DNA of 44,628 nt from a virus. The position numbers and the translations under genes were made by a program. The DNA lies in UHGV virus genome UHGV-0190738, one strand, 5' to 3'. Below the pieces are notes generated by a model. The model saw only the letters and a list, made by a program, of their open reading frames with translations. It was not told the DNA's origin and searched no databases. Positions 1 to 44,628 of this stretch are shown here, one piece after another; position 1 is the stretch's first letter, and the number at the start of each line of letters is the position of its first letter.

Positions 1-639
1 TTGAGAAAAAACAGTGAAATAGCTGACTTAATCGAGAAATACAGAAAAACGAGAAAAATATCTCAAGAAGAACTTGGAAAAAAATTAGGTGTTAATCGCT
101 CTACTATATCCAGATATGCCTCGCACGAGATTCCTTTCCCAGAAAACAAGATTTTAACAGCCGCTAAAGCATTAGACCTTGATTACTCTTTTTTAATAGG
201 AGAAGAGCTCATGTCGATGACTGGTAAAACAATGGTTCGTCCTCTTGTTGGAAAAATAGTAGCAGGACGTCCTCTTGAAAGCTACGAGATACCAGAGGAT
301 GTAGAAATCCCGTTGAATATAGGTTTGAAACATCCAAATTCGAAATTATTAGAAATTACAGGCAATTCTATGAACAAACTATTCCCAGACGGACAATATA
401 TTCTCATAGACCCTGATGAGCAGGTTTGTAATGGTGATGTAGCAGCTGTTAGGCTCAACGGAACAGAATATACTGTTAAGCGCTTCTACAGACTTAAGAC
501 GGGAGTTGTTTTAGAACCCGATTCATATGATGAAAAAGAGCATTCGATCATGATTACCAATCCTTATGAACTTGAGGAAGTTTATATAGAAGGTAAAGTT
601 GTATGGGACATGGCGAATCCTAGTAAAAGAAAATACTAA
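1..639 (+). CDS. CI-like phage repressor with N-terminal HTH_XRE and C-terminal S24/LexA-like autopeptidase domain. The TTG start at nt 1 is preceded, across the window junction, by the RBS GAGAGGTGA at 44614-44622.
   Basis: N-terminus has an XRE-type HTH (QEELGKKLGVNRSTISRY). C-terminus has S24 signature (GNSMNKLFPDGQYILID...GDVAAVRLNGTEYTVKRF). It lies divergent from the cro-like gene at the other window end. Confidence 0.85.
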   Translation: MRKNSEIADLIEKYRKTRKISQEELGKKLGVNRSTISRYASHEIPFPENKILTAAKALDLDYSFLIGEELMSMTGKTMVRPLVGKIVAGRPLESYEIPEDVEIPLNIGLKHPNSKLLEITGNSMNKLFPDGQYILIDPDEQVCNGDVAAVRLNGTEYTVKRFYRLKTGVVLEPDSYDEKEHSIMITNPYELEEVYIEGKVVWDMANPSKRKY

Positions 640-640
640 A

Positions 641-672
641 AAAGCCCGTGCTGCGAACACGGACTAACAACC
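641..672 (-). terminator. Hairpin CCGTG-N7-CACGG flanked by an A6 run on plus (a T-run on minus); weak intrinsic terminator, best fit on the minus strand.
   Basis: The inverted repeat gcccgtgctgcgaacacggac is preceded on plus by aaaaaa. On minus this reads as stem followed by GCTTTTTTAGTATTTT. Confidence 0.3.
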
Positions 673-719
673 TCATTTCTGAGATCAACTATAAAATTAT
701 TATATCAGAGATGGGGTAA

Positions 720-1352
720 TTGAAAATGAAAAAAATTGTTTTATGTTCGGTTTTAGTTTTCTTAGGTATTGGGTTGAGTGCTTGCGGCTCAGGTGACTCT
801 TCTACTGTATCTAGTTTGGAGAAAACGATAGATAGTCTCAAGACCGAGAATTCCAAATTAAAATCTGGCCAAGGTGTCCAAGATACGTATTCAGATTCCT
901 CTACTGCTCAATCTTCTGACAAACAGAATGCTAGTGCAAAAGGAATAAATGAAGAATCGATCTATAAATCCGGTGATAAAGATGCCTTGTCAATTAAGGT
1001 GATTGAAGCTTCCACAAATCAAAGTTCATTCCCAAGTCATATGGTTTCTCTTGATGACTACGATACTACGAATATGGTAGCTGTGAAATTCGAATTCAAA
1101 AATATTAATTTGAGTGAGGATTATGGAATGAATCCTGCTGAACTAACTGCTTATGATGCCTCTGGAAAAGCATACAAAATTGTTAATCAACAAAGCGGAC
1201 AAGATTATGTTGCTAACGGAAGAAGCTCAACCTCTCAATTTTATTGGGAAGTTCCAAACGCTGCCAGCATAAATGAAATAGAAATTGATTATAGCCCTAG
1301 CGGTAGCTCTGATATTCCTAAAACTACATTTAAAGTTCCTGTTTCGCATTAG
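720..1352 (+). CDS. Secreted lipoprotein (DUF4352-like prophage lipoprotein) encoded between repressor and integrase. Candidate superinfection-exclusion or lysogenic-conversion protein.
   Basis: Signal peptide with lipobox LSAC|GSG (MKKIVLCSVLVFLGIGLSACGSG), followed by a Ser/Thr-rich linker. Its position matches ltp/sie genes of streptococcal and lactococcal prophages. An alternative ATG start lies at 726. Confidence 0.65.
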   Translation: MKMKKIVLCSVLVFLGIGLSACGSGDSSTVSSLEKTIDSLKTENSKLKSGQGVQDTYSDSSTAQSSDKQNASAKGINEESIYKSGDKDALSIKVIEASTNQSSFPSHMVSLDDYDTTNMVAVKFEFKNINLSEDYGMNPAELTAYDASGKAYKIVNQQSGQDYVANGRSSTSQFYWEVPNAASINEIEIDYSPSGSSDIPKTTFKVPVSH

Positions 1353-1413
1353 CAATTATAAAAACACACCCACTACTATCTTGGCGGACGGAGTGGATGC
1401 GCTCAAATAAATC

Positions 1414-1436
1414 GCCTATAGGCATAGGCTTATTTT
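1414..1436. terminator. Bidirectional intrinsic terminator after the lipoprotein gene.
   Basis: Hairpin GCCTAT-AGGC-ATAGGC followed by TTATTTT on plus. The same hairpin is followed by GATTTATTTG on minus. Confidence 0.45.
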
Positions 1437-1475
1437 ACTGTGCCTATTATACCAAAAAATAGGAGTTGAATAAAC

Positions 1476-2612
1476 ATGTGGATTGAAGAATTACCGAACG
1501 GTAAATACAAATATTCTGAACGATACATTGACCCATACACAGAAAAAAGCAGAAAAGTTTCCATCACACTTAACAGTAAATCTAATCAAGCTAAGAAGCA
1601 AGCAACTGTGGAGCTTCAAGAAAAAATTGATAAGAAGATCGAAGAAAAGAATCAAATCAAGATAACGCTTGGAGAATTATTGAATGTATGGTGGAACCAG
1701 CATAAGGTTTCTATTCGCCAATCATCACAAGTTAATTATGAGAAACTTTTGAAATACATACGAAAGAACATTAACACTGAAGCAGTGGTACGTAATACAG
1801 ATACAAAGTTTTATCAAGATTTCCTAAACGGGTTAACTCAATCTTATGAATACAAAAAAAAGTTTAGAAGTGTGCTAAAAATGGCGCTTGATTATGCAGT
1901 CGATATGGAAATGATCAAAATTAATCCTATTAGTAGGACGAAAGTTCCAAAGCCAGCTTTAACAAAAGAGACTTATGAAAAAGTCGAGGATAAATATTTA
2001 GAAGAAGAAGAAATCAACAAGCTATTGAACGTCTATTACAGCACGTTTCAGAGCGTCCATCACGGAAGGTTAGCTGAGTTCATGTATTTAACTGGACTGC
2101 GTGCAGGCGAAGCTATAAGCCTCACAATCGATGATTACGATCCGAATAGCAAAACTATAAAAGTGATTGGTACTCTAGATTATTCGGACGGCTACAAGAA
2201 TGCAAAAAAAGAGATGCCAAAGACATTAGCATCATATCGTGAAATTGATTTATCGAATCGAGCGATAGAAATAATTGACGAATTGATTTTAGAGAATAAG
2301 TTAAAATTTAAAGGAAAGACTTCTTATCTCTTTGTTGGCAAGACTGGCAAACCAATTCAAATCAATGCGTTCAACAATTCGCTAAAAGCTATGAATGACA
2401 AACTTGGTAAAGATGCTATCAAAAAGAAAATGTCTAGTCATATTTTTAGACACTCTCACATCTCCCTACTTGCTGAATTAAACATACCAGTAAAAGCAAT
2501 CATGGAACGCGTAGGTCATGCAGACATGGAGACAACAATGAAAATCTACACTCATGTAACCAAGAAAACAAAAGCTAGTATTGTTGAAAAGCTTAATGCT
2601 AAAGGCAAATGA
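1476..2612 (+). CDS. int: Tyrosine site-specific integrase (phage integrase family).
   Basis: N-terminus MWIEELPNGKYKY..ERYIDPYTEK is typical of Lactobacillales phage integrases. C-terminal catalytic region has HIFRHSHISLL...RVGHADMETTMKIYTHV (R..H..R..Y). RBS AGGAG lies 8 nt upstream. Confidence 0.9.
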   Translation: MWIEELPNGKYKYSERYIDPYTEKSRKVSITLNSKSNQAKKQATVELQEKIDKKIEEKNQIKITLGELLNVWWNQHKVSIRQSSQVNYEKLLKYIRKNINTEAVVRNTDTKFYQDFLNGLTQSYEYKKKFRSVLKMALDYAVDMEMIKINPISRTKVPKPALTKETYEKVEDKYLEEEEINKLLNVYYSTFQSVHHGRLAEFMYLTGLRAGEAISLTIDDYDPNSKTIKVIGTLDYSDGYKNAKKEMPKTLASYREIDLSNRAIEIIDELILENKLKFKGKTSYLFVGKTGKPIQINAFNNSLKAMNDKLGKDAIKKKMSSHIFRHSHISLLAELNIPVKAIMERVGHADMETTMKIYTHVTKKTKASIVEKLNAKGK

Positions 2613-2615
2613 GTT

Positions 2616-2637
2616 TTGCCCCTTTTCTGCCCCTTTT
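2616..2637 (+). repeat. Tandem direct repeat, 2 x TGCCCCTTTT(C) (left arm-type site candidate).
   Basis: Seen directly: ttttgccccttttctgccccttttgg. Confidence 0.5.
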
Positions 2638-2644
2638 GGTTTTT

Positions 2645-2675
2645 GACAAATAAAAAAGCAAGCTCTCAGGCTTGC
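2645..2675 (-). terminator. Intrinsic terminator for leftward (minus-strand) transcription, protecting int from antisense read-through.
   Basis: On minus, the stem GCAAGC-CTGAGA-GCTTGC is followed immediately by TTTTTTATTTG. Confidence 0.5.
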
Positions 2676-2820
2676 TGTTACGCGGTTTATAAAAGACACA
2701 TGCCGGATCCTACTTAGTTGGATTATCGCTAAACAAATATTGCTAATTGTTGTCATATCAATGTTTTTTCGACCTTCCCCACACTCTTTCTTACTGATTA
2801 TTTGACAACATTGGCAAATA

Positions 2821-2844
2821 TTTGCCCCTTTTTTGCCCCTTTTT
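2821..2844 (+). repeat. Tandem direct repeat, 2 x TTTGCCCCTTTT (right arm-type site candidate).
   Basis: Seen directly: tttgccccttttttgcccctttttttcag. Same 10-mer core as the repeats at 2616-2637. Confidence 0.5.
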
Positions 2845-2867
2845 TTCAGATTTAAGAAACTGTTCGC

Positions 2868-2897
2868 TTTACAAACCAGAACAAACGTTCGTATAAT
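2868..2897 (+). promoter_or_regulatory. Sigma-A-type promoter for the plus-strand moron operon: -35 TTTACA (2868-2873), 17-nt spacer, -10 TATAAT (2892-2897).
   Basis: Near-consensus hexamers with 17-nt spacing, followed by RBS GGTGAGGTGAAGG and ATG at 2916. Confidence 0.6.
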
Positions 2898-2906
2898 ATC
2901 GGTGAG

Positions 2907-3314
2907 GTGAAGGTTATGATTTATGATGATGAGTCAGCAGAAAAGCTTTTTTTAGAGGCCAAAAGCGTTTATGAGGATAGGGGCATGTTGAAATGGTTGA
3001 CAGGATTCTTTTTATCCGATCACACTGCAGCAATGCAAAAAGATGTTGCTGAACGATCACGAGTCAATGAACAAAAGCCACAGATGTACTCTCACGAAAT
3101 ACAACACGTTCTAGAGCATGCTCGCTTAAAAAGACGCCCTGTCGCAATTCAGCTAGAACAGCTAGATATGGAAGGTAAATATTTAGATGATGTGGTAGGT
3201 ATGATAAAAGGCTATGATGAATTAGGAATCTACATTGGTGATCAAAAAGTAGATTACGATGAAATACGACATGTAGAGTTGTACGACTGGCACAAATGGA
3301 GTGAGCTGAAATGA
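2907..3314 (+). CDS. YolD-like protein (PF08863-like). The likely true start is the ATG at 2916, since 2907 is a GTG.
   Basis: Hallmark RGMLKW..F.L..H motif, and a C-terminal pattern (RRPVAIQL...GKYLDDVVGMIKGYDELGIYIGDQ...I..I..VEL) matching the YolD family. No UmuC-like Y-family polymerase gene is adjacent. Confidence 0.55.
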   Translation: MKVMIYDDESAEKLFLEAKSVYEDRGMLKWLTGFFLSDHTAAMQKDVAERSRVNEQKPQMYSHEIQHVLEHARLKRRPVAIQLEQLDMEGKYLDDVVGMIKGYDELGIYIGDQKVDYDEIRHVELYDWHKWSELK

Positions 3315-3523
3315 ACCCTATTTTGCTCTACGAACAAGGCTATATACCTTTTTCTACATTACAAGACTTATTGTGGGATTTTGGACCAAATAGTATTTTT
3401 GAAGTCGGAGAAAAATGTTTTGAGTTTTACTGTAAGAAAGCTAACAAATTTCATGATTTTGATTATTACATATTACATTACGGGAGTGGTTTAAATGATG
3501 AGCGTGAGTGGTATTGTGAGTAG
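3311..3523 (+). CDS. Hypothetical small protein (70 aa), translationally coupled to the YolD-like gene by an ATGA overlap.
   Basis: ORF with an ATGA stop/start overlap. No recognisable motif. Confidence 0.4.
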   Translation: MNPILLYEQGYIPFSTLQDLLWDFGPNSIFEVGEKCFEFYCKKANKFHDFDYYILHYGSGLNDEREWYCE

Positions 3524-3749
3524 TGTAAAGATTTTAAAGTTTTCTGAACGTCCCCTCGTCTATTTTAAGCTTGATGATACTAGCTGTTTGATTGCTGGTC
3601 ACTCGTTGAATTTTCTTGCAGATGTAGAGGATGGAATGCGGATCGCTGTTGCTGGCGAGTACAATAGTAGGAAACAGTTCGTGGTGAAGAAATATGCGGT
3701 GATTGGCAAGACGAAGATTATGATGGAATTTGAAATGATGAAAATATAA
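3495..3749 (+). CDS. Hypothetical protein (84 aa), possibly with an OB-fold-like nucleic-acid-binding core.
   Basis: Overlaps the upstream ORF by 29 nt, with RBS GGGAGTGG. The pattern LVYFKLDDTSCLIAGHSLNFLADVEDGMRIAVAGEY resembles OB-fold beta-strand periodicity (weak). Confidence 0.4.
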   Translation: MMSVSGIVSSVKILKFSERPLVYFKLDDTSCLIAGHSLNFLADVEDGMRIAVAGEYNSRKQFVVKKYAVIGKTKIMMEFEMMKI

Positions 3750-3756
3750 AAATAAA

Positions 3757-3795
3757 CCCTCCACAACCAACTAAGGCTGTAGAGGGTGTTTGAAC
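3757..3795. terminator. Bidirectional terminator between the plus-strand moron operon and the convergent minus-strand genes.
   Basis: Hairpin CCCTCCACA-N13-TGTAGAGGG (one mismatch). It has T-rich tracts downstream on both strands (TTTATTTTTATATTTT on minus). Confidence 0.5.
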
Positions 3796-3824
3796 AATAG
3801 TTTATATTGGATTTTCTTCATCAT

Positions 3825-4061
3825 TTACTCTACAATAAATTCTCGCTTTATATTTTTAAACTCATCATCAGAAAGCAACTTAGCTATCACTTTTTTAGTA
3901 AGGTCAATATCTGGATAATATACCCCATAGCCTTCATTCAATGAGAACAAAATAATTTTTTTCAACTCTCTTAACTCAGAATTATTGAGGAGTATCCTTT
4001 CATTAGTTTTATCCATGAAAACTACCTCCATTCGTGGTATAATATTATAAAGGCAATTCAT
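3825..4061 (-). CDS. Hypothetical small protein downstream of the endolysin. The probable start is at 4016 (MDKTNE...), with RBS GGAGG.
   Basis: ORF with a good SD 8 nt before the internal ATG. No recognisable motif. Confidence 0.4.
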   Translation of the reverse strand: MNCLYNIIPRMEVVFMDKTNERILLNNSELRELKKIILFSLNEGYGVYYPDIDLTKKVIAKLLSDDEFKNIKREFIVE

Positions 4062-4098
4062 GTAGAGCTTTCACTTTTGCAGGGTGGGCTCTTTTTTA
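4035..4098 (+). ncRNA. Candidate short plus-strand transcript: an extended -10 TGGTATAAT (4035-4043), then a hairpin (4064-4092) plus a T6 run.
   Basis: This is an exact copy of a 9-mer also found at 30139 and 42296. A 5-bp GC stem with two GU pairs is followed by TTTTTTATTTT on plus only. The intergenic region lies between minus-strand genes. Confidence 0.2.
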
Positions 4099-4141
4099 TT
4101 TTATCATAAATACCCTTTAATTAATTTAAGAGGGCTGTTTG

Positions 4142-5251
4142 TTATACGTCCAGATACCAACGTGTTTCAGTTAGATCGTTGAATCCGTCTTTTGTATTAC
4201 CTTTTGGGTCATTGGTGCTTCGGATCATAATAATGATCGAATGACCTGCAACATCTTTCTGATTGAATTCAATTTGGAATCCTGCAGTGTCACTACGATT
4301 ATACACCTTAGCTGCATCCGCTCGTGGCAAGTCTTTCAGCTTGATACGTTTCAATTCTTTACCCGTTGTACGGTCGAGAATAAAAGCATATTGATTTTTG
4401 TGAGTACGAGTACTCCATCCTTCTGCTTTAATTTTCCCAGCCATTGCGCCGAATCCATCAACGTGACCTTTACCGTTTCCGACTTCCATTACAGAATAAT
4501 TCTGTCCAGCACGGTAGATATCCGTTACTTCAGATAGATTCGGAGCCGGCAGTGTTGTATATCCGTTATCGGTAATTCCAGTTAAATCGACATTACCATC
4601 CAATCCGCCGCCAACATACGTGGAAGTGAATTGATAGATCGCCACGCCGTCCATACTAGGAAATACGGACCATACAGGATATGGAGTGACGTTGTAATTC
4701 GGATAAGCAGCCATCCACAAACTATCAGGGAATTCAGCCAAGATTTGCTGATAGTATACATTTGCCAACGTGAATGGTTTGTAACTATAGTACATTGGCG
4801 TATACCCAGCATCACGAATCCTTCGCATACCGTATAAAATAGTATCCGTATTCGCTTGCTTATTCCCACTAGCTCCATGCTCAAAATCTAATGCCACGAT
4901 GGAACCACGAGGCGTTTTTACCTTCGGCAGGAAGTAATCCATAGTAGTTTTCGCAATACTCATGCTTCCCCACGTATCAAACCAAATGTATGTGTGCGCA
5001 CGTTTTCCCTGAGCTAAAGCTGAATTCACTTGACTAGAATAAGTCCACTGATTGTACAAACCGCCAGCGTTGTATCCTCCAATTTGAGCGATTGCGAACT
5101 TATCATGCGCATAACCAAATTGTCCTTGTGCTCCCTGATAGATTGCCCAGTCAACCCCTTGATCACCTTTCGCCGCATCCACATTCCCTGGGAAAATTGG
5201 CAATAAAAAAAGAGCCATAAATAGGCTCAGTAACGTAATTTTCTTTTTCAT
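4142..5251 (-). CDS. Endolysin: GH25 muramidase with an N-terminal Sec signal peptide and a C-terminal cell-wall-binding region.
   Basis: Signal peptide MKKKITLLSLFMALFLLPIFPGNVDA|AK. GH25-like N-terminal domain (GVDWAIYQG...YAHDKFAIAQIGGY...HTYIWF). RBS AGGAGGA before the ATG at 5251. The ORF track extends to 5290. Confidence 0.75.
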   Translation of the reverse strand: MKKKITLLSLFMALFLLPIFPGNVDAAKGDQGVDWAIYQGAQGQFGYAHDKFAIAQIGGYNAGGLYNQWTYSSQVNSALAQGKRAHTYIWFDTWGSMSIAKTTMDYFLPKVKTPRGSIVALDFEHGASGNKQANTDTILYGMRRIRDAGYTPMYYSYKPFTLANVYYQQILAEFPDSLWMAAYPNYNVTPYPVWSVFPSMDGVAIYQFTSTYVGGGLDGNVDLTGITDNGYTTLPAPNLSEVTDIYRAGQNYSVMEVGNGKGHVDGFGAMAGKIKAEGWSTRTHKNQYAFILDRTTGKELKRIKLKDLPRADAAKVYNRSDTAGFQIEFNQKDVAGHSIIIMIRSTNDPKGNTKDGFNDLTETRWYLDV

Positions 5252-5261
5252 GTGATTCCTC

Positions 5262-5459
5262 CTATTTTTTCGAATTGTATGCCGAGACACCTGTAACTAC
5301 TCCTAAAAAAGTAGCTACAGCATTAATTGTTAGCACAGTCATATCCGCGCCACCCCAACCGTATGCTTTTCCAAGTGTGCCAACTAAAACAGATGCAGCT
5401 GGCAACACCGTGAGAACCGCCCATTTAATAATTTGGTAATACTTGTCCGGTAAAATCAT
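5262..5459 (-). CDS. Holin (class with two to three TMDs).
   Basis: 65-aa product MILPDKYYQIIKWAVLTVLPAASVLVGTLG...VLTINAVATFLGVVTGVSAYNSKK with hydrophobic helices and a charged C-terminus. RBS AGGGGGG. It lies immediately upstream of the endolysin. Confidence 0.6.
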   Translation of the reverse strand: MILPDKYYQIIKWAVLTVLPAASVLVGTLGKAYGWGGADMTVLTINAVATFLGVVTGVSAYNSKK

Positions 5460-5470
5460 TTCAAACCCCC

Positions 5471-5731
5471 CTATAATTTCGTTAAGAAATAGCCTAATAT
5501 AGTAATACCTAAACCGATCATGTAACCCCATGACCATTTATTGTTTGCTTTAATTTCTTTGATGTCATCAGCATTGTTGAGTGCAATAGAATATGCGTGA
5601 TCCGCCACATCTTTCGCAGCATCCGCCTTCTCTCTCAATGCCTCGTAATTATCAAGTTTTGTTTCAATGCGCACTAAGCGCTCAATAACATCTTGTGCAG
5701 TATCATCTTTCAAAACTCCCCCGCCTTCCAA
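5471..5731 (-). CDS. XhlA-like (haemolysin XhlA family) lysis-associated membrane protein. The exact start is uncertain (TTG).
   Basis: Coiled-coil N-terminal region and a single C-terminal TM (WSWGYMIGLGITILGYFLTKL), as in the XhlA family. It sits in the lysis cassette. Confidence 0.5.
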   Translation of the reverse strand: MEGGGVLKDDTAQDVIERLVRIETKLDNYEALREKADAAKDVADHAYSIALNNADDIKEIKANNKWSWGYMIGLGITILGYFLTKL

Positions 5732-5768
5732 CTAAATAATTAGCCCCGTTAAAAACGAGGCTAAATTG

Positions 5769-5894
5769 TTACTCTGCCAATTCTGGCAAATCCATATCTA
5801 CTAGAATCTCTTTCACTTGCTCGCGAATTAGACCTGGTACTTGTTCAATCGTCTTCTTGCCTTTAATAATTAAAGTCGCATATACTACGGCCAT
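5769..5894 (-). CDS. XkdX-like small protein (41 aa), paralogue 2.
   Basis: MAVVYATLIIKGKKTIEQVPGLIREQVKEILVD matches the XkdX family pattern. RBS GGGAGGTGG. Confidence 0.5.
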   Translation of the reverse strand: MAVVYATLIIKGKKTIEQVPGLIREQVKEILVDMDLPELAE

Positions 5895-5931
5895 TTCTTC
5901 CACCTCCCTTCTGAGTAAATAAAAAGCAATC

Positions 5932-6045
5932 CTAATCCGCAGTTTCTGCATCAAGGATTGCTTGTACTTCATTTCTGATTGTTTTGGGAACTTCTTCAAT
6001 AGTCTTCAGACCTTTCTGAATCAAATTGACATAAATATTTGCCAT
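5932..6045 (-). CDS. XkdX-like small protein (37 aa), paralogue 1. It is below the ORF-track threshold.
   Basis: MANIYVNLIQKGLKTIEEVPKTIRNEVQAILDAETAD, with RBS GGAGGT. It is clearly paralogous to the 5769-5894 product. Confidence 0.5.
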   Translation of the reverse strand: MANIYVNLIQKGLKTIEEVPKTIRNEVQAILDAETAD

Positions 6046-6399
6046 TTATTCAACCTCCTTATCTGCAGGAACAAGCATCTCATACACTTCTGCCAAAGCC
6101 AACTGTGTATCAGTTAACTGAGTTTCTTGTTCTTTAGCTTTAATCTTCAACTCTTCATTCTGCTTTTGAATAGCTTGATTAAGTGTTTCTATTAATTCGA
6201 GCTTTTCGTTAAAGTTCTGGGTTACAACTTCTTCCCAAACATTTTTTGCAAAATTGAAAAACTGCGACTGCGGATTCTCTAAATTTTGAATAGGTTCGAC
6301 TTCCACAAATGGAATAGAAGTTGGGAAATCATCTGCTACCTCGTGTATTTCATATCCAATCGGATATAATACCTTGTAAATTAATTTCATATCACTCAC
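6046..6399 (-). CDS. Hypothetical tail-fibre-associated protein (117 aa, coiled-coil C-terminus).
   Basis: ORF immediately downstream of the receptor-binding protein gene. Heptad-like C-terminus. Confidence 0.4.
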   Translation of the reverse strand: MSDMKLIYKVLYPIGYEIHEVADDFPTSIPFVEVEPIQNLENPQSQFFNFAKNVWEEVVTQNFNEKLELIETLNQAIQKQNEELKIKAKEQETQLTDTQLALAEVYEMLVPADKEVE

Positions 6400-6401
6400 T
6401 C

Positions 6402-8249
6402 CTACAATTTGTTTTTTGCCTTATATGATGCAGTTCCAACATACCAGATGCCTTTTGTTAACGTACTGTGCGCCTTGATTCCTTTCCCAACAAACTTGAC
6501 GACTGCTTGAGCTGTTTCACTCCCAACAAAAAAGCTGAAATTCTCTCCAGGTTCAAAAATATCATCCACAATAGATTCAGCTACAATATTCATATCCCTT
6601 GTTAAATCCCCACTTGCTCTGACTTGGAAATTTGCATAGATATCTACATCATCACCGTACCGTTTGAAAACTATTGAGCCCGATTCAAGTGAAGAATTGT
6701 TGGTAGAGTTGGTAACAAAACGGATTTCGCCATTTTGAGAAAGTACGTTGTTTCCGCCAACTTGAAGTCCATTTGCAAAGTTCTTAATCCCTAAAACTGT
6801 TTCATTCTCTGTCAGAGATATGAACTTGTTTTTCGTCCACTGTGCAATCGATTGAAAAACACGAAGCGGAGTCATCGTTTTTGTATTGTCTTCACCTGCT
6901 TCTGCCTCAGCTTGAGTTGCTAAGTTTTCTACGTGATTGGCCGCTATCATTGATTTAATGTGTTCGTTTGCTGATATTTCGATAGTAATATCCATACAAG
7001 CATAGTCCACAAAGACTTGAGACTTCGTTGTCCCGTCTGATTGATTCGCATACACAACTTGCTTGAACCAACCATTAGAGTCAAATGCAGTTTCAAACTG
7101 ACCAGCTGTTTGAAGCGTAGCGCTAACCTTGCTATTCGTACTATCCTGATGACTGCTTGCTGAAATCCATGAACTAAAATCTCCAGAAATATTACTAGCT
7201 CGGTTCATCGTCAGTTTATAGCCACCGACACCAGAACCACTTCCCCACACCGCACTTTCAATCCTTTTAGTAATTAGTTTTATTACTTCTATCTTTTGTG
7301 CTTGTGATGTTGCTCCACGATCAATAAAAAACTGTTCACCTAATAATTGCGTCAAAACAATGACTAAATTATATTCTTGACCAATTTGGCAAATATTTAA
7401 ATTTGTCGCCCCGGCTATTGTATATGCATCATTGTCTAATGACTCAATTTTTCCCATCTGATTATCTGGTATTTTAGTAATCCATTCGCTGGGTGCTGTA
7501 ACAGTTGCATACTCCTTAACCCATGCCCTATGAATTCTTTCATCTGTACCAGCAATCTTATCGGTAAAATCAGTTCGAAAAGTGATTTGAACTTTCTCTT
7601 TACCAATTATTTGATTGATCACGTTTACAGAGCTTTCTTGTTTAGTGAACACATCGTGTTCTTCGATCGATTTTAGGATTTCTGCTTGCTTATTCTTAAT
7701 ATCTGTTGTTTGAGTTTCTAATACAGTAACTTTCGAATTAAGATTATCCAGAACAATTTTGCAATCACTCTCAACTTGATTGATTAACCGTTTTGATTCT
7801 TCAACAATCTCACTGAATCCTTTCCAATAATAATCTTCCAATTCAGGAACATCTTCATCGATAGGGCTTCGTTTAATGTCAAAAGTAAACCGGCCGGCAG
7901 TATCAAGTGATCGCGAATCAGGTAACTCAATATAAACCGAACCATCTACACGGCCAACGTACCCCAAAATATTATCTTCTAAAACAATGGAAACTATCCC
8001 CTCTAAAACATCCTCAATTACCGCATGATAAATATGGCGTCCTCGTCCATTACTTGCTGTGGTTGAATTAAATTCTAAAAGGATCGGAACGATTGTTCCT
8101 TGAGGTAAGGTCTGATTTATATGATCTTTTTTCAACTGAATGATCAGTTTAGCAGTCCCTTTGTCATGGGACCAAAAAACCACTCCAGTAGGTATAGGAG
8201 TGGTTGCTTCTGCTTGAATCACAATTATTTCTTCACTTGTTTTGAACAA
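6402..8249 (-). CDS. Putative receptor-binding or host-specificity tail protein (615 aa).
   Basis: Large ORF in the distal tail module, following Dit, Tal and the beta-helix protein. No catalytic motif recognised. Confidence 0.45.
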   Translation of the reverse strand: MFKTSEEIIVIQAEATTPIPTGVVFWSHDKGTAKLIIQLKKDHINQTLPQGTIVPILLEFNSTTASNGRGRHIYHAVIEDVLEGIVSIVLEDNILGYVGRVDGSVYIELPDSRSLDTAGRFTFDIKRSPIDEDVPELEDYYWKGFSEIVEESKRLINQVESDCKIVLDNLNSKVTVLETQTTDIKNKQAEILKSIEEHDVFTKQESSVNVINQIIGKEKVQITFRTDFTDKIAGTDERIHRAWVKEYATVTAPSEWITKIPDNQMGKIESLDNDAYTIAGATNLNICQIGQEYNLVIVLTQLLGEQFFIDRGATSQAQKIEVIKLITKRIESAVWGSGSGVGGYKLTMNRASNISGDFSSWISASSHQDSTNSKVSATLQTAGQFETAFDSNGWFKQVVYANQSDGTTKSQVFVDYACMDITIEISANEHIKSMIAANHVENLATQAEAEAGEDNTKTMTPLRVFQSIAQWTKNKFISLTENETVLGIKNFANGLQVGGNNVLSQNGEIRFVTNSTNNSSLESGSIVFKRYGDDVDIYANFQVRASGDLTRDMNIVAESIVDDIFEPGENFSFFVGSETAQAVVKFVGKGIKAHSTLTKGIWYVGTASYKAKNKL

Positions 8250-9299
8250 TTACATCACCGACCCCTTTGTTAAAATCAATCCTCTTTCGATCGTTCTAGT
8301 ATTTGTTGTAGCGATATTTAAATCACTTGGGATTCTTCCGGTGCCGTTCCAAACCACTAACAGTTCGCTATTTGAAGACCCTTTAATACCAGATACATTT
8401 ACCTCAGCCATCCCTACTGCGTACAAGCACATCAATTGATTAATGAAAGTTGTATCTGACCCAATAGTGGCTTTCGAACTTCCTCCAACATAAATAGATT
8501 TGTGATTGGCAATTGACTTTGTATTCTCTGCAAACTTACATTTTGCCAAACTCATGTATCCGCCTTGTTCTTGATACAGCGAATACCTCGTATTACCTAT
8601 AGACGGTGCATTTCCTTGATCTATAAATTGGATCCCTCGTAATTGAAGGTACCCAGTGCAATACATAAACGACATTGACCGAACTTTAACTGGACAATCA
8701 GTTGTTGACGGATCAAGATTCGTCGTATCTTGGACCGATCTGATATAAATACCACCCGAATAAATATTTCGAAAGCGAACATCTTCAAGAAACGTACCAT
8801 CTTCAACGAGGATAACGACTTGACTTGATGTGAGTAGTGGAATCGTGTTCACGGCGGCTTGGAGTGTCTTAAACGGTAACGCTTGCGACCCATCCGCTGT
8901 ACTATTGTTGCCTCGCTCCGTTGAAACATAGATAGTAAGTGTACCTCCATATTCGCCGAGTATTTTATCAAGCTTTTTATTTATTTCTGAGATACTTACA
9001 TTCTGATTTTCCAATTCTGATCGTGTTTCCGCCATGTCTTCATCATGCGTGAACTCCCCAGCGAGTAGTCTTCCCTGAAGTGTATCGAATTGTTGTGCTC
9101 GGTTATTTACCCGTGCGTCCACTACCTCATTTGGCGAATCACCGCCCGAATGCAGGACTAAATTGTCAATTCTCTTGTCAACGATGTCAATTTTCTGATT
9201 TTGGTCACGTGTAATACCATTCAAAATATCCACATTATCGTTGAATGTTTTTTTCCATTCTGTTGAAATCCGATTTTTAATGAGTTTTAGTAGTTCCAC
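8250..9299 (-). CDS. Tail fibre or baseplate protein with an N-terminal coiled-coil and a predicted right-handed beta-helix (pectate-lyase-like) domain. Possible depolymerase.
   Basis: The N-terminus has the SGGDSPNEVVDARV motif common in siphovirus fibre N-termini. ADGSQALPFKTLQAAVNTIP...VVILVEDGTF resembles the N-cap of pectin-lyase-fold tailspikes. Confidence 0.45.
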   Translation of the reverse strand: MELLKLIKNRISTEWKKTFNDNVDILNGITRDQNQKIDIVDKRIDNLVLHSGGDSPNEVVDARVNNRAQQFDTLQGRLLAGEFTHDEDMAETRSELENQNVSISEINKKLDKILGEYGGTLTIYVSTERGNNSTADGSQALPFKTLQAAVNTIPLLTSSQVVILVEDGTFLEDVRFRNIYSGGIYIRSVQDTTNLDPSTTDCPVKVRSMSFMYCTGYLQLRGIQFIDQGNAPSIGNTRYSLYQEQGGYMSLAKCKFAENTKSIANHKSIYVGGSSKATIGSDTTFINQLMCLYAVGMAEVNVSGIKGSSNSELLVVWNGTGRIPSDLNIATTNTRTIERGLILTKGSVM

Positions 9300-10324
9300 T
9301 AAATCACTCCTTTCCTAGCTAAGTTCGCTAGTATTGATGTCATTGTTTTTTTTGTATTTGATAATGTGATTTCAGGCGGTTTATTAGGCAATGCAGGATA
9401 CGTCTTAATTCCCACTATTTGAATATAAGTTTTGATATTTAATGGTTCGTAAATAAAAGGAACATAGTCTCCTTTTTGTGGAGTAATTCGCCATTTTAAG
9501 GTTACTGAGCCACTGATTGAAGGATAATCTTGTAAATCTTTTTTTAGTCGTTCCATCATGTTCCCAGCAACCGTAAAGCGCTCATCTTCCACAGGATCCT
9601 GAATACGGATGCCCCATTTTTCTGATTCTGGGGAGGTGTAGGTGATTGGAGAAAAGTAATAACTTCCATCATCTTTTTTCTTACCAAAACCTCTAATTTG
9701 AGTTTTTAGCGCATACGTATCAATATCAAACTTCACTGAATCAGTATTGTATTTATAGCGTATTTGTTCTTGAATTTGGTTTCCAAAATCTGAACGAGAA
9801 TAGAATGTCATGCGTTTATTATCGGGTACCATTACCACATCATAATCGCTCATTATTTCCTCAATTAGTTTGAGGTAATTCGCATTTCCGAAATTTTCCT
9901 GTTCTACTCTCCCGATTTTCCCTAGAGGATTTACTACTTCCCATTGAAAACCCATATCCCCGGTAGCACCGTTAAAGACATGTGTTAGTAATTCATTAAT
10001 AGCTCGAGTTCCTGATATCGTATTGTATTGAAATCCATCTTGAACTGTATAGAAGATGTGCGTTGCTGTAACATTTTTAGTTATCATTGATCCTAATCCA
10101 CTAAGTTCCATTGACTTAATTATGAATTCTTGACCGTTGAAAATTACCGAGCTTTCGTAATCAACTAAATCAAACGCTGTACTATTTAAATCTGTTTTAG
10201 TTACATTGAAACTGACTTCCCACGTTTCGTTTTCTTGCCAATTTTCAAAAAAAGAGTCCTTATCATATTCGACAAGGATCTCCCGTTTTGTTTTTTCATA
10301 ATTTTGAATGATGATATCTGTCAT
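9299..10324 (-). CDS. Tail-associated protein (Tal/prophage-tail N-terminal structural domain).
   Basis: Its position is immediately after Dit. The size and layout match siphovirus Tal N-domains. Confidence 0.5.
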   Translation of the reverse strand: MTDIIIQNYEKTKREILVEYDKDSFFENWQENETWEVSFNVTKTDLNSTAFDLVDYESSVIFNGQEFIIKSMELSGLGSMITKNVTATHIFYTVQDGFQYNTISGTRAINELLTHVFNGATGDMGFQWEVVNPLGKIGRVEQENFGNANYLKLIEEIMSDYDVVMVPDNKRMTFYSRSDFGNQIQEQIRYKYNTDSVKFDIDTYALKTQIRGFGKKKDDGSYYFSPITYTSPESEKWGIRIQDPVEDERFTVAGNMMERLKKDLQDYPSISGSVTLKWRITPQKGDYVPFIYEPLNIKTYIQIVGIKTYPALPNKPPEITLSNTKKTMTSILANLARKGVI

Positions 10325-10332
10325 CGTATCAC

Positions 10333-11154
10333 CTACTTATACAGATAACGGAAATCCCATGAAGATTTCACGTTTGCAACATTTTGTATTTCTATCTCAT
10401 TAATGCCTGGAACTAATGTAATCAAACTTAAATTTGTATCGATTCCACAATTTACACCGCTCAATTTCGGATAAACACGGTCTAGCGTGATTGTTTGCCC
10501 AAGATTTGTAGAAAACGGTGGATAATAAATAAACCGCTCGCCAGTCGTTCGATTGAATATTGTCGCATTGTCTAGCGATTCACCTTTTAACGTGATTTTC
10601 AAGTCATGCTCACGTGGATCAATCGTGAAATCTCCTGCATTGAACACTTGAAAACGACTTGCATCAAACTCATACTGATAATCTTCTGCTTCAATATTTT
10701 GAGAAAACTGCCACTCATCGTCCAACGAAAATTCAGAGAGTGTGGTTGAAAGTGATTCTGAACAGCCAGAAGGGACATCGAATGTAACTTCGATAGTTGA
10801 ATAATCATTTTCTTCTTCCGTTAGTTCGAAATTTGACGGATTTACCTTAAACCGTTTTCCCGGACTTAATTCATGCGTTATATAAAATTGAAAACCAGGA
10901 AAAACAATTTGATGTAATTCTGTGATGATTAATTCTTTATCGTATTCATTTTTATAAAAAATATCGAATGTAAGAACCAATTCAAAAGGACGAAAAGAAG
11001 CATTGACTTCTCTACTTCCGTTCGTCCCCTCGAAATCTTCATATTTCACTTCGTAGATAGGCGCTTGTCTTTTTATTTCTTTGCAGATTATCTTTCCATT
11101 TTCTTGCGGATCAAACAATCTACCATTTTGGTTAAAAAGCAATTTGTAAAACAA
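10333..11154 (-). CDS. Distal tail protein (Dit).
   Basis: A roughly 270-aa ORF immediately downstream of the tape measure gene. This is the canonical position. Confidence 0.55.
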   Translation of the reverse strand: MFYKLLFNQNGRLFDPQENGKIICKEIKRQAPIYEVKYEDFEGTNGSREVNASFRPFELVLTFDIFYKNEYDKELIITELHQIVFPGFQFYITHELSPGKRFKVNPSNFELTEEENDYSTIEVTFDVPSGCSESLSTTLSEFSLDDEWQFSQNIEAEDYQYEFDASRFQVFNAGDFTIDPREHDLKITLKGESLDNATIFNRTTGERFIYYPPFSTNLGQTITLDRVYPKLSGVNCGIDTNLSLITLVPGINEIEIQNVANVKSSWDFRYLYK

Positions 11155-14100
11155 TTAGAAAGCACCTCCTGTTGTATACCCTAATTTGCTCAAATCTCCG
11201 CCTAAGAAATCATTAGCAGCTTTTCCAACCGCATCAGTAGTGATACCGTTATCTTTTGATAAGATAGCTTTTAATATCCGCATCAGTTCACTGTGCTGCC
11301 GTTGTTGTTGTTTAATTAATGTTACTAACTCTGCAGTGTTATCAGAAGAAGTCGATTGAGAGTTAGGCTGTTTATCCCCAGCCATGAATGCCAATGCTTG
11401 ACCCATCAATTCGATTGCTCTCGATTTACGGGTTAGTGGAATAACCATTTCTGGTTTGTTTCCTTCGCCAGCTCTGTATAATCCATCCTTGTTGATTAGC
11501 CCGCCGTTAGCATACCAATGATTCCTCTTCCAAAAAGCCAGTGCACCATTCGCTCCGCCATAACGCTCATTCACGTAATTGCGCATCCATTTCAATTGCG
11601 TGATTGGATTAGTCCGCCAGTCGGACCCAGCAGAAGCTAGTTTGCTCGCTGGTAACGATTGGGGTAACCCGTATGCACCGCTTGAAGGGTTTACAGCTTG
11701 TGGGTTCCAGCTCGATTCATGATTAACAATATAATCGATTGCTGCATATTCCGATGGACTAAACCCCGCTTGTTTCATCCAATTTTGATGACTCCCCGTA
11801 GGTTTTGGATTCTTACCAGAAGAATTTGAACCACCTGAATAAATATCCCCCGCACCTTTTGAACCAGAAATGTGCACGTGGTCAAAATGGTCGCCATCTG
11901 GCCACGTTGCCCAACCGTCATGAATACCTGTGCCGGAATAACCAATTCTATCACGCACTCGGCCGTTGGTAATTACATACCCGACATCGCGAGGAAATTT
12001 CTCAAACGCATAATTAGCAGCTGCTGTATATCTAGGACTGCCAACCGGATAACCAGAAATATCAATCGCCTGATGTTTTCCGTGATGATAAACATCTCCC
12101 GGGCGATAACCGGAAGTCGGATACAATCCAGGGAATTTAGCCATAACCTTTTTGGCTACATCCACGAGATACGCATAAACACCGTTGAAATTCCCTTCTC
12201 CTTGGAAAATAGAACCATCAAATTCACCGGTTGAGAAGTTCTCTTCTATTTCCTTCTGCACGAATGGATAAGCGGCGCTAGTCATTAATTTAACGCCAGC
12301 TTTTGTCATGTTCTTCCACGGTTCTAGGATACTATTGTAATCGATTCTCTTATCAACTAACTTCTTAAAAACACCTTCATCATCAATCAAATCAAATATA
12401 TCAAAATCATCCGTCCCATTTGCATAGTGCGGAATATCGAGTCTATTCTTCAATTTTTTAGTTAATGAAGCATTCAATACCTGCGCGCCTTTTGGGAGAT
12501 TTACTAACAAATCTTTCCCTTTAGCAATAAACCCACGACCGTCTGGCATTTGTACGTATTCTTCGTGTACAGGGCCCTTTTGGTCATTGATTAGTGCTAA
12601 ACCACCTGGGTGGCCGTCTGTCCCTTTTGCGTATTGTGGAACAGTCCAGTTGCCAAGTTTCTTGTCAGATTCGACTTCTTTCAGTACATAATTCACTCCA
12701 CCGATAACACCATTAACACCTTTACCAATACCACCAACCATTTTGTTTGCGACACCGTTCATGGTTGCTGAGAGAGAGCCCCCCATTGAATTTAGGCCGT
12801 TAATTAGCGATTGCATCAAGAAGCGCCCAGCGTTATAGAAACCACCATTTTTAGAACGCAAGTTATTGATAGAATCATTACCCAATTGATTCACTCTGGC
12901 AATAAATGAACCATATAACGAATTCCAACCATTTAAATTGTTCTGTTGCCATGCACGACCATTGTTGTACATAGGCGTATTGTAACTCCGAAGAGTTGTC
13001 ATCGCTTGGTTACAGAATGTTTTGATTAGATTGATAAATGTTCCTGTTAAACTGTTCCAACCATTCATCAAGTTTCTATTCCAAGTGACACCCTGCAAAT
13101 AATTCGGATTGTTTTGGTTACTCAATTGCGTTAGATAGTCCGAAATAAATAGTGTTTCGCTTGCCATGTACTGCGGGACAATTGAATTCCAGCCGTTCAT
13201 GAGATTAGTCATCCACATTGAGCCAATTGTGATGTACTGTTCGCCTTGTGCAATCAATTGGTCTGGCGTCATTGCAGATACACTTGCGGATCCTTGCACA
13301 CCAGGTACAACCGATTTCTCAGTCATCGTTCCCACTGTATCGGAATCAGTGGTTTGTGGTTGCATAGTTTTAAACGTTAAAATCAGCTCATTGATTACTC
13401 GAATCAATTCAGCGATTTGTGGATTTCCTACTTCTACCGCTCCAATTCCTTCAGCGTAACGAGGAAATAGTTTTGCTGTTTGAGAAGCCTTTAAAACAGC
13501 TGAACCACGTGGTAAATCAAGCAATGTATTTCGTTCTTGTGGAATAAACGCGTGACCGTTTGGAAGTTTGACAAGCTCTTTGTACCTCGCTCCTAACTGA
13601 TCATTAACAAGCGCTAATCCGCCCGGGTGATAGTTTGTACCGTTGGCGTAATTACCAGTAATACTATTTCCTTTTTGATTGAACGCTTTCTTAACTTTGT
13701 CCCAAGTATCATCAAAGAATGCAGTAAGCTTGAAACTAATAGTTTTATCCTGTAATACCGAAACTTCTTGATAAGACTTAACAACTTTTTTAACGTTTGG
13801 TGTAACGTCATCTTTAGCAGTCATCGTCTTTTCAGGAACTTGAACGCCATTATACTGATTTAATTTTTCTCTAGCGGCTTGTTCCTTGTTCAATACATCA
13901 GAATTGTTACCAGTTAACACTTTTTGTTCTGGATGATGATTTTTGTTATAATCATCAATTTCATTTTTAGCTTTTGCTGTTTTTGTCGTTACGTCATAAT
14001 TATCACCGTACATTTTTTTGAGTAACGGTAACACCTGATTGTATTGCTCAATACCTTCTTTACTGGCATAAAGCTTTGTTTTCAAATCAACGTTATCAGC

Positions 14101-17100
14101 GAGCATATGTTTAATGTTATCGGGCATTTGAGTCCAAGCTGTGTATGATTCCGTGGAAGCAAATATTTTAGTAGTTAAATCTGTGTTGTCCGCTAACAGT
14201 TTTTTCTGATCTACAGGCAACGTATTCCACTGTTTTATTTGTTCTTGTGTTGTAAATAATTTATAAACAGCATCGGCATTATCAATTCCTAGTGCTTTTC
14301 TGTCCAGCACATACTGGTTCCACGCACCCATAGCATTGATAGTTTCATAAAGCTCTAGATTTGCTTCATCGCCATTGACCAATAACATTTTTTCGGTCAA
14401 CCACAACTGATCCCATTTACCGGCTTCCCCCATAGCAATTGCAACTTCTTCTTTGGCATTAGAAGTTAGTTTAGCTTCCTTGACCATAAATTTGAGCTGA
14501 TTCCAGCCATCATCAGTCTGAGCGATTTCAGTTAAAACATCAGTCATGTTTGTTTTAACTTCACCAGTCTTAGGATCAAGACTTAAAGCGTTCCATTGCA
14601 TATCGGCATCGGAAGTTCCTTTTGCGAATAAGCTTAGGTCTTTAGTGGCATCTTTGACACTGCTAGACACTAATGCAGTCACTTCTTCAACGTTGTATCC
14701 GTACTTCTCCCATTTGAACCAAACCGAATCTAATGAAGATCCTGATTTTTCAGTAAGATTACCAAGAGCCGTAATCATCTCGCCAGTGTTCTTCTTATAA
14801 TTCTCTTTTAAATTGTCTAACAATCTTTTTCTGACAGATGAGCTAAGAGTCTCGTTGCTTTCAATTTCTTTGCGTTGCTTGTCATAAGAGGTCTTTTCCT
14901 TATCCAAGGATTTTTCTAACGTTTTAATTCGTGTACTTACTTCTTTTTCACTCAACTTCGACAAATCATCCTGATAAGCTGTTTCGATTGCCAAGCGCTG
15001 CGACTTAGTAAAACCAGCTGCTTTTAATTGATCATCAGATAACTTAGCGTATGACGATCTAATATACTGCATTTCTTGATCAGATAATTGTCGATTATTA
15101 TCAGAAGCATTTTTGTATATTCCGTTAATCTTATCAATTTGTGCTTTAACCGTTTCGGCTGTTTTCTCATCAACTTTTTTCTGTGCAGCAACAACTTGCT
15201 CATACCAAGCTTTTGTTTCTTCATCCAAAAAACTTAATTTAGTAATCTTTTCACGGCGTTTTTCTTCTTTTTCCAGAGTTCCTTCAATCGCGTCTTGAAT
15301 ACCTTTATTTGCCTTTTTGATTTTTTCAGCATTGGTATTGACACCGTCTTGGTACTCGTTCATATACTGAACGCCTTTTTCACGTAATTCACTAGACTTA
15401 CCGATTACCTTATCTTGCGACTCAGTTACTTTCGTTCCCCATCTAGCGCCAGAAAGTTGATGTTCATCATACGCTTTTTTTCCAGCATACAACGCTAACC
15501 CGATTGCTCCGATTGCACCTACACCGATTGCTGCAGGGACAGCTAATCCAGCGATCGCTGTTCCTAAGCCAGCAACACCACTAGCTCCAGCTGCACTTGC
15601 TGAAGCTGTGCCAGCAGTAGTTACAGAAGTAGCAAAACTTGCCATTGCTTTTTTCTCGGCGGCTTTAGCAGCCAATTCAACTAACCCGCCGGTTAATTTC
15701 CCAATTGCAGTCTGTGTTTTACCAATCACAGTGACGCCAGTTCCAAATAATTTCAACGCCGGACCTGCGGCAGCTGCCATTAATCCCCACTTAATAATAT
15801 TTTTCTGCGTAGCATCGTCCATTTCAGAAAATTTATTAATCATCTGAGTGGCTTTTTCTAACAAAGGCGTAAACGCTGGTAATAATTTTTCTCCAACGGT
15901 AATTGCTAATACATTCAGTGATTCCTTAAATCTGGCCGCTTTATTTGCCGGCAAATCATTCATTGACTTAGCGATTTCTTTAGTGGCGCCATTTGCGTTG
16001 TAAGTTTCTTTAGTTAACCCTTTTAACGCGTCACCGCCTTGCCCAACTAATACGTTCATCGCTGATTGAGATTCGGTACCAAACGCCAATGCAATCGCAG
16101 AAGTACGTTGTGCATCCGTCCAACCTTCAGTGTTTTGTTTAATCTTATTCAGCATGTCTGGAAGAGTTAACGTACCATTTTTAAACTCATCTACAGAAAT
16201 ACCTAGTTTTTCAAATCCGGCAATGTTTTGTTTTGATGGCTTCAATAAACGAGTTAATGCACCACGTAATGCGGTCCCAGCTTTTTCTCCGCCGATACCA
16301 GCATCACTTAGCAGACCAATTGCAGAAGCAGTTTCTTCTACATCCATGCCTAAGCTATTCGCTACTGGTCCCACATACCCCATCGCTAGTCCTAAATCTG
16401 AGAAACCAGCAGAAGTTGCATTAGCCACATAAGTCAACGCATCCGTCACACGTGTTGCGTTCTTAACAGTACTATTATAATCTTTGCCTTTTAAATTAAA
16501 CTGACTGATTACCTCAGTAGTTACATTCATTACATCGTTGAAGTCATCCCCGGACGCTTTGGTAGCATCTAAAATAGAAGGCATTACACCAAGCGTTTGA
16601 TTCGCGTCATAACCCTTACGAACAACTTCTGACAAACCATTATTGATTTCAGTGGTAGAAACACCGTATTGCTTTGCCCATTTTTTCGAGCTATCGGACA
16701 TTTGATCTAACTGATTGCGATATTCTGCGGTTAGTTTTCCACCGTTTGTTAGCAGTGGGCCAATTCCACCAATTTGAGTTTGAAAATCAGCGGCTTTTTT
16801 AGTTGCGGCACCAAAACCAGCAGCGATCGGCGCTGTAACAGACATGGTCAATGTGCTTCCTATGCTAGACATTTTTTTACCGAAAGATTCAATTTTCTTA
16901 CCCGATTTAATCCACTGATCAGATTGTGCTTTGAGTTTGCCAGTAAAGCCTTCTGTTTCGACTTTCATACGAGCCATTTGGCCCGTCGTTGTTTTCATCT
17001 GTGCTGTAAAACTAGCAGAACGCGCTCGTGCTTGGTTCAATTCGTTTGCATATTTTGTCGTGGAAGCAGTTGCTTTCCCGTTTTCGTCAAAGCTATCCTT

Positions 17101-17343
17101 ATAAGCTTTTGTTAGCTTTTCGATATGTTTTTCGTTCGCTTGGACTACGTTGCCTAAGCCGTCATATTTCGCTTTTAAAGCGCCTAGTTTATCACCAGAC
17201 GAATTCATGACTTGCATTTGCGATTTCATTGCTTTCATCTGATGATTGACCGCGTTTTTAGCGCCTTGCAACCCTTTAGAAAAGGCAGAACTATTCAAAT
17301 CCAACTTGATAATCATATTCCCAAGCGGTTTTCCATTTGCCAT
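11155..17343 (-). CDS. Tail tape measure protein (2062 aa), with internal repeats and C-terminal lytic transglycosylase (SLT-like) and M23-like peptidase domains.
   Basis: Ala/Gly-rich TM-like N-terminal segments. Repeats (NLMNGWNS x4; LLADN.DL.TK..AS.E x2). HHGKHQAIDI...DHFDHVHIS (HxH metallopeptidase). ESSWNPQAVNPSSGAYGLPQ (SLT motif). Confidence 0.85.
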   Translation of the reverse strand: MANGKPLGNMIIKLDLNSSAFSKGLQGAKNAVNHQMKAMKSQMQVMNSSGDKLGALKAKYDGLGNVVQANEKHIEKLTKAYKDSFDENGKATASTTKYANELNQARARSASFTAQMKTTTGQMARMKVETEGFTGKLKAQSDQWIKSGKKIESFGKKMSSIGSTLTMSVTAPIAAGFGAATKKAADFQTQIGGIGPLLTNGGKLTAEYRNQLDQMSDSSKKWAKQYGVSTTEINNGLSEVVRKGYDANQTLGVMPSILDATKASGDDFNDVMNVTTEVISQFNLKGKDYNSTVKNATRVTDALTYVANATSAGFSDLGLAMGYVGPVANSLGMDVEETASAIGLLSDAGIGGEKAGTALRGALTRLLKPSKQNIAGFEKLGISVDEFKNGTLTLPDMLNKIKQNTEGWTDAQRTSAIALAFGTESQSAMNVLVGQGGDALKGLTKETYNANGATKEIAKSMNDLPANKAARFKESLNVLAITVGEKLLPAFTPLLEKATQMINKFSEMDDATQKNIIKWGLMAAAAGPALKLFGTGVTVIGKTQTAIGKLTGGLVELAAKAAEKKAMASFATSVTTAGTASASAAGASGVAGLGTAIAGLAVPAAIGVGAIGAIGLALYAGKKAYDEHQLSGARWGTKVTESQDKVIGKSSELREKGVQYMNEYQDGVNTNAEKIKKANKGIQDAIEGTLEKEEKRREKITKLSFLDEETKAWYEQVVAAQKKVDEKTAETVKAQIDKINGIYKNASDNNRQLSDQEMQYIRSSYAKLSDDQLKAAGFTKSQRLAIETAYQDDLSKLSEKEVSTRIKTLEKSLDKEKTSYDKQRKEIESNETLSSSVRKRLLDNLKENYKKNTGEMITALGNLTEKSGSSLDSVWFKWEKYGYNVEEVTALVSSSVKDATKDLSLFAKGTSDADMQWNALSLDPKTGEVKTNMTDVLTEIAQTDDGWNQLKFMVKEAKLTSNAKEEVAIAMGEAGKWDQLWLTEKMLLVNGDEANLELYETINAMGAWNQYVLDRKALGIDNADAVYKLFTTQEQIKQWNTLPVDQKKLLADNTDLTTKIFASTESYTAWTQMPDNIKHMLADNVDLKTKLYASKEGIEQYNQVLPLLKKMYGDNYDVTTKTAKAKNEIDDYNKNHHPEQKVLTGNNSDVLNKEQAAREKLNQYNGVQVPEKTMTAKDDVTPNVKKVVKSYQEVSVLQDKTISFKLTAFFDDTWDKVKKAFNQKGNSITGNYANGTNYHPGGLALVNDQLGARYKELVKLPNGHAFIPQERNTLLDLPRGSAVLKASQTAKLFPRYAEGIGAVEVGNPQIAELIRVINELILTFKTMQPQTTDSDTVGTMTEKSVVPGVQGSASVSAMTPDQLIAQGEQYITIGSMWMTNLMNGWNSIVPQYMASETLFISDYLTQLSNQNNPNYLQGVTWNRNLMNGWNSLTGTFINLIKTFCNQAMTTLRSYNTPMYNNGRAWQQNNLNGWNSLYGSFIARVNQLGNDSINNLRSKNGGFYNAGRFLMQSLINGLNSMGGSLSATMNGVANKMVGGIGKGVNGVIGGVNYVLKEVESDKKLGNWTVPQYAKGTDGHPGGLALINDQKGPVHEEYVQMPDGRGFIAKGKDLLVNLPKGAQVLNASLTKKLKNRLDIPHYANGTDDFDIFDLIDDEGVFKKLVDKRIDYNSILEPWKNMTKAGVKLMTSAAYPFVQKEIEENFSTGEFDGSIFQGEGNFNGVYAYLVDVAKKVMAKFPGLYPTSGYRPGDVYHHGKHQAIDISGYPVGSPRYTAAANYAFEKFPRDVGYVITNGRVRDRIGYSGTGIHDGWATWPDGDHFDHVHISGSKGAGDIYSGGSNSSGKNPKPTGSHQNWMKQAGFSPSEYAAIDYIVNHESSWNPQAVNPSSGAYGLPQSLPASKLASAGSDWRTNPITQLKWMRNYVNERYGGANGALAFWKRNHWYANGGLINKDGLYRAGEGNKPEMVIPLTRKSRAIELMGQALAFMAGDKQPNSQSTSSDNTAELVTLIKQQQRQHSELMRILKAILSKDNGITTDAVGKAANDFLGGDLSKLGYTTGGAF

Positions 17344-17537
17344 AATTTTCCTCCTTTCCTAAATTGATTTAACGAAGTCTTTCAAATCGACCTCTTTTGA
17401 TTTTTCTTTCTTAGGTTCCGAACAGACAATTTGAATGAGAGCTTCAAAGTCAGCTTCTTCGATATCTTCCAACGTCCAACCGTTTTCAATTAATTGCCTG
17501 CAAAGATTAGAATAATTTTCTTCTGCTTCTTCAGGGC

Positions 17538-17849
17538 TTACTTTTTTTCATCAGTGGAATCGTCTTCCTTGATTCCTAAAATATCCATATAGACTTTGTT
17601 TAAAGCGTTGAATAATTCATCGCTTTCAATCCCGTCTAAAATTGTGTCTTCTGTAACTTTTTTATCATTAAAGACTTCCACAGCTAATTCAATCAAAGCG
17701 TCTAACTGCGTACCCATGTCTGCGTCTTTTGCATACATTTTCCGACTGCATTGGATAGCTTTACGGACCGCACGACCTTTGACTTTCATTTTTTCGTGGA
17801 CTACTTTTTCGCCTTTTGCATTTTCTAACTCAAGTCTTACTTTCGCCAT
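17538..17849 (-). CDS. Tail assembly chaperone (gpG-like). Its 3' end carries a -1 frameshift site giving a GT-type extension to 17359.
   Basis: Position between the major tail protein and the TMP. Slippery heptamer A_AAA_AAG precedes the stop. The -1 frame stays open for 64 codons, to a TAG just before the TMP RBS. Confidence 0.6.
   Translation of the reverse strand: MAKVRLELENAKGEKVVHEKMKVKGRAVRKAIQCSRKMYAKDADMGTQLDALIELAVEVFNDKKVTEDTILDGIESDELFNALNKVYMDILGIKEDDSTDEKK
17542..17548 (-). other. Programmed -1 ribosomal frameshift slippery site A_AAA_AAG (G to GT).
   Basis: Seen directly on minus: gatgAAAAAAGtaa. The -1 frame continues KKVSPEEAEE...DFVKSI* to 17359. Confidence 0.5.
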
Positions 17850-17909
17850 CTATAATTTCCTCCTAAAATTTACAAAATAAAAAAGAGGACTGGTTTAGTC
17901 CTCTCTGTT

Positions 17910-18515
17910 TTAGCCTCCAACTACAGCTGTCGGGAATACTAATGCTTTCAATGCAGTGATTTTAGATTCATCATCGCCAATGAATTTCACTAGTGATTGT
18001 CCTTTAGCTTCACCTTCTGCATCATTTGCGATTGCAGAAAATACATATTCTTCTGCCTCAGGCTCAAAGGCATCGTTAGTTGTTGTATTTAAGTTGATCG
18101 ATTCACGGCTAAATTTGCCTTTAAACAAAGCAAGCATAGCAGTTTCACCACTTAAATCTTCTGATTCCATTAGTACGGCACAATACGGTGGTTCAGTGTC
18201 TTCACCTAAGAAGCTAAATCCATTGGTATCGTCGACTTTATATCCCAAAATCTTATCATTTGCGCCATCAGGTAAATCTAGTAAGCCAAAGTTTGCTGAG
18301 ATATCGCCCGTACCTTTTTGAGAAATGTAATAAGGAACATTTGAACCGTACACTTTAGATGGTTCTTTAGACAAACCACTGATTTCAGCTGATACAGTCG
18401 CTCCTTTGTCTTGTTTTCCTTCAATTACGATTAGATTTTCTGCTGGAATTTTCCCGTTTTCATCGAAAACCCCGATTGTCATTTTTTTAAATCCTACTGG
18501 TGTCAATATAATCAC
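17910..18515 (-). CDS. Major tail protein.
   Basis: A roughly 200-aa ORF upstream of the chaperone and TMP. Acidic, Thr/Gly-rich sequence typical of siphovirus MTPs. Confidence 0.65.
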   Translation of the reverse strand: MIILTPVGFKKMTIGVFDENGKIPAENLIVIEGKQDKGATVSAEISGLSKEPSKVYGSNVPYYISQKGTGDISANFGLLDLPDGANDKILGYKVDDTNGFSFLGEDTEPPYCAVLMESEDLSGETAMLALFKGKFSRESINLNTTTNDAFEPEAEEYVFSAIANDAEGEAKGQSLVKFIGDDESKITALKALVFPTAVVGG

Positions 18516-18583
18516 TCTCTTTCTTAATTTTTGACAACAAAAAAAGACACGATTTTTCGTGTCTTGATTCCTGTTATTCTGTT

Positions 18584-18994
18584 TTAATATTGTGTATCGT
18601 AAATTCGTGTATTCCCGTCATAACGACGCGCGTCGACGAACCGTTTTGTTTCCGGAAAATACTCGTCTAATCCTTGCCCCGATACTTGGCCAAAGCCTAA
18701 GTTTTTCATTTCTTTTTTAATCTCGTATTGAATTTGTTTCGAAGTCGCTCGATATTTTGATTCCACATCAATTTGGATTAAATGCTCAATCGAAAGCTCT
18801 TGATCACTACCGTGATAGGCCTCATTCGGTACATCAACGGGCCGAAGTGTGATAAATGCACCTGATTTATCAGCTGTTTCAGGTTGCTCATAAAACTTAA
18901 TTCGATATTCTTGCGAATCGCTGTTATAAGTCATTTCGTGGATGTAGGCATTCGAAATTAACGCCTCGTAAATAATCATTAATATGTCTTTCAT
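18584..18994 (-). CDS. Tail completion / tail terminator-like protein.
   Basis: Position between the HK97 gp10-like gene and the MTP. Confidence 0.4.
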   Translation of the reverse strand: MKDILMIIYEALISNAYIHEMTYNSDSQEYRIKFYEQPETADKSGAFITLRPVDVPNEAYHGSDQELSIEHLIQIDVESKYRATSKQIQYEIKKEMKNLGFGQVSGQGLDEYFPETKRFVDARRYDGNTRIYDTQY

Positions 18995-19461
18995 AGGCTT
19001 TTCTTAACCTCCATTTCCACGGTAGACAAATAAACTGGTTCAGAATTTTTCAATGATTTCGTGATAACCCCGAACCCACGTGGCTTAATCTGACGTCCGT
19101 TTCTTGTATAGCCCCATTCGTTTAAATGGATTAATCGATAACGTTGATGTGGACCATTCCAACCGATTTCTGCTTCAGTATTGTAATTTTTATACGTCGC
19201 ATTTTTACGAACAACTTCATCAATCGTGTATCCTTGATCTTTAAAAACGAGCATGTCAGACTGTAGACGTTTCTCGACTTTCTCAGCGCCGGTATTGATT
19301 GCTTTGCGAGCAATCGATCGGACTTTTTTATCACCAAGTCTTTTTTCCATTGCTTTTAACGTTTCGTTTACGCCTTTAACTTCTACGCTATTCATCGGCA
19401 TACACCGCCAAAAGAATCGTAACGAAACGATTATCCGTAAAATCATTTCGAACATCAGCAA
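18991..19461 (-). CDS. HK97 gp10-family head-tail joining protein. The likely true start is internal, near 19401.
   Basis: Conserved module position. MNSVEVKGVNETLKAMEKRL resembles the gp10 family N-terminus. Confidence 0.5.
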   Translation of the reverse strand: MLMFEMILRIIVSLRFFWRCMPMNSVEVKGVNETLKAMEKRLGDKKVRSIARKAINTGAEKVEKRLQSDMLVFKDQGYTIDEVVRKNATYKNYNTEAEIGWNGPHQRYRLIHLNEWGYTRNGRQIKPRGFGVITKSLKNSEPVYLSTVEMEVKKSL

Positions 19462-19789
19462 TATTCCACCTGATTCCGCTATAGCGCCTGTCTAAAATCT
19501 CCACATAATGTTTATTAGAGACTAAATAGTCTTCTTGCGGATCTCGGATAGTAATTGTAACCGCCTGCTTAGTCGTTTTAGAGTTTAAAATCTCTAAATC
19601 TTTCATCGACGGATTATATATTTCAGCAAAGCAGTTAAAAATAATCTGTTTTTCTTCTTCACCAGGCATCGGCCCTGGTTTTGGCTTATAGCTAAAAAAT
19701 TCAACTGGCGTTCTCATCGCACCATTATTAACTTTAGGCTTCTGATACTCAAACGTTGGTTTCTTCATCGCTAACGTCCTCCTCCACAT
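19388..19789 (-). CDS. Head closure / head-tail adaptor protein.
   Basis: Module position between the gp6-like connector and the gp10-like protein. Confidence 0.45.
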   Translation of the reverse strand: MWRRTLAMKKPTFEYQKPKVNNGAMRTPVEFFSYKPKPGPMPGEEEKQIIFNCFAEIYNPSMKDLEILNSKTTKQAVTITIRDPQEDYLVSNKHYVEILDRRYSGIRWNIADVRNDFTDNRFVTILLAVYADE

Positions 19790-20045
19790 AATTCGAGAGA
19801 GAGACGGCCATTAATTCGGACAAAAAATTTTCATTAAAAAATTCGAGAGAATCATTGTAAACGTATCTGCTACGCTCAATGATTAATTCTCGAATTTCTG
19901 GCTTAGTAATATCTTCACTTCCGCACCAACGCTTTATTGCCGCAGTTGAACTCTCAAGAATATTTTCTAAATTGTCATCATCTGCATTGTGGAAGATACG
20001 CATACGCGATTTAAAATCCTTTAATAATTGTTCCATAGGCTCCAC
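19749..20045 (-). CDS. Head-tail connector (gp6-like, Phage_connect_1).
   Basis: A roughly 100-aa acidic protein just downstream of the capsid gene. MEQLLKDFKSRMRIFHNADDDNLENIL resembles the gp6-like family. Confidence 0.5.
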   Translation of the reverse strand: MEPMEQLLKDFKSRMRIFHNADDDNLENILESSTAAIKRWCGSEDITKPEIRELIIERSRYVYNDSLEFFNENFLSELMAVSLSNYVEEDVSDEETNV

Positions 20046-20048
20046 CGC

Positions 20049-20192
20049 CTAATCTTTTTTCTGAATAAAGCCACTACCAAGATTTTTTTCAATCTCCTTA
20101 GCACGCTTCACAAGTAAATCGATTTCCTGACCTTTTTCGTAAAGTTCTTTGGTGTATTTATCCCTAAAACTTTTAAGGATTGTGTACTTCAT
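20049..20192 (-). CDS. Hypothetical small protein (47 aa from MKYT...).
   Basis: Short ORF between capsid and connector. Weak RBS. Confidence 0.25.
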   Translation of the reverse strand: MKYTILKSFRDKYTKELYEKGQEIDLLVKRAKEIEKNLGSGFIQKKD

Positions 20193-20199
20193 CTTCTCA

Positions 20200-21336
20200 C
20201 TACCCTTCCGGAGTAGGGTCGACAGGCGTTTCATTCACTTTTAATCCCCAAACAGCCGCCGTTTTATCATCTTTTGCTTTTCCATAAGCAAATTGTTTAG
20301 CAGTATACAAATCCATATCTTCGATTGCTAACGTTTGATCGTATTTGCGCAATGTGATTCCTCCGCCGATATAAGCATCGTAACGTCCGCTAACGAAAGT
20401 AACGACTTTTTCGGAAACTTGTGCCAAAGATTCAACGATTTTAAGATTATAAGGGAGAGCGGTTACGTATACGCCTTGCGCATTTAAAGAAGTGTATTGG
20501 CGTTTAACATCCCAAACGTCAGCAGGGTTAACAACCATGACTACTTTGCCATCAACAGCAACAGCACGACCTTTTTCGTCAGTGGAATGGTGTTTGTATA
20601 CGTTCGTTAATTCTTTGACTGTAGTAGCAGAATCAGCAAAAGTTAAATCACCAATTGAAGTTTTTTCGGGATATACTCCGCCAGTGATAGCCACGCCAGC
20701 TTGTACTTGACGATTTAAGCCGATTGGCTTGCCGTTTCCGTCTCCTGCTAAGAACGCCGCTTCTAAAGCAACTGCAAAAGCTTCATCGATTTGAGTAGAT
20801 ACAAAAGATTCGATCCAAGCAGGGCCAAAGTCTTTCAAATCTTTCGGAATTACAACGAACGCCGTTAATTTATTTTGAATAGCTTCTTCTTCACTAAATG
20901 CTGCATCTAATTGGCCTTTTATCTCGCCGTAGATATTTCCCCACACAGCGACTCCGCTTGTTTCAGACTTCAAGAATTTTAAGCGTAATCCAGCATTCAC
21001 CATGCCAATTTCTGCTAATAGCGGATGAGCAGTAGTTAAGTTTTCAAAAATGCGATCGATTGTTTCTTGCGGAAGTAATTTTTCTTCCTTGTAGCCAACG
21101 TCAGTGGTAACTGCATTAAAGAATTTCCGTTCTCGTGCAGAAAGTTTAGCGTCTGCCGGATTAGCAGCAATCAGCCCTTCTGCTTCAGCACGTGCTTGTT
21201 TTTTTGCTTCGTTTAACAATTCATCAAGCATCGCTCCATATAGTTCATTTTGTTTTTCAGCAGGCTCATTATTGTTAACCGCCGCTAAAAAGTTGTCACG
21301 AATCGTTTTGAATTCGTTGGATAATTTCATAGTCAT
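20200..21336 (-). CDS. Major capsid protein (HK97 fold).
   Basis: A 378-aa ORF directly after the ClpP-like protease. N-terminal delta-like coiled-coil region, then a capsid-like core. Confidence 0.8.
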   Translation of the reverse strand: MTMKLSNEFKTIRDNFLAAVNNNEPAEKQNELYGAMLDELLNEAKKQARAEAEGLIAANPADAKLSARERKFFNAVTTDVGYKEEKLLPQETIDRIFENLTTAHPLLAEIGMVNAGLRLKFLKSETSGVAVWGNIYGEIKGQLDAAFSEEEAIQNKLTAFVVIPKDLKDFGPAWIESFVSTQIDEAFAVALEAAFLAGDGNGKPIGLNRQVQAGVAITGGVYPEKTSIGDLTFADSATTVKELTNVYKHHSTDEKGRAVAVDGKVVMVVNPADVWDVKRQYTSLNAQGVYVTALPYNLKIVESLAQVSEKVVTFVSGRYDAYIGGGITLRKYDQTLAIEDMDLYTAKQFAYGKAKDDKTAAVWGLKVNETPVDPTPEG

Positions 21337-21363
21337 TCAGTATGACCTCCTTATTTTTTTGTA

Positions 21364-22071
21364 TTAAAAAAGGAATCGTTTAAAACCAGCGTTTTCTGGT
21401 TCTTTCGATTCCGTTTCTTTGGTATTTAATTTTTCAGATACTTTGTTTGCTAACTCGTCTAAATCAAATTGAGGTTTTAACTTTTCAGCCAATTTTGCAA
21501 TCGCATCTGGTGGGATAACCGGTGACAAGCTCGCAACTAGCAACGGCGCCTCATTGTTTTCAAACATGACTTTATCAGCAAAACCGTTTTCTACTGCTTG
21601 TTCAGCGGTAAGCCACGTTTCATGATTCATCAATTCCAGCAATTCAGCTTCTTCAATGCCCGTTTTTGCAATATAAGCATTCGCGATTGATGAGTTATAA
21701 TTTTTCAATACTTCTGCTTCGTGAGCTAACGTTCGATGATCGCCAGCAGCAGCGCTTGAAACATTATGAATCATAATTTGAGCAGTCGGACTGATTTCAA
21801 TTGTGTTTCCAGCCATTGCAATCACGCTTGCGGCGCTTGCAGCAATACCTACGATTTTCACAGTCACGTCACCTTGATAAGCCCGCAAAGCTGTGTAAAT
21901 CTCACTACCTGCATATACGTCACCACCTCCCGAATTAATCACGACCTCTAGCGGTTCGTTGTTTTCAGGCAATAAAATATCTTTCGGTGATGTGCTGTCC
22001 ATTTCAAATAAATCGTAAATCCATTTTTGATTATTCGAGATAATCGTTCCTTTAATTTCCAGTTTCGTCAT
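21364..22071 (-). CDS. ClpP-like prohead maturation protease (S14).
   Basis: VINSGGGDVYAGSEIYTALRAYQGDVTVKIVGIAASAASVIAMAG matches the ClpP catalytic core. Confidence 0.85.
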   Translation of the reverse strand: MTKLEIKGTIISNNQKWIYDLFEMDSTSPKDILLPENNEPLEVVINSGGGDVYAGSEIYTALRAYQGDVTVKIVGIAASAASVIAMAGNTIEISPTAQIMIHNVSSAAAGDHRTLAHEAEVLKNYNSSIANAYIAKTGIEEAELLELMNHETWLTAEQAVENGFADKVMFENNEAPLLVASLSPVIPPDAIAKLAEKLKPQFDLDELANKVSEKLNTKETESKEPENAGFKRFLF

Positions 22072-23206
22072 TTACTTCCTCCCCTCCTTTCGCTTTCTTA
22101 TAATTTTTGGTGATATAGAATTCATCTCCGCCTTCGATACTTTCATAATCGACTTCTTCGCGAATTTCATTTCGATTGAATCCGCCGCTTGAAATTAACT
22201 TGTCTACTGCATCTGCCAAATCGAAGATATCCTTCTTATCAACGCCTACGACTTTAACTTCTGTTCCGCTCACGTACTCAGATTTGCTGATAGTCTTGGC
22301 GTTTAGCTCGTCTTCAATTTTTTTGTTCAACGATTTCACACAATATTTATTAAGCACTTTCTGGGCGCTCTCTAAATCAGCCAGTTCGCCGTGCAAAATT
22401 GTTGAAGGTATTCCTAAAATATCTGCCACTTCATCGACAAACTGCCGTTTCAATTTCTTGAGTTCGTCAATCGATTGATTAGTTTCGCCAACTGTATTCG
22501 TGAGTTCGTTATACTCCAGCCCTTGTTGCATTGGAATAATAGCAACTGAGTCTTTTCGAAATTTTTCGTACAGTTTATCAATATACGATTGAGCTTTCTT
22601 TTGTAATTTGTCATCAAAGCCTCGGCCTTCTTTGCCTCCGACCGTCGCTCTAATCTGATGATTTCGCATAGCTACTTCAACCATTCGGTTGTAGAGAGAA
22701 GCGTAATCTTCGTACAATCCACGAACATATCTATTCAAGTCGTTGTTGTTGTATTGTAAAAAAATGACTTCACTCATCGGAAACTTTCGTTTGAACTCGT
22801 AGCCTTTCATCCACACACTTTCAAAAACATCGTCATACAACGCATATTCTTTTCGAACGTAGCTTTCAGCAATCAACAATTGATCATCGTCAGAAAGTAC
22901 GATCAATACTTCGTTTTCAGTGATTAGCTTGTAAACGACTTGTTGCCAAAACGAAGAAGCTGATTGATCCAGATTCGGGCGTACATTTAATAAATACGTC
23001 CACTCGTTCGTGATCGGCTGTCCGTTTTTCCGAATTCGAAACTCTGACCGGCTGAATATTCGTGCTATAAATTCTGCACAGGTATCGATTGCTAAATGCT
23101 TCAAATACAGCGTGTTGTATTCGTCAATCAACGTGTCAAAGTCGTAGCTTAATTCAATCTCTGAATTTTTTTTGAAAATATCAAAAAACGATTGAAACAC
23201 TCCCAA
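22052..23206 (-). CDS. Portal protein (HK97 family).
   Basis: A 384-aa ORF between TerL and ClpP, with MQQGLEY...ILGIPSTILHG motifs typical of HK97-type portals. Confidence 0.8.
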   Translation of the reverse strand: MGVFQSFFDIFKKNSEIELSYDFDTLIDEYNTLYLKHLAIDTCAEFIARIFSRSEFRIRKNGQPITNEWTYLLNVRPNLDQSASSFWQQVVYKLITENEVLIVLSDDDQLLIAESYVRKEYALYDDVFESVWMKGYEFKRKFPMSEVIFLQYNNNDLNRYVRGLYEDYASLYNRMVEVAMRNHQIRATVGGKEGRGFDDKLQKKAQSYIDKLYEKFRKDSVAIIPMQQGLEYNELTNTVGETNQSIDELKKLKRQFVDEVADILGIPSTILHGELADLESAQKVLNKYCVKSLNKKIEDELNAKTISKSEYVSGTEVKVVGVDKKDIFDLADAVDKLISSGGFNRNEIREEVDYESIEGGDEFYITKNYKKAKGGEEVNDETGN

Positions 23207-23231
23207 TAGTCACACACCTCCCTTCACTGCC

Positions 23232-24875
23232 TTAAAAATCCCAGTCCTCCATCAAATCAAAGAAGCCTTCTAAATCAACGTCTTCGATTTCTTCTCTTTT
23301 ATATAAAGCAGCTAAAAAGGCGTGGAAGCCATCTGTTTTCCGCCGGACTGGTTCTTTTTTCAAAAATGTTTTGTTTCCTGATTTATCAACTTTGGCGTAG
23401 CTATTATTCGTGTACCATCGCATTGATGGATCATCACCAAAAATAAATTTTTCGTTAGCAAACCCGTCTTCGATGATTGGAGCAACTTTGGATTGGACTC
23501 CTCGAATATTCCGAATGAATTCATAGTTGTAACCTTCTTTTTCCAATAGCGGTTGCAGCAGGTCCATTCGATAACCATCGGCGCACACCATTTCAATCTG
23601 ATACAATTCACGTTTTTCATTCAACCAATCAATTAGTAGTTGAGGAGAAATTGAAGGAGCATCCACGATTGTGAATATTCCTTTATCTGCCCATTCTTTG
23701 ATTGGTGCTTTGATTTTAAAAGTGTCTAAGAATTCTTTTCTGGCAAAGCTGTGTTGTATCCAGATAAATTTCTCATCTTGTTTAAAGAGCAGCCCAACAC
23801 TGGCGAAATCTCGAATTTCCGCATAGTCAAAGCCGGCGACACACGATTTTCCTTTTAAATCACCAATCGGCTGATTAGTAGCTAGTAATTTTTCGTGCGT
23901 AGTAATATCTGATTCCATATCGCCTTCGGTAAAATTCATCCGTTTGACGACAAACTCCCGGCGACCAGACGGCTCTTCTTCTAACTTTAGGTATTCGTCC
24001 ATAACAGTTTGATACAAGCGTTTGGCGTAAGGAGAATCTTCTTCGAACATCGGATTCGCTTTAGACCATAATTCCGGTTTTTCCATCTCTTCGATCGTGT
24101 CGAGTTTACAAATAAATGGAAACAAACGGTCGTTCTTATTTTCACCAGTGAATATTTTCTGTGCGCGTTCTAACATTCGGTCATAGAAACCTTCACGCAC
24201 ATGGCCATTCGTTCCGTTGTAAAATGTCCGTGGATGTTGAATCTTACCTAGCCCGCTCCGTTGAATGTCCACGATATCCGAGTTCTCGAACATGTGAATT
24301 TCATCGAATTCTAAACAGCCATCCCGAGCACTATCCATCGTTTTCGGGTTGTTGGTCCGATAACTAAAAATGGAATTCGTTACTCGATTGGTGATTGCCA
24401 TTTTCGTTAAATAAAACTGCTGTTCTAAACGTTTCGCCTGAACAGTTTCATAGACTTCTTTAAAACTAACTTTCCCTTGTTTTTCCGAATTGGCAGTAAT
24501 AGTCACATCGTAATTTCGCACACCATAGAGCGGGGAAATAAAGAACGAATCTCGTGCAGACATGAAACCATTCTTGCCACCCCCGCGCGCGATAGAGTTC
24601 AAAATTTCATTAAAAAACACCTCGTCATCTTCTTTTTTGTAAAGAAAAATGAAAGGTGTAATAAATTTCTGATATTTAGCTAACGGAAAAAAATTTTTCT
24701 CGGCATAACGAATAAATTTGTGAATCATCTCATCGTCAAAATACAAATCATCTCTCGGAAGGACTTCCTTTTTGAGATACTCGACTAATTGAATACGTTC
24801 TTTATTGAATGGGATTACTCCGCGTTCGTAGAGATCTACGTATTCATCAAAAAAATAAGGTTGTAGCAACGTCAT
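23232..24875 (-). CDS. terL: Terminase large subunit.
   Basis: A 547-aa ORF, with an ATPase N-terminal region and a nuclease C-terminal region (DGYRMD...). It follows TerS and HNH. Confidence 0.85.
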   Translation of the reverse strand: MTLLQPYFFDEYVDLYERGVIPFNKERIQLVEYLKKEVLPRDDLYFDDEMIHKFIRYAEKNFFPLAKYQKFITPFIFLYKKEDDEVFFNEILNSIARGGGKNGFMSARDSFFISPLYGVRNYDVTITANSEKQGKVSFKEVYETVQAKRLEQQFYLTKMAITNRVTNSIFSYRTNNPKTMDSARDGCLEFDEIHMFENSDIVDIQRSGLGKIQHPRTFYNGTNGHVREGFYDRMLERAQKIFTGENKNDRLFPFICKLDTIEEMEKPELWSKANPMFEEDSPYAKRLYQTVMDEYLKLEEEPSGRREFVVKRMNFTEGDMESDITTHEKLLATNQPIGDLKGKSCVAGFDYAEIRDFASVGLLFKQDEKFIWIQHSFARKEFLDTFKIKAPIKEWADKGIFTIVDAPSISPQLLIDWLNEKRELYQIEMVCADGYRMDLLQPLLEKEGYNYEFIRNIRGVQSKVAPIIEDGFANEKFIFGDDPSMRWYTNNSYAKVDKSGNKTFLKKEPVRRKTDGFHAFLAALYKREEIEDVDLEGFFDLMEDWDF

Positions 24876-25300
24876 AATAGATCACTGCCATCTAACGCAG
24901 CAGAAGCAGCCGCATCTCGTTTTTCTTCTGGCAAATAATCTGTCAACTGTTTTATAATCCGCTGATAAGATTGATCACGCGCGTTGTATTGTTTTGCCAC
25001 CGGCCGCTCTCGTTCGTAAGGAATCTGATTTTCTGACTGAGAGAATAATTCATAATCTCCTTTTTCAGAAATATCAATCCACATTTCGTCTAGTAATATT
25101 TTTAATCGTGCCGCTTGAGTCACCAGACCCGATACAACTTTTTTCTTATCGTCAGCCAAATCAAAAAACAATTCATTCAATCGTTTTTCCTCAGCAGCTA
25201 CTTTTTCATTTCTGATTTTTAAATCCGCCATCCAATCACTTCCTTTCTTACGGGAGGGGGTTATGCGCATATCGCTAATAGATTTGCGGAGTTGACCCAT
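24872..25300 (-). CDS. terS: Terminase small subunit (P27-like). The probable start is at 25231 (MADLKI...), with RBS AAGGAAGTGA.
   Basis: Position directly upstream of terL (ATGA overlap), size about 120-140 aa, and pattern similar to P27-family TerS. Confidence 0.6.
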   Translation of the reverse strand: MGQLRKSISDMRITPSRKKGSDWMADLKIRNEKVAAEEKRLNELFFDLADDKKKVVSGLVTQAARLKILLDEMWIDISEKGDYELFSQSENQIPYERERPVAKQYNARDQSYQRIIKQLTDYLPEEKRDAAASAALDGSDLL

Positions 25301-25353
25301 CCACCGGTTTCCAAAATCTCATTTAACATTGAAATATTTTAGACCGGGGGGGC
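25232..25353. other. Candidate packaging (cos) region between the HNH-associated small gene and terS.
   Basis: G-rich runs (GGGAGGGGG, GACCGGGGGGGC) in an otherwise AT-rich genome. The HNH+TerS+TerL arrangement is typical of cos phages, where cos lies here. Confidence 0.25.
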
Positions 25354-25575
25354 TTACAACTCTTGCAACAATTTGATTAACGCTTCTTTCTTACATTTAA
25401 TTTGTTCCTTTTCCGACATTAAGTTAAACATCGAAATAAATACTTGCTCGATTTTTTCACCCTGTTCTTCGTCCTCTTGTTTAATTAATTCCAAGTAAAC
25501 ATTAAACATTCCGTTAACTAATTCTTCCAAATCGTCACCACCATTCATCATCAAATTTTTTCTTGCGTTCTGCAC
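25354..25575 (-). CDS. Hypothetical acidic small protein.
   Basis: ORF between HNH and terS. Confidence 0.4.
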   Translation of the reverse strand: MQNARKNLMMNGGDDLEELVNGMFNVYLELIKQEDEEQGEKIEQVFISMFNLMSEKEQIKCKKEALIKLLQEL

Positions 25576-25846
25576 CGCGATAGTTCATCCGACCGTGGCG
25601 CTTGTTGTGGCAGTCTTTACAAAGTGTTCGAAGATTATCCATATCAGTTGCGAGTTCAGGATAATGTTCTAACTCTTTAATGTGATCGACCTCTAAGATA
25701 GTATCGTTAATACTAACTACCTTGCCTTCGTCCTTGCACCACTGACATTCATAGTGATCTCGCTCTAATACCTTTTGCCTTAGCTTACGCCATGTTGATG
25801 ATCCGTAGAAGTTCGCACGATCCTGCCTTGTCGATACTTCAATCAT
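25535..25846 (-). CDS. HNH endonuclease (packaging-associated).
   Basis: HYECQWC...HIKELEHYPELATDMDNLRTLCKDCHNKRH: HNH with a Cys4 zinc knuckle. Confidence 0.8.
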   Translation of the reverse strand: MIEVSTRQDRANFYGSSTWRKLRQKVLERDHYECQWCKDEGKVVSINDTILEVDHIKELEHYPELATDMDNLRTLCKDCHNKRHGRMNYRGAERKKKFDDEWW

Positions 25847-26405
25847 CTATTTCATCTTTCAATAAGTTAAAGCTTCCGCGCTCTCCTTCTTCATCGATGT
25901 ATACTTCTATCCTCTTGGCGTCTATATCAGTACCTTCGACATACTCAAGAATAGCCGTTAACTTAGTTGGTTTATCCGCTTCGCATGTATGCCAGTGCAT
26001 ATACACATCGACTAGCCCGTTAGGCAATTCGTCTACACGCTCACCGCGGTACCAAACCTCTGGTACTGAATCAGTATCTTTTAGTTTGATTTCTAGTAGG
26101 TTAGGTTTGGTATTCTTAGTTACCGTCTCGTATAACGTTTGCCCATCATGTGTTATCTTCATGTAACAATCATTAGCTTCTACCTCTTTGATTGATGTCA
26201 CAAAATGAGTACCTATTTTTTTGCCAGTCAAAAGATCTTCTCTTTCAGAACGAACCATGAATTTCTCATCGTGGTCATCAAGATAGAAAAAGGTTACCTC
26301 TTCGATACAACCTTCTATATCTTTATGAGGCGTTTTGATAAGCACCTTCGGATAATTAAAGTCTTGTCTAACAACAAAAGGATTTTCTTTTTTATTCCAA
26401 AACAT
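25839..26405 (-). CDS. Hypothetical protein (188 aa).
   Basis: ORF only. Confidence 0.4.
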   Translation of the reverse strand: MFWNKKENPFVVRQDFNYPKVLIKTPHKDIEGCIEEVTFFYLDDHDEKFMVRSEREDLLTGKKIGTHFVTSIKEVEANDCYMKITHDGQTLYETVTKNTKPNLLEIKLKDTDSVPEVWYRGERVDELPNGLVDVYMHWHTCEADKPTKLTAILEYVEGTDIDAKRIEVYIDEEGERGSFNLLKDEIDD

Positions 26406-26602
26406 TACTCTTCCTCCTTAATCCACTTGAAGAATCTGAACCACGCAAGTGTTTGCTCCTTGTTATCATATTCAGGACTGCTACGACTCTCTGACCGAAG
26501 TACATGAATAGCTACATCATCTACAGTGTAGCTGTCAGGTAGCTTTGTCTTAGCGTGATTAAAGCACTGCTGCAAGTATTCAAAGTATGTCATCTCAACC
26601 AC
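26405..26602 (-). CDS. Hypothetical small protein.
   Basis: ORF, ATGA-coupled to its neighbours. Confidence 0.35.
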   Translation of the reverse strand: MVEMTYFEYLQQCFNHAKTKLPDSYTVDDVAIHVLRSESRSSPEYDNKEQTLAWFRFFKWIKEEE

Positions 26603-26793
26603 CTCTTCATGTTCTCTTGAATGTGTTTGTCATTAAACCAGCCGATACCAACGAGAACCAACTTGTACTGATCAATTTCATTAGGTGTCGCTTCGTCCGT
26701 CAGCTCAACAATGGTATAGCGTTTAGCTATCTGCGCTGACATTGCACGCTGAGGATAGTTGCCAGCTAATGAAATGTACCAGTGGTTTCTCAA
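26590..26793 (-). CDS. Hypothetical small protein (TTG start).
   Basis: ORF only. Confidence 0.35.
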   Translation of the reverse strand: MRNHWYISLAGNYPQRAMSAQIAKRYTIVELTDEATPNEIDQYKLVLVGIGWFNDKHIQENMKRWLR

Positions 26794-26798
26794 TTGGA

Positions 26799-26975
26799 TC
26801 AGTCCTTTCTTCGATGTATCTTTCTTCCATATCGCCTAATGACTTCATTGTTTTCTTTACGCTTATATGTATTTCTTTTTATTGGCTTTCGAATTGTTAG
26901 GTAAGGTTCTAAATCTGAACCGGCATAAATACAAGTTTCTTCATATCGTTGTTCGAGATATTGTGGACGATACAT
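26799..26975 (-). CDS. Hypothetical basic small protein (58 aa, below the track threshold).
   Basis: RBS AAGGAGGGAAC 4 nt before the ATG. Lys/Arg-rich. Confidence 0.3.
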   Translation of the reverse strand: MYRPQYLEQRYEETCIYAGSDLEPYLTIRKPIKRNTYKRKENNEVIRRYGRKIHRRKD

Positions 26976-26993
26976 TTTAGTTCCCTCCTTATA

Positions 26994-27090
26994 TTGTCCT
27001 GTAAGCGTTACAATGATATAATCCCTTTAGGGTGAATCCTTTAAAAGTTTGTTTTTCACTTGGCCATCGTGTAAACGGTGGTCTATTTTT
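26994..27090 (+). ncRNA. Candidate plus-strand small transcript: -35 TTGTCC, 17-nt spacer, extended -10 TGATATAAT (27014-27022), then a hairpin (27062-27083) plus TATTTTT.
   Basis: A canonical promoter geometry and a terminator-like hairpin (8 bp, 2 GU pairs) are found on plus only. The region is intergenic within a minus-strand operon. Confidence 0.25.
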
Positions 27091-27096
27091 GTATGC

Positions 27097-27125
27097 AAAA
27101 TAAAAACAGCCTCACGAGGAGACTG
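27097..27125 (-). terminator. Intrinsic terminator after the FtsK-gamma-like gene.
   Basis: On minus, a 7-bp stem (CAGTCTC/GAGGCTG) is followed by TTTTTATTTT. Confidence 0.5.
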
Positions 27126-27335
27126 CTAAACTAAGCCTTCATTCTTTAACTGCTCATATAACTTTGTTGCTCTGTTGATTCCAATTCGCATTCTGTGTTG
27201 TAAATGAACTGGCTTTAATTTTTGTTCAACCCCGTTAAAGTCAATTGCTATCTTTCTAGCTTCACTAATTAATTCATCGTCCATAATTATTTTTCCTCCA
27301 ATAATCGGCCATCGAAAATGTAGGTTTTCGGCCAA
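27126..27335 (-). CDS. Small protein with an FtsK-gamma-like winged-helix domain.
   Basis: QHRMRIGINRATKLYEQLKNEGLV closely resembles the FtsK gamma motif (QRRLRIGYNRAARLIEQMEEEGIV). Confidence 0.5.
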   Translation of the reverse strand: MAENLHFRWPIIGGKIIMDDELISEARKIAIDFNGVEQKLKPVHLQHRMRIGINRATKLYEQLKNEGLV

Positions 27336-27363
27336 AATAAAAAGACCGCCTAAGTGATCTCGA

Positions 27364-27525
27364 TTATGTATATTTCTTTAATTGTTCTTCTACATTTTTT
27401 CTGAAATTTTCATTCTTAGTTTTGAACTCTTTGTTTTTCTTTTCGAATTCAATTCTCTTTTCTAAGTTGTTTTTCCCAAAAGTTCTGTAGTCATTTCTTA
27501 ATTCATTCCATTGTTTTAACATCAT
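27364..27525 (-). CDS. Hypothetical basic small protein (53 aa, below the track threshold).
   Basis: RBS GAGG 8 nt before the ATGATG. AT-rich and Lys-rich. Confidence 0.25.
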   Translation of the reverse strand: MMLKQWNELRNDYRTFGKNNLEKRIEFEKKNKEFKTKNENFRKNVEEQLKKYT

Positions 27526-27539
27526 ATCCAAAACCTCTT

Positions 27540-28460
27540 TCAAGTAATTTTGATTATGTACTTTAGATAGACAGGGTTACCGATTCTATCCAAGCCATCG
27601 TGGAATTAGTTTAATTACTAACTCCGACCATCTAACCAAATATGTATTAAGCAACCTACTCCATTATGGAACCCACTGTTTATCCATGCCTGGCAGATAG
27701 GAATGCTCGGTTGCTTCGTTAGGACTATGACAAGATAGCCAATGTTGAACACTGGATCAGAATACCGCCCCTGACCTTGGCAAACTCATTTAACTATGAT
27801 TGCATCGATGTATCTGCTCATAGACCGCTACAAAGCCTGCGTAAGGCAACTTACCGTGTTCCTAGCAAGTCCAACTTAATGTTACTCCCCTAACCTACAA
27901 CTGAGAGCGTCTCACGTCTGAGATAGTATTCTATGCCTTTTAACTGATTCCCAGCACGCTGGTTAATTCAGCCAATCAACCGGCATCCGATAAGATTGAT
28001 TGTTTCCGTAGGTTCTCTAAGTCACTGGAGTGGCACTGCCCCACTCACGAAACTGTCTTTGCTTTTGGTAAAAAGGATTCGTAGACGACCACCGACTACT
28101 TCAATTACCCTTTGCGTCTTCTACTTCCGCCACAGTGACATAATATAAAGACGGCACGTGAACTTTAAAGAAAACGAAGTCTTTCAACTCCATTCTTATT
28201 TATTTTGTGCCGCCAGTGAGCTTCTAACTGCACCTAAAAGCTCGTTATATACATTGTGCAGATGTTGCCTTCTCTGTTTCCGCAGAGTGGCAGTGTAGTC
28301 AAAAAGCGAATAACCCACCAAGCTAGACGTTTATATGTTAAGAGGTATAAGGAGAAACTTCATGCCAATAAAGTTAGGTTGAGTCGTCTGCTTGGTGAAT
28401 TATCTACTCTATCATTTTAACCCCTATTGACATGAGACAACTACACGCTTTTGTCTCAAA
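27540..28460 (-). ncRNA. Candidate large structured non-coding RNA (a roughly 0.9-kb ORF-free, GC-enriched region just downstream of arpU). The strand is assumed from the operon context.
   Basis: No ORF of 60 aa or more in any frame. Local GC is clearly above the phage average. There are many short GC stems and GNRA-like loops (GCGGAAACAG, TACGGAAACA, GAGTGG-N7-CCACTC). Confidence 0.3.
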
Positions 28461-28874
28461 CTAATTTATTTCACCTATTTTTCTAGCAAAAGCAAATAAT
28501 ACCTTTTGTCTAATGCGATATATTGTTGGCTTACTATACCCATGTTTTTTACCAAACGAAGCCCAATCCATCCAACTATCCGCACCCCAATACTTCAATT
28601 CCATAAGCTTGCGGATATCACAGTCCTGTTCTTCTAACGTTTCCTTGATGCACTTCTTCCACAGTTGACGATTAATGATGTAAGGATCAGATAATTCTTT
28701 GATGACTTGTGATTCAACAGGATTACTTCTGATGTTACCTTTGCCGCCGCCGATGTTTTCATCAGCTTCTTTCATCTTGAGTTCTTCCTTACGGATAGCA
28801 ATTTCCTTGTTGTAATTCGGATAATTTGCAAACTTTCTGTCTAGTTCATTGATTAGATAATCGTTTCTACTCAA
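28461..28874 (-). CDS. ArpU-family late transcription activator.
   Basis: Size, position before the packaging genes, and the C-terminal HTH-like KPTIYRIRQKVLFAFARKIG are typical of ArpU/RinA-type regulators. Confidence 0.7.
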   Translation of the reverse strand: MSRNDYLINELDRKFANYPNYNKEIAIRKEELKMKEADENIGGGKGNIRSNPVESQVIKELSDPYIINRQLWKKCIKETLEEQDCDIRKLMELKYWGADSWMDWASFGKKHGYSKPTIYRIRQKVLFAFARKIGEIN

Positions 28875-28900
28875 TCATTCTTCCCCCGTTGTTCAATTAA

Positions 28901-29359
28901 TTATTTCCCAAAATATAGCCACCATTTAGCTACTGAAACGTCAATCTTTTTCTCTTTAAGTTTTTTGATTTGAGCATTATTTTTGTTGTATACGCTGATT
29001 TGCTCTTTGACTAAAGAATCTGATTTTAATTCTGGATACAACGACACAAGCGTCATAGTGTCTTTTGACCTAGCGGTTTCAAATGTATTATCTTCATGCT
29101 CCATGTATTGTTTAACTAGTGCGTCGACTTGTTCTTCTATATTCCTGTTTTCCGTTTGATACATCGATATTTTTTGATTGATGACTTTACCAGAAGCCAC
29201 TTCGTCCATGTTAGCTACTACAGTTATTCCGAATATTATTGCGGATCCTAATCCCAAGATTAATAAAATATAGCCCAACAGATCGTAATCCCACTCATTC
29301 ATCAACAATATTCCAACAACCGTAATTGCAATATAAATAATTAACAACAATGTTGCCAT
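28901..29359 (-). CDS. Membrane protein (two N-terminal TMDs plus a soluble coiled-coil domain).
   Basis: MATLLLIIYIAITVVGILLM...ILLILGLGSAIIFGITVVA hydrophobic helices. Confidence 0.45.
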   Translation of the reverse strand: MATLLLIIYIAITVVGILLMNEWDYDLLGYILLILGLGSAIIFGITVVANMDEVASGKVINQKISMYQTENRNIEEQVDALVKQYMEHEDNTFETARSKDTMTLVSLYPELKSDSLVKEQISVYNKNNAQIKKLKEKKIDVSVAKWWLYFGK

Positions 29360-29393
29360 TCAAATCCCTCCTTTATTGGCGACGATCCCGGAT

Positions 29394-29615
29394 CTAGTCA
29401 ATCCCATCATGTTTATTTCTCAAGTAAATGCTATACCATAAATTATCAACGCCTTTGTCAATATTCCGCAAAGAGCCACCGATACTATAAACGGCATAGA
29501 GCGCGATAAATGATGCTGCGCTAGGTAACTCATCTATGAATATAAACACAAAAGCCGTTATTAACAGAACAATTGGAAAAGCCACGTTAAAAAATTCACT
29601 GATTTTATTTTTCAT
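29394..29615 (-). CDS. Small membrane protein (two TMDs).
   Basis: FPIVLLITAFVFIFI and FIALYAVYSIGG hydrophobic segments. Confidence 0.4.
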   Translation of the reverse strand: MKNKISEFFNVAFPIVLLITAFVFIFIDELPSAASFIALYAVYSIGGSLRNIDKGVDNLWYSIYLRNKHDGID

Positions 29616-30006
29616 TTTTGTCCTCCAACAACTCTGGATTTTCGTAGATGTTACCTATGATTTCAATCGGTAAATCAATGCTATATAATAATTCAAATTC
29701 AGTATCTAGATTTTTATAATCAAGATAAAAACCGCCTTCTGTGAATCTGATTACTGACATATCGTCGCCCAATACGTCTCCAATAATCTTCACAATATCC
29801 CCCTCAAAAATCTCCACGCCGTTCTTGTCTTTCAGCCCTGTTGATTGCATGAGTTCGAAATTATCAAATATTGTATCTACTGTTTCTTGACTTGGAAAAC
29901 TAACATGCCCCAACTTGTATTGTTCATTGTTTCTATCAAACCATATTGATGTTACATCATGCATCGTATCTGCTTCTTTATCCCACGCTCTAAATTTCGG
30001 TATCAT
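29605..30006 (-). CDS. YopX-family protein. The likely start is at 30006 (MIPKF...), with RBS GGAAGTGA.
   Basis: MIPKFRAWDKE...GVEIFEGDIV...IEIIGNIYENPELL are YopX hallmark motifs. Confidence 0.7.
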   Translation of the reverse strand: MIPKFRAWDKEADTMHDVTSIWFDRNNEQYKLGHVSFPSQETVDTIFDNFELMQSTGLKDKNGVEIFEGDIVKIIGDVLGDDMSVIRFTEGGFYLDYKNLDTEFELLYSIDLPIEIIGNIYENPELLEDKNEK

Positions 30007-30034
30007 ATAATTCACTTCCATTTACTATTTTTTG

Positions 30035-30137
30035 TTGTATAATATGTTTGAGCTAGATCACAATAGTTACTCTATAACCATTATGAATACCCCCTAGCTC
30101 ACTGACCGCTGTCACCTCATATGACGCGGTCTTTTTT
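30035..30137 (+). ncRNA. Candidate small RNA unit 1: -10 TTGTATAAT (30035-30043), a roughly 90-nt body with a GAGCTAG/CTAGCTC closing helix, then terminator GACCGC-N16-GCGGTC plus T6.
   Basis: Promoter-like element, an internally complementary body and a strong intrinsic terminator, all on plus in a 250-bp intergenic gap between minus-strand genes. Confidence 0.3.
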
Positions 30138-30138
30138 A

Positions 30139-30245
30139 TGGTATAATTCAGACGAGCTAGATTCTTCCTTTTTAATTTCATTAAACTGAAAGCATATTTC
30201 AACTAGCTCAGAGACCGCTGCCACCCAATGTTCAGCGGTCTTTTT
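30139..30245 (+). ncRNA. Candidate small RNA unit 2: extended -10 TGGTATAAT (30139-30147), a body starting GAGCTAGAT with a CTAGCTC 3' partner, then terminator GACCGCTG-N12-CAGCGGTC plus T5.
   Basis: Tandem paralogue of unit 1. The ends and terminator are conserved but the middle segment diverges. Confidence 0.3.
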
Positions 30246-30273
30246 CTATGCAATCGCTTCGGTTACCGGATCT

Positions 30274-30483
30274 TTAGTGATACAGCATATTTTGGCTGAC
30301 TATGTTAATTTCAATTATCCTGAACAAGTTTCCTTCACTAGATAAATGATCTACGTAAAACGCACTTGCTTCTTTTCCCGTAGTAAAAGTTTCAGGAAAT
30401 AGTTTCCATGGCTTGCCTACTCCTGCGCATGTCATGATTCCGTAGCAGTCTACATTCATTCCGCCACCTCTTTCATTCCCCAT
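30274..30483 (-). CDS. Hypothetical small protein.
   Basis: ORF only. Confidence 0.3.
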   Translation of the reverse strand: MGNERGGGMNVDCYGIMTCAGVGKPWKLFPETFTTGKEASAFYVDHLSSEGNLFRIIEINIVSQNMLYH

Positions 30484-30845
30484 TCCGCGAAGGCTTGCAG
30501 GACTTGGAGAAACTCTATTTGTGTTAAACGATCTGAAATAATATCGGACTCCACATCATCCTCAAAGTACCAATAAATTGCAGATTCAAAAGAGCATCGT
30601 TCTTCCTTTTCCTCCTTCAACCAATCCAACACGACCTGCTGGTTTTCGTTGAGTTCGGGGTTTATCTTTTCCATTATCGAATCAGTTAAATCAGCAACAT
30701 CACTATCAGTCCATTCCTCGAAGTCATCTAATGTTACTGTTCCAACTGAAAATGAACTTTTTTCCCTAGTTAAGAAATATGCATAAGTATCCTCAATATC
30801 AATATGTTCATTTATTGCTGAGTGTATTTTGTCTCTAGTATTCAT
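30456..30845 (-). CDS. Hypothetical acidic protein.
   Basis: ORF only. Confidence 0.4.
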   Translation of the reverse strand: MNTRDKIHSAINEHIDIEDTYAYFLTREKSSFSVGTVTLDDFEEWTDSDVADLTDSIMEKINPELNENQQVVLDWLKEEKEERCSFESAIYWYFEDDVESDIISDRLTQIEFLQVLQAFAEWGMKEVAE

Positions 30846-30853
30846 TCCGCCAC

Positions 30854-31480
30854 CTACACTTTCTCGACTGTGCCGCCGAGATTTTTAGCCACCGAAGAAG
30901 CTGTTCCCTCATTTTTATATTTGATAATCGACTCATCTTCACCAAGCACCGTGTTCATCACAAATTGAGCAGTGGTATCTTCCCAACCACAAAAATATAA
31001 ATTACCAACTTTAACCACCCACTTCGGCTCTTCCTCGACCTCGTAGCCATCTATCCATGCCTTCATAAATTTTTCTGGATGTTTAACAAGCCAGTCAATC
31101 GCCTCTTCACTCTCACTGGTTTTATCATTCCTAAAGTACCAATCTTTGAAACAGATGAGCAGTGCCAATAAGTCGACGTCTGCCGATTTCCGATAATAAT
31201 CAAGTAATTCTCCAACACATTCTGGCACTTTGACTTTCTGCGGTTCAGTCTCATGGCCGTACACCGCATGATCTAAAGTTATCCTCAAGTTCTGAGCAGT
31301 TTCAGGGTACGACTCTGCAATTTTGTTCCATGCTTGTTCGTTGGTTACCTGTGGTTCTTCAAGTTCATTAATCATTTCGATAAGATCATCCATATAGACT
31401 GTTTCAACGGCTCCAAGACCAAAAACACTTGGTCTACCAACCTTATTTTCGTAAATCCATTTTAATAATTCTTGTTTCAT
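30854..31480 (-). CDS. Hypothetical phage protein (possibly DUF1642-like).
   Basis: A 208-aa ORF. Weak recollection of the DUF1642 architecture only. Confidence 0.4.
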   Translation of the reverse strand: MKQELLKWIYENKVGRPSVFGLGAVETVYMDDLIEMINELEEPQVTNEQAWNKIAESYPETAQNLRITLDHAVYGHETEPQKVKVPECVGELLDYYRKSADVDLLALLICFKDWYFRNDKTSESEEAIDWLVKHPEKFMKAWIDGYEVEEEPKWVVKVGNLYFCGWEDTTAQFVMNTVLGEDESIIKYKNEGTASSVAKNLGGTVEKV

Positions 31481-31512
31481 TTCATACCTCTTTTCTTATT
31501 TGATAGGCTGAG

Positions 31513-31980
31513 TTACAGTAGGTCTTTAATAAACGCCAGCCAATGCGTCTTACTTCGCTTATTGCCAAATAGTGGCTCATATGGCGCAATCGCTACTCTA
31601 ATGTCATGCAACTTGATTTGATCCTCATTCCACTTGAAAATTAAGGTCCCGTTTGGCCTCAACACTCGCATACATTCAAAGAAGCCCGATCGAATATCAA
31701 ATTCCCAAGAGTCTTTATTTAACTTGCCATACTTTTTGGCCAACCATGAATTTTCACCGGCATGGATCAAATGCGGCGGGTCAAATACGACTAAATCAAA
31801 CTCATTGTCTTCAAAGGGCATATCACGAAAATCTGCAACCACATCTGGATTAACATTAATAACGTGTCCTGTTGGTAATTCTTCGTAATACTGCCGGCAA
31901 TCCATAAAAGTTACATCTGGATTTTCTTTATCAAACCAGAACATTCGACTGCCGCAACAGGCGTCTAAAATTTTTGGCAA
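31513..31980 (-). CDS. Small DNA amino-methyltransferase (N6-adenine/N4-cytosine type).
   Basis: Motif I-like LDACCGS near the N-terminus and motif IV DPPH (VVFDPPHL). At 155 aa it is a compact phage-type MTase. Confidence 0.5.
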   Translation of the reverse strand: MPKILDACCGSRMFWFDKENPDVTFMDCRQYYEELPTGHVINVNPDVVADFRDMPFEDNEFDLVVFDPPHLIHAGENSWLAKKYGKLNKDSWEFDIRSGFFECMRVLRPNGTLIFKWNEDQIKLHDIRVAIAPYEPLFGNKRSKTHWLAFIKDLL

Positions 31981-31991
31981 ATGATCAACTC

Positions 31992-32972
31992 CTAAAGTAA
32001 GACTTCAAAAATACTTTCAAAAATATCAACTGGTATGCTGTTACCAGCCTGCTTATACATCGGCATTCTAAATCGTCCATTTCTTTCTACTGTAGAAGCC
32101 GCAGCGTTATAGTCCTCATCTGAATAACCTTGCAATCGCCAACACTCCAATTCAGTTAGATATCGAAAGCGATCAGCCCCACAATCAATTATTTGCGCTG
32201 GTGTTCGATCTTGTCGTGTAGTGATAGTGTATGCAAAATCTTCGATCACCGTCGCTCGTTTTATTCCAGTTTTCCCAATCACCGATAAGACACTAGGCTG
32301 TGTGACATCGTAAACTCTTTCAACCTCGTCGTTGTTCAAAAGGAACTCTCGAATATCTCGCATTGGTGTCTGTTTTAAAATTCTAAAATTAAACTGTGGT
32401 TGATCCAGCATAGAAATAGTAAAGACTCTTTGCCTTGCTTGAGGTATTCCGAAATCTCTTGCATCCAGTAGTTCAAAGGAGTTGGAATATCCTAGTTTCT
32501 CCATTTCATCTAAATAGCGATTGAAATTCTTCCTCATTCTTTTCCCGGTCACTGCCTTAACATTTTCCCAGATAACTACTCGCGGCCGCCAAGTTCCCAT
32601 ATCTTTTATTATTCGCAACGTCTCCCACATTAAACTCGATCTAGTCTCAGAACCCTCGTCAGCTCCCTTTTGGTGTCCAGCAATTGAAATATCTTGGCAA
32701 GGACTACCATGTATGAGGATATCAGGCTTTAAATTCCAATTAACTACTGATTGAACTCTATTCTCAAGATCATTTGCAAAAATAGCATTGTAACTATCGA
32801 CTGCCTTTTGATCGATTTCAACATAATCAATTGATTTAGTTGGTACTCCCATATTTCTAAGAGCGATTCGAGGGCTTCCTATCCCTCCAAAAAGTTCTAG
32901 AATTTGAAGCAATTGACTCCCTCCATTTCCTACATAATTGGTGTGGTTACCGGAACTATTCGTCCATTTCAT
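31992..32972 (-). CDS. DNA cytosine-5 methyltransferase.
   Basis: Motif I LELFGGIGS, motif IV GSPCQDIS, motif VI ENV. RFRMPMYKQAGNSIPV matches motif X. Confidence 0.85.
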   Translation of the reverse strand: MKWTNSSGNHTNYVGNGGSQLLQILELFGGIGSPRIALRNMGVPTKSIDYVEIDQKAVDSYNAIFANDLENRVQSVVNWNLKPDILIHGSPCQDISIAGHQKGADEGSETRSSLMWETLRIIKDMGTWRPRVVIWENVKAVTGKRMRKNFNRYLDEMEKLGYSNSFELLDARDFGIPQARQRVFTISMLDQPQFNFRILKQTPMRDIREFLLNNDEVERVYDVTQPSVLSVIGKTGIKRATVIEDFAYTITTRQDRTPAQIIDCGADRFRYLTELECWRLQGYSDEDYNAAASTVERNGRFRMPMYKQAGNSIPVDIFESIFEVLL

Positions 32973-33111
32973 TAATAATTTTTACAACTTCTGACTTAGC
33001 GGATTTACTTAATCTGTAAAAAATAATCTGATTTCTGTTTCTAAATTTCATGTTTGCATATTCTCTTCCAAGCGCTATGCCTAAAATGAATAGAATAATG
33101 GTCCATGTCAT
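32956..33111 (-). CDS. Small membrane protein (51 aa, MTWTIILFILGIALG...).
   Basis: Starts at the repeated AGGAGGACGGCGAATGA junction. One TM segment. Confidence 0.3.
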   Translation of the reverse strand: MTWTIILFILGIALGREYANMKFRNRNQIIFYRLSKSAKSEVVKIINEMDE

Positions 33112-33455
33112 TCGCCGTCCTCCTGGTTTGCTTGCTTCCAACTAAATTCTAATTTCTCAGTCGTGTATCTCAGCCTGAATGGGCCTGTTGCCTGCTCTTT
33201 GACGAACTCGACACGTATACCTGGCAATTTTTCTTTTAATCGGACTACCGTTCGCGGATCACGCAGACGTCTATTCAGATATTCATCTCTTTCTGATAAT
33301 GGTGTTGTACGTCTCAATTCAATGCGAAAACCTGAATACCCTTGCTGAGCTGATTTTTTAAATGTGTTAGGAAAATCATTCTTTTCAAACCAACGATCAA
33401 ACCATTTATCAAAAGACTGATCGCTGGTGCTTTTTAATTCTTCAATTAGACTCAT
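33108..33455 (-). CDS. Hypothetical protein ending ...QEDGE.
   Basis: ORF. Begins and ends at copies of the 17-bp junction repeat. Confidence 0.4.
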   Translation of the reverse strand: MSLIEELKSTSDQSFDKWFDRWFEKNDFPNTFKKSAQQGYSGFRIELRRTTPLSERDEYLNRRLRDPRTVVRLKEKLPGIRVEFVKEQATGPFRLRYTTEKLEFSWKQANQEDGE

Positions 33456-33763
33456 TCGCCGTCCTCCTCAGTAGTGGAAATTGTAAGAGTGTTGATTTTA
33501 GCTCCTATCAACTGCTGTAAAACAAGCTCCGCATTATCTACAAGTATTCCATCACGCTTGATTGATGTCCCTTGAATCCTACCTAATGATATTTCGCTTA
33601 CCGTCACAGGAAGAGGAATAGACAGTTTCATTTCCTTTGCTAGTTGAAAGAGCCTTTGCGCCTCACGGTGATTACGAACAAGAATGTAGTTTCCTGATAA
33701 GGCTGATTCTTTTATAAGGTCCAGTGTTTTACCTGACCGTCTTCCACGAGCTATGACTTTCAT
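33452..33763 (-). CDS. Hypothetical protein ending ...EEDGE.
   Basis: ORF. Begins and ends at copies of the 17-bp junction repeat. Confidence 0.4.
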   Translation of the reverse strand: MKVIARGRRSGKTLDLIKESALSGNYILVRNHREAQRLFQLAKEMKLSIPLPVTVSEISLGRIQGTSIKRDGILVDNAELVLQQLIGAKINTLTISTTEEDGE

Positions 33764-33774
33764 TCGCCGTCCTC

Positions 33775-34011
33775 CTAATCACTCAAACTCTCACTAATCA
33801 TTTTTTCTAATTCCATCATAATTTCATGTGGCAAATTCACTTCTACATCGATACCTTTATCAAAGCAATTCATTCGTAATAGATAGGTGACATCTTCGTC
33901 GCTAACTTCCTTAACTATTCCAAGTTTGTATAAATTGCAGTTGTTCACTACGACGTTTTTTTGTAAGTCGTGCAAACTAGTTTTGTTTTCGTATCTCACT
34001 TCATAGCTCAT
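33775..34011 (-). CDS. Hypothetical small protein.
   Basis: ORF only. Confidence 0.35.
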   Translation of the reverse strand: MSYEVRYENKTSLHDLQKNVVVNNCNLYKLGIVKEVSDEDVTYLLRMNCFDKGIDVEVNLPHEIMMELEKMISESLSD

Positions 34012-34038
34012 GATTTAAATCCTCCTTGATAGTTGTCG

Positions 34039-34284
34039 TTAGCGTAATGGATGCACTAGCATTGGATAACCAATAACATCCTCATTTGTGCAAACAGCAA
34101 TAAACTCATCGTGCATACAGTTTTCGCAAATTTTTTCCTCTACCCAAACACGCACGTTGTAAAATCGCATGTCTAGAATTTCATTATTAAACTTTGCAGG
34201 TACTATAAGTGTTTCATCGGTATACCACTTGCCACTTTTTTTGAAGAAACTAATTGTAATTTCCATTAAATCGACCTCCTTCAT
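34039..34284 (-). CDS. Hypothetical small protein.
   Basis: ORF only. Confidence 0.35.
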   Translation of the reverse strand: MKEVDLMEITISFFKKSGKWYTDETLIVPAKFNNEILDMRFYNVRVWVEEKICENCMHDEFIAVCTNEDVIGYPMLVHPLR

Positions 34285-34297
34285 CTCTTCCGTTAAC

Positions 34298-34462
34298 TTA
34301 CTCTCCTAACGCAATCATCACCTTTTGTTCTGGATGATTTTCCAAATAGCTAATTAAATCTTCTGTACTAGTTAAATCTTCATCTTCACAACTAAAGTAA
34401 ATACCACCAACTATTTCAGCTATTTTTTGTGCACTAATTGTTACATATTCGTTTTTCATCAT
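34298..34462 (-). CDS. Hypothetical small acidic protein (54 aa, below the track threshold).
   Basis: Strong RBS GAGGAGGAATGAA before the ATGATG. Confidence 0.3.
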   Translation of the reverse strand: MMKNEYVTISAQKIAEIVGGIYFSCEDEDLTSTEDLISYLENHPEQKVMIALGE

Positions 34463-34510
34463 TTCATTCCTCCTCTAATGCCCCAGCTTCGGTTGTAGAG
34501 CTTGCTTTTT

Positions 34511-34840
34511 TTAAATCTTGTCAACGAATAACCGCCAATTGTTCATTTCATTGATACTATTTTGACGCCAATCTGTGTTATGTCTCCACACTCGATCTGG
34601 ATATGTTAGATGGAAATCTTCGCGAATTTCTCGATCAAACTCAGCATACCAACGAATGTCTTTTCGACAATGCTTGCCCTCAAGCCACAAAATTCGCCTC
34701 CATCTCCGTTTACCATTCTGTTTTTTAAACAAAATATTACCTCCTTTTTCCTCTGCTAATGCTCCAGTTAACATAGCTTTCTGAGACCGAAAAATACAAG
34801 GTTCACTGCAATCGTTCAAGCAGCAAACCTTGCTACCCAA
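34511..34840 (-). CDS. Hypothetical protein, Cys-rich at the N-terminus. The start is uncertain.
   Basis: ORF only. Confidence 0.3.
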   Translation of the reverse strand: MGSKVCCLNDCSEPCIFRSQKAMLTGALAEEKGGNILFKKQNGKRRWRRILWLEGKHCRKDIRWYAEFDREIREDFHLTYPDRVWRHNTDWRQNSINEMNNWRLFVDKI

Positions 34841-35099
34841 TCTCTACTGCTTCACATTTTCTAACAATCACCCGATGGCCTAAATTTCTCAATATCGCCC
34901 CGTCGGCTTCGTGCCAATTCACAATTTCAAAACAAGCGGTATGTTTATACTCGTTAATCAATCTTCCAACGACCGAATAGATGCATTTGCTGTAATCCAG
35001 TTTGTAGTATTTCTTTGGACTTAACTGCGGGCGCCTTGGCGATAACGTGTTGTTCGACGCGAGAAACTTGCCAAATTTTTTATTGTTTGTTGTATTCAT
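34833..35099 (-). CDS. Hypothetical small protein.
   Basis: ORF only. Confidence 0.35.
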   Translation of the reverse strand: MNTTNNKKFGKFLASNNTLSPRRPQLSPKKYYKLDYSKCIYSVVGRLINEYKHTACFEIVNWHEADGAILRNLGHRVIVRKCEAVEIG

Positions 35100-35128
35100 T
35101 AGGTTCTCCTATCTCGTTTGAAATATTT

Positions 35129-35443
35129 TTATTTCTTATTTACAATCCGCAAAGCGTCCTCCACAGATCTTGCTACCCCATACAATACAGGCTGCTCTTT
35201 TAAAAAATCTCCGAATCGTATTTGATCTGGTCGAAGCTTGCCAGTTTCGTTTTTGACTTCGATATAAATTGATTTTCCATCAGAGTTACGATGCCCACAT
35301 AAATCGGGAAAGCCTTTTGGCATACCATAAAATTGTCTGCCTTCTATAGTTGTAACTTGCCCGGCATTAGATCTAAAAATGGTACAACCATTCTTTGATA
35401 AAGCAATTCTTATCTCATCTTGTATTTGGTGTTCTGATTTCAT
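35129..35443 (-). CDS. VRR-NUC domain nuclease (PD-(D/E)xK).
   Basis: GMPKGFPDL...IYIEVK matches the VRR-NUC catalytic motifs. Confidence 0.65.
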   Translation of the reverse strand: MKSEHQIQDEIRIALSKNGCTIFRSNAGQVTTIEGRQFYGMPKGFPDLCGHRNSDGKSIYIEVKNETGKLRPDQIRFGDFLKEQPVLYGVARSVEDALRIVNKK

Positions 35444-35695
35444 AATTAGGGATACTTCCCTCCCTCTCGATAAGCGTTGATATTAAAGGCTTTTGAAGCA
35501 ATTTAGAGATAGTTTAGGAGAGTTTATATCAAAAACCCTATTACTTTATATATATTTACTTAATCATTTTATATATTTACTCTTTATATTTATTTTTTAA
35601 CTATCCCTAAAAGAAGAAAAAAGTAATATAAGTATTGATATATTAAGGTTTTCGAACGGGGAGGGTCGCATTCCAAAGTATCCCCGTTCTATCCC
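35444..35695. other. Candidate origin of replication: an AT-rich non-coding region downstream of the primase gene, with direct repeats and a perfect hairpin.
   Basis: ATATATTTACT at 35550-35560 and 35571-35581 (21-bp spacing), further TTTATATTTATT iterations, and a perfect inverted repeat GAACGGGGA-N18-TCCCCGTTC (35654-35689). Sfi21-type phages place ori here. Confidence 0.4.
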
Positions 35696-38008
35696 TTATC
35701 TGAACAACTCTCTCACATTGTCATATTTTCTACGTTTAATTGTGATTCCTTCATAAACCATCAGACCGCTAGTTTTTTTCTTCGAATACTTCTTTGATAT
35801 TTCTCTACCAAATTTCGTATTGGTAAATGTATGCTCACCATTATCGCTTGCCCACTCTCGATACACTTTATAAAGTTCGCCACCAGCAATAGATAATCCT
35901 GGACCAACATCACAACACGTTTCGATAAATGTTCCAATTTGATCCATTTCACTACGATAGTCTTGACTAGCCGCAACAACCGATTGTGGTTTTTGCAACC
36001 CATCTCTCTGCCACATTAAGCAGCCGTCAATCGCCCATTTGAGAATACCTTGTAATTCGGTTTGTAATTTAAATTTCAGGTTTTTATCCTTTTTATGGTC
36101 TGGTATTTGTACGATGAAAGGAATCAAATTCAACCGCCGCCAGATACCGTCATCAGTCCCACGAATAATTGGTTTGTGATTAGTGGCCAGCCATAATTTA
36201 AATTCAGGTTCAAACTCGAATTCCTTTCCATAAAGATGCCGTGCGGTCACCTTATCACCACCAGTCAACTGCTTGACCAAACCTTCGTCCAGCCGAACGC
36301 CTTCATTTGGTTCTGATGATGTGACTAACCGCGCGCCTTTTAATCGAGCAATATCACTGTTTGCAGATGATTGACTTTGCTTGACCATAATTGTTTGCGC
36401 CTGCATCGTCATAGCGTAATTTCCCATTAATTCAGAAATGATTTCCAAAAACACTGACTTACCGTTTGAACCATGCCCATAAAGAATGAACATACATTGC
36501 TCTCTCGTGGAACCTGTAAGCGAATAGCCAACGCATTTTTGAATGTAACGAATCAACTCTTGATCGTTGTTGAATATCTGATTAATAAATTCTTCCCACA
36601 TAGGGCAATCAACCGATTCGGTGTATTCAATGTTTGAGATTCTAGTAAACATCTTTTGAATCTCGTGGTCATGTAGAAGCCCATCGCTTAATGACAAATA
36701 GCCGCTCTGTGTATTAAATAATGATTTATCTTTGTCGAATTCTTCTGGCAGAACAGACAATCGATGTTTTAATTCATCCATCATGGCATTTTTCCCTGCG
36801 TTGCTTCGAGACCGTTTGACGTGTTTTTCTTTTGCTTTTTCTAACGCCTCTCTCGTCTCGTCATCAGCATTTTCAGGAACACTCAATGGTTCTTTGCCCA
36901 TAATTTCCACTGTGGTATCTACCATTTTTCGAACTTCGCCAGTGTTGTCTTGAAGCCAAACTTTCCCGTCGTAGTAATACCACGATTTATCGATATATGA
37001 ATACTTAACCAATGTTCCATAAATATCATTGAACCGATCAGCATTGCCCGTATCGTCATAGGAATAAAATTTCTTTTCTTTCGGATGCTCTTGGTCTTTG
37101 ATGAAAATTCTAAAATCAGATTTTCGCTTTGGATTATAAACGGCATTTGTATCCGCGATTGCTTTATTTAAAAGCCCTTCACCGTAAGTCGTAGCGCCTC
37201 GTTTTTGATCGTATTTAGTACGAATCATTGCAGATGCTCGAAAAATTTCATCCATCTTTTCGTAATCTCTACCAGTCCAAAAAGCTAGGTCATTAGCAAA
37301 GGCCATATCCGCTTCGGATTGCGAGGAATAAAAAGCTTCCCAACCGCCATCCATGAAAACTTTAAATCTTGCACCTTGTGAAGACGATTCAGCACGTTGG
37401 ATAATTTCTTCGATAGGTAAATCAACGGTATTCATTAATGGATTTTCTTCTTTAAATTGGATGATTCTTTTATCACCAACATATCGATCATAAAGTCGTT
37501 TGATATTTTTTGGGTCAGATTCGATAACATCAGTATATTTGGATGCCGAATGACCCGTCATAACGAAGAAACGTCCTTCTTGATACATCTCAACATCGCC
37601 TTTACGACGCCTCCCGCCAGGCAGTTTGCCTCGAGCAATAATGTGGATGCCTGTACCAGACTGAGAATATTCAGCATATGATTTCATACTTTCGATAAAT
37701 TCATAAATAATATTCTCTTCCACATCACCCATCTTATAGCGCTCAACTTCGCCTTCAGCATTATCAATATCAATCCCAAAATATGGTGGTTTGAAGAAAA
37801 AACCTAGACCAGTCATCTCAAATTTATTGATAGCATCGAGAGCGGTCTGAAAATCAGACCATGTACTCTCGTCGTTAGATTTTGCCTTGTATCCATTGTT
37901 TGCGTTATATGGAATTTTTGTATGTTTCTTTCGCTTCTCGTCCCAAACAAGCTTGTAAACACACCATTGTTTGAGATTTTTAAGCTCTGTTGGGATTTTT
38001 TCGTACAT
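35696..38008 (-). CDS. Bifunctional primase-polymerase / P4-type primase C-terminal SF3 helicase.
   Basis: N-terminal Prim-Pol-like region. Walker A ILYGHGSNGKSVFLEI in the C-terminal half. Size 770 aa. Replication-module position. Confidence 0.8.
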   Translation of the reverse strand: MYEKIPTELKNLKQWCVYKLVWDEKRKKHTKIPYNANNGYKAKSNDESTWSDFQTALDAINKFEMTGLGFFFKPPYFGIDIDNAEGEVERYKMGDVEENIIYEFIESMKSYAEYSQSGTGIHIIARGKLPGGRRRKGDVEMYQEGRFFVMTGHSASKYTDVIESDPKNIKRLYDRYVGDKRIIQFKEENPLMNTVDLPIEEIIQRAESSSQGARFKVFMDGGWEAFYSSQSEADMAFANDLAFWTGRDYEKMDEIFRASAMIRTKYDQKRGATTYGEGLLNKAIADTNAVYNPKRKSDFRIFIKDQEHPKEKKFYSYDDTGNADRFNDIYGTLVKYSYIDKSWYYYDGKVWLQDNTGEVRKMVDTTVEIMGKEPLSVPENADDETREALEKAKEKHVKRSRSNAGKNAMMDELKHRLSVLPEEFDKDKSLFNTQSGYLSLSDGLLHDHEIQKMFTRISNIEYTESVDCPMWEEFINQIFNNDQELIRYIQKCVGYSLTGSTREQCMFILYGHGSNGKSVFLEIISELMGNYAMTMQAQTIMVKQSQSSANSDIARLKGARLVTSSEPNEGVRLDEGLVKQLTGGDKVTARHLYGKEFEFEPEFKLWLATNHKPIIRGTDDGIWRRLNLIPFIVQIPDHKKDKNLKFKLQTELQGILKWAIDGCLMWQRDGLQKPQSVVAASQDYRSEMDQIGTFIETCCDVGPGLSIAGGELYKVYREWASDNGEHTFTNTKFGREISKKYSKKKTSGLMVYEGITIKRRKYDNVRELFR

Positions 38009-38023
38009 CTTTACACCTCGTGA

Positions 38024-38524
38024 TTAGAATGGTAGGTCATCTTCTTTTACGGTTGGAGCTGGTTCACGACTAGGCCCAAATGATGGTTCATCTCCATTTT
38101 TAAATTGGTGATTTACTGGTCCAGTTGTGTTTGTCTTTTCCCAAGACTTAACATTCACGTTTTTATAACCATTTGATTCTTCTGTTTTCACTCGAACTAA
38201 CGCAGGCTTTAGCACAAAGTCAGCTAATAGTTCATCAAATCCGTTATAAGATTTCCCGTCTTCTAGTTGCAATGCTTGAGCGATTGCCATGATCATACCC
38301 TCGTTGTACTTTCCAGTTGCTTTGGCTTTCCAAATTTTTGGAAAAATGTGTTTGTTTTGGAATTGTTGCTGCACATCATTTCTTACGATTAAATCAATAT
38401 CAATAAATTCTGCACCAGATTTTGTTGCATTTTCTACTGCTTTATTCACGACCACTTCATAAGTTCCGTCTTTTATTTCGTTTCCTTGTTGTGCTTTTGA
38501 AAAATCTAAATTAAATCCTGTCAT
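38024..38524 (-). CDS. DUF669-like single-strand-binding-type protein, with an SSB-like acidic C-terminal tip.
   Basis: Position between helicase and primase as in Sfi21 orf143. The C-terminus ...EDDLPF mimics the bacterial SSB tail DDDIPF. Confidence 0.5.
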   Translation of the reverse strand: MTGFNLDFSKAQQGNEIKDGTYEVVVNKAVENATKSGAEFIDIDLIVRNDVQQQFQNKHIFPKIWKAKATGKYNEGMIMAIAQALQLEDGKSYNGFDELLADFVLKPALVRVKTEESNGYKNVNVKSWEKTNTTGPVNHQFKNGDEPSFGPSREPAPTVKEDDLPF

Positions 38525-38525
38525 G

Positions 38526-38849
38526 TTAGTTTCCTCCTGTAATTTGTTTTAATTGGTTGTCGATAAATTCAATGCCTTCACAGAAATTACGAAACTCCGC
38601 ATCTCCGCCAAATGAAATAGTAATCTCTTGTGATTCTAAATCTAATGCTGTTCTTCTTAATGAATCTCTGGCTTGCACAGTCATATAAGTCCCTCCTAAA
38701 TCTTTGATAGTAAGATGAGTCATTGATCCATTACCAGCATCGCCGCCTTGCTCGCCGTTTGTTTGGACGGTAAATTTTGTGATGCAAGCATCGGTAATGG
38801 TTTTTGAGGAGTTTATTTCGTAATTATTCATTCGGGTGCTCCTTTTCAT
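38526..38849 (-). CDS. Hypothetical protein.
   Basis: ORF only. Confidence 0.35.
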   Translation of the reverse strand: MKRSTRMNNYEINSSKTITDACITKFTVQTNGEQGGDAGNGSMTHLTIKDLGGTYMTVQARDSLRRTALDLESQEITISFGGDAEFRNFCEGIEFIDNQLKQITGGN

Positions 38850-39471
38850 ATTTTTCTAAGATAGGTTTGAAATATTTTTCTTCTGCTGCAAGTCGTGCTT
38901 CGATTGCTTCTTGTTTGGTTTCAAAACGTCCAAGGAAAATTCGCTTGCCTTGAAATCTTAAACCTGCTTGCCATTTGTTTCTTTTACTGTCATAACTAAC
39001 GCCTCTATCTGCGGGGCCATTTATTGTTTTTTTAATTCTATTAATTTGTGTAATAAGTTTTCTTTTCTCTTTTTCTTTCTTTATTATTTTATCGATTAAT
39101 TTTGTATAACCGTTACTTTTATATGGGATATTTAAATAATCACAAGCAGCTTTAAAATCATTTGTATAACACTCAAAACGATTGTTTATAGCCACTGACC
39201 ATTTGTTTCGATTCGAATCATAATTTATACCTTTTATTCCTGTTTTCGATTTCGGCCGTATATTTCTCAGCTGGTTTGTTTTAGAACTATTTCGATAACC
39301 AGTCATTCTATTTTTTATATTTGAACCAGCATGAAGGGTTACTTTGTCAGTCGTTTTATTTCGAACTACAAAAATTTGGTTCCCATTCTCGTTAGAAGTA
39401 TCGGTAGGTCCAATGACAATAAAGTTTTTATTTTCTAAACCAGTCAAGTCCTCGTAATTCACTACAACCAC
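38824..39471 (-). CDS. AP2-domain DNA-binding protein (two AP2-like repeats). Homing-endonuclease-like insertion in the replication module.
   Basis: GVSYDSKRNKWQAGLRFQGKRIFLGRFETKQEAIEARLAAEEKY and GINYDSNRNKWSVAINNRFECY are AP2 signatures. The gene is markedly AT-richer than its neighbours. Confidence 0.5.
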   Translation of the reverse strand: MVVVNYEDLTGLENKNFIVIGPTDTSNENGNQIFVVRNKTTDKVTLHAGSNIKNRMTGYRNSSKTNQLRNIRPKSKTGIKGINYDSNRNKWSVAINNRFECYTNDFKAACDYLNIPYKSNGYTKLIDKIIKKEKEKRKLITQINRIKKTINGPADRGVSYDSKRNKWQAGLRFQGKRIFLGRFETKQEAIEARLAAEEKYFKPILEKYEKEHPNE

Positions 39472-40811
39472 CCCTTCCTCTTACTAGCCATGTACGCCCA
39501 ACCGGGTTTAAAGCCTTTGGCTCTAGCAATTGCGTATAAATCTTCAACTGTGGAAGCTTCATCTTCCGTCATGTTGTAATACTTGTTGTTCTCGAAGTTC
39601 AACGTGATTTTCGTTTCTCCAACTTTCATCAACTCTGCTGTTTCATCAACTTCAATCTCGCTTTTCCGTTCTTCAATCGGTTGTGCTTTTCCGCAATACG
39701 GACAAATATTTTCGCCCTTTGGCCTTTCATAAGCCCCAAAACAAAACTGGCATTGTACGACTGACACATCACTATCAGTTTTCGTTTTCTTTTTTGTATC
39801 TAAGCTCCATTCGCGATCCATATCAGGCAATCCAAAGCGATTCACATTACCTACGTGATCAATGACGACTGACCGCTTGCCTTCTTTAAATCGCATCCCC
39901 CTCATCGATTGCTGAATGTACAATGATAACGATTGAGTAGGTCTCAACATAATTACAGTCGAACAATCTGGTACATCAAACCCTTCACCAATCAAATCCA
40001 CATTGCACAGAATTTTTATTTCGTGTTTGCGAAACGATTCAATGATTTCCGAGCGTTCATCCTTTGGCGTTTTAGCGTCGATATGAGCGGCTTTATAACC
40101 CGCTTGGTTAAATATATTAGCGGTGTGTTTACTCGCCTCTATACTGTGACAATAGGCAATTGCCTGTTCACCTTCTGCTAACGTTTTATAATGTTTCAAT
40201 ACATCACCATAAATAGTATTTTTGACTGCCTTATCCATTGATTTCTTTGTAAAATCTCCAGTCGAAGCTTTCTTCAATTCAGCGGTATCAATCAATTTAG
40301 GTGCATAATATTCGTATGGCGCTAATCGGTGATTTTCAATTAACCATTTAGCCGACACGCCTTCGATCAATAAATCATTCACATCGCCTAATCCGCTCCC
40401 GTTTAATCGGATAGGCGTTGCGGTAAAGCCTAATCTCGGAACATCTGAATAATATTCATAGATTTTTCGGTACGAAGCAGCTAATCCGTGATGGTTCTCG
40501 TCAGTAATAATGAGTTGCGGTTTTTTGATTGTTTCAAGGTGTCGCACAACTGTTTGAACCATTCCAAAATTTACTAGCGCATTATTCACACCGATTTCTT
40601 TAAATGTATTTTTGATTTGATCAATCAATTCTCGTCTATGAACCAAGAACAGAACGCGATTGCCTTTTAAAGTCGTCATACGTGCGATTTCAGCGACCAT
40701 AACCGACTTACCTGAACCACATGGCGAAACGATGCAAGGCGCTTTAAAACCTTCGATATAAGCCTGTCTAGCACGTTTGACTAAATCATTCTGATAATCG
40801 TACAGTTCCAT
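39462..40811 (-). CDS. SF2 (DEAD/DEAH, SNF2-like) DNA helicase with a C-terminal zinc ribbon.
   Basis: Motif I SPCGSGKS, motif II DENHH, C-terminal CQFC...CPYC. The start MELYDYQ is at 40811. Confidence 0.8.
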   Translation of the reverse strand: MELYDYQNDLVKRARQAYIEGFKAPCIVSPCGSGKSVMVAEIARMTTLKGNRVLFLVHRRELIDQIKNTFKEIGVNNALVNFGMVQTVVRHLETIKKPQLIITDENHHGLAASYRKIYEYYSDVPRLGFTATPIRLNGSGLGDVNDLLIEGVSAKWLIENHRLAPYEYYAPKLIDTAELKKASTGDFTKKSMDKAVKNTIYGDVLKHYKTLAEGEQAIAYCHSIEASKHTANIFNQAGYKAAHIDAKTPKDERSEIIESFRKHEIKILCNVDLIGEGFDVPDCSTVIMLRPTQSLSLYIQQSMRGMRFKEGKRSVVIDHVGNVNRFGLPDMDREWSLDTKKKTKTDSDVSVVQCQFCFGAYERPKGENICPYCGKAQPIEERKSEIEVDETAELMKVGETKITLNFENNKYYNMTEDEASTVEDLYAIARAKGFKPGWAYMASKRKGWL

Positions 40812-41499
40812 CAATGTTAAACAACTCCTCTTGCAGAGCAAACTCTCGATCATCTAGTTGGTTCTTAGCAAATGTTTGATCTGTTCGTTTCAACAAAAAA
40901 CCTCGTGTTCCTGTTTCTTCATTGATCATTAACCGGCCAACCATATTCATCAGGCCCATGACGTTGTTAACAATCTTCTCTCGAATCTGTGGATGAAACT
41001 GATTGAATATCTGACCGCCTGGTGATTGGATTTGAATTTGCGTTTCCCATGCAGTAAATACTTTATTTACACCTTTCCATGAATTGATATACCGAATCAT
41101 GTCAGGCAGATAGAATGAGAATTTATTGTAGTCACCCATTTCAGGAATGCCCATTGCTTTTCCATCGCGTGTCTTTGATAATCTTGATTTCTCTGCTAAC
41201 CACGCTTGTTCGAATTCAGATAAGTTATCAAAAAAGATATTGTCATATTGATCTAAATAATTATCATGGATATCCTTCAACATTTTTTTCATTCCGACTT
41301 CCACATCATTCAAATCTGCATAAACGATGTCGATGTTTGGATTGCCTGCTAAAACATTCGTCGTACGGTCAATGTCGATGACTAGCGTTTTACCTTTTAG
41401 ATAGTTGGCCGTATATGTTTTTCCTCCGCCAGGCGGGGCGTAGATCAAGACAGAGAAACTACTTGCACGATCAATATCAGTTGCTTTGATTATTTCCAT
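40786..41499 (-). CDS. AAA-family ATPase (Sak4-like / AAA_24, RecA-like core).
   Basis: Walker A YAPPGGGKT. Size about 237 aa. Position as for Sfi21 orf233. Confidence 0.7.
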   Translation of the reverse strand: MEIIKATDIDRASSFSVLIYAPPGGGKTYTANYLKGKTLVIDIDRTTNVLAGNPNIDIVYADLNDVEVGMKKMLKDIHDNYLDQYDNIFFDNLSEFEQAWLAEKSRLSKTRDGKAMGIPEMGDYNKFSFYLPDMIRYINSWKGVNKVFTAWETQIQIQSPGGQIFNQFHPQIREKIVNNVMGLMNMVGRLMINEETGTRGFLLKRTDQTFAKNQLDDREFALQEELFNIDGTVRLSE

Positions 41500-41979
41500 C
41501 TATCTCACCCTCAGCCCTTCAGTTTGCACTAACTCAGCGCCTGGAATCTCACCGTGTTTCAATTCTTCTTTAAGTTGTTTTTTGTCCAGTTTTGGTTCTT
41601 GTTCTATAAAAAAGCTTTTAGGAATCATACTTTCATCCGTCACGTTTACAGAAGGCGGGTTATTCTGAATCCATATACTCAGTAGTGGGGTCTTGGCTTT
41701 GTTAACACCAGTTAATTTCATAGAATCATATGCATAACATTGCAAACTATCAATTGACTTTTCTATGCTCTGCTTTTTCTCTGCTAGTTCTTTCATTGCA
41801 TCTTGAATCGCTTTAATATCTGCTTTCTTTTCTTTTATGATGAAACCGATATTGATCACTTTGTTTTCGATCTCATCGCTGATTGAATCCAGAGTGTCCC
41901 TTAACGTTTCTGAATCTAAATCTTCCATTTCAGCAACCTTGCGGTAATTATTCGTTAATTCGTAAAGTTTCAATAACAT
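41500..41979 (-). CDS. Siphovirus Gp157-family protein.
   Basis: MLLKLYELTNNYRKV... N-terminus and size about 160 aa match Gp157 (Sfi21/Sfi11 orf157). RBS GAGAGGAG. Confidence 0.5.
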   Translation of the reverse strand: MLLKLYELTNNYRKVAEMEDLDSETLRDTLDSISDEIENKVINIGFIIKEKKADIKAIQDAMKELAEKKQSIEKSIDSLQCYAYDSMKLTGVNKAKTPLLSIWIQNNPPSVNVTDESMIPKSFFIEQEPKLDKKQLKEELKHGEIPGAELVQTEGLRVR

Positions 41980-42295
41980 CTTCTCCTCTCTTCGGCTGTA
42001 ATCCGAAATAATCGGCATAACCGTTGTTAATAATCCACGTTAGCAATGCTTCTTTAATTATTTCTGAATACTCGCTAGGCAACATCACTTCTCGCAGTTC
42101 TTCATTTGCTTCGCCAGCGGTCAATTCTTCCACATATTCTTTTGAGTAACGTTCTAAATTTTCTTCCAGCAGTATCCCGTAAGAATTGATATACACGGTA
42201 CTATTTGTGTAAATGTCATCCCCGTAGTAATCCTTCAAAATTGGTTCGTCATAATCAGGTTCTAGCGGCACACCTAGTGAATCTCTAATGGTCAT
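41948..42295 (-). CDS. Hypothetical acidic protein.
   Basis: ORF, with RBS AGGAGG. Confidence 0.4.
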   Translation of the reverse strand: MTIRDSLGVPLEPDYDEPILKDYYGDDIYTNSTVYINSYGILLEENLERYSKEYVEELTAGEANEELREVMLPSEYSEIIKEALLTWIINNGYADYFGLQPKRGEDVIETLRINE

Positions 42296-42364
42296 GTGGT
42301 ATAATTCCTCCTATAAGATATTTGTTTGACTAGCTTAGTTTGGTAGACGGGGCTAGTCTTTTTT
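42296..42364 (+). ncRNA. Candidate short plus-strand transcript: extended -10 TGGTATAAT (42296-42304), then hairpin GACTAGC-N17-GCTAGTC (42327-42357) plus T7.
   Basis: Strong intrinsic-terminator geometry on plus only. It would be antisense to the RBS/start region of the gene 41948-42295. Confidence 0.25.
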
Positions 42365-42550
42365 TGTGACTAAATTCGTTGGTTTTCCAAACGGTTGATT
42401 TATTAGATTTAGCTTCCCGTTCCCAGTTGTAGCAAACAAACTCTTCATAAATGTTTGAATCATAATCAGTTGTTCTTCTGACAATGCAACCGGATAGTAT
42501 TGATCACCTCTGATATACATAACGGCAAATGTTTCGTTAAAATCTTCCAC
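42353..42550 (-). CDS. Hypothetical small protein (GTG start).
   Basis: ORF, with RBS GGGGGTGA. Confidence 0.35.
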   Translation of the reverse strand: MEDFNETFAVMYIRGDQYYPVALSEEQLIMIQTFMKSLFATTGNGKLNLINQPFGKPTNLVTKKD

Positions 42551-42635
42551 ACTTTCACCCCCTTAAAATCAAATTAGTCACCAGCGAAGCTACAATACTC
42601 AAAACAACGATTAATATTTTTTCTTTTCTACTCAC

Positions 42636-42824
42636 CTAGTCAGCCCCCTCGGTTGGATTTTTTTGTTCATACTCCGCAATGTCGTAGATCAGTATCAATC
42701 CGAAAACTGCTGTAACATATGCTGCTTTTAACCAATCTGGCACATTACCTGTGATTGCTGCGCCAATTCCGAAAGCGAATAGCATTGCTCCTGTTCTACG
42801 AAGCCAATATAGTTTTTTCATCAT
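42636..42824 (-). CDS. Small membrane protein (two TMDs).
   Basis: AMLFAFGIGAAITG and AAYVTAVFGLILIY hydrophobic helices. RBS AGGAGG. Confidence 0.45.
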   Translation of the reverse strand: MMKKLYWLRRTGAMLFAFGIGAAITGNVPDWLKAAYVTAVFGLILIYDIAEYEQKNPTEGAD

Positions 42825-42832
42825 TAAACCTC

Positions 42833-43294
42833 CTACTGGCCCAACTCGTTTACTTTTTGTTGGCTCAAATTTGCTAACTCCGCCATGCGTACGTCTTTTT
42901 GTGCTGAATCATTTTGAGCGCTAGATAGTTCGTTACGCAGCTTATCAGCCTCTTGCTGTTTCTGCGTGACTTCTTGTTGCTTAGATTCGACTTCACGTTG
43001 TTTGGCTTCGATTTCAGATTGCTTCGCATTGACCTCGTTTTGTTTGTTTGCCAATTGCTGTTTCAAACTGTCTAGTTGATCTTGCAGGTTCTTTTGTTGC
43101 CCAGTCGTTTGATCAAGTTTGCTTTGAACGTCTGCTGCCTTCTGTTTGTTCTGCGTAGCAATGTTAGCCAGTTTGTAGATATTCTGTTCAACAGTTGTTG
43201 CGTTATCGAAGAACCCAACGCCTGCCGCGAATCCTACAGTTGATCCTAGAAACAATGCAGCGGTAACTCCTAGTGCAATTTTTTTATTTTTCAT
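42833..43294 (-). CDS. Membrane-anchored coiled-coil protein (N-terminal signal/TM, Gln/Lys-rich coiled coil).
   Basis: MKNKKIALGVTAALFLGSTVGFAAGVGFF is followed by a long QxxL heptad region. RBS AGGAAG. Confidence 0.5.
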   Translation of the reverse strand: MKNKKIALGVTAALFLGSTVGFAAGVGFFDNATTVEQNIYKLANIATQNKQKAADVQSKLDQTTGQQKNLQDQLDSLKQQLANKQNEVNAKQSEIEAKQREVESKQQEVTQKQQEADKLRNELSSAQNDSAQKDVRMAELANLSQQKVNELGQ

Positions 43295-43371
43295 TTTGCT
43301 ACTTCCTTTCTGTTGTATAATTTCCTTATCAGCAAGTGGTCTGCTGAAATAACTGATAAGGTGGTGAAAAT

Positions 43372-43596
43372 ATGGATAAAGACACATTCGAAAAAAATTT
43401 TTCTAAAATGTTAGACCGATTTGATGAAATGTACGATCAAGAAGAAAATTATTTAAGAAATGCCGAGGCTATCCAGAATACAATGCCTGATTCTTCTGAA
43501 TTAGAAAGAATGATAGCGTTACAAAGCACAATCAGTCGTGAAAGAACTGATAATCTAATTCGCGTCGCACTTAAAGAGTTTTTAGTGAACGAGTAA
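43372..43596 (+). CDS. Hypothetical small protein on the opposite strand within the early region. It is convergent with, and overlaps the 3' end of, the gene 43571-43810.
   Basis: RBS AAGGTGGTGA before the ATG. It has its own -10 (TTGTATAAT, 43313-43321), followed by the inverted repeat TTATCAG-N20-CTGATAA (43326-43359). Confidence 0.4.
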   Translation: MDKDTFEKNFSKMLDRFDEMYDQEENYLRNAEAIQNTMPDSSELERMIALQSTISRERTDNLIRVALKEFLVNE

Positions 43597-43810
43597 GCAA
43601 GTCGCTTGATTTTGTAATTGATTTTTCGTCAAGAGGGATAATGCTTTCTTGCGAAGAATCAGTTGCTTGTTTAATACCAATTTCAAATTCCATTGAAGCC
43701 AATTCGTCCGCCAACGATTTGGCTTCTTTTAATAGTTCGACATACCGTTCTGCTTTAGCCGTAGCTTCTTCTACTCCGATTAACTTTGCGTTTATGACTA
43801 AATCTGTCAT
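43571..43810 (-). CDS. Hypothetical early protein (starts MTDLVINAKL).
   Basis: RBS AGGAGAG before the internal ATG at 43810. Confidence 0.35.
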   Translation of the reverse strand: MTDLVINAKLIGVEEATAKAERYVELLKEAKSLADELASMEFEIGIKQATDSSQESIIPLDEKSITKSSDLLTRSLKTL

Positions 43811-43823
43811 TGTGTTCTCTCCT

Positions 43824-44069
43824 CTATTTAAATTTATTTTTGTCCTTCCAATCCAAAAATTGATCAAACAGATTAATATTTATCAGCACAATTTTGTAAG
43901 TCGGTGCTCGATAACCGCTTTTGTAATCTGGATGTACTTTGAACTCTGCTAACAATCTTTGAAATGTAGATTCATGTCCTTCAAATCCAAAATACTTAAT
44001 CGCTTCATCCTTTGGCATTGATAGTTGAGGCAATTTGATGGTTTCTGCTAAGTTAATTTTTTCAGGCAT
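43824..44069 (-). CDS. Putative small DNA-binding early protein (Xis/MerR-like HTH suspected).
   Basis: EAIKYFGFEGHESTFQRLLAEF resembles excisionase/MerR-type HTH. RBS AAAGGAGGA. Confidence 0.3.
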   Translation of the reverse strand: MPEKINLAETIKLPQLSMPKDEAIKYFGFEGHESTFQRLLAEFKVHPDYKSGYRAPTYKIVLININLFDQFLDWKDKNKFK

Positions 44070-44242
44070 TATTTATCCTCCTTTGCGTTATTTAATTAAC
44101 TAAATTAGTTTTCTGCCAAATCAACATTATTTAAGCTTTTAGTTATCCACAAAGTGAATCCGTTATTTTATTTTTTCTCATCAATTTCTTATTTTTCTAT
44201 TGCAGCCTGTGGATAAGTTTCTTTAACGCACGTTTTTACTTA

Positions 44243-44473
44243 TCAAATGTTTCTTTTATGCACGTTTTGAGGTAAAAAAAATTCTCCTCTTCTAGATTTC
44301 GGGATATTTAAGAAATCCATTACCTTAGCCAATTCTCGTACGTCAAAAGTAATTAGTCCATCTTCTTTTCTAGAATATGAGCTTCTACCAATGTTTAAAT
44401 ATGCAGCAACATCAGCTTTTGTCTTCCCTTCATTCTTTCGAGCTTCTTTTAACAAATTATAGTCAAATAACAA
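44243..44473 (-). CDS. Cro-like HTH_XRE regulator (TTG start).
   Basis: TKADVAAYLNIGRSSYSRKE HTH. Divergent from the repressor across the switch region. RBS GAGAGGAAGGTGA. Confidence 0.7.
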   Translation of the reverse strand: MLFDYNLLKEARKNEGKTKADVAAYLNIGRSSYSRKEDGLITFDVRELAKVMDFLNIPKSRRGEFFLPQNVHKRNI

Positions 44474-44505
44474 TTATATTCACCTTCCTCTCTGTTACAT
44501 AATGA

Positions 44506-44534
44506 ATCATAACAAGATTCGTGCGTATACGCAA
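44506..44534 (-). promoter_or_regulatory. Early lytic promoter (for cro): -35 TTGCGT, 17-nt spacer, extended -10 TGTTATGAT. An operator palindrome overlaps the spacer.
   Basis: Read on minus: TTGCGTATACGCACGAATCTTGTTATGAT. The palindrome GTGCGTATACGCAa lies inside. Confidence 0.45.
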
Positions 44535-44560
44535 CATAAAATAATAAATAATTTTGCTTG

Positions 44561-44587
44561 TTGCGTTATGCGCACGTTTGTTATACT
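44561..44587 (+). promoter_or_regulatory. Repressor promoter: -35 TTGCGT, 15-nt spacer, extended -10 TGTTATACT. The operator half-site CGCACG lies in the spacer.
   Basis: TTGCGTTATGCGCACGTTTGTTATACT, followed by RBS GAGAGGTGA. The TTG at position 1 is across the circular junction. Confidence 0.45.
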
Positions 44588-44628
44588 AGGATCGTTGATA
44601 CGAACATGTTTTCGAGAGGTGATAAAAA

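What the first reader, a model, noticed from the sequence alone, without database searches (positions are those of the whole stretch)
27540..28460. A 920-bp ORF-free, GC-enriched, structured-looking region downstream of arpU: candidate large phage non-coding RNA
The genome is otherwise about 95 % coding with short intergenic spacers. This is the one long region with no ORF of 60 aa or more in any frame. Its local GC is visibly higher than the roughly 36-38 % of its surroundings. It is dense in short GC stems and GNRA-type loops (GCGGAAACAG, TACGGAAACAA, GAGTGG-GGCAGTG-CCACTC, TGAGACAA-N10-TTGTCTCA). It sits between the late activator ArpU and the packaging genes, a place where phages of Lactobacillales are known to carry large ornate RNAs of unknown function (the GOLLD and ROOL classes). 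No tRNA T-loop motif and no clear intron boundary elements are visible, and arpU is complete, so a free-standing RNA is the best reading. If it is not a member of a known class, it would be a new large phage RNA.
Basis: partly seen in the sequence, partly recalled or inferred. Interest (0 to 1): 0.75.

Follow-up and report, generated by a model that had tools for sequence, protein, structure and literature searches.

The report
Mosaic tRNA-like RNA array in prophage
The gene-free 0.9 kb after the phage's late activator gene is not one giant RNA but a chain of small, conserved, folded RNAs, led by a transfer-RNA look-alike that has lost its anticodon; none of them is a described RNA family.

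Summary
Window 27540-28460 lies in the window's only long ORF-free stretch. It is modestly GC-richer than average (0.42 vs 0.38) and folds better than shuffles on the gene (-) strand.

Rfam finds no GOLLD, ROOL, HEARO, intron or tRNA here, although the same search finds ROOL right beside homologous segments in Enterococcus Schiekvirus and Aerococcus phages.

The region is a mosaic of modules (A, B, T-like, D, E, F, G) that recombine independently in more than 200 phage loci.

- **T-like (28021-28139, -).** It has the acceptor stem and D-arm of a real phage tRNA-Leu(UAA) and a T-arm-like hairpin, but a variable insert replaces the anticodon and variable arms. Its acceptor and T stems covary strongly: 11 of 16 pairs, 0/500 shuffles.
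- **D, E and F.** These are stem-closed structured RNAs with compensatory changes. In relatives D (every copy) and F and E (most copies) start 4-6 nt after a tRNA or T-like 3' end.
- **Relatives.** Real tRNAs (Lys-UUU, suppressors) sit in the same arrays.

Best reading: a phage tRNA-island-type multi-RNA transcript, punctuated by tRNA-like elements and probably cut by RNase P and RNase Z. The function of the pieces is unknown. I found no description of these motifs.

The parts
28433..28458 (-). Hairpin h0 (UGAGACAA-N10-UUGUCUCA) directly after the arpU-like stop codon
   Evidence: Seen in the sequence and in the MFE fold. It has no U-tract, so it is not a canonical terminator. Conserved at 89% in L070.
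28312..28401 (-). Module A: a 17-bp stem (AAUUCACCAAGCAGACG / CGUCUAGCUUGGUGGGUU) that encloses about 55 nt containing GUUUCUCCUU
   Evidence: 16 homologues were aligned. Three pairs show changes on both sides, and there are many A-U to G-U changes that are valid only on the - strand. A extended -10-like TGNTA(T/G)AGT lies just upstream; this is my reading of the sequence, not a tool result.
28266..28292 (-). Hairpin A2 (UGCC-ACUCUG-CGGAAA-CAGAG-AAGGCA). It is optional in relatives.
   Evidence: Present in 11 of 16 relatives of module A and absent in 5, where A is joined directly to B.
28149..28264 (-). Module B: two hairpins. The second (GGCGGCAC...GUGCCGUC) ends 10 nt before the tRNA-like element.
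   Evidence: MFE fold. A long hairpin in the same position precedes the T-like element in EG-TP1, L019, L037 and L075. 73-81% matches in L002, L031, L086 and L087.
28021..28139 (-). T-like: a 119-nt tRNA-Leu-derived RNA without an anticodon arm.
- Acceptor 5' strand GUCACUG, then U8 and G9.
- D-arm GCGG-AAGUAGAAGA-CGC.
- 66-nt insert.
- 6-bp stem GAGUGG/CCACUC with the 7-nt loop GGCAGUG.
- Acceptor 3' strand CAGUGAC.
- Discriminator U at 28020; no encoded CCA.
   Evidence: - The fold gives the acceptor stem stacked on the T-like hairpin in three homologues.
- The acceptor stem and the conserved D-arm 5' segment (GUGGCGGAA) match the ARAGORN-confirmed tRNA-Leu(taa) of L088.
- 146 distinct members were found in 246 loci.
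- Covariation of the scaffold: 98.1% of cells paired, 11 of 16 pairs changed on both sides, 0/500 shuffles.
- Alternative acceptor stems have perfectly complementary 3' strands.
27892..28014 (-). Module D: about 123 nt, closed by AACCUACG/UGUAGGUU, with at least three internal hairpins and a possible pseudoknot (loop GGAUGCC with GGCAU). It starts 6 nt after the T-like acceptor stem.
   Evidence: 21 sequences: 100% of 525 cells paired, 5 pairs changed on both sides, covariation score reached by 0/500 shuffles. G-U pairs are valid only on the - strand. In all 24 distinct copies it lies 6 nt after a tRNA or T-like 3' end. 89.7% identical to Schiekvirus phages.
27738..27881 (-). Module E: about 144 nt. 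It has a conserved 5' hairpin pair, a variable middle and a conserved 3' hairpin, and ends in a weak terminator-like hairpin at 27739-27755.
   Evidence: 8 sequences, 6 pairs changed on both sides. In relatives it follows a tRNA, T-like, D, F or other stem-closed module through the linker U(U/A)AACA, and is often followed by an intrinsic terminator. Terminator-like site.
27651..27714 (-). Module F: 64 nt, a scaffold GCAACCGAG ... GUAGGUUGC around a class-specific interior.
   Evidence: 10 sequences of the window's class show 5 pairs changed on both sides. 62 distinct F elements with at least 10 interior classes of 48-82 nt share the same ends and most often sit 3-4 nt after a tRNA or T-like 3' end. 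81% match in Aerococcus phage AVP between a tRNA and ROOL.
27540..27650 (-). Segment G: linker with two predicted hairpins that runs into the ribosome-binding site of the 59-aa ORF (27364-27543). No terminator.
   Evidence: 94-96% identical in L046 and L052 only. No terminator-like site. Least supported part.

Best explanation
The region is a phage 'tRNA-island-type' array of small structured RNAs on the - strand. It is not one large RNA.

**Order of parts.** After two 5' hairpin modules (A, B) comes a tRNA-Leu-derived element (T-like). T-like keeps the parts of a tRNA that RNase P, RNase Z and the CCA-adding enzyme recognise: a 7-bp acceptor stem, the D-arm, and a T-arm-like hairpin stacked on the acceptor. 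A 66-nt insert replaces the anticodon and variable arms. Three stem-closed structured RNAs (D, E, F) follow.

**Shown.**
- The modules are conserved and are structured as RNA on this strand.
- They shuffle independently between phages.
- In relatives they share arrays with real CCA-less tRNAs.
- D (in every copy) and F and E (in most copies) start a few nucleotides after a tRNA or T-like 3' end.

**Inferred mechanism.**
- The array is transcribed as one precursor.
- RNase P cuts at the 5' end of T-like and RNase Z cuts after its discriminator. T-like has no encoded CCA and a U follows the discriminator.
- The tRNA-like element therefore acts as punctuation. It releases a stable tRNA-shaped RNA that carries a variable domain, and it sets the 5' end of the next module.

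**Function.** What the released RNAs do is not known. The company they keep points to translation take-over or to defence against host attack on tRNAs. That company includes tRNA-Lys(UUU), suppressor tRNAs and tRNA-Leu(UAA); in virulent Enterococcus phages the array also sits next to ROOL. This last step is speculation.
For: **Not a known family.** Rfam gives nothing in the window. The same tool finds ROOL at 259 and 255 bits next to the homologous segments in L001 and L003.

**Mosaic.** blastn of the region against fetched loci gives separate blocks: q41-196, 246-347, 320-445, 433-632, 577-714 and 746-921. They occur in different combinations.

**Real tRNAs between modules.** Real tRNAs lie between the same modules in other phages.

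**T-like.**
- The acceptor stem and the conserved D-arm 5' segment (GUGGCGGAA) match a true phage tRNA-Leu(taa).
- ARAGORN at 90% threshold, or with introns allowed, calls several members with exactly these boundaries.
- 146 distinct members carry 54 insert clusters. A U follows the discriminator in 135 of 146, and CCA is encoded in 2 of 146.
- All 7 acceptor pairs and 4 of 6 T-stem pairs covary, 0/500 shuffles.
- There are entirely different acceptor stems with matching 3' strands.
- D-loop type and T-arm type are perfectly linked across many inserts.

**Other modules.**
- D.
- F.
- E.
- A.

**Strand.** G-U pairs are valid only on the - strand, and the - strand folds better.

**Context.** Where recognisable, an ArpU-like gene lies upstream and HNH/TerS genes downstream on the same strand. 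T-likes outside Enterococcus also lie in tRNA clusters.

**Precedent.** Plant mitochondrial t-elements are tRNA-like structures that contribute to the 5' and 3' ends of mRNAs (title of PMC1920247). That RNase P and RNase Z make those cuts, and the further precedents (MHV68 TMERs, phage T4 stable RNAs), are recalled from memory.
Against: - No transcript data were available, so processing by RNase P and RNase Z is inferred only from sequence features.
- The window's own T-like is the least tRNA-like type. Its T-loop is GGCAGUG, not UUCGAUU, its D-loop has no GG, and its discriminator is U. The Rfam tRNA model does not score it.
- The acceptor plus T helix is 13 bp (7+6), not 12. This could shift or weaken recognition by RNase P and RNase Z.
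- Nothing explains how the 3' ends of D, E and F are made.
- In this phage no terminator follows F. The array may simply be part of a long mRNA leader.
- Most homologues come from one genus (13 of 15 genome hits are Enterococcus). Part of the sequence conservation is therefore shallow.
- The T-like set was selected by requiring a pairing 3' strand, which inflates the percentage paired.
Confidence: 0.6

Rival explanations
1. The T-like RNA is itself the effector. It would be a tRNA mimic that binds and titrates something that recognises the acceptor arm and elbow of tRNA but not the anticodon. Candidates are a host tRNA-directed defence enzyme, LeuRS or the CCA-adding enzyme. Its variable insert would be the specificity or display domain. 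D, E and F would be separate effectors.
For: - The scaffold is kept intact while the inserts are hypervariable: 54 clusters in 146 distinct members.
- D-loop and T-arm types stay linked.
- Members outside the Enterococcus group have discriminator A. From memory (Asahara 1993; Larkin 2002), A73 together with the elbow is the LeuRS identity set, and the anticodon and variable arms are dispensable.
- The arrays carry tRNA-Lys(UUU) and tRNA-Leu(UAA). tRNA-Lys(UUU) is a classic target of anticodon nucleases (from memory).
- Stand-alone T-likes exist without D, E or F (L313).
Against: - No binding partner is known.
- A decoy for anticodon nucleases would need an anticodon loop.
- The window's member has U73 and a non-canonical T-loop.
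- This reading is compatible with the punctuation model, so it is more an extension than an alternative.
Confidence: 0.2
2. It is one large structured RNA of a new class, in the manner of GOLLD or ROOL.
For: - The whole 921 nt folds better than shuffles (z -3.3).
- GOLLD is reported to have a variable 5' half and to hold tRNAs in its linker (PMC12286853).
- No internal terminator or strong promoter is predicted in the window.
Against: - No Rfam hit.
- The modules occur separately, in other orders and numbers, with real tRNAs and terminators between or after them.
- Every helix with covariation is local to one module.
Confidence: 0.07
3. It is a cis-acting leader, or a DNA-level site, of the late/packaging operon. 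Candidates are a promoter, terminator or antitermination region, or a cos/pac or recombination site. The tRNA-like part would be a decaying pseudogene.
For: - It lies between the late activator gene and the HNH/terminase genes.
- No terminator separates F from the next ORF.
- The conserved module ends could serve as recombination linkers. A cassette-like insertion is seen in phiSHEF16.
Against: - The same modules lie in the tRNA island of virulent Schiekvirus phages, not at a terminase/packaging locus.
- Compensatory changes with G-U pairs indicate selection on RNA helices of one strand.
- A decaying pseudogene would not keep a covarying 7-bp acceptor stem and T-stem in 146 distinct copies.
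- Many relatives end the array with a terminator before the next gene.
Confidence: 0.1
4. It is a frameshifted or degraded protein-coding gene.
For: None beyond its length.
Against: - The longest ORF is 54 aa.
- No PHROG match for any in-region ORF.
- Gene callers leave it empty in six assemblies.
- The substitutions preserve helices, not codons.
Confidence: 0.01

Closest known systems
ROOL RNA (Rfam RF03087)
   Same: Encoded by phages of Lactobacillales and found beside tRNA genes. In Schiekvirus phages the homologous T-D-F cassette starts about 10 nt after ROOL, and in Aerococcus phage AVP an F element lies between a tRNA and ROOL. A hairpin with loop GGUAGCUCC followed by GGUU recurs in ROOL and in the arrays. 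Function unknown in both.
   Different: No covariance-model match at all. ROOL is one RNA of about 580 nt that forms cages (PMC12286853). Here there are several shuffling units of 60-145 nt.
GOLLD RNA (Rfam RF01998)
   Same: Lactobacillales phages and tRNA neighbourhood. tRNAs are reported inside the GOLLD linker (PMC12286853). Variable plus conserved parts.
   Different: No model match. No conserved 3' domain common to all arrays. The modules are separable.
Phage tRNA-Leu(UAA), the real gene in locus L088
   Same: Identical acceptor stem GUCACUG/CAGUGAC, U8, G9 and the same conserved D-arm 5' segment (GGCGGAA; D-loop variants differ). The 108-nt T-like class still carries CUUAAAA, the anticodon loop of tRNA-Leu(UAA).
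   Different: T-like has no anticodon stem-loop. Its T-stem is 6 bp rather than 5, so the helix is 13 bp. It has no encoded CCA and mostly discriminator U rather than A. Inserts are 23-172 nt. It is not called by ARAGORN at default settings or by the Rfam tRNA model.
tRNA-like processing signals: plant mitochondrial t-elements (PMC1920247); MHV68 tRNA-miRNA (TMER) genes and phage T4 stable RNAs of the tRNA cluster (both from memory)
   Same: These are tRNA-shaped elements without decoding function, embedded in a longer transcript. They are thought to be cut by RNase P and RNase Z, and so define the ends of neighbouring RNAs. In T4 they are co-encoded with phage tRNAs.
   Different: No sequence relationship. 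Processing here is untested. T-likes carry large structured inserts that vary discretely between phages, which is not a feature of those systems.
tRNA-domain ncRNAs: tmRNA, bacterial Y RNA YrlA (PMC4201824), mascRNA
   Same: An acceptor/T-arm tRNA mimic in which the anticodon arm is replaced by another domain.
   Different: ARAGORN finds no tmRNA and there are no Rfam hits. There is no tag ORF and no Ro-binding stem. It is derived from tRNA-Leu and is phage-borne.

Membership tests
ROOL (RF03087) | Match to the Rfam covariance model at or above 99.1 bits | tested here: not met
   No hit in the window at gathering score and none at E<=10 in 27300-28700. Positive controls score 259.3 and 254.7 bits in L001 and L003.
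ROOL (RF03087) | A single RNA of about 580 nt with one conserved multi-pseudoknot architecture | tested here: not met
   The region is a mosaic of separable modules.
GOLLD (RF01998) | Match to the Rfam model, including the universally conserved 3' domain | tested here: not met
   No hit at gathering score or at E<=10. None in 19 + 11 related loci.
Group I / group II introns, HEARO, known self-cleaving ribozymes | Match to the Rfam models | tested here: not met
   No hit at E<=10 on either strand.
Canonical tRNA | Detection by the Rfam tRNA model (29 bits) or by ARAGORN at default settings | tested here: not met
   for the window. for related T-likes. for acceptor variants.
Canonical tRNA | 7-bp acceptor stem, U8, D-arm | tested here: met
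   GUCACUG/CAGUGAC, U8 and G9 match the tRNA-Leu(taa) of L088, and the D-arm GCGG...CGC shares its conserved 5' segment. All 7 acceptor pairs covary.
Canonical tRNA | Anticodon stem with a 7-nt loop | tested here: not met
   Replaced by a 66-nt insert in the window. Inserts fall into 54 clusters.
Canonical tRNA | 5-bp T-stem with T-loop UUCRANY, giving a 12-bp acceptor/T helix | tested here: not met
   The window has the 6-bp stem GAGUGG/CCACUC and the loop GGCAGUG. The extra G-C pair is invariant in 67 of 67 scaffolds. Type I members do have UUCGAUU.
T-like class (defined here) | A covarying 7-bp acceptor stem, UG, D-arm GCGG-loop-CGC, a variable insert, and a 6-bp stem with a 7-nt loop abutting the acceptor 3' strand. 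No CCA. | tested here: met
   The window element is scaffold type III.
tRNA-like processing element (t-element type) | Cleavage by RNase P at the 5' end and by RNase Z after the discriminator | not testable with these tools
   Indirect evidence only: no encoded CCA, a U after the discriminator in 135 of 146, and modules starting 4-6 nt downstream.
tmRNA | tRNA-like ends enclosing a tag reading frame; detected by ARAGORN or Rfam | tested here: not met

The most novel reading that the evidence does not exclude
Phages carry a widespread, undescribed class of tRNA-Leu-derived scaffold RNAs. The tRNA body (acceptor, D-arm, T-arm, 13-bp helix) would be kept as a handle for the host tRNA-maturation enzymes, and in A73 members possibly for LeuRS. 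The anticodon and variable arms would be swapped for interchangeable structured domains that act as decoys or effectors against tRNA-directed host immunity. D, E and F would be further new RNA classes whose 5' ends are made by cleavage of the tRNA 3' trailer. Together with ROOL and GOLLD they would form a phage 'RNA toolkit' built around tRNA islands.
Probability: 0.25. Interest if true: 0.85.

Novelty: new variant of a known kind. Interest (0 to 1): 0.7.

Why it matters
ROOL and GOLLD are abundant phage RNAs with solved cage structures but no known function. Their only consistent clue is that they sit next to tRNAs. This locus shows that the same neighbourhood holds more conserved structured RNAs:
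- an anticodon-less tRNA-Leu mimic, found as 146 distinct sequences in 246 phage loci;
- at least three stem-closed motifs that are physically coupled to tRNA 3' ends.

These RNAs are small, modular and present in inducible Enterococcus prophages. They therefore offer a tractable genetic handle on what phage tRNA islands do beyond codon supply.

They also give a natural example of the 'tRNA scaffold' principle used in RNA engineering. Finally, they mark a blind spot of annotation, because these genes are unannotated in the deposited phage records examined here.

Tried and rejected
- **Rfam.** Searched the whole window at gathering score and the region at E<=10. Only junk hits came back: RT-4 at 16 bits and HOTAIRM1_3.
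- **tRNA and tmRNA.** ARAGORN finds none in the window.
- **Inserts as introns of a working tRNA-Leu.** With introns allowed, ARAGORN calls only L044 at the normal threshold. The 88-nt class has no room for an anticodon arm. The long inserts are stem-closed domains and no group I model hits them. Rejected.
- **Self-cleaving ribozyme for module D.** No Rfam ribozyme hit, and the fold is closed by an outer stem. No support.
- **Protein-coding remnant.** Rejected.
- **rli28 as part of the array.** In L018 it lies after the array's terminator, with its own promoter-like sequence and a small hydrophobic ORF. It is a separate toxin-antitoxin-like locus.
- **Literature.** Five full-text searches found no description of these elements. 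The library is incomplete.
- **Host of the stand-alone T-like in L313.** blastn against phage records found nothing.
- **Inner helix P3 of module D.** Covariation could not be tested because the two sequence classes do not align column for column.
- **Not used.** Protein homology, structure prediction and the metagenome scan. None bears on a non-coding region once the flanks were identified.
Full report
**1. The observation**

All genes around the region are on the - strand. Window 28461-28874 encodes a 137-aa ArpU/DUF722-type activator (phrog_36 at 4.7e-13; PF05263 in the public gene calls).

Downstream come a 59-aa ORF, an FtsK-gamma-like ORF, and the HNH, TerS, TerL and portal genes.

The stretch 27336-28460 is the longest part of the window without any ORF of 60 aa or more: 1125 nt, against 332 nt for the next longest. 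The largest ORF inside the finding is 54 aa, and no in-region ORF matches PHROGs.

GC is 0.419 against 0.382. This is the 95th percentile of equal-sized windows, so it is modest. The - strand folds 3.3 sd better than shuffles, the + strand 1.7 sd.

Six public assemblies carry a 100% identical copy with nothing called in it.

I give positions as q = 28461 minus the window coordinate, that is, along the - strand.

**2. It is not a known RNA family**

Rfam 15 gives no match in the window at gathering score. At E<=10 in 27300-28700 it gives only two meaningless hits. ARAGORN finds no tRNA or tmRNA.

The negative result is informative because the same search finds ROOL at 259 and 255 bits in two phages that share pieces of this region.
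- In Enterococcus phage phiSHEF16 (Schiekvirus), ROOL ends at locus position 2904. The sequence homologous to q320-584 starts at 2916, inside a tRNA cluster.
- In Aerococcus phage AVP, the piece homologous to q754-820 lies between a tRNA-Tyr and ROOL.

**3. The region is a mosaic**

A 15-nt signature (GTCACTGTGGCGGAA, q322-336) picked up at least 120 viral contigs, about 95 of them in ORF-free gaps.

blastn of the region against these loci gives separate blocks: q41-196 (A), 246-347 (B), 320-445 (T-like), 433-632 (D), 577-714 (E) and 746-921 (F, G). They are present in different combinations.
- L046 shares A and B at 98% and F and G at 94%. It has a different T-like insert and no D or E.
- L031 shares A and the D-to-G part.
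- The Schiekvirus phages have only T-like, D and an F variant.

In many relatives real tRNA genes lie between the same modules. These include Lys-ttt, Ser-cga, suppressor-type tta and tca, and Ile.

A search of one genome per species returned 13 Enterococcus species out of 15 hits. The window is therefore very probably an Enterococcus prophage.

Where the flanking proteins are recognisable, the ArpU-like gene is upstream and the HNH/TerS genes are downstream on the same strand.

**4. The tRNA-like element (window 28021-28139, - strand, 119 nt)**

Its 5' end reads GUCACUG-UG-GCGG-AAGUAGAAGA-CGC. Its 3' end reads GAGUGG-GGCAGUG-CCACUC-CAGUGAC. Folding puts a 7-bp acceptor stem directly on a 6-bp hairpin with a 7-nt loop, in the window and in two homologues with unrelated middles.

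The acceptor stem, U8, G9 and the conserved D-arm 5' segment (GGCGGAA) match a genuine tRNA-Leu(taa) with encoded ACCA in phage locus L088. The 108-nt class of the element still carries CUUAAAA, the anticodon loop of that tRNA.

ARAGORN calls some members with exactly these boundaries once its threshold is lowered to 90% or introns are allowed.

The element is not a working tRNA:
- There is no anticodon stem-loop.
- The T-stem has an extra invariant G-C pair, giving a 13-bp helix rather than 12.
- CCA is encoded in only 2 of 146 distinct members.
- The discriminator is mostly U.
- The Rfam tRNA model does not score it.

Across all loci held I found 282 instances in 246 loci. They comprise 146 distinct sequences of 59-248 nt, and their inserts fall into 54 clusters.

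Three scaffold types exist, and D-loop and T-arm are perfectly linked within each. Each type carries many inserts:
- AGGGUAGA with UUCGAUU;
- UAGGUAGA with UGCAAAU;
- GUAGAAGA with GGCAGUG-like loops, which is the window's type.

Scans with the D-arm alone, leaving the acceptor free, found members with quite different acceptor stems whose 3' strands match perfectly. Examples are UCCUGGA/UCCAGGA, UGAUGUG/CACAUCA, GGCAAGG/CCUUGCC, CCUGCGG/CCGCAGG and AUUGCGG/CCGCAAU.

I aligned 67 distinct scaffolds with the inserts removed.
- 98.1% of cells pair.
- All 7 acceptor pairs and 4 of 6 T-stem pairs change on both sides.
- No shuffle of 500 reaches the observed values.
- Sliding the partners drops pairing to 30-46%.

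Caveat: members were selected by requiring a pairing 3' strand next to a hairpin, which inflates the percentage paired. The hairpins found are nevertheless the conserved T-arm sequences, not arbitrary ones.

**5. The other modules are structured RNAs tied to tRNA 3' ends**

*Module D (27892-28014).* 21 sequences, all 525 cells paired, 5 pairs with changes on both sides, covariation score reached by 0/500 shuffles. In all 24 distinct copies its closing stem starts 6 nt after the acceptor stem of a T-like or of a real tRNA.

*Module F (27651-27714).* It is a second scaffold, GCAACCGAG...GUAGGUUGC, with at least 10 interior classes of 48-82 nt. It usually lies 3-4 nt after a tRNA or T-like 3' end. 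The window's class shows 5 compensatory pairs.

*Module E (27738-27881).* It shows 6 compensatory pairs. It follows tRNAs, T-likes, D, F or other stem-closed units through a U(U/A)AACA linker.

*Module A (28312-28401).* It is a 17-bp stem with 3 compensatory pairs.

G-U pairs in all of these are valid only on the - strand. Every helix with support is local to one module.

In many relatives the array ends in a clear intrinsic terminator after E or F. In the window none follows F.

**6. How it most likely works**

The pattern of conservation in T-like is the key.
- Kept and covarying: the acceptor stem, D-arm and T-arm.
- Free to vary: the anticodon and variable arms.

From established knowledge, the kept parts are what RNase P, RNase Z and the CCA-adding enzyme recognise.

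The tRNAs examined and nearly all T-likes of these arrays lack encoded CCA. A U follows the discriminator in 135 of 146 T-likes. From memory of Pellegrini et al. 2003, this is the class of precursor that RNase Z cuts in Bacillus.

The next module begins 4-6 nt further on. I therefore infer a multi-RNA precursor punctuated by tRNAs and tRNA-like elements. Cleavage would release a stable tRNA-shaped RNA carrying a variable domain and create the 5' end of D, E or F.

The principle is known from plant mitochondrial t-elements (PMC1920247). From memory, it is also known from MHV68 TMERs, phage T4 stable RNAs and the leuZ 3' trailer sponge.

This step is inferred, not shown. The function of the products is unknown. 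The association with tRNA-Lys(UUU), tRNA-Leu(UAA), suppressor tRNAs, ROOL and (in L329) a skipping-rope RNA suggests a role in translation take-over or in countering attacks on tRNA.

**7. Rivals**

*Single new giant RNA.* This is contradicted by the mosaic and by the local nature of all supported helices.

*Leader or DNA site of the packaging operon.* This is contradicted by the presence of the same modules in the tRNA island of virulent phages, and by strand-specific compensatory changes.

*Decaying pseudogene.* This is contradicted by a covarying scaffold in 146 distinct copies.

*Effector or decoy role for T-like.* This is compatible with the data and extends the main model. Members outside the Enterococcus group have A73, the main LeuRS identity element (from memory), so charging is conceivable for them. 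It is less so for the window's U73 member.

**8. Novelty**

Five full-text searches and the ROOL/GOLLD papers gave no description of these elements. The deposited phage records leave them unannotated or call a hypothetical protein over them.

I rate the finding a new variant of a known kind: tRNA-like non-coding RNAs and accessory RNAs of phage tRNA islands. The T-like class and motifs D, E and F appear to be new.

Noticed in passing
L037 about 2330-2970 (- strand); same arrangement in L083: An ORF of about 190 aa resembling an HNH-type homing endonuclease, with its own terminator, sits inside a T-like gene right after GGCGGAA. The T-like gene may be a homing target.
   Followed up: no
L001 (phiSHEF16) 2865-2910 and 3378-3420: About 45 nt of the ROOL 3' end is repeated on both sides of the T-D-F cassette and its terminator. 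This looks like a cassette inserted between ROOL and tRNA-Met.
   Followed up: partly
L019, L075, L031, L191, L200, L207 and about 15 other arrays; ROOL in L001 at about 2806-2830 and in L003 at about 3862-3886: A hairpin with loop GGUAGCUCC followed by GGUU precedes the real tRNAs of the arrays. It is the same motif as a hairpin near the 3' end of ROOL.
   Followed up: partly
L075, L078, L106, L113, L115 (anticodon tta; L086 only at the relaxed ARAGORN threshold); L080, L110 (tca); L033, L126, L128, L131, L136 (aat): Enterococcus prophage arrays carry suppressor-type tRNAs (ochre and opal anticodons) and an unusual tRNA-Ile(AAU). tRNA-Lys(UUU) is the commonest real tRNA.
   Followed up: no
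window 28335-28375 (module A loop), both strands: The loop holds GUUUCUCCUU, which is anti-Shine-Dalgarno-like. On the + strand it reads AAGGAGAAAC, a spacer, ATG and a 5-6 codon mini-ORF (MPIKLG or MSVKG in relatives). The SD, ATG and TGA are conserved, but the peptide is not.
   Followed up: partly
L018 10643-10957: rli28 (143 bits) and RatA (55 bits) matches lie on opposite strands, with a small hydrophobic ORF, just after the array's terminator. This is a type I toxin-antitoxin-like locus. Three TTTGTAGGG repeats follow the upstream gene.
   Followed up: partly
L329 1016-1100: A skipping-rope RNA (RF02924, 58 bits) lies about 145 nt downstream of a T-like with acceptor UGAUGUG/CACAUCA.
   Followed up: no
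L010, L013, L023, L027, L049, L060, L072: Two T-like genes lie in tandem, 197-217 nt apart. The first is type I and the second type III.
   Followed up: no
L132 (Vibrio olivae, 518-bp contig) and L136 (Streptomyces sp. P17 contig): Sequences of the Enterococcus-phage array type appear in assemblies of unrelated bacteria. This is probably contamination of those assemblies.
   Followed up: no
L261-L266 downstream of the region: The identical arpU gene and RNA region are joined to different packaging modules in different genomes (Terminase_4/TerL with HNH, or Terminase_3). The RNA region therefore travels with arpU rather than with the terminase.
   Followed up: no

What the first reader, a model, noticed from the sequence alone, without database searches (positions are those of the whole stretch)
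30022..30273. Tandem pair of promoter-RNA-terminator units on the opposite strand in a 250-bp intergenic gap
There are two adjacent plus-strand units of about 100 bp. Each has a -10 element (TTGTATAAT at 30035, perfect extended -10 TGGTATAAT at 30139). Each body begins GAGCTAGAT and contains a 3' CTAGCTC that can pair with the 5' GAGCTAG. Each ends in a GC-rich hairpin plus U-run (GACCGC-N16-GCGGTC-T6; GACCGCTG-N12-CAGCGGTC-T5). The ends are conserved while the middles diverge, as expected for paralogous structured small RNAs. They lie antisense to the surrounding minus-strand operon, between a small gene and the YopX gene, and there is no downstream plus-strand ORF, so this is not a type III TA locus. 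The same promoter-hairpin-T-run module recurs on plus at 4035-4098, 26994-27090 and 42296-42364, and once on minus at about 1400-1455. The exact 9-mer TGGTATAAT occurs three times on plus, where roughly 0.2-0.3 would be expected by chance. This points to a family of short antisense or decoy transcripts, or transcriptional roadblocks, punctuating the lytic operons.
Basis: seen in the sequence. Interest (0 to 1): 0.7.

Follow-up and report, generated by a model that had tools for sequence, protein, structure and literature searches.

The report
Tandem small-RNA genes in Enterococcus prophage
The 250-bp gap holds two neighbouring genes for small structured RNAs of about 90 nt, each with its own promoter and terminator and facing against the phage genes; they belong to an undescribed RNA family found in arrays of one to five in related gut phages, and their targets are still unknown.

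Summary
Window 30050-30137 and 30154-30246 (+ strand) are two paralogous units. Each has a -10 box 6 nt before a 5' G, a 7-bp closing stem (GAGCTAG/CTAGCTC) around a variable C-rich loop, a 3-nt linker, and a GC-rich hairpin followed by a T-run.

A covariance model built from these units found 68 copies (47 distinct) in IMG/VR and gut-metagenome phage contigs. In that set 96.9% of base-pair cells are paired, and 13 of 15 pairs show compensatory changes. G.U pairs outnumber A.C pairs 19 to 1, which marks the + strand as the RNA strand. 33 of 40 distinct upstream regions keep a -10 hexamer at the same distance.

All 63 units checked lie antisense to the phage backbone genes. They cluster just upstream of YopX or of the late activator gene. 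Behind one identical 69-aa gene, different contigs carry 0, 1 (a recombinant) or 2 units.

There is no Rfam, GenBank-phage or literature match.

Best reading: these are moron-like prophage small-RNA genes. They probably act by base pairing through unpaired C-rich, anti-Shine-Dalgarno-like loops. No target was found in the phage. An antisense "lock" on the phage's own early mRNA is the main rival.

The other promoter-hairpin modules in the window are real and also antisense, but they are not detectable family members. This is a new member of a known kind, of moderate interest.

The parts
30035..30043 (+). -10 region of unit 1 (TTGTATAAT). The TATAAT hexamer ends 6 nt before the 5' G of the RNA.
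   Evidence: Read from the sequence. A -10 hexamer sits at the same distance in 33 of 40 distinct family members, and 31 of those have TG just upstream.
30050..30137 (+). Small RNA unit 1, about 88 nt. Closing stem 30050-30056 with 30094-30100. Inner hairpin, then an unpaired AUGAAUACCCCC segment. Linker ACT. Terminator hairpin 30104-30131 with a C-rich loop. T-run 30132-30137.
   Evidence: The fold has z = -5.8. Covariance-model scores are 73.5 and 71.1 bits. A divergent homologue, L136:3809-3892, keeps the inner hairpin through a G-C to A-U change and keeps the C-rich segment.
30139..30147 (+). Extended -10 of unit 2 (TGGTATAAT). It overlaps the end of unit 1's T-run region.
   Evidence: The same spacing of 6 nt to the 5' G is seen here.
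30154..30246 (+). Small RNA unit 2, about 93 nt. Closing stem 30154-30160 with 30203-30209. Unpaired UUCUUCCUUUUU, two small hairpins, and a conserved AAGCAUAUUUCAA segment. Linker AGA. Terminator hairpin 30213-30240 with loop CCACCCAAUGUU. T-run 30241-30245.
   Evidence: The fold has z = -5.3. Covariance-model scores are 86.5 and 80.8 bits. Variants in L001, L004, L003 and L101 show G.U-preserving and compensatory changes.
30247..30273 (.). Conserved junction sequence (TATGCAATCGCTTCGGTTACCGGATCT) between the last unit and the stop codon of the 69-aa gene.
   Evidence: It is present after the last unit in loci with different neighbouring genes. It is also present in loci with no unit at all, L102 and L106.
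29605..30021 (-). YopX-family gene. The likely true start is the ATG at 30006, with RBS GGAAG at 30015-30019. Unit 1's promoter abuts this RBS, and the two are back to back.
   Evidence: phrog_98; PF09643 in the identical L104. The same promoter-RBS arrangement appears in L003, L004, L008 and L091-L100.
30274..30483 (-). 69-aa gene of unknown function, upstream of the units in gene sense. It served as the anchor for the presence/absence comparison.
28461..28874 (-). Late transcriptional activator-like gene (DUF722; phrog_36/248), 1.2 kb downstream of the units in gene sense.
   Evidence: In L001, L010, L101 and L106 a family unit lies about 90 nt upstream of the homologous gene.
27014..27090 (+). 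Possible distant relative. It has a -10 (GATATAAT), a stem around a loop containing UCCUUU, and a terminator plus T-run. It is not a significant covariance-model hit.
   Evidence: The fold has z = -3.4. The model gives 11 bits, E = 4.8. Homologues in L092, L096, L098 and L100 have the family-type terminator GACCGCTG/CAGCGGTC.

Best explanation
**What it is.** The gap contains two sibling genes for small non-coding RNAs of about 88 and 93 nt. They belong to a previously undescribed family carried by temperate phages that are probably enterococcal.

**Anatomy, shown or strongly implied by sequence comparison.**
- Each gene is a self-contained cassette.
- A sigma-A type -10 box, mostly of the extended TRTGnTATAAT form, is placed 6-7 nt before a 5' G.
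- The RNA begins with that G.
- Its first 7 nt pair with 7 nt just before the terminator. This closes off a variable loop domain.
- An intrinsic terminator with an unusually large C-rich loop ends the transcript.
- The cassettes sit in intergenic gaps of the early/late-early operon and always point against the phage genes. In this window that is also the direction of cI and int.
- They are gained, lost and recombined like morons.

**Mechanism, inferred.**
- Because each cassette has its own host-type promoter, it is probably transcribed independently of the lytic promoters, including in the lysogen.
- The paired 5' end and the terminator hairpin would stabilise the RNA.
- The conserved unpaired C/U-rich segments resemble the 3' end of 16S rRNA. 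Examples are UUCUUCCUUUUU, ACCCCC and CUCCUUUUUU, plus the C-rich terminator loops.
- These segments would pair with G-rich Shine-Dalgarno regions of target mRNAs, blocking translation or triggering decay.
- The different loops of the siblings would give overlapping but distinct target sets.
- The targets are not in the phage itself. They are presumably host mRNAs or mRNAs of other mobile elements.
For: **Anatomy and chance.**

**The family exists.**
- Pattern scans and covariance-model searches gave 68 units, 47 of them distinct, in IMG/VR and gut-metagenome contigs.

**The structure is under selection.**
- 96.9% of cells are paired, against 25-46% when the 3' partners are slid by 1 to 3 columns.
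- 13 of 15 pairs show compensatory changes.
- None of 500 shuffles reached the observed values.
- RNAalifold predicts the same two helices on its own.

**Strand.**
- There are 19 G.U cells against 1 A.C cell.

**Promoter.**
- A -10 hexamer lies 4-9 nt upstream in 33 of 40 distinct units, and 31 of those have TG.

**Moron-like behaviour.**
- 0, 1 or 2 units are found behind the same 69-aa gene, including a recombinant unit made of the U1 body and the U2 terminator.
- Arrays hold 1-5 units.
- Units lie next to antisense accessory genes, including an Abi_alpha gene.

**C-rich loops.**
- C:G is 137:65 in the inner loops and 58:25 in the terminator loops.
- A UCC/CCC motif is present in nearly every unit.
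- The motif's mean unpaired probability is 0.75, against 0.44 overall.

**Orientation.**
- All 63 units checked are antisense to the backbone genes: 57 by an automatic rule and 6 by inspection.
- The cI repressor (1-639) and integrase (1476-2612) are on the + strand.
Against: - There is no expression data. The transcription start, the RNA ends and expression in lysogens are all inferred.
- No target was found.
  - Duplex scans of U1 and U2 against 68 translation-initiation regions of the window did no better than shuffled RNAs.
  - Seed complements have no second site in the window.
  - Hits in other fetched phage loci are at chance level and look like generic ribosome-binding sites.
- No host genome was available for a target search.
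- C-richness could be partly inherited rather than selected, because many units are related.
- The strict antisense orientation and the clustering just upstream of YopX and the late activator fit a cis role at least as well.
- The -35 regions are weak.
- The alignments used for pair counts were fitted to the model, which favours the model's structure.
Confidence: 0.5

Rival explanations
1. **Cis-acting antisense lock.** The RNAs, and the act of transcribing them head-on, work on the phage's own early polycistronic transcript.
- RNA polymerase sitting at or firing from the antisense promoters interferes with readthrough towards YopX and the late activator.
- The small RNAs, which are perfectly complementary to the intergenic mRNA, create RNase III substrates.
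- This would uncouple or silence the downstream genes, tightening lysogeny or timing late expression.
For: - All 63 units are antisense to the backbone genes.
- Units concentrate in two places. One is directly upstream of YopX. The other is about 90 nt upstream of the phrog_248 late-activator gene, in L001, L010, L101 and L106.
- In the window the units lie 1.2 kb upstream of that gene.
- The antisense -10 boxes abut the ribosome-binding site of the next gene.
- Five further non-homologous antisense promoter-terminator modules in the window have the same layout.
- No trans target was found.
Against: - Antisense orientation is also what simple tolerance predicts. A strong terminator in sense orientation would break the operon.
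- A pure roadblock or antisense role does not explain the covarying closing stem, the conserved single-stranded C-rich motifs, or the large C-rich terminator loops.
- Closely related phages do without any unit at this junction: L102, L105, L106, L107 and L109.
- The transcripts are short and cover no coding sequence or ribosome-binding site.
Confidence: 0.27
2. **No function for the RNA product.** The cassettes are selfish or neutral promoter-terminator 'linker' modules. They persist because they are tolerated only in antisense orientation, and they spread by homologous recombination at conserved gene boundaries. Alternatively they act merely as + strand terminators and insulators.
For: - Copy number changes by recombination between repeats. 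L110 is a chimera.
- A conserved boundary sequence flanks the arrays and also occurs at junctions that have no unit.
- Presence is patchy among near-identical phages.
Against: - The closing stem has no role in termination, yet 6 of its 7 pairs show compensatory changes and it is 97% paired.
- -10 boxes are kept at a fixed distance in 33 of 40 distinct units.
- Unpaired C-rich motifs are retained across very divergent loops.
- A terminator-only role would not need a promoter.
Confidence: 0.12
3. **RNA antitoxin or anti-defence decoy.** The units are type I or type III antitoxin-like RNAs, or phage mimics of such an antitoxin or of another host RNA, that neutralise a toxin or an abortive-infection system.
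For: - The units are tandem repeats of a structured RNA in a phage.
- In L109 two units lie just upstream of an Abi_alpha gene, on the same strand.
Against: - No toxin-like ORF follows or overlaps the units.
- The neighbouring genes differ from locus to locus.
- The repeats are about 104 bp long, each with its own promoter and terminator. Type III antitoxins are 34-36-nt repeats processed from a single transcript.
- The only ORF across the units (30053-30202, - strand, 49 aa) is not hydrophobic, and it is destroyed in single-unit loci.
Confidence: 0.05

Closest known systems
LhrC family of Listeria monocytogenes (LhrC1-5), and more broadly the C-rich/UCCC-motif small RNAs of Firmicutes such as RsaE/RoxS and staphylococcal Rsa RNAs (from my own knowledge of the literature)
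   Same: - They are sibling small RNAs of about 100 nt, several of them in a head-to-tail array.
- Each has its own promoter and intrinsic terminator.
- They carry redundant unpaired C/U-rich motifs, including one in the terminator loop, that pair with Shine-Dalgarno regions.
   Different: - There is no sequence or covariance-model similarity: no Rfam hit at gathering score, and none among the weak hits.
- The present family is phage-borne and antisense to an operon.
- It has a 5'-3' closing stem as a scaffold.
- No regulator or target is known for it.
Prophage-encoded base-pairing small RNAs of E. coli (Pas sRNAs, AgvB/AsxR, DicF), as surveyed in bioRxiv 10.64898/2026.05.13.724894
   Same: - They are small-RNA genes carried as accessory cargo of temperate phages.
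- They vary in presence and copy number between strains.
- They spread horizontally (abstract read).
   Different: - The host phylum differs, and those RNAs depend on Hfq. Enterococci are reported to lack Hfq, ProQ and CsrA (PMC7724050).
- The sequences and folds are unrelated.
- The tandem arrays and the strict antisense placement seen here are not stated in the abstract of that survey, which is all I read of it.
Phage morons in the sense of Hendrix and colleagues (from my own knowledge)
   Same: - They are independent transcription units, with their own promoter and terminator, inserted between two genes of a phage operon.
- They are present in some relatives and absent in others.
   Different: - Classical morons encode proteins. 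Here the cargo is a small RNA of about 90 nt, and cassettes are stacked up to five deep.
Lambda OOP RNA, P22 sar and P1/P7 C4 antisense RNAs (from my own knowledge)
   Same: - They are short phage transcripts with their own promoter and terminator, on the strand opposite to neighbouring genes.
- They are used to tune the lysis-lysogeny circuitry.
   Different: - OOP and sar overlap coding or ribosome-binding sequences of their targets.
- The units here lie wholly within the intergenic gap, 30050-30246, between ORF ends at 30021 and 30274.
- There is no Rfam C4 match.

Membership tests
Any curated Rfam family (including LhrC, csRNA, RsaE, C4, ctRNA) | A match to the family's covariance model at or above its gathering score | tested here: not met
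   There are 0 matches at gathering score in the whole window. The best sub-threshold hit in 29950-30350 is isrD at 20.6 bits against 37, and it covers the terminator only. Arrays in L004 and L099 also gave nothing at gathering score.
Rfam RF02845 Ref1C (Enterococcus sRNA 1C) | A match at gathering score (90 bits) | tested here: not met
   The only match is a neighbouring two-hairpin module in L099 (3943-4056), at 35.7 bits. The window units do not match. Ref1C is reported present in all 25 sequenced E. faecalis genomes examined, that is, apparently core (PMC3074167).
Type III toxin-antitoxin (ToxIN-like) | Short tandem RNA repeats of about 34-36 nt on one transcript, directly followed on the same strand by an endoribonuclease toxin gene | tested here: not met
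   The units are about 104 bp, each with its own -10 box and terminator. No + strand ORF lies downstream.
Type I toxin-antitoxin | A small, usually hydrophobic toxin ORF whose mRNA is overlapped by the antisense RNA, with the pair conserved together | tested here: not met
   The units overlap no conserved ORF. The flanking genes differ between loci. The 49-aa ORF across the units is not hydrophobic and is not kept in single-unit loci.
Phage moron | An autonomous promoter and terminator flanking the cargo, lying between two genes of a phage operon | tested here: met
   The -10 box and the intrinsic terminator are conserved across the family. The location is intergenic. Promoter activity itself was not measured.
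Phage moron | Present in some closely related phages and absent from others at the same junction | tested here: met
   0, 1 or 2 units follow the identical 69-aa gene in L102-L111.
C-rich (UCCC-type) base-pairing small RNAs of Firmicutes (a functional class, not a homology family) | Accessible C-rich motifs in loops or single-stranded stretches | tested here: met
   The motif is in nearly all of the 19 distinct units tabulated. C:G is 137:65 in the inner loops. Across 34 distinct units the mean unpaired probability of the motif is 0.75, against 0.44 overall.
C-rich (UCCC-type) base-pairing small RNAs of Firmicutes (a functional class, not a homology family) | Demonstrated pairing with Shine-Dalgarno regions of target mRNAs | not testable with these tools
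   There is no host genome and no interaction data. In-phage scans were negative.
Overlapping cis-antisense RNA (OOP/sar type) | The transcript overlaps the coding sequence or ribosome-binding site of a gene on the other strand | tested here: not met
   The predicted RNAs span 30050-30137 and 30154-30246. The neighbouring ORFs end at 30021 (probable true start 30006) and start at 30274.
MITE/REP-like dispersed repeat | Terminal inverted repeats with a target-site duplication, and dispersal through host chromosomes | tested here: not met
   The unit ends are a -10 box and a T-run, not inverted repeats. The strict pattern gave only one match in 185,579 representative genomes: a hit in a Saccharibacteria contig, which I regard as chance and did not examine. 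All true copies lie in phage contexts.

The most novel reading that the evidence does not exclude
The conserved scaffold (promoter, closing stem, terminator) serves to display interchangeable loop 'warheads'. The stacked cassettes would then form a modular RNA-based interference repertoire: each sibling silences a different gene of a competing phage, a phage-inducible island or a host defence system. Alternatively, the cassettes together form a programmable antisense gate in front of the late activator. Either way this would be an RNA-only accessory system in Gram-positive temperate phages that diversifies through cassette exchange.
Probability: 0.12. Interest if true: 0.75.

Novelty: new member of a known kind. 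Interest (0 to 1): 0.45.

Why it matters
Very few phage-encoded regulatory RNAs are characterised in Gram-positive bacteria, and I found none described for this family.

Enterococci are major hospital pathogens whose prophages shape fitness and gene transfer. They are also reported to lack Hfq, ProQ and CsrA (PMC7724050).

This family has clear structural covariation, is found in human-gut metagenome contigs, and varies in copy number from 0 to 5. That gives a concrete handle on three questions:
- how prophages rewire host or phage gene expression by RNA;
- how small-RNA genes evolve as mobile cassettes;
- whether antisense cassettes gate the early-to-late switch.

The covariance model built here could be used directly to annotate these genes.

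Tried and rejected
**Known RNA families.**
- tRNA or tmRNA: ARAGORN found none.
- Rfam: nothing at gathering score or at permissive thresholds.

**Sequence and literature searches.**
- GenBank phages by blastn, using the gap and two other arrays as queries: no match.
- Literature and supplement searches for the sequences and their promoters: no match.
They lie on opposite strands, unlike this pair.
- 80 YopX-encoding phage loci: only two carry units. The family therefore does not travel with YopX in general.

**Target searches.**
- Translation-initiation regions of the window.
- All fetched loci. The top hits were homologous units in flipped loci, and the rest were chance-level, generic ribosome-binding sites.
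- Seed complements within the window.
- The late activator's initiation region next to its adjacent unit.
- None of these did better than shuffled controls.

**Other readings.**
- Minus-strand RNA: the - strand folds are as stable or more stable for unit 1. The 19:1 G.U to A.C ratio, the position of the T-run and the -10 boxes all reject it.
- Small ORFs in the units: only a 4-codon mini-ORF (read by eye on the - strand of unit 1) and a non-conserved 49-aa ORF.
- Pfam on antisense ORFs next to arrays in other loci: nothing found.
Full report
**1. What is in the sequence**

Window 30022-30273 is the gap between a 69-aa gene (30274-30483, - strand) and a YopX-family gene (29605-30021, - strand). 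On the + strand it contains two units of about 104 bp.

- Unit 1:
  - TTGTATAAT at 30035-30043;
  - 5' GAGCTAG at 30050-30056;
  - CTAGCTC at 30094-30100;
  - linker ACT;
  - terminator GACCGC-N16-GCGGTC at 30104-30131;
  - T6 at 30132-30137.
- Unit 2:
  - TGGTATAAT at 30139-30147;
  - GAGCTAG at 30154-30160;
  - CTAGCTC at 30203-30209;
  - linker AGA;
  - terminator GACCGCTG-N12-CAGCGGTC at 30213-30240;
  - T5 at 30241-30245.

The composite pattern occurs twice in the window and never in 100 shuffles. The units are 79% identical, with conserved ends and diverged middles. Both fold into a closing stem plus terminator, with z = -5.8 and -5.3. The generic terminator scanner missed them because their loops are longer than 8 nt.

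**2. The genome around it**

The window reads as a circularly permuted temperate phage genome.

- + strand: a cI-like repressor (1-639) and an integrase (1476-2612).
- - strand: a GH25 lysin (4142-5290) and a Cro-like HTH gene (44243-44473).
- All structural, replication and modification genes lie on the - strand between the lysin and the Cro-like gene.

The units therefore point against the lytic genes and in the direction of the lysogeny genes.

The nearest GenBank relatives of pieces of the window are Enterococcus phages. The host is therefore probably an Enterococcus, but this is an inference.

**3. It is a family**

- A strict pattern scan of IMG/VR returned eight contigs. They carry the same units, together with clearly related but divergent neighbours.
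- A covariance model built from seven units (R1) and a second-round model (R2) were searched over loci fetched by two further scans: a degenerate pattern scan of IMG/VR and of metagenomes.
- Together these gave 68 units, 47 of them distinct.
- Some of the metagenome contigs are labelled as human-gut assemblies.
- Arrays contain one to five units. Examples are L004 10842-11958 and L099 3651-4101 plus 5342.
- The family is narrow.
  - Of 80 loci encoding YopX relatives, only two have units.
  - No GenBank phage matches by blastn.
  - The strict pattern has only one match in 185,579 representative genomes, in a Saccharibacteria contig. I take it to be chance and did not examine it.
- No Rfam family matches.
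- Full-text and supplement searches for the sequences found nothing.

**4. Evidence that the product is a structured RNA made from the + strand**

- On the 47 distinct units, 96.9% of base-pair cells are standard pairs. When the 3' partners are slid by 1 to 3 columns, the figure is 25-46%.
- 13 of 15 pairs have compensatory changes: 6 of 7 in the closing stem and 7 of 8 in the terminator. No shuffle out of 500 reaches the observed values.
- RNAalifold recovers the same helices independently.
- These alignments were fitted to the model, which favours it. However, the variants are obvious by eye:
  - closing stems GAGCTGG/CCAGCTC, GAGCTAA/TTAGCTC, AGGTTAG/CTAACTT and TACACAG/CTGTGTA;
  - terminators GGACTGCCG/CGGTAGTCC and GACCTCCG/CGGGGGTC.
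- G.U pairs outnumber A.C pairs 19 to 1. The - strand RNA would therefore carry mismatches, and the + strand is the RNA strand. This holds even though unit 1's - strand fold is nominally more stable.
- A -10 hexamer lies 4-9 nt upstream of the 5' G in 33 of 40 distinct units, and 31 of those have TG just upstream. The exceptions are mostly a subtype that carries an extra 5' hairpin and a promoter further upstream.
- The fixed spacing implies that the transcript starts at the first base of the closing stem. This step is inferred, not measured.

**5. Features that bear on function**

(a) *Orientation.* All 63 units examined are antisense to the phage backbone genes. 57 were assigned by an automatic rule. 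The remaining six were inspected by hand: in L101 an IS30-like transposase and an antisense ORF had confused the rule, and L093 and L095 were also checked.

(b) *Position.* Units lie in the last part of the early region.
- Typically the first unit's promoter abuts the ribosome-binding site of YopX. This is seen in the window and in L003, L004, L008 and L091-L100.
- One subtype always lies about 90 nt upstream of the phrog_248 late-activator gene, in L001, L010, L101 and L106.
- In the window the activator-like gene (28461-28874) is 1.2 kb further on.

(c) *Mobility.* Behind the identical 69-aa gene, different contigs have:
- no unit (L102, L105, L106, L107, L109);
- one unit that is a recombinant of U1's body and U2's terminator (L110);
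- two units (L104, L108, L111);
- an unrelated antisense module with a TGTGGTATAAT -10 box, a hairpin and T7 (L103).

In L109 two units sit just upstream of an Abi_alpha gene, on the same strand.

(d) *Loops.* Nearly every unit has an unpaired UCC/CCC-type motif. Examples are U2 UUCUUCCUUUUU, U1 ACCCCC, and CCCCUCCUUUUUU or ACUCCUUUUUU in others.
- C:G is 137:65 in the inner loops and 58:25 in the terminator loops, which are unusually large.
- The motifs have a mean unpaired probability of 0.75, against 0.44 overall.
- Several match the 3' end of 16S rRNA (CCUCCUUU; from my own knowledge).
- A divergent homologue of U1 (L136:3809-3892) keeps the inner hairpin through a G-C to A-U change and keeps UAUGAAUACCCCC intact.

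**6. Interpretation**

The identity of the units as small-RNA genes is well supported. I put it at about 0.85. What they do is not shown.

*Best-supported model.* They are moron-like prophage small RNAs that act by base pairing through their C-rich loops on Shine-Dalgarno regions. This is how the sibling LhrC RNAs of Listeria and other C-rich small RNAs of Firmicutes work (established knowledge, not tested here).
- The covarying closing stem and the retained single-stranded motifs argue that the RNA product itself is under selection. The act of transcription or a terminator alone would not need them.
- The weakness is that no target was found:
  - duplex scans of the window's 68 initiation regions were no better than shuffles;
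  - seed complements have no second site in the window;
  - hits in about 1 Mb of other phage loci are chance-level generic ribosome-binding sites;
  - the activator's initiation region is not complementary to its adjacent unit.
- Host genomes could not be searched.

*Main rival.* A cis role, by head-on transcriptional interference and RNase III cleavage of the sense intergenic RNA, gating readthrough into YopX and the late activator.
- It fits the orientation and the position of the units.
- It also fits the wider pattern noted below.
- It does not explain the conserved RNA features.
- It is dispensable in close relatives that lack units.

*Minor rivals.* These are:
- neutral or selfish linker cassettes;
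- RNA antitoxin or decoy roles.

The defining features of type I and type III toxin-antitoxin systems are not met.

**7.

A scan for an extended -10 followed within 25-130 nt by a hairpin and T-run gives:
- four modules on the + strand (4035-4099, 27014-27090, 30139-30249, 42297-42365);
- two on the - strand (636-707, 1360-1454).

About 0.2 are expected. All are antisense to their local genes, including the two in the + strand lysogeny module.

Only the two units of the finding are recognised by the family model, even with filters off.

The module at 27014-27090 shares the design. It also has homologues with a family-type terminator, so it may be a distant relative.

The hairpin in the 1360-1454 module (about 1410-1425) is also followed by TTATTTT on the + strand (my reading). 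It may therefore simply be a terminator for the upstream + strand gene.

So 'short antisense units punctuate the operons' holds as a description, but it is not one homologous family.

**8. Novelty and score**

This is a new, well-supported small-RNA family of a known general kind: prophage-borne sibling small RNAs, or RNA morons. It is not in Rfam, and I found no description of it in the papers searched.

It would interest people working on phage and enterococcal RNA biology. It is not a categorical surprise, and the mechanism is open. Interest 0.45.

The most novel reading still allowed is a modular, cassette-exchanging RNA interference repertoire, or a programmable antisense gate in front of the late activator. 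I give it about 0.12 probability.

Noticed in passing
window 636-707 (-), 1360-1454 (-), 4035-4099 (+), 42297-42365 (+): Four further modules consist of an extended -10 followed by a hairpin and T-run. Each lies in an intergenic gap, antisense to the local genes, with its -10 box 15-30 nt from the next gene's ribosome-binding site. About 0.2 such modules are expected by chance. They are not homologous to the small-RNA family, and two of them would give RNAs of only about 45-55 nt. A similar but unrelated module fills the same gap in L103.
   Followed up: partly
window 27540-28460 (- strand in gene sense): An ORF-free stretch of about 0.9 kb lies between the late-activator gene and the packaging genes.
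- It is built of blocks conserved in most related phages.
- 173 nt (27877-28049) are 89.7% identical to unannotated DNA of lytic Schiekvirus phages of E. faecium, such as EFP01.
- The fold has z = -3.3.
- There is no Rfam match.

It could be a large non-coding RNA, or a cos site and late-promoter region.
   Followed up: partly
window 30247-30273: TATGCAATCGCTTCGGTTACCGGATCT is a conserved junction sequence. It follows the last small-RNA unit in loci with different neighbouring genes. It is also present at the same gene end in phages that have no unit (L102, L106). It is a possible recombination linker for module exchange.
   Followed up: partly
L110:1180-1267 (-): This single unit is a chimera of unit 1's body and unit 2's terminator. 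Array size therefore changes by recombination between the conserved parts of neighbouring units.
   Followed up: yes
L099:3943-4056 (-); also upstream of L101:3057: A two-hairpin module (GUCUAGCGGAAACUAGAC..., CAGACAGCCAGUGGUCGGCUGUCU followed by a U-run) lies between family units. It gives a weak sub-threshold match to Rfam Ref1C, an E. faecalis core small RNA: 35.7 bits against a gathering score of 90.
   Followed up: partly
L001:13960-14107, L004:11700-11849, L005:2560-2695, L008 (- strand) 2063-2190: A subtype of the family has its promoter (TTGATT/TTGAAA, 17 nt, TAAAAT/TACGCT) further upstream and an extra 5' hairpin (UGUCUUUUGAGAAGACA) before the closing stem. This would give an RNA of about 130 nt.
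   Followed up: no
L109:3385-4548; L101:1074-2033 and 3505-3915: The arrays sit in a hot spot for antisense-oriented accessory DNA.
- An Abi_alpha gene lies directly downstream of two units, on the same strand.
- An IS30-like transposase is inserted between units.
- An unknown 136-aa ORF follows three units.
   Followed up: partly
window 1-639 and 44243-44628: The window starts inside the divergent cI/cro control region and ends in it. The sequence therefore looks like a complete, circularly permuted phage genome of 44.6 kb rather than a prophage with host flanks.
   Followed up: no
window 30083-30100 (- strand): On the gene-sense strand, unit 1 reads as a strong Shine-Dalgarno sequence (GGGGG), 8 nt, then ATG, followed by a 4-codon mini-ORF (MVIE, stop). 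This is probably incidental to the C-rich loop on the other strand.
   Followed up: no
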